This document shows positions 1 to 21,720 of a stretch of DNA of 21,720 nt, one piece after another (the first letter of the stretch is position 1; the number at the start of each line of letters is the position of its first letter). This stretch comes from a bacterium (lineage in GTDB: Bacteria > SZUA-182 > DTGQ01). The notes beneath the pieces were generated by a model. That model was not told where the DNA came from and searched no databases. It saw only the letters and a program-made list of their open reading frames with translations. The DNA lies in assembly GCA_040752695.1 (NCBI GenBank), contig JBFMGO010000102.1, positions 1 through 21,720 on the forward strand, given 5' to 3'. The translations under genes were made by a program, and so were the position numbers.

Positions 1-795
1 CGCAGGTTCGAAGTGACAGCTCTTGGAAAATACCTCCAGACAGACTTTCCCGGCTCTATGCGTCCGTGGGTACGCTTTGTAGGTTCGGAGTGGCATTGGA
101 ATTTCTGGGGTAAGTTGATTGACATCGTCAAGACAGGAAAATCTGCCTGTGAACATTGTTATGGCGAGCGAATCTTTGAATGGCTCGACAAGAACCCGGA
201 ACCACGGGAAATCTTCAATGCGGCCATGAGCAGCCGTACGGAAATGGCGAATCAGGCGATTATTTCAGGATATGATTTTTCCCCGTTCGGCACTCTGGCC
301 GATATCGGGGGCGGCCACGGAGGCCTGCTGGCCGCCATTCTCAAAGCCAATCCGTCGATGAGGGGTATCCTCTTCGAGTTGCCGAATACTCTGGAAGGGG
401 CCAGTAAAGAGGCATTCTGGAATGATGACGGCCTTTTGCACCGCTGTGATTTTGTCAGCGGAGACTTTTTCGAATCCATACCGCCCGGTGCCGATGCCTA
501 TATCTTGAAGACCACTATCCATGACTGGCAGGACCCGGAGGCTGTTCAGATTCTCAGGAATTGCCGCCGGGCAATGGGAAAGGGGAAAATGATTCTCATT
601 ATGGAAATGATTATCCCTGATAATAACCAGCCCTTCCACGGCAAGCTTCTCGACCTTGAAATGATGGCCATGACCGGCGGCTGCGAACGCACGGTCAAAG
701 AGTATAAGGCAATCCTCGATACCACAGGCTTTAAACTGTGCCGCATCGTTCCCCTTGCATCCATGAACAGCATCATCGAAGGCGTGGCGGTGTAG
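1..795 (+). CDS. SAM-dependent O-methyltransferase (Methyltransf_2 / COMT-like family), 5'-truncated by the window edge
   Basis: Frame is open from base 1. Motifs: SAM-binding motif I LADIGGGHG, FEL(P), SGDFF, YILKTTIHDW, and C-terminal LDLEMMAMTGGCERT. Confidence 0.92.
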   Translation, partial: RRFEVTALGKYLQTDFPGSMRPWVRFVGSEWHWNFWGKLIDIVKTGKSACEHCYGERIFEWLDKNPEPREIFNAAMSSRTEMANQAIISGYDFSPFGTLADIGGGHGGLLAAILKANPSMRGILFELPNTLEGASKEAFWNDDGLLHRCDFVSGDFFESIPPGADAYILKTTIHDWQDPEAVQILRNCRRAMGKGKMILIMEMIIPDNNQPFHGKLLDLEMMAMTGGCERTVKEYKAILDTTGFKLCRIVPLASMNSIIEGVAV

Positions 796-857
796 AGGGG
801 GGGGATCGGTGGTTTAACCTTGTCGGTTTACCAGTGCCAGATTAACGCAACATGCGC

Positions 858-1283
858 TTATCCTATCCCTATCGTAAAAGCATCTACAAGCAATTGTATT
901 GCCTCGCGCATTTCCGGTTGTTGACGTTCCATGACTGCCGGGTCCCTGCCTGATTGCAGATATTCAAGTGCTATCATGTAGGGAGCATATAAAGCTTTGG
1001 CATCGCTCAAAAGGTAAGGAATGGGCGTTCCTACCAGTTCAAGAATGGTATCCCTGACTTCATGTTTAAGCTCGATCTGCCGGGAGGAGAATACGGCTTC
1101 TATATATCTGCTGGCAGTAGTGGAATCAAACGGTTTTAGCCGTGCAATGCAAAAGTCATTAACAGTATCCACCCGCCCCAGGGAATCCAGGGTTGATATA
1201 AGGTTGACCGATCCGCCAATGACAAACCGTGTCCGGGTATCCGGCGCGATGCGGGCGGCACGAAACCATCGATCGTCTAACGG
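858..1283 (-). pseudogene. Remnant of a P-loop/AAA (STAND-like) ATPase gene: internal fragment joined to an unrelated-looking C-terminal tail
   Basis: Frame is open 1283->858 after an in-frame TAA (1286-1284), with no ATG/RBS at the 5' end. It reads RWFRAARIAPDTRTRFVIGGSVNL...VNDF...LKPF...ILELVGTPIPYLL, resembling the post-Walker-B part of archaeal-type ATPases. Walker A and B are absent. Family assignment is by recognition only. Confidence 0.55.
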
Positions 1284-1303
1284 TTATTCAGGCACTATTT
1301 TTA

Positions 1304-1327
1304 TTGCGCAACAAATTTGTTGCGCAA
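1304..1327. promoter_or_regulatory. Perfect 24-bp palindrome (possible operator or hairpin)
   Basis: TTGCGCAACAAATTTGTTGCGCAA equals its own reverse complement; each end is itself the palindrome TTGCGCAA. Confidence 0.5.
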
Positions 1328-1339
1328 CAGTCTTGCTGC

Positions 1340-1368
1340 ATATTAAACAGAATCATTCAAAAAGTCAA
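1340..1368 (-). promoter_or_regulatory. Putative sigma70 promoter
   Basis: Minus strand TTGACT (1368-1363), 17-bp spacer, TAATAT (1345-1340). Confidence 0.4.
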
Positions 1369-1510
1369 GTGAGTTTTTTCATGGGGTAGGTGTATGTTAC
1401 GGGAAAGGATGCGATTTTTCACCCTCTGCGAAATTGCTAAAAGAGTATCCTCCGATAACAAGGGTACCGCTCATATGTGGCAGGCAACACACCTTCTAAA
1501 AGAGTCCAAA

Positions 1511-1560
1511 GATTTCGTCATTTCCGCGAAGCATGCCCCCCCGCAGCTTTAAGCGGGGAG
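1511..1560. repeat. Degenerate REP/dRS3-like element copy
   Basis: GATTTCGTCATTTCCGCGAAGC...CCCCGCAGCTTTAAGCGGGG shares the GTCATT(C/T)CCGCGAAG core with the copies at 1638 and 2463. Confidence 0.55.
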
Positions 1561-1637
1561 TTTTTAGTACAACGAGACATTATCCAAACTCTCGCAGAGA
1601 TGCGGGTCTTTCGGGTAAAGCAAAAAGGGCAACATTT

Positions 1638-1707
1638 GTCATTCCCGCGAAGGCGGGAATCTAGGCTTTTCAAGGGCTTCTGGATTCTAAGCCTTCACAG
1701 GAATGAC
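1638..1707. repeat. REP/dRS3-like palindromic element (hairpin doublet)
   Basis: GTCATTCCCGCGAAGGCGGGAATC (ATTCCC-N8-GGGAAT at 1641-1660) with a degenerate inverted arm GGATTCTAAGCCTTCACAGGAATGAC (1682-1707). Confidence 0.75.
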
Positions 1708-1750
1708 GTTGATGCAGTGTGCAAACCCGCCGCTTCTGTGGCACAACCCG

Positions 1751-2305
1751 TTACAGAAGAGGAAGAAGGGCGCTGGAACCTAAATAAACAGGGAGTATAC
1801 CGTTTGGAAATGCTCCCGGAATAGCGGCTAGAAACCCTATAGCTGCTGGATTGGCCACTGGAATAAAATCTGAAATAAAGCTTGAAGAGGTCACCGGCAA
1901 TGTTGCGTAGTCTGCTGGAAGGGTCAAAACCTTAATTGATCCGTTTGATTTTATTAAGCTTGGAGGGGGCCAAAAATCGACACCACCAATTGGATCAAAA
2001 TAGGCCATACCCAGGGGTGTATTATAAAGAAGCCATGGGTAGCTTAGTGATGGGTTCCACGTTAATCCGGGTTCAACGGGCAAGATAGTAGATTTGGTTA
2101 ATTCAGTTACTATTGGGACCGGCACCCCGGCAGCATCAAGAGGTGATAGAACCGACGGCCATAAAGGCCATAAGGTATTATAAGGTGGCAAGGCTGCCCA
2201 GTTTTGTGCATAAGCTGTGGATGTGGGTGAATACGTTAAGAATAAAGCAAACGATAAAGTGACCGTTATGAAAAATAACCGTGAGAGCCTCTTCTCGATC
2301 ATCAT
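1751..2305 (-). CDS. Secreted Pro/Trp-rich hypothetical protein
   Basis: ATG at 2305 preceded by AAGGGG (ORF track extends to TTG 2326). Basic N-terminus, hydrophobic helix and AYA|Q signal-peptidase site. Mature part starts QNWAALPPYNTLWPLWPSVLSP. No recognisable domain. Confidence 0.75.
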   Translation of the reverse strand: MMIEKRLSRLFFITVTLSFALFLTYSPTSTAYAQNWAALPPYNTLWPLWPSVLSPLDAAGVPVPIVTELTKSTILPVEPGLTWNPSLSYPWLLYNTPLGMAYFDPIGGVDFWPPPSLIKSNGSIKVLTLPADYATLPVTSSSFISDFIPVANPAAIGFLAAIPGAFPNGILPVYLGSSALLPLL

Positions 2306-2462
2306 TTTGGAAATTCCCCTTTCCAATCCGCAAAGCAGTTCTAAAGGATTTCAACGTATGTTTTCAGCATGCTCTGAGCTTTTGCTCTTTTCTCCCTTTT
2401 CATCTCCTTTCTCTTATTTTAATATCTTCGCTCATATACAGTAGCCACCACACCCCTTCTTT

Positions 2463-2487
2463 GTCATTCCCGCCTTCGCGGGAATGA
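2463..2487. repeat. REP/dRS3-like palindrome, inverted relative to the copy at 1638
   Basis: GTCATTCCCGCCTTCGCGGGAATGA; ATTCCC-N8-GGGAAT at 2466-2485; its spacer GCCTTCGC is the reverse complement of GCGAAGGC at 1647-1654. Confidence 0.75.
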
Positions 2488-2832
2488 TGAAATTTGATGT
2501 CTTTTATAGTCGGTGTGTTGTCTGATAAATATGAGCGAATATTTTTGAATATGCCTGTTGATTTATTAAGGCAAGATTGGTACCAGTGAAATGAGTACAA
2601 GACCATTAGAAGAAAGTAATTATTCTCCTAATTATGAGTAGTACTGCCTGATTATCACCTTAACAGGTATAAAAACAATATACTTTATCCTACAAAATAT
2701 ATAGAGATTTCATAACCCCTATGACGCCAAAATTAAAAGAAATGGCAGCCGAAAATGAGAATCAAAGCCGGTATTCATTCTCCGGCAGGCTGCTGGCATC
2801 CAGTATTCAGACATCCAACTTTACCATCAACT

Positions 2833-3660
2833 TTACCGTATCCCTGCACCCCGCAATGAAAAATTCAAGGTCACTTCGATCAAGATGGAATCCTCCGGCA
2901 TGCTGCCGGGGAAAGGGGGAAAAGGGTTTCCATCCTTTACCGCGGCCAAGGCCGCATTATCTAATAGATCGATCCGGGAGCTCCGGATTACCTGAATCTG
3001 CTCCACCCGTCCGTCACGGTGAAGAAGGAACTGGACATCGACATTTCCTTCCCATCCCATCCGGACAGCCAGAGGGGGGAACTTTTTGTGTTCATCAATA
3101 TGACGATGGATCATTCTCTGATAGGCCAGGGTCTGGTCAAGATGCTCATAGGCGACTTTGGCCTGAAGCGGAATCCGGGGAAGAGAGCCAGGCGCAATCT
3201 GACCGACTACAGCCGAACCGCCGGACCGGCCTGAAGAGCCGGACCAGGGTACATAAAGCCCTCCATCGGAGCGGTCTTTGGAATTGGAGAGAGGAACAGA
3301 AAGTTTTTCCACTGCACCGGAATTAAGTGCTTTTTCACTGTCAATGAGTGGCGCGGGCGATGTCTGCGAAAAAGCAGGGTTTATGGGCGCCGGTGACCTG
3401 TCTGCAACTTTCATGTTCCGCGCCTGAGAGAGAGGCTTGGGACGCAGGTAAGGCTTGGGAATATCCCTCGGCGGCTGGGCTTGTCTTGTGGTTTGATTAT
3501 CTTCTTTCAAAGGCATGGCCCGTAAGTCCACTTCGAACAAAAGATCAGAGGCGCGCAGATGTACCCATCGGCCCGCAGCCAGGAAGGAAATCGTATGCAG
3601 TACAAAGGAAAAGAGAAGAAAATATCTTATGGTATGGTTTTTTGTTTTTTTTCTCGGCAT
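2833..3660 (-). CDS. tonB: Energy transducer TonB
   Basis: N-terminal TM helix with SxxLH motif (SFVLH), Pro-rich linker, and TonB C-terminal domain (KKFPPLAVRMGWEGNVDVQF...RSSRIDLLDNAALAAV...PFPPFP). Lies downstream of exbB-exbD. ATG 3660 preferred over TTG 3675. Confidence 0.9.
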   Translation of the reverse strand: MPRKKTKNHTIRYFLLFSFVLHTISFLAAGRWVHLRASDLLFEVDLRAMPLKEDNQTTRQAQPPRDIPKPYLRPKPLSQARNMKVADRSPAPINPAFSQTSPAPLIDSEKALNSGAVEKLSVPLSNSKDRSDGGLYVPWSGSSGRSGGSAVVGQIAPGSLPRIPLQAKVAYEHLDQTLAYQRMIHRHIDEHKKFPPLAVRMGWEGNVDVQFLLHRDGRVEQIQVIRSSRIDLLDNAALAAVKDGNPFPPFPGSMPEDSILIEVTLNFSLRGAGIR

Positions 3661-3700
3661 TTGTATTCCCAACACTCAAAAGCAACTCTGTCTCAATGAT

Positions 3701-3758
3701 CGTTTCAAGATCTCATGCGTTTCAAGATCTCACTCGTTTCAAGACCTCTGGCGTTTCA
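3701..3758. repeat. 17-bp tandem repeat (~3.4 copies) between exbD and tonB
   Basis: CGTTTCAAGA(T/C)CTCnnn units start at 3701, 3718, 3735 and 3752 (partial). Confidence 0.85.
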
Positions 3759-3772
3759 CCATATTTTGTCAT

Positions 3773-4177
3773 CTAAAGATCTCCGTCCGTAGCGATGCAA
3801 AGTCTCTCTGCACCGGCTTTCCTGGCGATATCCATCACTTTAACCGCCTTGTTCAGGATAATTCCCCGATCCGCTTTGACAATGACCAGCTTATACTGGG
3901 CATTTGCAATCATCCCGGCCAGACGGCCATACAACTGGCTCTCATTCAGTTCTTCCTGCTGGAGAAAAATCCTTCCCTCCTTGGATATAAAAACCGTAAT
4001 CTCCTCATGGGTTTGGGCCGCGGTCGCCCTGGCCTGAGGAAGTTTTACCTGGATACCCTCAGTAGTTACAAAATTAGTGGTAAGAAGGAAAAAAATCAAA
4101 AGTTGAAAGACAATGTCTATCATGGGCGTCATATTCATTGAGGCGTCAAGCCTCCTTCGGTAACTGATTTCAATCAT
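3773..4177 (-). CDS. exbD: Biopolymer transport protein ExbD/TolR
   Basis: NMTPMIDIVFQLLIFFLL TM motif with the conserved Asp; VKLPQA; VIVKAD...VKVMDIARKAG. Confidence 0.95.
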   Translation of the reverse strand: MIEISYRRRLDASMNMTPMIDIVFQLLIFFLLTTNFVTTEGIQVKLPQARATAAQTHEEITVFISKEGRIFLQQEELNESQLYGRLAGMIANAQYKLVIVKADRGIILNKAVKVMDIARKAGAERLCIATDGDL

Positions 4178-4274
4178 AGCCTTATTCCATTTCCACTTTT
4201 TGATTAGGTTTGATCTATCTGCTTCATATGCTCCATACTATCAGATATTCATTGCTCATACCGCTGTTTCTTAT

Positions 4275-4323
4275 ACAGTCTGCTTCTCACACGATACAGA
4301 GACAGTCTGCTTCTCACACGATA
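4275..4323. repeat. 22-bp direct duplication (27-bp period) spanning the exbB stop codon
   Basis: ACAGTCTGCTTCTCACACGATA at 4275-4296 and 4302-4323; further TGCTTC(TC)A-like copies nearby (4220, 4324). Confidence 0.85.
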
Positions 4324-4943
4324 TGCTTCTCATGCAATACTTCCAGAAGCTCCACCGAGGAATCCTGCATGTCATGGCTGAAATTCTCCACCTTCCCGAC
4401 CAGGTAATTATAGGCCACAACCGTAGGCAAAGCCACGGCCAGCCCAAAGGCGGTGGTCAGGAGTGCCTCCCAGATTCCCCCGGCCAGGACACTGGCATTG
4501 ACTTTTCCCCCTAATTGCTGAATGACCATGAAGGCTTTGATCATTCCGGTCACCGTACCGAAAAGTCCCAGCAAGGGGGCGATATTCCCTATGGTAGCCA
4601 GAGTGGGCAGATAGCGGTCAAGGTCCCGCAGTTCCTGCTGACCAGCATGAGAGAGAGCCTTTTCTATTTCCGCCAGGTTCTTGCAGCATCCGCTGTAATG
4701 AGACTTTTCAATTCCCTTGGCCAGGATATTTCCGATAGGCCCCTTAGTCTGCTTGCACTCCTTGAGTGCATCTTCTACTCTCCCTTCCTTGATCAACTCC
4801 TTGATCTTATCCAGAAAAAGTGGGTCCTTGAGCTGCGCCCGATGAAACCGGAACAGCCTCTCGGAGATTACAGCTACAGAAACCAGAGAACACAGAACGA
4901 TTGGTATAACTAATGGTCCGCCTTTCATCAAAAAGCTAATCAT
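4314..4943 (-). CDS. exbB: MotA/TolQ/ExbB proton channel protein
   Basis: LATIGNIAPLLGLFGTVTGMIKAF and LAGGIWEALLTTAFGLAVALP TM motifs; purine-rich RBS upstream (AAGGAGAAGGA). Confidence 0.95.
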   Translation of the reverse strand: MISFLMKGGPLVIPIVLCSLVSVAVISERLFRFHRAQLKDPLFLDKIKELIKEGRVEDALKECKQTKGPIGNILAKGIEKSHYSGCCKNLAEIEKALSHAGQQELRDLDRYLPTLATIGNIAPLLGLFGTVTGMIKAFMVIQQLGGKVNASVLAGGIWEALLTTAFGLAVALPTVVAYNYLVGKVENFSHDMQDSSVELLEVLHEKHIV

Positions 4944-4966
4944 ATTTCCTTCTCCTTGAAATTAAG

Positions 4967-5130
4967 GTCTTATCAGGTATCGCCTTATCCAGCCGCTGCC
5001 TTATCAGGGAATGCCTTGTCAGATATCGCTTTGTCAGAGTAAGCCGTTGGCAGATGATGCCTTGCCAAGTCATTGCCTTATCAGGGCATTGCCTTATCAA
5101 GTCATTGCCTTATCAGGTAATGCCTCACCG
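4967..5130. repeat. Degenerate 15-16-bp tandem array (~11 units) between the repeat-protein gene and exbB
   Basis: GCCTTATCAG-core units start at 4967, 4982, 4998, 5013, 5028, 5043, 5059, 5075, 5091, 5107 and 5122. Confidence 0.85.
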
Positions 5131-5139
5131 GGCTATGTA

Positions 5140-7287
5140 TTACTGAGTGAGATTGTCGATCTTATCAGCGACTCCGTCATGGTTTGTATCTTGTTTGCGG
5201 CAGGTTACTGCTTCAGTGTGATCGTAGTATTCCCAGAAATCAGCTTTCCCGTCGTGGTCTGTGTCTTCCTCGATATGCTCAAGTTTTCCGGCCTTGTAGA
5301 AGATCCAAAGGTCTGTCCGGCCATCCTGGTCCTTATCTTTTTCCCCTCTGACCGGATGCTCCTGCTCATCGTAACACCAAGTAAGTTCGAACTTGCCGTT
5401 TTCATCCTCATCCTGTTTGCTTTGGATCATTTTCCCGGCAGGTGAATAAATTTCGGTAGTGTCCATGCGGCCGTCAAGGTTGGTATCCATTTCCTTGCTC
5501 TGGATTACCTTCCCCTGGTAATGCCAGCAGATATCAGGTTTTTCGTCCCCGTTGGAGTCCTGCTCCTTGCGAATAAGTTCCCCCTTCTGGTAAAAATCCC
5601 AGCTATCCACTTTACCGTCTGTATCGCTGTCCTGCCATGCCTTGCTGATTTTGCCCTTTTCATACTCAGCCCAAAGATCTATGGTGCCATCAAAGTTTGA
5701 ATCCTGGCGGCTTTTTTTCGGGAGCTCGTTTGCATCAAGCTCCACCCAAATATCGATTTTTCCGTCTTTATTGCTGTCCTCCTGCTGCTCGACAGCTTTC
5801 CCGTTCCGGTACTGTATCCAGAGATTGACCCTGCCATCACCACTGGTATCCATCTCCCTTTTTTGGGGAACCCCTTTGGCAAAGGTGGTGAAGCTGTCCA
5901 TGCGGCCGTCCCCGTCCTGGTCCAGAGTGCTCCTTTCGACCTGCCCCTGGCTGTCGAAGAAGATCTCAAGATCGATCTTCCCATCTTTATTTTCATCAAG
6001 GGTCTGGCGACGCAGTCTTTCATTCTCATAGTAAGAGACGCGATCGAAGATCAAGCCCTTGCCTGAATCCTTGTCCAAATCAATGGCCGAACCCTTACCC
6101 GAACCCTTGGCCGAACTCTTGCCCGAACCCTTGGCCGAACTCTTGCCCGAACCCTTGGCCGAGTCCTTGGCCACGTCTCTGGCCGAATCCCTGGCCGTGC
6201 CCTTGACTTCGCCCTTGTCCGCGCCCCTGTTCAGGCCCTTGTCCGTACTCTCGACCATGCCCTTGGTCAAATCCTTGCCGGTTGCCTCTTCCATCCGGAT
6301 AATCCGTCCTTTCTCAAAGAAGCTTCGCTGATCAGTTATGCCATCGAAATCGGTATCCTGCTCACTTCTGGCAAGTTTTTCGTCTGCATCGAACCAGAGC
6401 CACTGATCGGCCTTTCCATCCTCGTTCTTGTCCTGCTCCTGCCTGGCCAGTTTTTCCTGCCGGAAATAATCCCATACATCCATGTGTCCATCGGCGTTGC
6501 TATCACGCTTCTGGAGCTCAAGCACGCCGTTCTTATACTCGCCGACAAGATCCTCCCGGCCATCGAAATTGCGGTCCTGTCTGCTTTCGCGAATATTTTC
6601 GTTTGCATCAAAGAAGACCCGTCCATCTACTTTTCCATCCTCGTTCTGATCGCGTTCCTGCCGGTCGAGCTTCCCCTGCTTAAAGTAATCCCAGGTGTCC
6701 ATTGTACCGCTGGCATTCGTATCCCGTTGAACCTCGGAGAGCTCGTTCCCCCGGTATTTCTTGACCTGGTCGATTTGTCCATTAAAGTCACGGTCGATTT
6801 TCTCCAGTACAGGCTTTCCCTCCTTATTGTATTCGATCCAAAGGTCCGGCTTTCCATCGCGGTTTTTATCACTGCTTGTGGCAGTCAGTTTCTCGTTCTC
6901 CCCCAGTTGAACCCAGTGATCAGGGGCACCGTCGCCATCCTGGTCATGCTCCTGTCTGGTCCGGACGCCATTTTCAAAATAATCCCAGGTGTCCTTTTGC
7001 CCGTTAAAGTCAGTATCCCTGATCATGGTAAGGATTTTTCCAGCCTGATAGGTTTGCCAGTTGTCGATTTGGCCATCAAAATTGGAGTCTATTTCAACCC
7101 TCTCCAGATCGCCCCGATCGCTGTAGTAACCCCACAGGTCCGGTTTACCATCCTGGTTTTTATCCTCAGCATGTGGCTTCTGGGACTTGGCAGGTGAATC
7201 GGTACGTATTTTGGCAGATGAACAGGTATAAAAAGTGACAATCAAACCAAAGACCATAACCAAGCAAAGAGGTAACTTCCTTCTCAT
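5140..7287 (-). CDS. Exported 715-aa repeat protein with 24 Dx[DN]xDGxxD (Ca-binding-type) repeats and a central low-complexity insert
   Basis: N-terminal signal peptide (MRRKLPLCLVMVFGLIVTFYTCSSA). 23-24-aa repeats of the form D-x-[DN]-x-D-G-x-x-D-x-W-x-x-[YF]: 12 before and 12 after a Gly/Ser/Lys/Asp-rich insert. RBS GGGAG upstream. Confidence 0.9.
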   Translation of the reverse strand: MRRKLPLCLVMVFGLIVTFYTCSSAKIRTDSPAKSQKPHAEDKNQDGKPDLWGYYSDRGDLERVEIDSNFDGQIDNWQTYQAGKILTMIRDTDFNGQKDTWDYFENGVRTRQEHDQDGDGAPDHWVQLGENEKLTATSSDKNRDGKPDLWIEYNKEGKPVLEKIDRDFNGQIDQVKKYRGNELSEVQRDTNASGTMDTWDYFKQGKLDRQERDQNEDGKVDGRVFFDANENIRESRQDRNFDGREDLVGEYKNGVLELQKRDSNADGHMDVWDYFRQEKLARQEQDKNEDGKADQWLWFDADEKLARSEQDTDFDGITDQRSFFEKGRIIRMEEATGKDLTKGMVESTDKGLNRGADKGEVKGTARDSARDVAKDSAKGSGKSSAKGSGKSSAKGSGKGSAIDLDKDSGKGLIFDRVSYYENERLRRQTLDENKDGKIDLEIFFDSQGQVERSTLDQDGDGRMDSFTTFAKGVPQKREMDTSGDGRVNLWIQYRNGKAVEQQEDSNKDGKIDIWVELDANELPKKSRQDSNFDGTIDLWAEYEKGKISKAWQDSDTDGKVDSWDFYQKGELIRKEQDSNGDEKPDICWHYQGKVIQSKEMDTNLDGRMDTTEIYSPAGKMIQSKQDEDENGKFELTWCYDEQEHPVRGEKDKDQDGRTDLWIFYKAGKLEHIEEDTDHDGKADFWEYYDHTEAVTCRKQDTNHDGVADKIDNLTQ
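6056..6286 (-). repeat. In-frame 12-bp minisatellite encoding (S/D)xKG-type tetrapeptides
   Basis: Plus-strand units such as GCCCGAACCCTT / GGCCGAACTCTT; translates as KDSAKGSGKSSAKGSGKSSAKGSGKG. Confidence 0.85.
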
Positions 7288-7710
7288 CTTTCTTCTTCTC
7301 CCGGCGTAATAATGGCTTAATTTTCAGCTCGAAAGCAAAAATTTTAACCTGCTGGCAACGGTATACCAGCGTAAAAATTTCCAGCCTGAAAGCAAAAAAG
7401 CCATGAAAAGTTTCCTCCGGTATTTTCTTGCCGGAAGAAGCCTTCATGGCTTCGACTTCTTTTCCTCTGCACTACCATGTAATTGATCTGGCAGTGCACT
7501 GGTCACTATTTTTTAAAAATAGTAATAATATAAGTGTGCGTAATACTATCGATAAAAATTAAACTATGACTGCTACAAGCGGAATAAAACCCTTTCCGGT
7601 TCTCAAAGAGTAAATGGGAATCTTCTTGATCCCAATTCCCCGCTAACAGACAAATTGACTATACTTTTGCATTTTTCAGTAACTGATTGAAATATCAATA
7701 GAAATTGATA

Positions 7711-7841
7711 TAGATTTCCAGCAATTGATATGCACTTGGAAATCCCCTTAAGAACCCCTTCTCGAAAAGGGAAAGATATATCCCCTTATATATAAAGGGG
7801 AAAATAGAGGGGATCGTTGCAAATATCTGCCTGGAAATCTA
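7711..7841 (-). ncRNA. Candidate structured leader RNA / sRNA (unassigned family)
   Basis: Nested complementarity: perfect 11-bp outer stem 7711-7721/7831-7841, inner stem 7742-7748/7808-7814, and two internal hairpins 7755-7772 and 7781-7801. Begins just downstream of the predicted promoter. Confidence 0.45.
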
Positions 7842-7856
7842 AAAAATTATAATTTA

Positions 7857-7885
7857 ACAATACCAGGCGAGAGCCTTTTTGTCAA
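7857..7885 (-). promoter_or_regulatory. Putative sigma70 promoter for the repeat protein-exbB-exbD-tonB operon
   Basis: Minus strand TTGACA (7885-7880), 17-bp spacer, TATTGT (7862-7857) preceded by TGn. A second TATAAT lies at 7851-7846. Confidence 0.6.
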
Positions 7886-8049
7886 GAGGTTAAGAGTGGC
7901 TTTCCTGCAGTTTCTCATACGTGGTTTCAAAGAAGAATCACAGAATCGAGGGCGGAACCCGGAAAGTGAAATGGTGGCATAAAAACTCGTAGCTCGCAAC
8001 CGGAGATTCGTGAATTAAATTTTTATTGAGAGCAATTATTTAATTATTG

Positions 8050-8058
8050 TGCTATAAT
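8050..8058 (+). promoter_or_regulatory. Extended -10 promoter element for the hydrolase gene
   Basis: TGcTATAAT in an AT-rich context about 40 bp upstream of ATG 8099. Confidence 0.5.
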
Positions 8059-8098
8059 ATTTATGTTCAATTAATTAACGATACGGGGGGATTCAATA

Positions 8099-9292
8099 AT
8101 GATTAGAGCGAGTGGAATGAGAATAATGAACATACTATGCACAATAAGTGGTATAAGTATCATAAATGCAGTAACCATGAGACGAAATATACATATCGTA
8201 CCTATCATTTTATTTATGACCTTCATGATAGGCTTATCGCCGGTACAGGCCGCTGTTGCACCGGACCAGCCGCCGGAAGGTCCGGGCGGCGCGGATTACA
8301 CTTGCAGCAAGGTTATCAAGACAGTACACGGCTCCGATGATTTAACCTATTACCTGTTCGAACCGGATGGGCCCAGGCCGGAGACTGCACCAGTGATAGT
8401 TTTCATCCATGGGTGGGGAGGGTCCAACCCGGATTATTACGATACATGGATAGAGCATCTGGTCAGGAAGGGTAATATCGTTATTTATCCGGTATATCAA
8501 TCCTGGAGTTCCCTGTTTACCAGTAACAGATATACCTCAAACTGCATCCAGGCAATTGTGGATGCGATTGAGCTGCTTCAAAACCAGGCCCAAAATCAGG
8601 CCCAAGACCAGAGTCAAAACCAGGGCCAGGGCCACCCCAAAGCGGACCTTGACAAATTTGCCGTAGTGGGGCATTCAGTTGGCGGGATACTGGCCCTCAA
8701 TGTCGCTGCACTGGCCCGGCAATCCGGCCTGCCTGTCCCAAAGGCGATCATGTCGGTCGAGCCAAGGATGGTACCGATGCTGTCCATGGAGGACTTGTCA
8801 GCGATACCGTCCCGGACCCTGTTTCTGGTGGTTGCGGCTGACCGGGATTTTTTGTCAGCCGATGACTCAGTCATGGTCTTTCGCTCTGTCAGCCGGGTGC
8901 CGTTTGAAAACAAAGACTTTATCATTATAATATCGGATAACTACGGGCAGCCGTCTCTGATAGCCGATCACCTGGCTCCTACCTGTAACGCTACGGGGAG
9001 TGCCGGATTCATAGGAGGCGTCGATACCAATGCCCTTGATTATTATGGCACATGGAAGCTGTTTGACGCGCTTACTGACGCGGCATTTTATGGCACGAAC
9101 CGGGAGTATGCGCTTGGCAACACTCCCCAGCAGAGGTACATGGGGAATTGGAGTGATGGCACGCCGGTAAAGGAATTGGTCGTCACCGATCGTCCCCGTT
9201 CGAGGCAAAAAGGAAGGTTGACGACCCCTACTCCACGGTCAAGGTACCGGGAGCGACAAAGTATGGAGTCTGAACATCAGGGTGGCTCTTGA
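8099..9292 (+). CDS. Secreted alpha/beta-hydrolase (chlorophyllase/cutinase-like esterase)
   Basis: PVIVFIHGWGG oxyanion motif, nucleophile elbow VVGHSVGG, candidate catalytic Asp (ADRD) and His (ADHLAP). Signal peptide ending VQA|A. True start may be ATG 8177. Confidence 0.88.
   Translation: MIRASGMRIMNILCTISGISIINAVTMRRNIHIVPIILFMTFMIGLSPVQAAVAPDQPPEGPGGADYTCSKVIKTVHGSDDLTYYLFEPDGPRPETAPVIVFIHGWGGSNPDYYDTWIEHLVRKGNIVIYPVYQSWSSLFTSNRYTSNCIQAIVDAIELLQNQAQNQAQDQSQNQGQGHPKADLDKFAVVGHSVGGILALNVAALARQSGLPVPKAIMSVEPRMVPMLSMEDLSAIPSRTLFLVVAADRDFLSADDSVMVFRSVSRVPFENKDFIIIISDNYGQPSLIADHLAPTCNATGSAGFIGGVDTNALDYYGTWKLFDALTDAAFYGTNREYALGNTPQQRYMGNWSDGTPVKELVVTDRPRSRQKGRLTTPTPRSRYRERQSMESEHQGGS
8579..8632 (+). 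repeat. In-frame 12-bp repeat encoding QNQAQNQAQDQSQNQGQG
   Basis: CAAAACCAGGCC CAAAATCAGGCC CAAGACCAGAGT CAAAACCAGGGC CAGGGC. Confidence 0.85.
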
Positions 9293-10397
9293 GAAGGTGG
9301 TACATTTTCAGAAGATCTTTCATGTCCAGGTAGCGCTGTCCGGGAGGTTTTCGGGCCAGCCGGGTGCCAAGCTGGGCGTCCTGCTCGAAAGCCCTGCATG
9401 CCTGCGATACATCGCAAATCGGCAGGCCGCAGTATTCAAAGAGGGATTTGACCATCTCCTGAGGGTTGGCTATCAGGTCCTCATAGCGGAGGCTGACCAT
9501 CGGAATCCCCTGCCGGTAAAAGAGCAGGTAGCGGTGCATAACCGACAGCCACATGATGAGCAGCAAGCCCATGCTGCCAAAATCCGTATAGATCCTGGAG
9601 GGATAATTCCGGATCAGGGGAATCAGGCGGCTCAGCATTTTTTTTCTCCGAGCCACGAAGACGCGCAGCAGAAACCGAGCCATTACCGAGGTTTTCCCTG
9701 CCCGCAGCATCCAGCCCCAGACCCCCAATGGTCCAAAAGCGCGAATGAGAGACTCGACGACGTCTTCCGCATTCCGGTAAAGAAAAATAATTCTGGCCTG
9801 AGGAAACATGCTGTATATGAGATCCCCAATCTCGATAACAAAGCTGCGGAACTTGACTACCAGGCAGGGGATCCTGATACCCGATGCGGGGTTGACAAGA
9901 AAGCGGGTGCAACTGAGGAGAAGTTCCGCCAGATCGCGATCGCGGCTTCCGTCCGGGTTTCTCAAAGTCACGATCTGGGTAAAAACATCAGGCTCGGACA
10001 GGCTGATGACCTCAGGCAAACGGTTGAATACCTTACTGAGAAGGGTAGATCCGCAACGCCCTACCGAGTAGATGAGAACAAGGGTCCCGAACGGATCCCC
10101 CGCCTCTTTAGCCAATTGATGAAAATCTTCATAAGGCACGGCGATCAGCCGGAGTGCATGTTGAAACTGGGCCTGATAATAGAAAGGGGCTTCGGAAAGA
10201 TCAATGTCCGGCGGGACTTCAACAAAGATCGCCCGGCCCTTCGAGTCATCCAGGCAATATAAGCTCAGGTTGGGGTTATTCACGATGATTCCCGAGTCAA
10301 CACTTTCACCCTCCTGGTAGCGGAAATTATGCACATTGACGAGAGATTCGGCGGCAATGTTGAGTTTTCTTTTGATGTGAAGAACCTTTGCAGCCAT
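9228..10397 (-). CDS. PAPS-dependent sulfotransferase-family protein
   Basis: 5'-PSB loop SVGRCGSTLL, SLSEP, 3'-PB motif FLYRNAEDVVES, and LRYEDL. ATG 10397 has a GGAGG RBS (alternative ATG 10412). Confidence 0.85.
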   Translation of the reverse strand: MAAKVLHIKRKLNIAAESLVNVHNFRYQEGESVDSGIIVNNPNLSLYCLDDSKGRAIFVEVPPDIDLSEAPFYYQAQFQHALRLIAVPYEDFHQLAKEAGDPFGTLVLIYSVGRCGSTLLSKVFNRLPEVISLSEPDVFTQIVTLRNPDGSRDRDLAELLLSCTRFLVNPASGIRIPCLVVKFRSFVIEIGDLIYSMFPQARIIFLYRNAEDVVESLIRAFGPLGVWGWMLRAGKTSVMARFLLRVFVARRKKMLSRLIPLIRNYPSRIYTDFGSMGLLLIMWLSVMHRYLLFYRQGIPMVSLRYEDLIANPQEMVKSLFEYCGLPICDVSQACRAFEQDAQLGTRLARKPPGQRYLDMKDLLKMYHLLKSHPDVQTPYFVAPGTLTVE

Positions 10398-10644
10398 AGA
10401 TGTATCCTCCATGAAGATTTATCATGCTTAAAAATCACCCCGCCTGAAGCTCAAAACCTAACTCAAAAGCCCTCTGTTGAAAATCCCTCCATCCACCTTT
10501 GGAAAAGGAAGGAAGAGATATTTTGGTATAGACATATCAGAAGTTACTTTCGGTTTATCTGCTCTTTTCTCATGACCAGGAAAATGATTATGTTTTTGTA
10601 AAAGTACCGGTAAAGGTATCGGTGAACGGACCTTGTCTTTTCGG

Positions 10645-10673
10645 TTGACATGACCGCTTTGAAAGCATATCAT
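10645..10673 (+). promoter_or_regulatory. Putative sigma70 promoter for ettA
   Basis: TTGACA (10645-10650), 17-bp spacer, TATCAT (10668-10673). Confidence 0.6.
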
Positions 10674-10779
10674 AATGCTCCCCGTGAAGGATAACGAGAT
10701 GCATTGTGGGGAGGGGTCTTCAAAGCTCTGTCGCGGGGACAGGTTTTTAAGCTCTTTCGGCGCATTTCCCAAAGGATGT

Positions 10780-10885
10780 TAATAATAAGGAACAATAAAA
10801 AGAATAGTAAGAAACAGCAAATAAAACAGTAAAATATTAGTAAAACACCGGTAAAATGCCGGTAAAAACAATAGATAAAAAATTC
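10780..10885. repeat. A-rich degenerate ~11-12-bp tandem array in the ettA leader
   Basis: Recurring (A/G)GTAAAA / AATAAAA units, e.g. CAGTAAAATATTAGTAAAACACCGGTAAAATGCCGGTAAAAAC. Confidence 0.55.
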
Positions 10886-10937
10886 CATACAAAAAACCTA
10901 TTAAATCCCATTTGCCAGGAGGCATCGGAAACCGAAG

Positions 10938-12626
10938 ATGAGCAACAACGTACCAAATAAGGTCATTTATTCAATGATTGGAGTCAGTAAGTATTACGGA
11001 AAGAAAGCGGTTCTCAAGGATATTTATCTTTCTTACTTCTACGGCGCCAAGATTGGTGTTATTGGATTGAATGGATCGGGGAAAAGCTCACTGCTGCGAA
11101 TCCTGGCCGGAGTCGATAAGGATTTTCTCGGCAAGACCGTTCTTTCTCCCGGCCACACAATCGGGTTTCTCGAACAGGAGCCGCATCTTGACGAGTCAAA
11201 AACGGTCAGAGAGATAGTCGAGGAGGGTGTCCAGGAAACGGTTGATCTGCTCAAAGAGTATGAAAAGATCACCGAGAGATTTTCCGAACCGATGTCGGAC
11301 GATGAAATGACTTCGCTTCTCGATCGCCAGGGTGTAGTGCAGGAAAAACTCGATGCCCTCAATGCATGGGATCTTGACAGCAGGCTCGATATGGCCATGG
11401 ATGCCTTACGGTGTCCGGCGGGCTCAACACCGGTCAAGGTGGTTTCGGGCGGGGAAAGACGGCGTGTAGCCCTTTGCCGTCTTTTGCTTCAGCAGCCGGA
11501 TATCCTGCTTCTTGACGAGCCGACCAACCACCTCGATGCCGAGTCGGTCGCCTGGCTTGAGCAGCACCTTCAGCGCTATCCCGGCACCGTCATTGCCGTG
11601 ACCCACGACCGTTACTTTCTCGACAATGTGGCAGGATGGATTCTTGAACTGGATCGCGGTGCAGGCATTCCCTGGCAGGGCAACTACTCATCCTGGCTCG
11701 AGCAGAAGCAGGTGCGCCTGCGGCAGGAGGAGAAGTCGGAAACCGAGCGACAGAAAACCCTACAGCGAGAGCTCGAATGGATACGGATGACGCCCAAGGG
11801 CCGCAGTGCGAAAAGCAAGGCACGCATCAATTCCTACGAGACTCTCTTGAGCCAGGAGGTTGAAAAGCGTGCAGACGAACTCGAGATCTACATCCCCGCC
11901 GGCCCGAGGCTGGGAAAAGTGGTCATTGAGGCCGATGGCATCAGCAAGGCATATGCTGAGCGGCTCCTTATGGATAATCTGTCCTTCTCCCTGCCTCCTG
12001 GTGGAATTGTGGGCGTCATCGGACCTAATGGCGCAGGAAAAACAACTCTCTTCAAGATGATCACCGGACAGGAGCAGCCTGACAGCGGAAACATCCGTAT
12101 CGGAGAAACTGCCAGTCTGGCCTATGTCGATCAGAGCCGTAATATACTCAATCCCGACAAAACGGTCTGGGAAGAGGTCTCGGACGGCATCGATACCATC
12201 CAACTGGGAAGCAGGCAAGTCAATTCACGGGCCTATGTTGCCAGGTTTAACTTTTCAGGCTCGGATCAGCAAAAGAAAATCGGCTCACTTTCCGGCGGTG
12301 AGAGGAACAGGGTCCATCTGGCGAAGATGCTCAAGGAGGGAGCCAACGTCCTGCTCCTTGACGAACCGACCAACGACCTCGATGTCAACACCCTGCGGGC
12401 CCTTGAAGAAGCGCTCGAAAACTTCGCCGGCTGCGCCGTGGTGATCAGCCACGACCGCTGGTTTCTCGACCGGATAGCCACGCATATCCTCGCTTTTGAG
12501 GGCGACAGCAAGGTTGTCTGGTTTCAGGGCAACTACTCCGATTATGAGGCGGATCGAAGGGCACGGCTTGGCTCGGCAGCGGATCAGCCCCATCGGATCA
12601 GATACCGCCAGCTCACCCGAAGCTGA
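10938..12626 (+). CDS. ettA: Energy-dependent translational throttle protein EttA (ABC-F ATPase)
   Basis: Two ABC domains ([53 protein letters not shown]) with no TM segments. EttA signatures [20 protein letters not shown] and [18 protein letters not shown]. Confidence 0.97.
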
Positions 12627-12654
12627 AACGGTTTTTTTCTTCTTTTCGTTCAGT

Positions 12655-12679
12655 GGAATAAGGGCCGTCCCTTATTTCC
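12655..12679 (+). terminator. Hairpin downstream of ettA, possible terminator
   Basis: AATAAGGG-CCGT-CCCTTATT stem-loop; the U-tract is weak. Confidence 0.35.
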
Positions 12680-12729
12680 TGTGAGAGCTGCTGCATTTTC
12701 CAAAAAGTAAAGCGTATGAAATAAAATTC

Positions 12730-12758
12730 TTTACAAAAGAGAAAACAGTGTGTATAAT
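12730..12758 (+). promoter_or_regulatory. Sigma70 promoter of tRNA-Glu
   Basis: TTTACA (12730-12735), 17-bp spacer, TATAAT (12753-12758), 24 bp before the tRNA. Confidence 0.75.
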
Positions 12759-12782
12759 CCATTCTCACGTTTAGGCCATTAT

Positions 12783-12857
12783 GTCCCCATCGTCTAGCCC
12801 GGTCAAGGACATCGCCCTTTCACGGCGGTAACGGGGGTTCGAATCCCCCTGGGGACG
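12783..12857 (+). tRNA. tRNA-Glu (anticodon TTC), CCA not encoded
   Basis: Acceptor stem GTCCCCA/TGGGGAC, D-arm GTCTAGCCCGGTCAAGGAC, anticodon arm TCGCC-CTTTCAC-GGCGG, T-arm GGGGG-TTCGAAT-CCCCC, discriminator G. Confidence 0.97.
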
Positions 12858-12987
12858 CTCTTACCTTTTTCCCTCCTTAAATAATGAGCTACCGGGGCGA
12901 ATAATAGTCTGCCGGGTGGCCGACTATCCTGAAATTTCTATTTTATCTTAAGTTCCTACCCCGATTTATCGGCCAGGGCTTATATAT

Positions 12988-13067
12988 AAGAACTCATACA
13001 AGAGAATCCCCTGCAAGAGAACATCATACAAGAGAATTTCATACCAAAAAATTTCATACCAAAAAAT
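12988..13067. repeat. 15-bp tandem repeat (~5 copies) downstream of the tRNA
   Basis: AAGAGAATCCCCTGC AAGAGAACATCATAC AAGAGAATTTCATAC CAAAAAATTTCATAC CAAAAAAT. Confidence 0.8.
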
Positions 13068-13282
13068 ATGCCTGGTAACTATCGGTAAAGAACTCCATGG
13101 CTTACCCAAAGCCCGCCTCTTTGAGTAATAAAATATCCGTAATGCTCCAGCTCATTTTCCGATTGAAAAGTAAGGGCTTCACGCGGAAAATGAGATTTTC
13201 GCAGAGGGATGTGAGGGCTGTAGGGAGCGTTGCGTTGAAATAGAGAGAGATTTGGCGTCATACACACCTGAAGGGAAGCGCG

Positions 13283-16200
13283 ATGAAGTATGAGAGTATG
13301 AGATGTCTTGGTATCAAGGATCACTTACTGTGGTTAGGGATTGGGTTGTCGGTATTTTTCGTCATCATCGAATCGGTTCTTTGTTCTTTCGTATTCCACA
13401 AAGGATCTTTTATCAGCCAGTTACTTACGGTGAACCCTCTGGTGATCTGGTCGCGTTTGCTTGTTCTGGGGCTTATCCTTACCTTTGCTGTCTATGCACG
13501 GCTCACTATGGCCAGACGGAGACAGATTGAAGAGGCGCTGCGAAAATCAAAGAGGGAACTGATTATCAGGAACCGGATCGCCGGCATTTTTCTCACTATC
13601 CCCACCGATGCCGAGATATACACGGCAGTGCTGGAGGTGATCTTAAGCGTAACGGAGAGCAAGCGCGGGTACTTTGGTTATATCAACCAGGATGGAGCCC
13701 TTGCCAGTTTCTCTTTAACTAAAGACCCCCGGAATCAGTCTCTGACCTGCAACAAAGAATTGATCTTTTCGAAAGAATCGTGGGAAGGCATCTGGGGGCA
13801 ATCCCTGAAAGAGAAAAAGACCCTGTACTCGAATACCCCTCTTTCCGTTTCTGAAGGGCATCCTGCACTTCTGCGGGCTCTGGCTGTGCCGATCCTTTAT
13901 CAGGATAGTATTATCGGGCAGATTCTGGTAGCTGACAAGGGAGTTGACTATACCAAAGATGATCAGGATCTTTTGGAAATCACTGCCGGCCATATAGCTC
14001 CTATACTCAATACAAGATCGCAAAGGGACAGACAGGAAAAAGAGCGCCGGTGGATGGAACAGACGATTCAGGCATCTCATCTTTTTCTTAAAATTACTAA
14101 CTGGCATACGGAGACAGTTCCTTTACTTGAGGAATTCAGGGATGAAGTTCGAAAATTCACCGGCTGCGAGGCAGCGGGGATCCGCATCCTGGATAATGAG
14201 GGCCGTATTCCCTATCATGTCTATGCGGGCTTCAGCCGGGAATTTTATGAAGAAGAGAGCCCTCTGTCAATCAATTCAGATCAGTGTATGTGTATCGATG
14301 TCATTAAAGGGGCAACGGATCCGAAGTTCTCCTTCTACACAAAAAACGGCTCCTTCTTCATAAATGGTACGACCCGTTTCCTGGCCACGGTTTCGGAAAA
14401 ACAGAAAAGGCAAATCCGCAACAGGTGTAATCAGGCGGGATATGAATCGGTAGCTCTGGTGCCGATCCGACTGCATGAGCAAAATCTTGGGTTGATCCAC
14501 GTGGCCGATCGCCGGGAGAACATGATTCCTTTGAATATGGTAGAGGCGCTGGAGGGAGCGGCACTGCAGTTGGGTGAAGCCATTCAGCGGATACAGGCGG
14601 AGCAGGCGAGTAAATGTGCCTATATGGAACTCAAGCAGATTTTTAATACCGCGGTCGATGGCATGCGGGTAGTTAACAAGGATTTTACCATACTTCGGAT
14701 TAATGAAATGTTTGCTTCACTATCGGGGAGGGGGAGGGATGAGTCACTTGGCAAAAAGTGCTATGAAGTATTTTGGGGTAACCTGTGCCACACTCCCGGT
14801 TGCCCGTTAGCCAGAATCCTCAGCGGTGAAGAGCGTATCGAGTGTGATGTCGAAAAAGAGCGCAGCGATGGCAGCAGAATTTCGTGTATGGTGACAGCGA
14901 CACCGTTTCGCGGGGCACAGGGGGAGTTGATCGGCATTGTCGAGAATTTCAAGGACATCACCGAGCGCAAGCGGACAGAAGGAGAATTGCAAAGGATACG
15001 GAGCGAATTAGAGGTTAAGGTAAAGGAGCGAACCGCCGAGCTTCTCTCAGCAAACAGGGCACTGCAAGAAGAGATCCAAGAGCGCAAAAGGACCGAGGAG
15101 GCGCTGCGCCAGAGCGAAGCCCAGCTTCGTCAATCGCAGAAGATGGAGGCGATCGGCATGCTGGCCGGTGGTGTAGCTCATGACTTTAATAACCTGGTGC
15201 AGGCCATTATGGGCTTTAGTGAGCTTTTGATGGATGGCTGTGTCAGCAGTGAAGAGGTACATGAGTTTGCCGAGGAAATCAAGAGTGCCAGCAGCCGGGC
15301 CGCCATACTGACCCGGCAGCTTCTGGCCTTTGGCCGCAGGCAGATACTCCAGCCGGAGGTATTGAATGTCAATAAGGTTATCGCCAGTACGGAAAAGATG
15401 CTTCGACGCCTCATCGGGGAAGACATCGATCTGGTCACCGATCTTGGATCAGGGCTTGGATCGGTAAAAGCCGATCCGGGGCAAATCGAGCAGGTCATCA
15501 TGAATCTGTCGGTCAATGCCCGCGATGCCATGCCCCGTGGGGGCAGACTCACGATCAGGTCCGATAGTGTGGTCCTGACTGAAAATGAGTGCAGGGTTAT
15601 CCCTGAAGGGCGTCCAGGCACATTTGTCTGCCTGTCAGTAACCGATACGGGATGCGGAATGGACAGAGCGGTGATGGACAGGATCTTTGAGCCATTTTTT
15701 ACCACCAAGGGTCCGGGAAACGGCACAGGGCTCGGTTTATCTACCGTCTACGGCATTATCAAACAGCACGAAGGGTGGATAGATGTCTCCAGCCAGCCTG
15801 GCCAGGGTTCGACTTTCAGGATGTTTCTGCCGGTTTTCTCTGTCAAGCTCCCGGAAAAGAACCATGAACGGGCCTTGCCGCTGCAGGGACTTCAGGGCAA
15901 TGGAGAAAGAATCCTCCTGGTGGAGGATGAGCAGGGCGCCCGTCAATTTGCTGCACAGGCACTTCGGAAAAACGGCTATATCGTGTGTGAGGCTGCCAGT
16001 GCCAGGGAAGCATCGGATATTTTTTCAGCTAGCGGGGATTCTTTTCATCTGGTCTTCAGTGATGTGGTTCTGCCCGATAAGACCGGCATTGAACTGGTTG
16101 ACCATCTCCTTGCCCTCAGACCGGAACAGCCAATTCTGTTTTGCAGCGGTTACACAGACCAGAAGTCACAATGGCCGCTCATATGCAAAAGAAAATTCCG

Positions 16201-16285
16201 GTTTCTCCAAAAGCCTTACCTGTTGGCCGAACTGCTGAGCGCAGTTCAAGAAACCATCAGGCTCAGCAAAGCTCATAGCTCATAA
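13283..16285 (+). CDS. Hybrid sensor histidine kinase (2 TM - GAF - GAF - PAS - HisKA - HATPase - REC)
   Basis: GAF motifs LAVPI...GQILVAD and VALVPI...GLIHVAD; PAS/PAC (GKKCYEVF...CP, FKDITERK); H-box GGVAHDFNN; N-box QVIMNLSVNARDAM; G-boxes DTGCGM, FEPFFTTK, GTGLGLS; receiver ILLVEDE...SDVVLP...QKPY. Confidence 0.95.
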   Translation: MKYESMRCLGIKDHLLWLGIGLSVFFVIIESVLCSFVFHKGSFISQLLTVNPLVIWSRLLVLGLILTFAVYARLTMARRRQIEEALRKSKRELIIRNRIAGIFLTIPTDAEIYTAVLEVILSVTESKRGYFGYINQDGALASFSLTKDPRNQSLTCNKELIFSKESWEGIWGQSLKEKKTLYSNTPLSVSEGHPALLRALAVPILYQDSIIGQILVADKGVDYTKDDQDLLEITAGHIAPILNTRSQRDRQEKERRWMEQTIQASHLFLKITNWHTETVPLLEEFRDEVRKFTGCEAAGIRILDNEGRIPYHVYAGFSREFYEEESPLSINSDQCMCIDVIKGATDPKFSFYTKNGSFFINGTTRFLATVSEKQKRQIRNRCNQAGYESVALVPIRLHEQNLGLIHVADRRENMIPLNMVEALEGAALQLGEAIQRIQAEQASKCAYMELKQIFNTAVDGMRVVNKDFTILRINEMFASLSGRGRDESLGKKCYEVFWGNLCHTPGCPLARILSGEERIECDVEKERSDGSRISCMVTATPFRGAQGELIGIVENFKDITERKRTEGELQRIRSELEVKVKERTAELLSANRALQEEIQERKRTEEALRQSEAQLRQSQKMEAIGMLAGGVAHDFNNLVQAIMGFSELLMDGCVSSEEVHEFAEEIKSASSRAAILTRQLLAFGRRQILQPEVLNVNKVIASTEKMLRRLIGEDIDLVTDLGSGLGSVKADPGQIEQVIMNLSVNARDAMPRGGRLTIRSDSVVLTENECRVIPEGRPGTFVCLSVTDTGCGMDRAVMDRIFEPFFTTKGPGNGTGLGLSTVYGIIKQHEGWIDVSSQPGQGSTFRMFLPVFSVKLPEKNHERALPLQGLQGNGERILLVEDEQGARQFAAQALRKNGYIVCEAASAREASDIFSASGDSFHLVFSDVVLPDKTGIELVDHLLALRPEQPILFCSGYTDQKSQWPLICKRKFRFLQKPYLLAELLSAVQETIRLSKAHSS

Positions 16286-16443
16286 AATACAAAAGGCAGC
16301 CCCAGAGACACAGAAACGAAGAATTAAACTGGATAAATTCTCCCCTTCCTGATACAATCATATTCACTTTGAAAAGTTGAGGTACGGTGGATTTCGGCAC
16401 TTTTGGGAGGGAAATAAGGCATGAAAAAAGGCATCGAGCGACC

Positions 16444-17646
16444 ATGATGCATGAGCCAAAAGATAAAGGATTCCTCATCGCTTTCTTTTTTCCGTGCATT
16501 CTCTTTTACCTTTTATCTGTCTTTGGTGCGACTGAATGCACAGGCGGCGATCTTTTCGTCCCGGATGATTTCCCTACAATCCAGGAGGCCATTGATACGG
16601 CAGAATTCGGAGATACCGTCCGGGTGGGGCCCGGCACGTATTACGAGAAGATTATCATCAAGGAAGGCGTATCACTGGTGAGCGACAGCGGGCCCGAGGG
16701 GGAAACGCTGGTAGACGGCCCCGGAGAAAAAAAGGTCTATCAAAGAACGCTCCAGACTATTATCGATGGATCAAAGCTTGATCCTCCGGACTATCTGGTG
16801 AGTTTCCAGAAAGAAACCAGTGCTCCGATGAAACTCGACGGCTTCACGATCTGTAATTTTCCAGTCAAAGCTATTGATAAATTATACCTGGTGGAAGTGC
16901 GGGGCTGCTCTGCCACCGTGATCAATAATATTATCTGCAAAAACCACTCGAAGGGCAAAGGGGGAGGGATGCTCCTGACAGGGTTGGGGCCGTCCATGGG
17001 ATCTCCTCTGGAGACAGTAGCAAAACCTGTGGCACAAAACAACGTAATTTACGATAATACCGGTACGGGTATCGCTAATGGGCCGAATTCACTCGCCTTG
17101 ATTGAGGATAACGAGATATTCGAGAACCATGCCGACCAGGCGAAAGACAGCGAGCAGGACGTGCCGGGTATTGGAATAAGAGAATATGCCCGGCCGCGGA
17201 TAGTCCGGAATCTTTGCTACCGGAATGGAAGCGGGATCGGCGGCCTTGATCTGGTCACTCATGATCAGCCCATCGTGATTCAGGATAATACGATCCGGGA
17301 TAACTGGCGGGCAGGCATCGGCTTGCGGGGAATTAACAATCAGCAGGAAAAAATTACCGTCATCATTGAGGGAAATAACATTTATGGAAACCTGAGAGCC
17401 GGAATGCGGATTGAAAATATTACCGATGCCACCGTCCAGGGGAATCAGATCTGTAATAACCTGCGGGCGGGGGCTGCCTTCTATGGGCTCAAAGATGCAC
17501 GGATTGTCAGGAATGTCTTTGCAGGGAATCTTACCGCCGGATTAGTCCTGGACATTCAAAGGGGCGTGATTGAACAGAACCGAATTTACCGCAACCTGAA
17601 CACCGGCATAAATATCCTCATCCCTTTTGAGAAACCACAGGAGTGA
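16444..17646 (+). CDS. Exported right-handed parallel beta-helix (pectin-lyase-fold / NosD-like) protein
   Basis: Hydrophobic N-terminus; VPDDFPTIQEAIDTA...GDTVRVGPGTYYE cap; repeated IxxNxIxxNxxxGI rungs. ATG 16444/16447 preferred over GTG 16387. Confidence 0.85.
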   Translation: MMHEPKDKGFLIAFFFPCILFYLLSVFGATECTGGDLFVPDDFPTIQEAIDTAEFGDTVRVGPGTYYEKIIIKEGVSLVSDSGPEGETLVDGPGEKKVYQRTLQTIIDGSKLDPPDYLVSFQKETSAPMKLDGFTICNFPVKAIDKLYLVEVRGCSATVINNIICKNHSKGKGGGMLLTGLGPSMGSPLETVAKPVAQNNVIYDNTGTGIANGPNSLALIEDNEIFENHADQAKDSEQDVPGIGIREYARPRIVRNLCYRNGSGIGGLDLVTHDQPIVIQDNTIRDNWRAGIGLRGINNQQEKITVIIEGNNIYGNLRAGMRIENITDATVQGNQICNNLRAGAAFYGLKDARIVRNVFAGNLTAGLVLDIQRGVIEQNRIYRNLNTGINILIPFEKPQE

Positions 17647-17649
17647 TGG

Positions 17650-18732
17650 ATGCTTATGAAACGACAGAGGATGCTTATCTCAGGGGTGCTGCTGCTGTGT
17701 CTGATTCTCCAGTCCTGTCACCGGGGATCGATAGTGCACAGAAAGCTCTTCGTGCCGGATGAATTCCCCACCCTGGAGGAGGCCCTCAAAATTGCAGTCT
17801 CAGGAGACACTATTATCGTGGGGCCGGGAAGGTATTCCATTTCCTCAAAGGGCATCAGCATTACCCAGGAAAAACTAACCCTTCGCAGCGCTTTGGGAGC
17901 GAAGGAAACGATTCTCATGGGAACGGGAAACGGCCCGGTCGTTTCTTTCGGGAAGGATTGCCAGGCTGTTTTTGATGGCTTTACGGTCATGGGGTCCGAC
18001 CCGAACCGGGAATGTCCCCTGAAGGGAGGGGGAATCTTGTGTGATTCGTATTCCTCCCCCACCATTATCAACAGCTCCATAAGAGACAACAAAGCTCAAT
18101 TTGGAGGAGGGATTTACTGCGCACCTTCCTCCTCGCCCAGTATTCTTCAAAATACCATCAGCGATAATCAGGCCACGGTCCTGGGAGGCGGAATTTTTTC
18201 TTTTCATGCATCTCCCAAAATCATGAAGAACCGGATTATTCGAAATACCGCCCATTTTGGAGCAGGATTATTTTGTAATGCGGATAAGGCTCTTATCCAA
18301 AACAATTTCATCGTCGAAAATAAAGCCTTGCATTCCGGCGGAGGATGCAGTTGTATCGACTCGTCGGCCACTCTGGTCAATAATACTCTGGCCCGTAACC
18401 ATGCCAGTTTCGGCGGGGGTATTTTTGGATCAGCCGGCGAATTTCAGGTGCTCAATACGATCCTCTGGGGAAACCAGGACGACCTTTGCCTTATTGATTT
18501 CAAGATGCTCTCAAGGCCGAGGTTTTCCGATATCCAGGATGCGGATTATCTGGGAATCAATGGAAATATTTCCCAGGACCCATTGTTTATCGATCCAAAC
18601 CAGGGGGATTATCGGCTGAGCCCTGAATCCGTCTGCCATCATGCAGGAGATTCCCAAAAAATGTACAATAATCCCGATAGTTCCCGAAATACTATTGGCG
18701 CACAGGGAGGACCGGAAGCTTTCACCTTTTGA
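17650..18732 (+). CDS. Right-handed parallel beta-helix protein, probable lipoprotein
   Basis: Lipobox-like LQSC; VPDEFPTLEEAL...GDTIIVGPGRY cap; Pmp-like GGGI(x)C / NxAxFGGGI rungs; C-terminal GNISQDPLF...DYRL...IGAQGGP. Starts 3 bp after the upstream stop. Confidence 0.87.
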   Translation: MLMKRQRMLISGVLLLCLILQSCHRGSIVHRKLFVPDEFPTLEEALKIAVSGDTIIVGPGRYSISSKGISITQEKLTLRSALGAKETILMGTGNGPVVSFGKDCQAVFDGFTVMGSDPNRECPLKGGGILCDSYSSPTIINSSIRDNKAQFGGGIYCAPSSSPSILQNTISDNQATVLGGGIFSFHASPKIMKNRIIRNTAHFGAGLFCNADKALIQNNFIVENKALHSGGGCSCIDSSATLVNNTLARNHASFGGGIFGSAGEFQVLNTILWGNQDDLCLIDFKMLSRPRFSDIQDADYLGINGNISQDPLFIDPNQGDYRLSPESVCHHAGDSQKMYNNPDSSRNTIGAQGGPEAFTF

Positions 18733-18786
18733 ACCAGAGGGTTCCTGGCACCTGTCTTATGGCGGGGCAATAGGGAACAGCAGAAT

Positions 18787-18866
18787 TGCCTGCTTATCCG
18801 TTTACCTGCTTATCCGTTTACCTGTTTATCTGTTTGCCTGTTTATCTGTTTATCTGTTTATCTGTT
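18787..18866. repeat. 8-bp tandem repeat (~10 copies)
   Basis: TGCCTGCT TATCCGTT TACCTGCT TATCCGTT TACCTGTT TATCTGTT TGCCTGTT TATCTGTT TATCTGTT TATCTGTT. Confidence 0.9.
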
Positions 18867-19012
18867 GATTAACCTGTTACATTATGGTATATTCATAAAA
18901 ATAACTGTTTTTTTGTCGGGCAAGTGTTTTCTTACGAAGTCTTTTTCTTACTAAACTTACGTAAGAGTTTTTCGAACTCAAGGCAGCCTGGCTTAGAATA
19001 AAAAGCTTCTCA

Positions 19013-21325
19013 ATGAGACACTCCTCAACCGTCCCCTGGTGGGATAGGATTAAAAATAAGCTTATCATATCCTTGTCCGCCGTTCTTGTCTTTTCCCTTA
19101 TTCTGCTTGGCCTGATTTGTGCCATTTCCTTCAAAATGAATATCATCGAGCAGATCAGCAATAAAAATAAACAATTGTCAACAAATATCAAAGATGGAAC
19201 AGACCTGTTCCTCTCGAGCATTATGAATGACCTTTCCTCTTTGGCTGGCACCCTGGGAGAGGAAGGAGACCTGTGGGGGGATCAGCAGCAGGAAATTCTC
19301 GATCGGTATGTAAAGAAAATGCCCGATGTCGATCAATTGACGCTCCTCGATAATCAGGGAAAAGAATGTGTGACAGTTTTTAAACAGACTGTTGACCTTG
19401 CCCGTGGCGGACGGGAAGCCTCTGGCCGTACTGAACAGGAAAAAACCGCTCTTCAGGAAAACCTGTTTGTCAGTCCCGTATATCCGTCTTACCGCGCAGT
19501 ACCCATGATCGATGTCGTTATGCCGGTCAGGAATTTCGCTGACAATAGAGTGAGGGGGACTATCAAGGCAGGGGTGTCGCTCTGCGGGCTCTGGACGAAA
19601 ATATCCTCCGTCAAATCGGGACCGGAAACAACGATTTACCTCATCGATAAGAATGGAAAATTAATAGCCCATTCTGACATCGGATTAGTTTCCACAGCGA
19701 TTGATTTCAGTCATATTAAGAAGGTAAAGCAGTTTATCTTCGGTGCCAGCCAGAATGATCTCGGGGCGCCATTGATCTATGCGGGAAATAAAAATACCGA
19801 AGTCGTTGGCGTGGCAACGTCTATCGATAGAATGAACTGGGGAGTGGTCGTTGAAGAGTCACTCGATTCAGCCCTGTCCCCTTACTATCGTATCAGGCGA
19901 ATTATTTTTTCCTCTCTGGCCGCTCTCGTTTTCCTGGCCAGTATTACCCTTGGCCTTTTCGTAATCAGGTTTACCCGATCGATCGATACCCTCACCAGAC
20001 AGGCGGATGCCATAAGCGAAGAAGAGCACTCCCCCTCGATAGAAGTGGATTCGAAGGATGAAATTTCCCACCTCGCCGAGATCATCAACCGTATGCAAAA
20101 GCAGCTCTGGGAAAAGAACGAAAAGCTGAAGCGCAGATACAAGGAACTGGAAGCCATTCACGATGAATTCCGGGAATCTTATGACGAACTCGAACAGGTC
20201 AGTGAGAAACTGGAAGCATCGCAGTCCGAATTGCATAAACAGAAGGAATTCGAGAAACAGCTTATTGAAACCGCCAATATCCTGATAGTCGTTCTCAACC
20301 AGAATGGTGAAATCATCCTCTGTAACAGAAAATGTGAAGAAGTAACCGGATACAGCAAGAATTTTATTCTCGGCAAAAGCTGGCTTCAATTGATGCCACC
20401 CTCCGAAGGGAAGGAGGAGTATATCGGCCATTTCCATGCATCCTTGCAAAACAGATGCCCCTCCATCTACGAATGCCCGATCGTAACTCACGATGGAGCG
20501 GTCAGGATAATAGCCTGGCACAGCAATCCTACCTTCGATAAGGCAAATAACATCATAGGCATCCTCAATGTCGGAGAGGATGTCACCGATGAAAAAAGCC
20601 TTCAGCAGGAGCTCGAAACAAAGAACAGGGCTCTGGAAGAGAAGAACGAGGAATTACAAAACTTCGTTTCGATCGTTTCCCATGACCTGAAGAACCCTCT
20701 TTATGTTATCAAATACTTCGCGGACACTCTCTTGCGTGAGCATAAGACCGAACTGGGGGAAGATGTCATCGACTACCTTGAGAGGATCAGAAAAAATGCG
20801 GAAATCACCGAAAAGCTGGTCCGTGACATTCTTGATTTTTCCGAAATCGGCACTTCCGAAGGCGAGTATCAAAATTATCCGATAAGCCAGCTCGTTCAGC
20901 AGGCTGTCGACGGCTTAAGACCCAAGATCGACGAGAAAAATATCCGTCTGGTCATCAGCAGCCAGTTTCCATCCCTTTATTGCAATCCCCACCGGATAAC
21001 GCAGGTATTCATGAACCTCGTTTCGAATGCCATCAAGTTTATGGACACGAAAAAGGAGGCATTGATCGAAATCGGCTGCGCCGGACGGGACGGAGAATAC
21101 GAATTTTTCGTCAGGGACAATGGGATCGGGATTGAAAAAGAATATCACGAAAAAGTCTTTCAGATGTTTCAAAGGCTCAAAGAGCTGAAACATGTGGAGG
21201 GAACCGGCGTGGGCCTGTCTATTGTCAAAAAGATCATCGAAAATCATGGCGGAAGAGTCTGGCTTGATTCCGAGAAGGGAAAAGGATCGACCTTTTACTT
21301 TACGCTCCCGGCTAAAAGACAGTGA
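19013..21325 (+). CDS. Membrane sensor histidine kinase (TM - Cache-like - TM - HAMP - coiled coil - PAS - HisKA - HATPase)
   Basis: Two TM helices; Cache motifs FVSPVY, IYLIDKNGKLIAH, NWGVVVE; HAMP DEISHLAEIINRM; PAS GEDVTDEK; H-box VSHDLKNPL; QVFMNLVSNAIKF, VRDNGIGI, GTGVGLSIVKKI. Confidence 0.95.
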   Translation: MRHSSTVPWWDRIKNKLIISLSAVLVFSLILLGLICAISFKMNIIEQISNKNKQLSTNIKDGTDLFLSSIMNDLSSLAGTLGEEGDLWGDQQQEILDRYVKKMPDVDQLTLLDNQGKECVTVFKQTVDLARGGREASGRTEQEKTALQENLFVSPVYPSYRAVPMIDVVMPVRNFADNRVRGTIKAGVSLCGLWTKISSVKSGPETTIYLIDKNGKLIAHSDIGLVSTAIDFSHIKKVKQFIFGASQNDLGAPLIYAGNKNTEVVGVATSIDRMNWGVVVEESLDSALSPYYRIRRIIFSSLAALVFLASITLGLFVIRFTRSIDTLTRQADAISEEEHSPSIEVDSKDEISHLAEIINRMQKQLWEKNEKLKRRYKELEAIHDEFRESYDELEQVSEKLEASQSELHKQKEFEKQLIETANILIVVLNQNGEIILCNRKCEEVTGYSKNFILGKSWLQLMPPSEGKEEYIGHFHASLQNRCPSIYECPIVTHDGAVRIIAWHSNPTFDKANNIIGILNVGEDVTDEKSLQQELETKNRALEEKNEELQNFVSIVSHDLKNPLYVIKYFADTLLREHKTELGEDVIDYLERIRKNAEITEKLVRDILDFSEIGTSEGEYQNYPISQLVQQAVDGLRPKIDEKNIRLVISSQFPSLYCNPHRITQVFMNLVSNAIKFMDTKKEALIEIGCAGRDGEYEFFVRDNGIGIEKEYHEKVFQMFQRLKELKHVEGTGVGLSIVKKIIENHGGRVWLDSEKGKGSTFYFTLPAKRQ

Positions 21326-21397
21326 TCGGAAAAGCCCTCAAGCGGGGGGAGGGGAGATGGATAGTGGACTGTATGCTGGCGCTCTTTCCCTCCGGAC

Positions 21398-21500
21398 ATG
21401 CAGGCACAATGCAGACACCATGCAGGCACAATGCAGGCACAATGCAGACAATATGACTTTCCAGACGATGCTCCAGACGATTTTCCAGATGATGTTCCAG
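21398..21500. repeat. Compound minisatellite: five 11-bp units followed by ~3.5 12-bp units
   Basis: ATGCAG(G/A)CA(CA/CC/AT) x5 (21398-21452), then (T/C)TCCAGA(C/T)GAT(G/T) (21459-21500). Confidence 0.9.
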
Positions 21501-21558
21501 TTCTTGTTCTTTACCAGCCTTTTTGGATAATTACCGGCCTTTTCGGACAATTACCCTT

Positions 21559-21720
21559 TATCGAAGGTTCCGTAATCGCTCCTTGCCCGGACCCCCATCG
21601 TATCTCATTGCAAAATAAACGAGCCATCGTTGCCTCTGTCCATTCCAGTGCCTTTTTGGGGGTCATGGCCATATTGGGCTTGAGCGATCTTATGGATGTG
21701 CTCTGAGCAATGATAGTAGT
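21559..21720 (-). pseudogene. Frameshifted, truncated transposase fragment, ISKra4/UPF0236-like
   Basis: Minus strand reads (D)YYHCSEHIHKIAQAQYGHDPQK, then after a 1-nt shift in the A5 run (21657-21653) continues ALEWTEATMARLFCNE, stopping at 21559. The DxxH-like motif followed by W resembles ISKra4/IS256-group transposases. Not in the supplied ORF track. Confidence 0.7.

Follow-up and report, generated by a model that had tools for sequence, protein, structure and literature searches.

ExbB and ExbD harness the proton gradient, and TonB serves to open TonB-dependent receptors; both functions are established for the family. The mechanism by which TonB passes force across the periplasm remains a matter of debate and, to our knowledge, has been studied almost only in three-component systems. 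In Vibrio, according to the available portion of PMC6957404, the TonB2 operon includes the extra genes TtpB, TtpC and TtpD, one of which heads the operon, and they are essential for TonB-dependent uptake.

The DNA stretch analyzed here (the window) is the entire 21,720-nucleotide contig C102 of a bacterium of the GTDB lineage SZUA-182 and includes four co-oriented ORFs on the minus strand, in the order REP-exbB-exbD-tonB, where REP stands for a repeat protein. REP (5140..7287) is a 715-amino acid Asp-loop protein with 24 repeats. It is followed by an ExbB-type motor subunit of 209 amino acids (4314..4943; PF01618, MotA_ExbB, 119 bits, E 1e-34), an ExbD-type motor subunit of 134 amino acids (3773..4177; PF02472, ExbD, 111 bits, E 7e-32), both above the Pfam cut-off, and a 280-amino acid TonB (2833..3675) with a TonB_C domain (E 7e-18). 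The ORFs and Pfam matches agree with the preliminary description in gene content and order, and its statement that the window lacks a gene for an outer-membrane beta-barrel also held: a scan of 15 window ORFs revealed neither such a protein nor a TonB-dependent receptor, an absence that is valid for contig C102 only. A candidate sigma-70 promoter on the minus strand (7857..7885, TTGACA-17-TATTGT with an extended -10; top site of the scan, 10/12) is kept in same-genus genomes and has a counterpart at G000 C71:5247-5288, where it lies upstream of a receptor operon. The strong inverted repeat 3' of tonB (2460..2491, 14-bp stem), terminator-like on the plus strand in the scan, is a possible operon end.

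The N-terminus of REP is signal-peptide-like, basic and then hydrophobic (7213..7287, minus strand; helix at residues 7-26 of the model), and a lipobox-like pattern occurs in only 4/81 homologs. The repeats follow a 24/25-residue register and form two blocks of 12, at about residues 34-334 (6286..7188) and 416-712 (5152..6042), around a low-complexity insert at about residues 340-410 (6058..6270) that consists of 12-nt tandem repeats (repeat family D1), has no counterpart in the consensus of the family, where the profile shows gap columns, and has a pLDDT <50. Calling REP a 24-repeat Dx[DN]xDG protein was correct as to the number of repeats and slightly generous as to the motif, since 18 repeats match it strictly, 21 match if Asn is also allowed at position 5 (Dx[DN]x[DN]G), and 23 match a relaxed form. 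This number is not a product of chance, because none of the other 36,750 reading frames of the genome comes near the 21 Dx[DN]x[DN]G motifs of REP; the runner-up has 14 in 3,741 amino acids. The most conserved repeats are those at residues 651 and 675, and all seven invariant columns fall within residues 651-689. The protein is very acidic, as had been proposed (pI 4.7; 158 D+E versus 112 K+R).

Pfam searches assigned REP to no family (E 0.01), and specifically gave no MORN or MORN_2 match, with no homolog scoring above 23 bits (cut-off 29.6). The AlphaFold2 model (mean pLDDT 82) is all-beta, with two strands per repeat, and strands are predicted to flank every well-modelled loop. Its top structural matches were OspA, the CPAP TCP domain (one chain of which was solved with a proline-rich peptide), the GtfA/TarM sheet and MORN proteins, with Z values of 8.9-10.8, a range that for repeat proteins (below ~13) may reflect only a common arrangement; the matches are middling, with rmsd of 3-9 Å and 5-10% identity. 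Comparison with MORN clusters in the Atlas gave TM 0.69-0.70. Rhs/YD repeat shells had low Foldseek E-values, yet TM 0.08-0.14 and rmsd 45-55 Å. As to a beta-propeller fold, REP has no FG-GAP match, and the top structural matches are open sheets. REP is predicted to be a single-layer beta-hairpin ribbon like those of MORN-type repeats, OspA and CPAP, with a straight length that we estimate at ~20 nm for ~48 strands.

Two residues past the motif, 22/24 REP repeats have a further acidic ligand (D9), which gives the loops the Dx[DN]xDG-plus-acidic-ligand form, and they probably bind Ca2+ as structural ions. The likeness to EF-hands and lanmodulin drawn in the preliminary description extends to the loop motif and the ~25-residue spacing (REP family profile versus lanmodulin, E 2.7e-5) and no further. 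Glu at loop position 12 and, in lanmodulin, Pro at position 2 are defining features of those proteins; in REP the former is found in 2/24 repeats (17% of 1,422 family motifs) and the latter in 0/24, while the predicted fold has strands and no helix-loop-helix. REP is predicted to be neither. Nor was a lanthanide-enzyme context found: the genome (96.6% complete) has no match of PQQ dehydrogenase length, the only, weak match covering 115/595 positions.

Linkage of REP to the Ton genes was examined at the best 80 related loci, chosen by the REP motif alone. At these loci exbB is present in 79, exbD in 77 and tonB in 71, with all three in 71/80, and the misses are mostly at contig edges. Reciprocally, in a sample of 301 Desulfobacterota genomes REP was detected in 24 (E<=1e-40) and the family TonB N-terminal profile in 20 (E<=1e-5), all 20 among the 24; three genomes (G198, G291, G306) have two adjacent REP-TonB pairs each. 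REP is specific to a subfamily, because receptors are found in 270/301 genomes and REP in 24, and because REP was found at 0/76 generic exbD control loci, many of which are short. The association extends to a second phylum, probably Nitrospinota judging from Atlas cluster taxa, where a script counted tonB <=1.5 kb from REP in 22/30 loci; among the other eight, one (G410) has tonB on separate inspection. The gene neighborhood described from a single locus is therefore conserved. The most constant neighbor of REP is tonB: it lies beside REP in all three copies of G370, G009 and G022 (the latter of the second phylum) have REP-tonB but no exbBD in the vicinity, and the order REP-REP-tonB-exbB-exbD is found in three G332-class genomes. 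Exceptions are L022 (no tonB, flanks complete), G168 (REP distant from exbD-tonB), G366 (no tonB beside REP) and L139 (motor present, REP not directly upstream).

The ExbB of the window falls within a 45-row clade (SH-aLRT 96) alongside 44 REP-linked ExbBs, and ExbD has the transmembrane Asp (TPMIDIVF, residues 17-24). TonB has a membrane anchor including S23 and H27, a D-box-like strand at residues 47-51, the motif R-x-I-P-[RK]-P at residues 70-75 in a Pro-rich linker, and TonB_C at residues 196-274; the D-box-like strand was assigned by position and pattern, the D-box being as defined in the available part of PMC10907165. Residues H27, P73 and P75 are invariant across 78 rows. The IPRP motif is degraded or absent in several REP-linked TonBs (L274-L276; 3/15 second-phylum TonBs), and a loose form occurs in 8/27 TonBs unlinked to REP. 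Linker charge did not separate REP-linked from unlinked TonBs. The correlation between REP length and TonB linker length is only weak (n=57, rho 0.36, with related sequences that are not independent), and in the second phylum short REPs are paired with long linkers.

The genome has six TonB-dependent receptor genes, located on contigs C13, C46, C71 (two), C73 and C124. A receptor gene lies <=10 kb from REP in 52/80 of the best related loci and in 28/33 fully flanked loci, and receptors are present in 24/24 REP genomes of the Desulfobacterota sample. In the relatives G007 and G008 a receptor-DUF4198-small gene string is directly 5' of REP, and the same string is found here on C71; in 3/4 of the closest ExbD relatives a receptor gene lies just downstream.

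A conserved terminator-like RNA leader, a candidate attenuator, was found on the minus strand at 7388..7458, ending ~108 nt before the REP gene. Its hairpin has a folding energy of -32.6 kcal/mol (z -5.0); in an alignment of 42 rows 99% of cells are paired, with one pair showing 15 two-sided changes, and the 5' arm could form a small alternative hairpin. Rfam searches gave no family near threshold for the leader, only chance-level matches up to E 10, and no cobalamin or NiCo riboswitch at gathering score in the window. A model of the leader, whose training included the window's own site, located six distinct sites in the genome, which precede the REP operon, the C71 receptor operon (two sites), a DUF3842 gene, the C73 receptor and DUF4198-cbiM-cbiQ on C90. 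In other genomes, 28 genes lie behind the motif, among them 17 for receptor, Ton, CbiM, DUF4198 or binding proteins and one for CobN; the leader is also present in many genomes without REP. Cobalamin riboswitches occur at L040, L063 and L128, and second-phylum neighbors of REP include cobQ, cobS, cobU, cobT and cbiX. Because the leader precedes the REP operon, two receptor operons and cbiMQ, it points to one cobalt/nickel/corrinoid uptake regulon, as far as sequence can indicate.

The explanation that we favor, and consider reasonably probable, is that REP-ExbB-ExbD-TonB is a TonB energizing module serving receptors in trans, with REP as a dedicated periplasmic accessory likely acting on TonB. 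In this genus the four-gene module would have lost its place next to its receptors; the receptors served would most likely be those on C71, C73 and C124, within the regulon marked by the shared leader. REP would be an exported soluble ribbon, its Asp loops probably stabilized by Ca2+, and an accessory of this TonB subfamily instead of a substrate receptor. Its likeliest partner would be TonB, with REP holding or guiding the extended TonB linker; gene adjacency, the co-conserved linker motif and the fold analogy argue for this partnership. The earlier proposal of the repeat protein as the TonB partner fits the constancy of tonB across lineages. Counting against this explanation, co-inheritance of an operon would by itself suffice for the co-occurrence. 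In a bolder version, which is possible and rather doubtful, a widespread TonB class would depend on REP as its fourth mechanical part: a Ca2+-stiffened ribbon, bound along the TonB linker at conserved Pro/Arg motifs, would serve as a splint or rail for force crossing the periplasm, and an undescribed Co/Ni-responsive attenuator RNA would set its expression.

REP might act instead at the outer-membrane end, binding the periplasmic face of the receptor or its pulled-out plug N-terminus and chaperoning it until the pore reseals. MORN and GtfA single-layer sheets hold extended peptides, the title of the matched CPAP entry names a proline-rich motif, every REP genome of the sample has receptors, and in L284 and L288 the gene immediately before REP is one for a receptor or plug domain. 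Receptors are nevertheless less constant than tonB (52/80 versus 71/80 loci) and separated from REP in this genus, the 675-amino acid gene before REP in G168 has no Pfam match, and no receptor was seen within the 12-16 kb examined around the three G332-class cassettes, so we regard this role as unlikely. A role as a periplasmic metal or corrinoid buffer, which would pass on receptor-released substrate and be linked to the motor by a shared pathway without contact, would suit a very acidic protein with 24 carboxylate loops, the apparent co-regulation with cbiM and DUF4198 genes and the cobalamin-pathway context of the second phylum. Loops of Asp and Asn only, with little His, are in general a poor fit for Co or Ni, and REP has just such ligands (His 1.4%; family median 1.6%); moreover, the loci already encode the binding proteins Peripla_BP_2 and DUF4198, and in G370 REP follows tonB copies that adjoin different receptors. 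We judge such a buffer distinctly improbable.

The motor, partnered by REP in the manner of TolB, could also be a Tol-like envelope-maintenance machine or double as a missing TolQR. NCBIfam tolQ and tolR models (127 and 73 bits, cut-offs 221 and 127) outscore exbB and exbD (90 and 47), all below cut-off; a tolA-tolB-pal-cpoB-like cluster on C143 has no adjoining tolQR, searches turned up no clear tolQ ortholog, and the G332-class cassettes lack nearby receptors. This interpretation is very unlikely, as tolB and pal, with homologs on C143, are absent from the window and from recurring neighbor clusters, a Pro-rich TonB_C protein serves as transducer, the operon shares its leader with uptake genes and G061 carries a separate tolQRAB-pal elsewhere. 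Receptor-independent, proton-driven capture or storage of Ca2+ or lanthanides, with REP replacing the receptor, was suggested by the receptor-free window, the lanmodulin profile match and 24 potential cation sites, and is hardly credible given the all-beta model, the scarcity of Glu12 and absence of Pro2, the lack of a PQQ dehydrogenase-length match in the genome, and the genome receptors, receptor-flanked cassettes and shared leader, from which this TonB would appear to serve ordinary receptors elsewhere. In place of a receptor-free metal trap, the operon probably supplies a new helper component for cobalt/nickel-type uptake machinery.

We found no literature description of REP or of the REP-ExbB-ExbD-TonB cassette. 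A conserved fourth component in relatives of sulfate reducers, a second phylum and candidate lineages would offer a new handle on TonB force transmission, and the cassette would show how its carriers fetch cobalt, nickel or corrinoids for their enzymes. The leader common to these operons, compact and without an Rfam family, is a candidate switch that responds to metal. Both are open to testing, since the cassette is present in Desulfosarcina strains that are in culture (L059, L069, L094).

The repeats of REP resemble those of the Leptospira Lsa25.6 family adhesin (NCBIfam NF050087; 93 bits, E 1.6e-26), but the score is below the 150-bit cut-off and REP has 715 amino acids versus a 196-position model. 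With the Dx[DN]xDG 'calcium blades' REP shares D1, D/N3, D/N5, G6, a later acidic ligand, inter-strand loops and export, whereas its loops are on a predicted open single-layer ribbon and not on beta-propeller blades, a context not found in the accessible text of PMC3123361. MORN/YwqK-type repeats, the OspA central sheet and the CPAP TCP domain likewise have two antiparallel strands per 24-25 residues in a single-layer sheet; REP differs in its Asp loops along one edge, its Ton-gene linkage and the lack of a MORN Pfam match. As in canonical E. coli ExbB-ExbD-TonB, going by the sections of PMC10907165 at hand, there are three motor genes, a Ser/His anchor, a D-box-like strand, a Pro-rich linker and TonB_C, and receptors may sit elsewhere in the genome; here a fourth conserved exported gene is added, and a near-invariant R-x-I-P-[RK]-P lies ~20 residues past the D-box-like strand. 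Although REP has no Pfam family, is a predicted beta-hairpin ribbon and has no TtpC-like or TPR gene in its operon, the Vibrio TonB2/Ttp system, as far as covered in the same portion of PMC6957404, also has extra operon genes with one at the head, and is the best functional precedent.

The four consecutive genes lie on the minus strand in the order REP (5140-7287), which codes for an exported repeat protein of 715 amino acids, exbB (4314-4943), exbD (3773-4177) and tonB (2833-3675), with intergenic gaps of 196, 136 and 97 nt. The window is the entire contig C102 of G000, a genome of 6.05 Mb that is 96.6% complete, and none of the 15 ORFs scanned in it encodes a receptor, so the gene arrangement originally read from the sequence stands. 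Short tandem repeats with units of 12-27 nt are found in all three gaps and in an insert of REP (3700-3758, 4264-4340, 4976-5125 and 6058-6268); the same gaps in G002, of the same genus, are shorter, about 50 nt each. Since comparable stutters also occur in other G000 genes, e.g. inside the ORF at 8099-9292, they suggest a genome-wide repeat expansion. The window also includes an exported Pro-rich protein of 191 amino acids (1751-2326, minus strand) without Pfam or NCBIfam match, paralogs of which with a similar N-terminal motif are present on contig C27, a tRNA gene (12783-12857, plus strand), and a GAF-PAS hybrid kinase (13283-16285) preceding two exported β-helix (NosD-like) proteins and a dCache-HAMP-PAS histidine kinase (16387-21325, plus strand).

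A motif scan for REP, with each species represented by one genome, gave 573 related stretches. At the best 80 of these 573 loci the neighborhood included ExbB in 79, ExbD in 77 and TonB in 71 cases, and the exbB/exbD/tonB linkage that the preliminary description proposed to check is thus conserved; these counts include kin, which are not independent, and operons co-inherit. Cultured Desulfosarcina strains are among the carriers of the cassette (L059, L069 and L094). L022 is the sole fully flanked locus among the best 80 without tonB. In a sample of 301 genomes from the phylum to which G061 belongs (Desulfobacterota), REP was detected in 24 at E≤1e-40. A search profile built on the N-terminal region of TonB identified, at E≤1e-5, 20 genomes, all within those 24, and gave two weak matches in genomes without REP. 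The four REP genomes missed by the profile have a divergent cassette tonB (G204 and G332) or a contig edge (the other two). In the ExbB tree, 44 of the 46 REP-linked loci and the window's ExbB form one clade (SH-aLRT 96); the exceptions are L087 and L283, which are REP-linked and fall outside, and L139, which falls inside with no adjoining REP. No REP was found at 76 generic exbD loci, many of them short. A REP homolog of about 243 amino acids (hhalign probability 99.7; pLDDT 44 when folded as a single sequence) is present in 66 of 81 genomes of a second phylum, that of G022, probably Nitrospinota, where 22 of the 30 best loci have tonB within 1.5 kb of it, in most cases stop-to-start. One genome, G370, has three REP copies with tonB adjoining each, and in three genomes from G332's class the order is REP-REP-tonB-exbB-exbD. 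These arrangements make tonB the constant neighbor of REP, ahead of exbBD and of any receptor. Counter-cases are G168, where REP is unlinked, G366, and 8 of the 30 best second-phylum loci. At L294-L323, loci of this second phylum, tonB and REP lie as a pair within a cobalamin synthesis/salvage cluster; downstream of them there is usually a gene for a small c-type cytochrome lipoprotein, and cobT.

The suggestion that the operon works independently of receptors did not survive a wider search. G000 includes six receptor genes, none with tonB nearby, and a receptor was found within 10 kb of REP at 52 of the best 80 of the 573 loci, and at 28 of the 33 that are flanked by 8 kb or more on each side. 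The receptor contigs C71 and C124 bear DUF4198, tetrapyrrole methylase, FmdE and permease genes, satellites that also surround the cassette in relatives, and in G007 and G008, of the same order, the string receptor-DUF4198-small gene lies immediately ahead of REP. The simplest reading, a new one, is a separation of cassette and receptors within the window's genus. G000 has other ExbBD sets (C21:12717-19546 and C36:5497-8621), one behind two TPR proteins and one with a DUF2341/LamG-fused ExbB, as well as a tolA-tolB-pal-cpoB-like cluster (C143:1825-5859) without adjoining tolQR; no clear tolQ ortholog was found in the assembly.

Upstream of REP, a promoter-like site (7857-7885, minus strand) and a terminator-like RNA hairpin (7388-7458, minus strand), here called the leader and a candidate attenuator, are both kept within the genus and recur ahead of the C71 receptor operon. 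The strict leader pattern was found in 41 of 301 genomes versus 0 for the reversed control. Pairing in the outer stem reaches 99%; one base pair covaries and four of the eight are invariant. The 5' arm stays the same even in copies where it is unpaired, and in the window it is predicted to fold into a small alternative hairpin incompatible with the terminator. With 42 training sites, one of them the window's own, a model of the leader was applied to 150 of 3,783 candidates in G000 and identified six distinct sites: the REP operon, the C71 receptor operon (two), a DUF3842 gene, a receptor on C73 and DUF4198-cbiM-cbiQ. At about 30 of the best 80 of 573 loci, many of them training rows, the leader lies just 5' of REP. 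The 28 genes scanned behind it in other genomes (30 loci) code for seven receptors, four Ton motor components, three CbiM, two DUF4198, one binding protein, one CobN, three methyltransferases, three other proteins and four without family; the leader had no match in Rfam, and cobalamin riboswitches were present in 3 of 34 sources scanned. On the basis of these genes and riboswitches the regulon looks like one for cobalt, nickel or corrinoid uptake, from which we infer the ligand. The shared leader also ties the REP operon to the receptor and cbiMQ operons of G000, which is a new result. The DUF3842 gene (C71:5504-5980) has its own leader copy and a divergent region in common with the receptor operon; its product is a candidate regulator of the leader. 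An intergenic element of about 45 nt (about 7658-7701, minus strand), possibly a regulator site or a small repeat element, recurs on more than 20 contigs of G000.

The 24 loops of REP, arranged as 12 + 12 in a 24/25-residue register, are as initially counted, while the strict Dx[DN]xDG pattern attributed to all of them is found in 18. REP matched no Pfam family, and its sole NCBIfam match, Lsa25.6, was below the cut-off. The AlphaFold2 model (alignment of 43 sequences; mean pLDDT 82, pTM 0.55) has two strands per repeat and a disordered insert at amino acids 340-410, which at the DNA level is a 12-nt tandem expansion. Compared with 48,161 chains, the model most closely resembles open single-layer sheets, namely OspA variants, CPAP TCP, TarM/GtfA and MORN proteins (Z 8.9-10.8, rmsd 3-9 Å, middling for a repeat and covering mainly the C-terminal block). 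Atlas look-alikes are unnamed clusters, most commonly from Thermodesulfobacteriota, Nitrospinota, Binatota and Myxococcota, followed by MORN clusters. Rhs/teneurin/Tc shells, also returned by Foldseek, were discarded as repeat artefacts (TM about 0.1). The REP loops do not show the EF-hand pattern: residues D1, N/D3, D5, G6 and D9 are present, with Glu at position 12 in 2 of 24 and Pro at position 2 in 0 of 24. The family profile matches lanmodulin weakly, and a PDB sequence search returned only lanmodulin and one EF-hand protein, which we read as reflecting loop motif plus spacing; with the fold predicted as all-β, the EF-hand or lanmodulin analogy drawn earlier is limited to these two features. 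The spacing matches that of strand-flanked calcium loops as described in the part of PMC3123361 consulted, and Ca2+ binding by the REP loops is predicted as likely.

Complex prediction with REP (amino acids 35-715) and TonB (38-280) scored 0.40, compared to 0.21 for a single control, which speaks neither for nor against a contact. Open single-layer sheets, some of the structural matches of REP among them, hold extended, often Pro-rich peptides. Because of this, and because R70/I72/P73/P75, about 20 residues past a D-box-like strand, are retained in REP-linked TonBs, the TonB linker would be the favored REP binding site. However, most second-phylum TonBs lack this IPRP-type motif (R-x-I-P-[RK]-P), 8 of 27 unlinked TonBs have a loose form of it, and there is no clear charge or length signal; REP may instead touch the TonB C-domain, ExbD or a receptor plug. 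Electrostatic pairing of an acidic REP with a basic linker was rejected, since the linkers of REP-linked TonBs are not more basic than those of unlinked TonBs, and so was a ruler relating REP and linker lengths, the signal being weak and inconsistent. As a fusion argument, the REP-TonB_C protein P0047 is too weak, being the only one among 120 listed of 202 and encoded on a 1.9-kb contig; TonB_C was found on none of the 35 longer or mid-length REP relatives scanned out of 150 listed. In a TonB_C tree of 100 columns all 48 REP-linked domains lie on one side of a branch with a support of 99 along with 13 unlinked ones, a pattern that would fit a single origin as well as several; L391, entered as unlinked, is in fact REP-linked. 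G000 has a stand-alone second tonB of the same subfamily (C8:48059-49006; L007, L404) that keeps the IPRP-type motif and, in the TonB_C tree, is the nearest outside neighbor of the TonB encoded in the window; the 8 kb fetched around it include no REP or exbBD.

In addition to the linker as the favored contact, we propose that REP sits in the periplasm, stabilized by Ca2+, where it would assist TonB, and that receptors may be energized in trans by the REP-ExbB-ExbD-TonB cassette. The consulted part of PMC10907165 describes ExbBD as driving TonB via the D-box and TonB as opening receptors. No description of the REP cassette or the leader was found in the literature covered, which largely left out subscription journals, and RNA-motif survey supplements could list the leader; the portions consulted of PMC11247825 and PMC12204202 hold nothing on the REP gene. 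The REP operon would work like other Ton systems that have accessory genes, for which Vibrio TonB2, as far as described in the part of PMC6957404 consulted, is a precedent, although its accessory proteins differ from REP.
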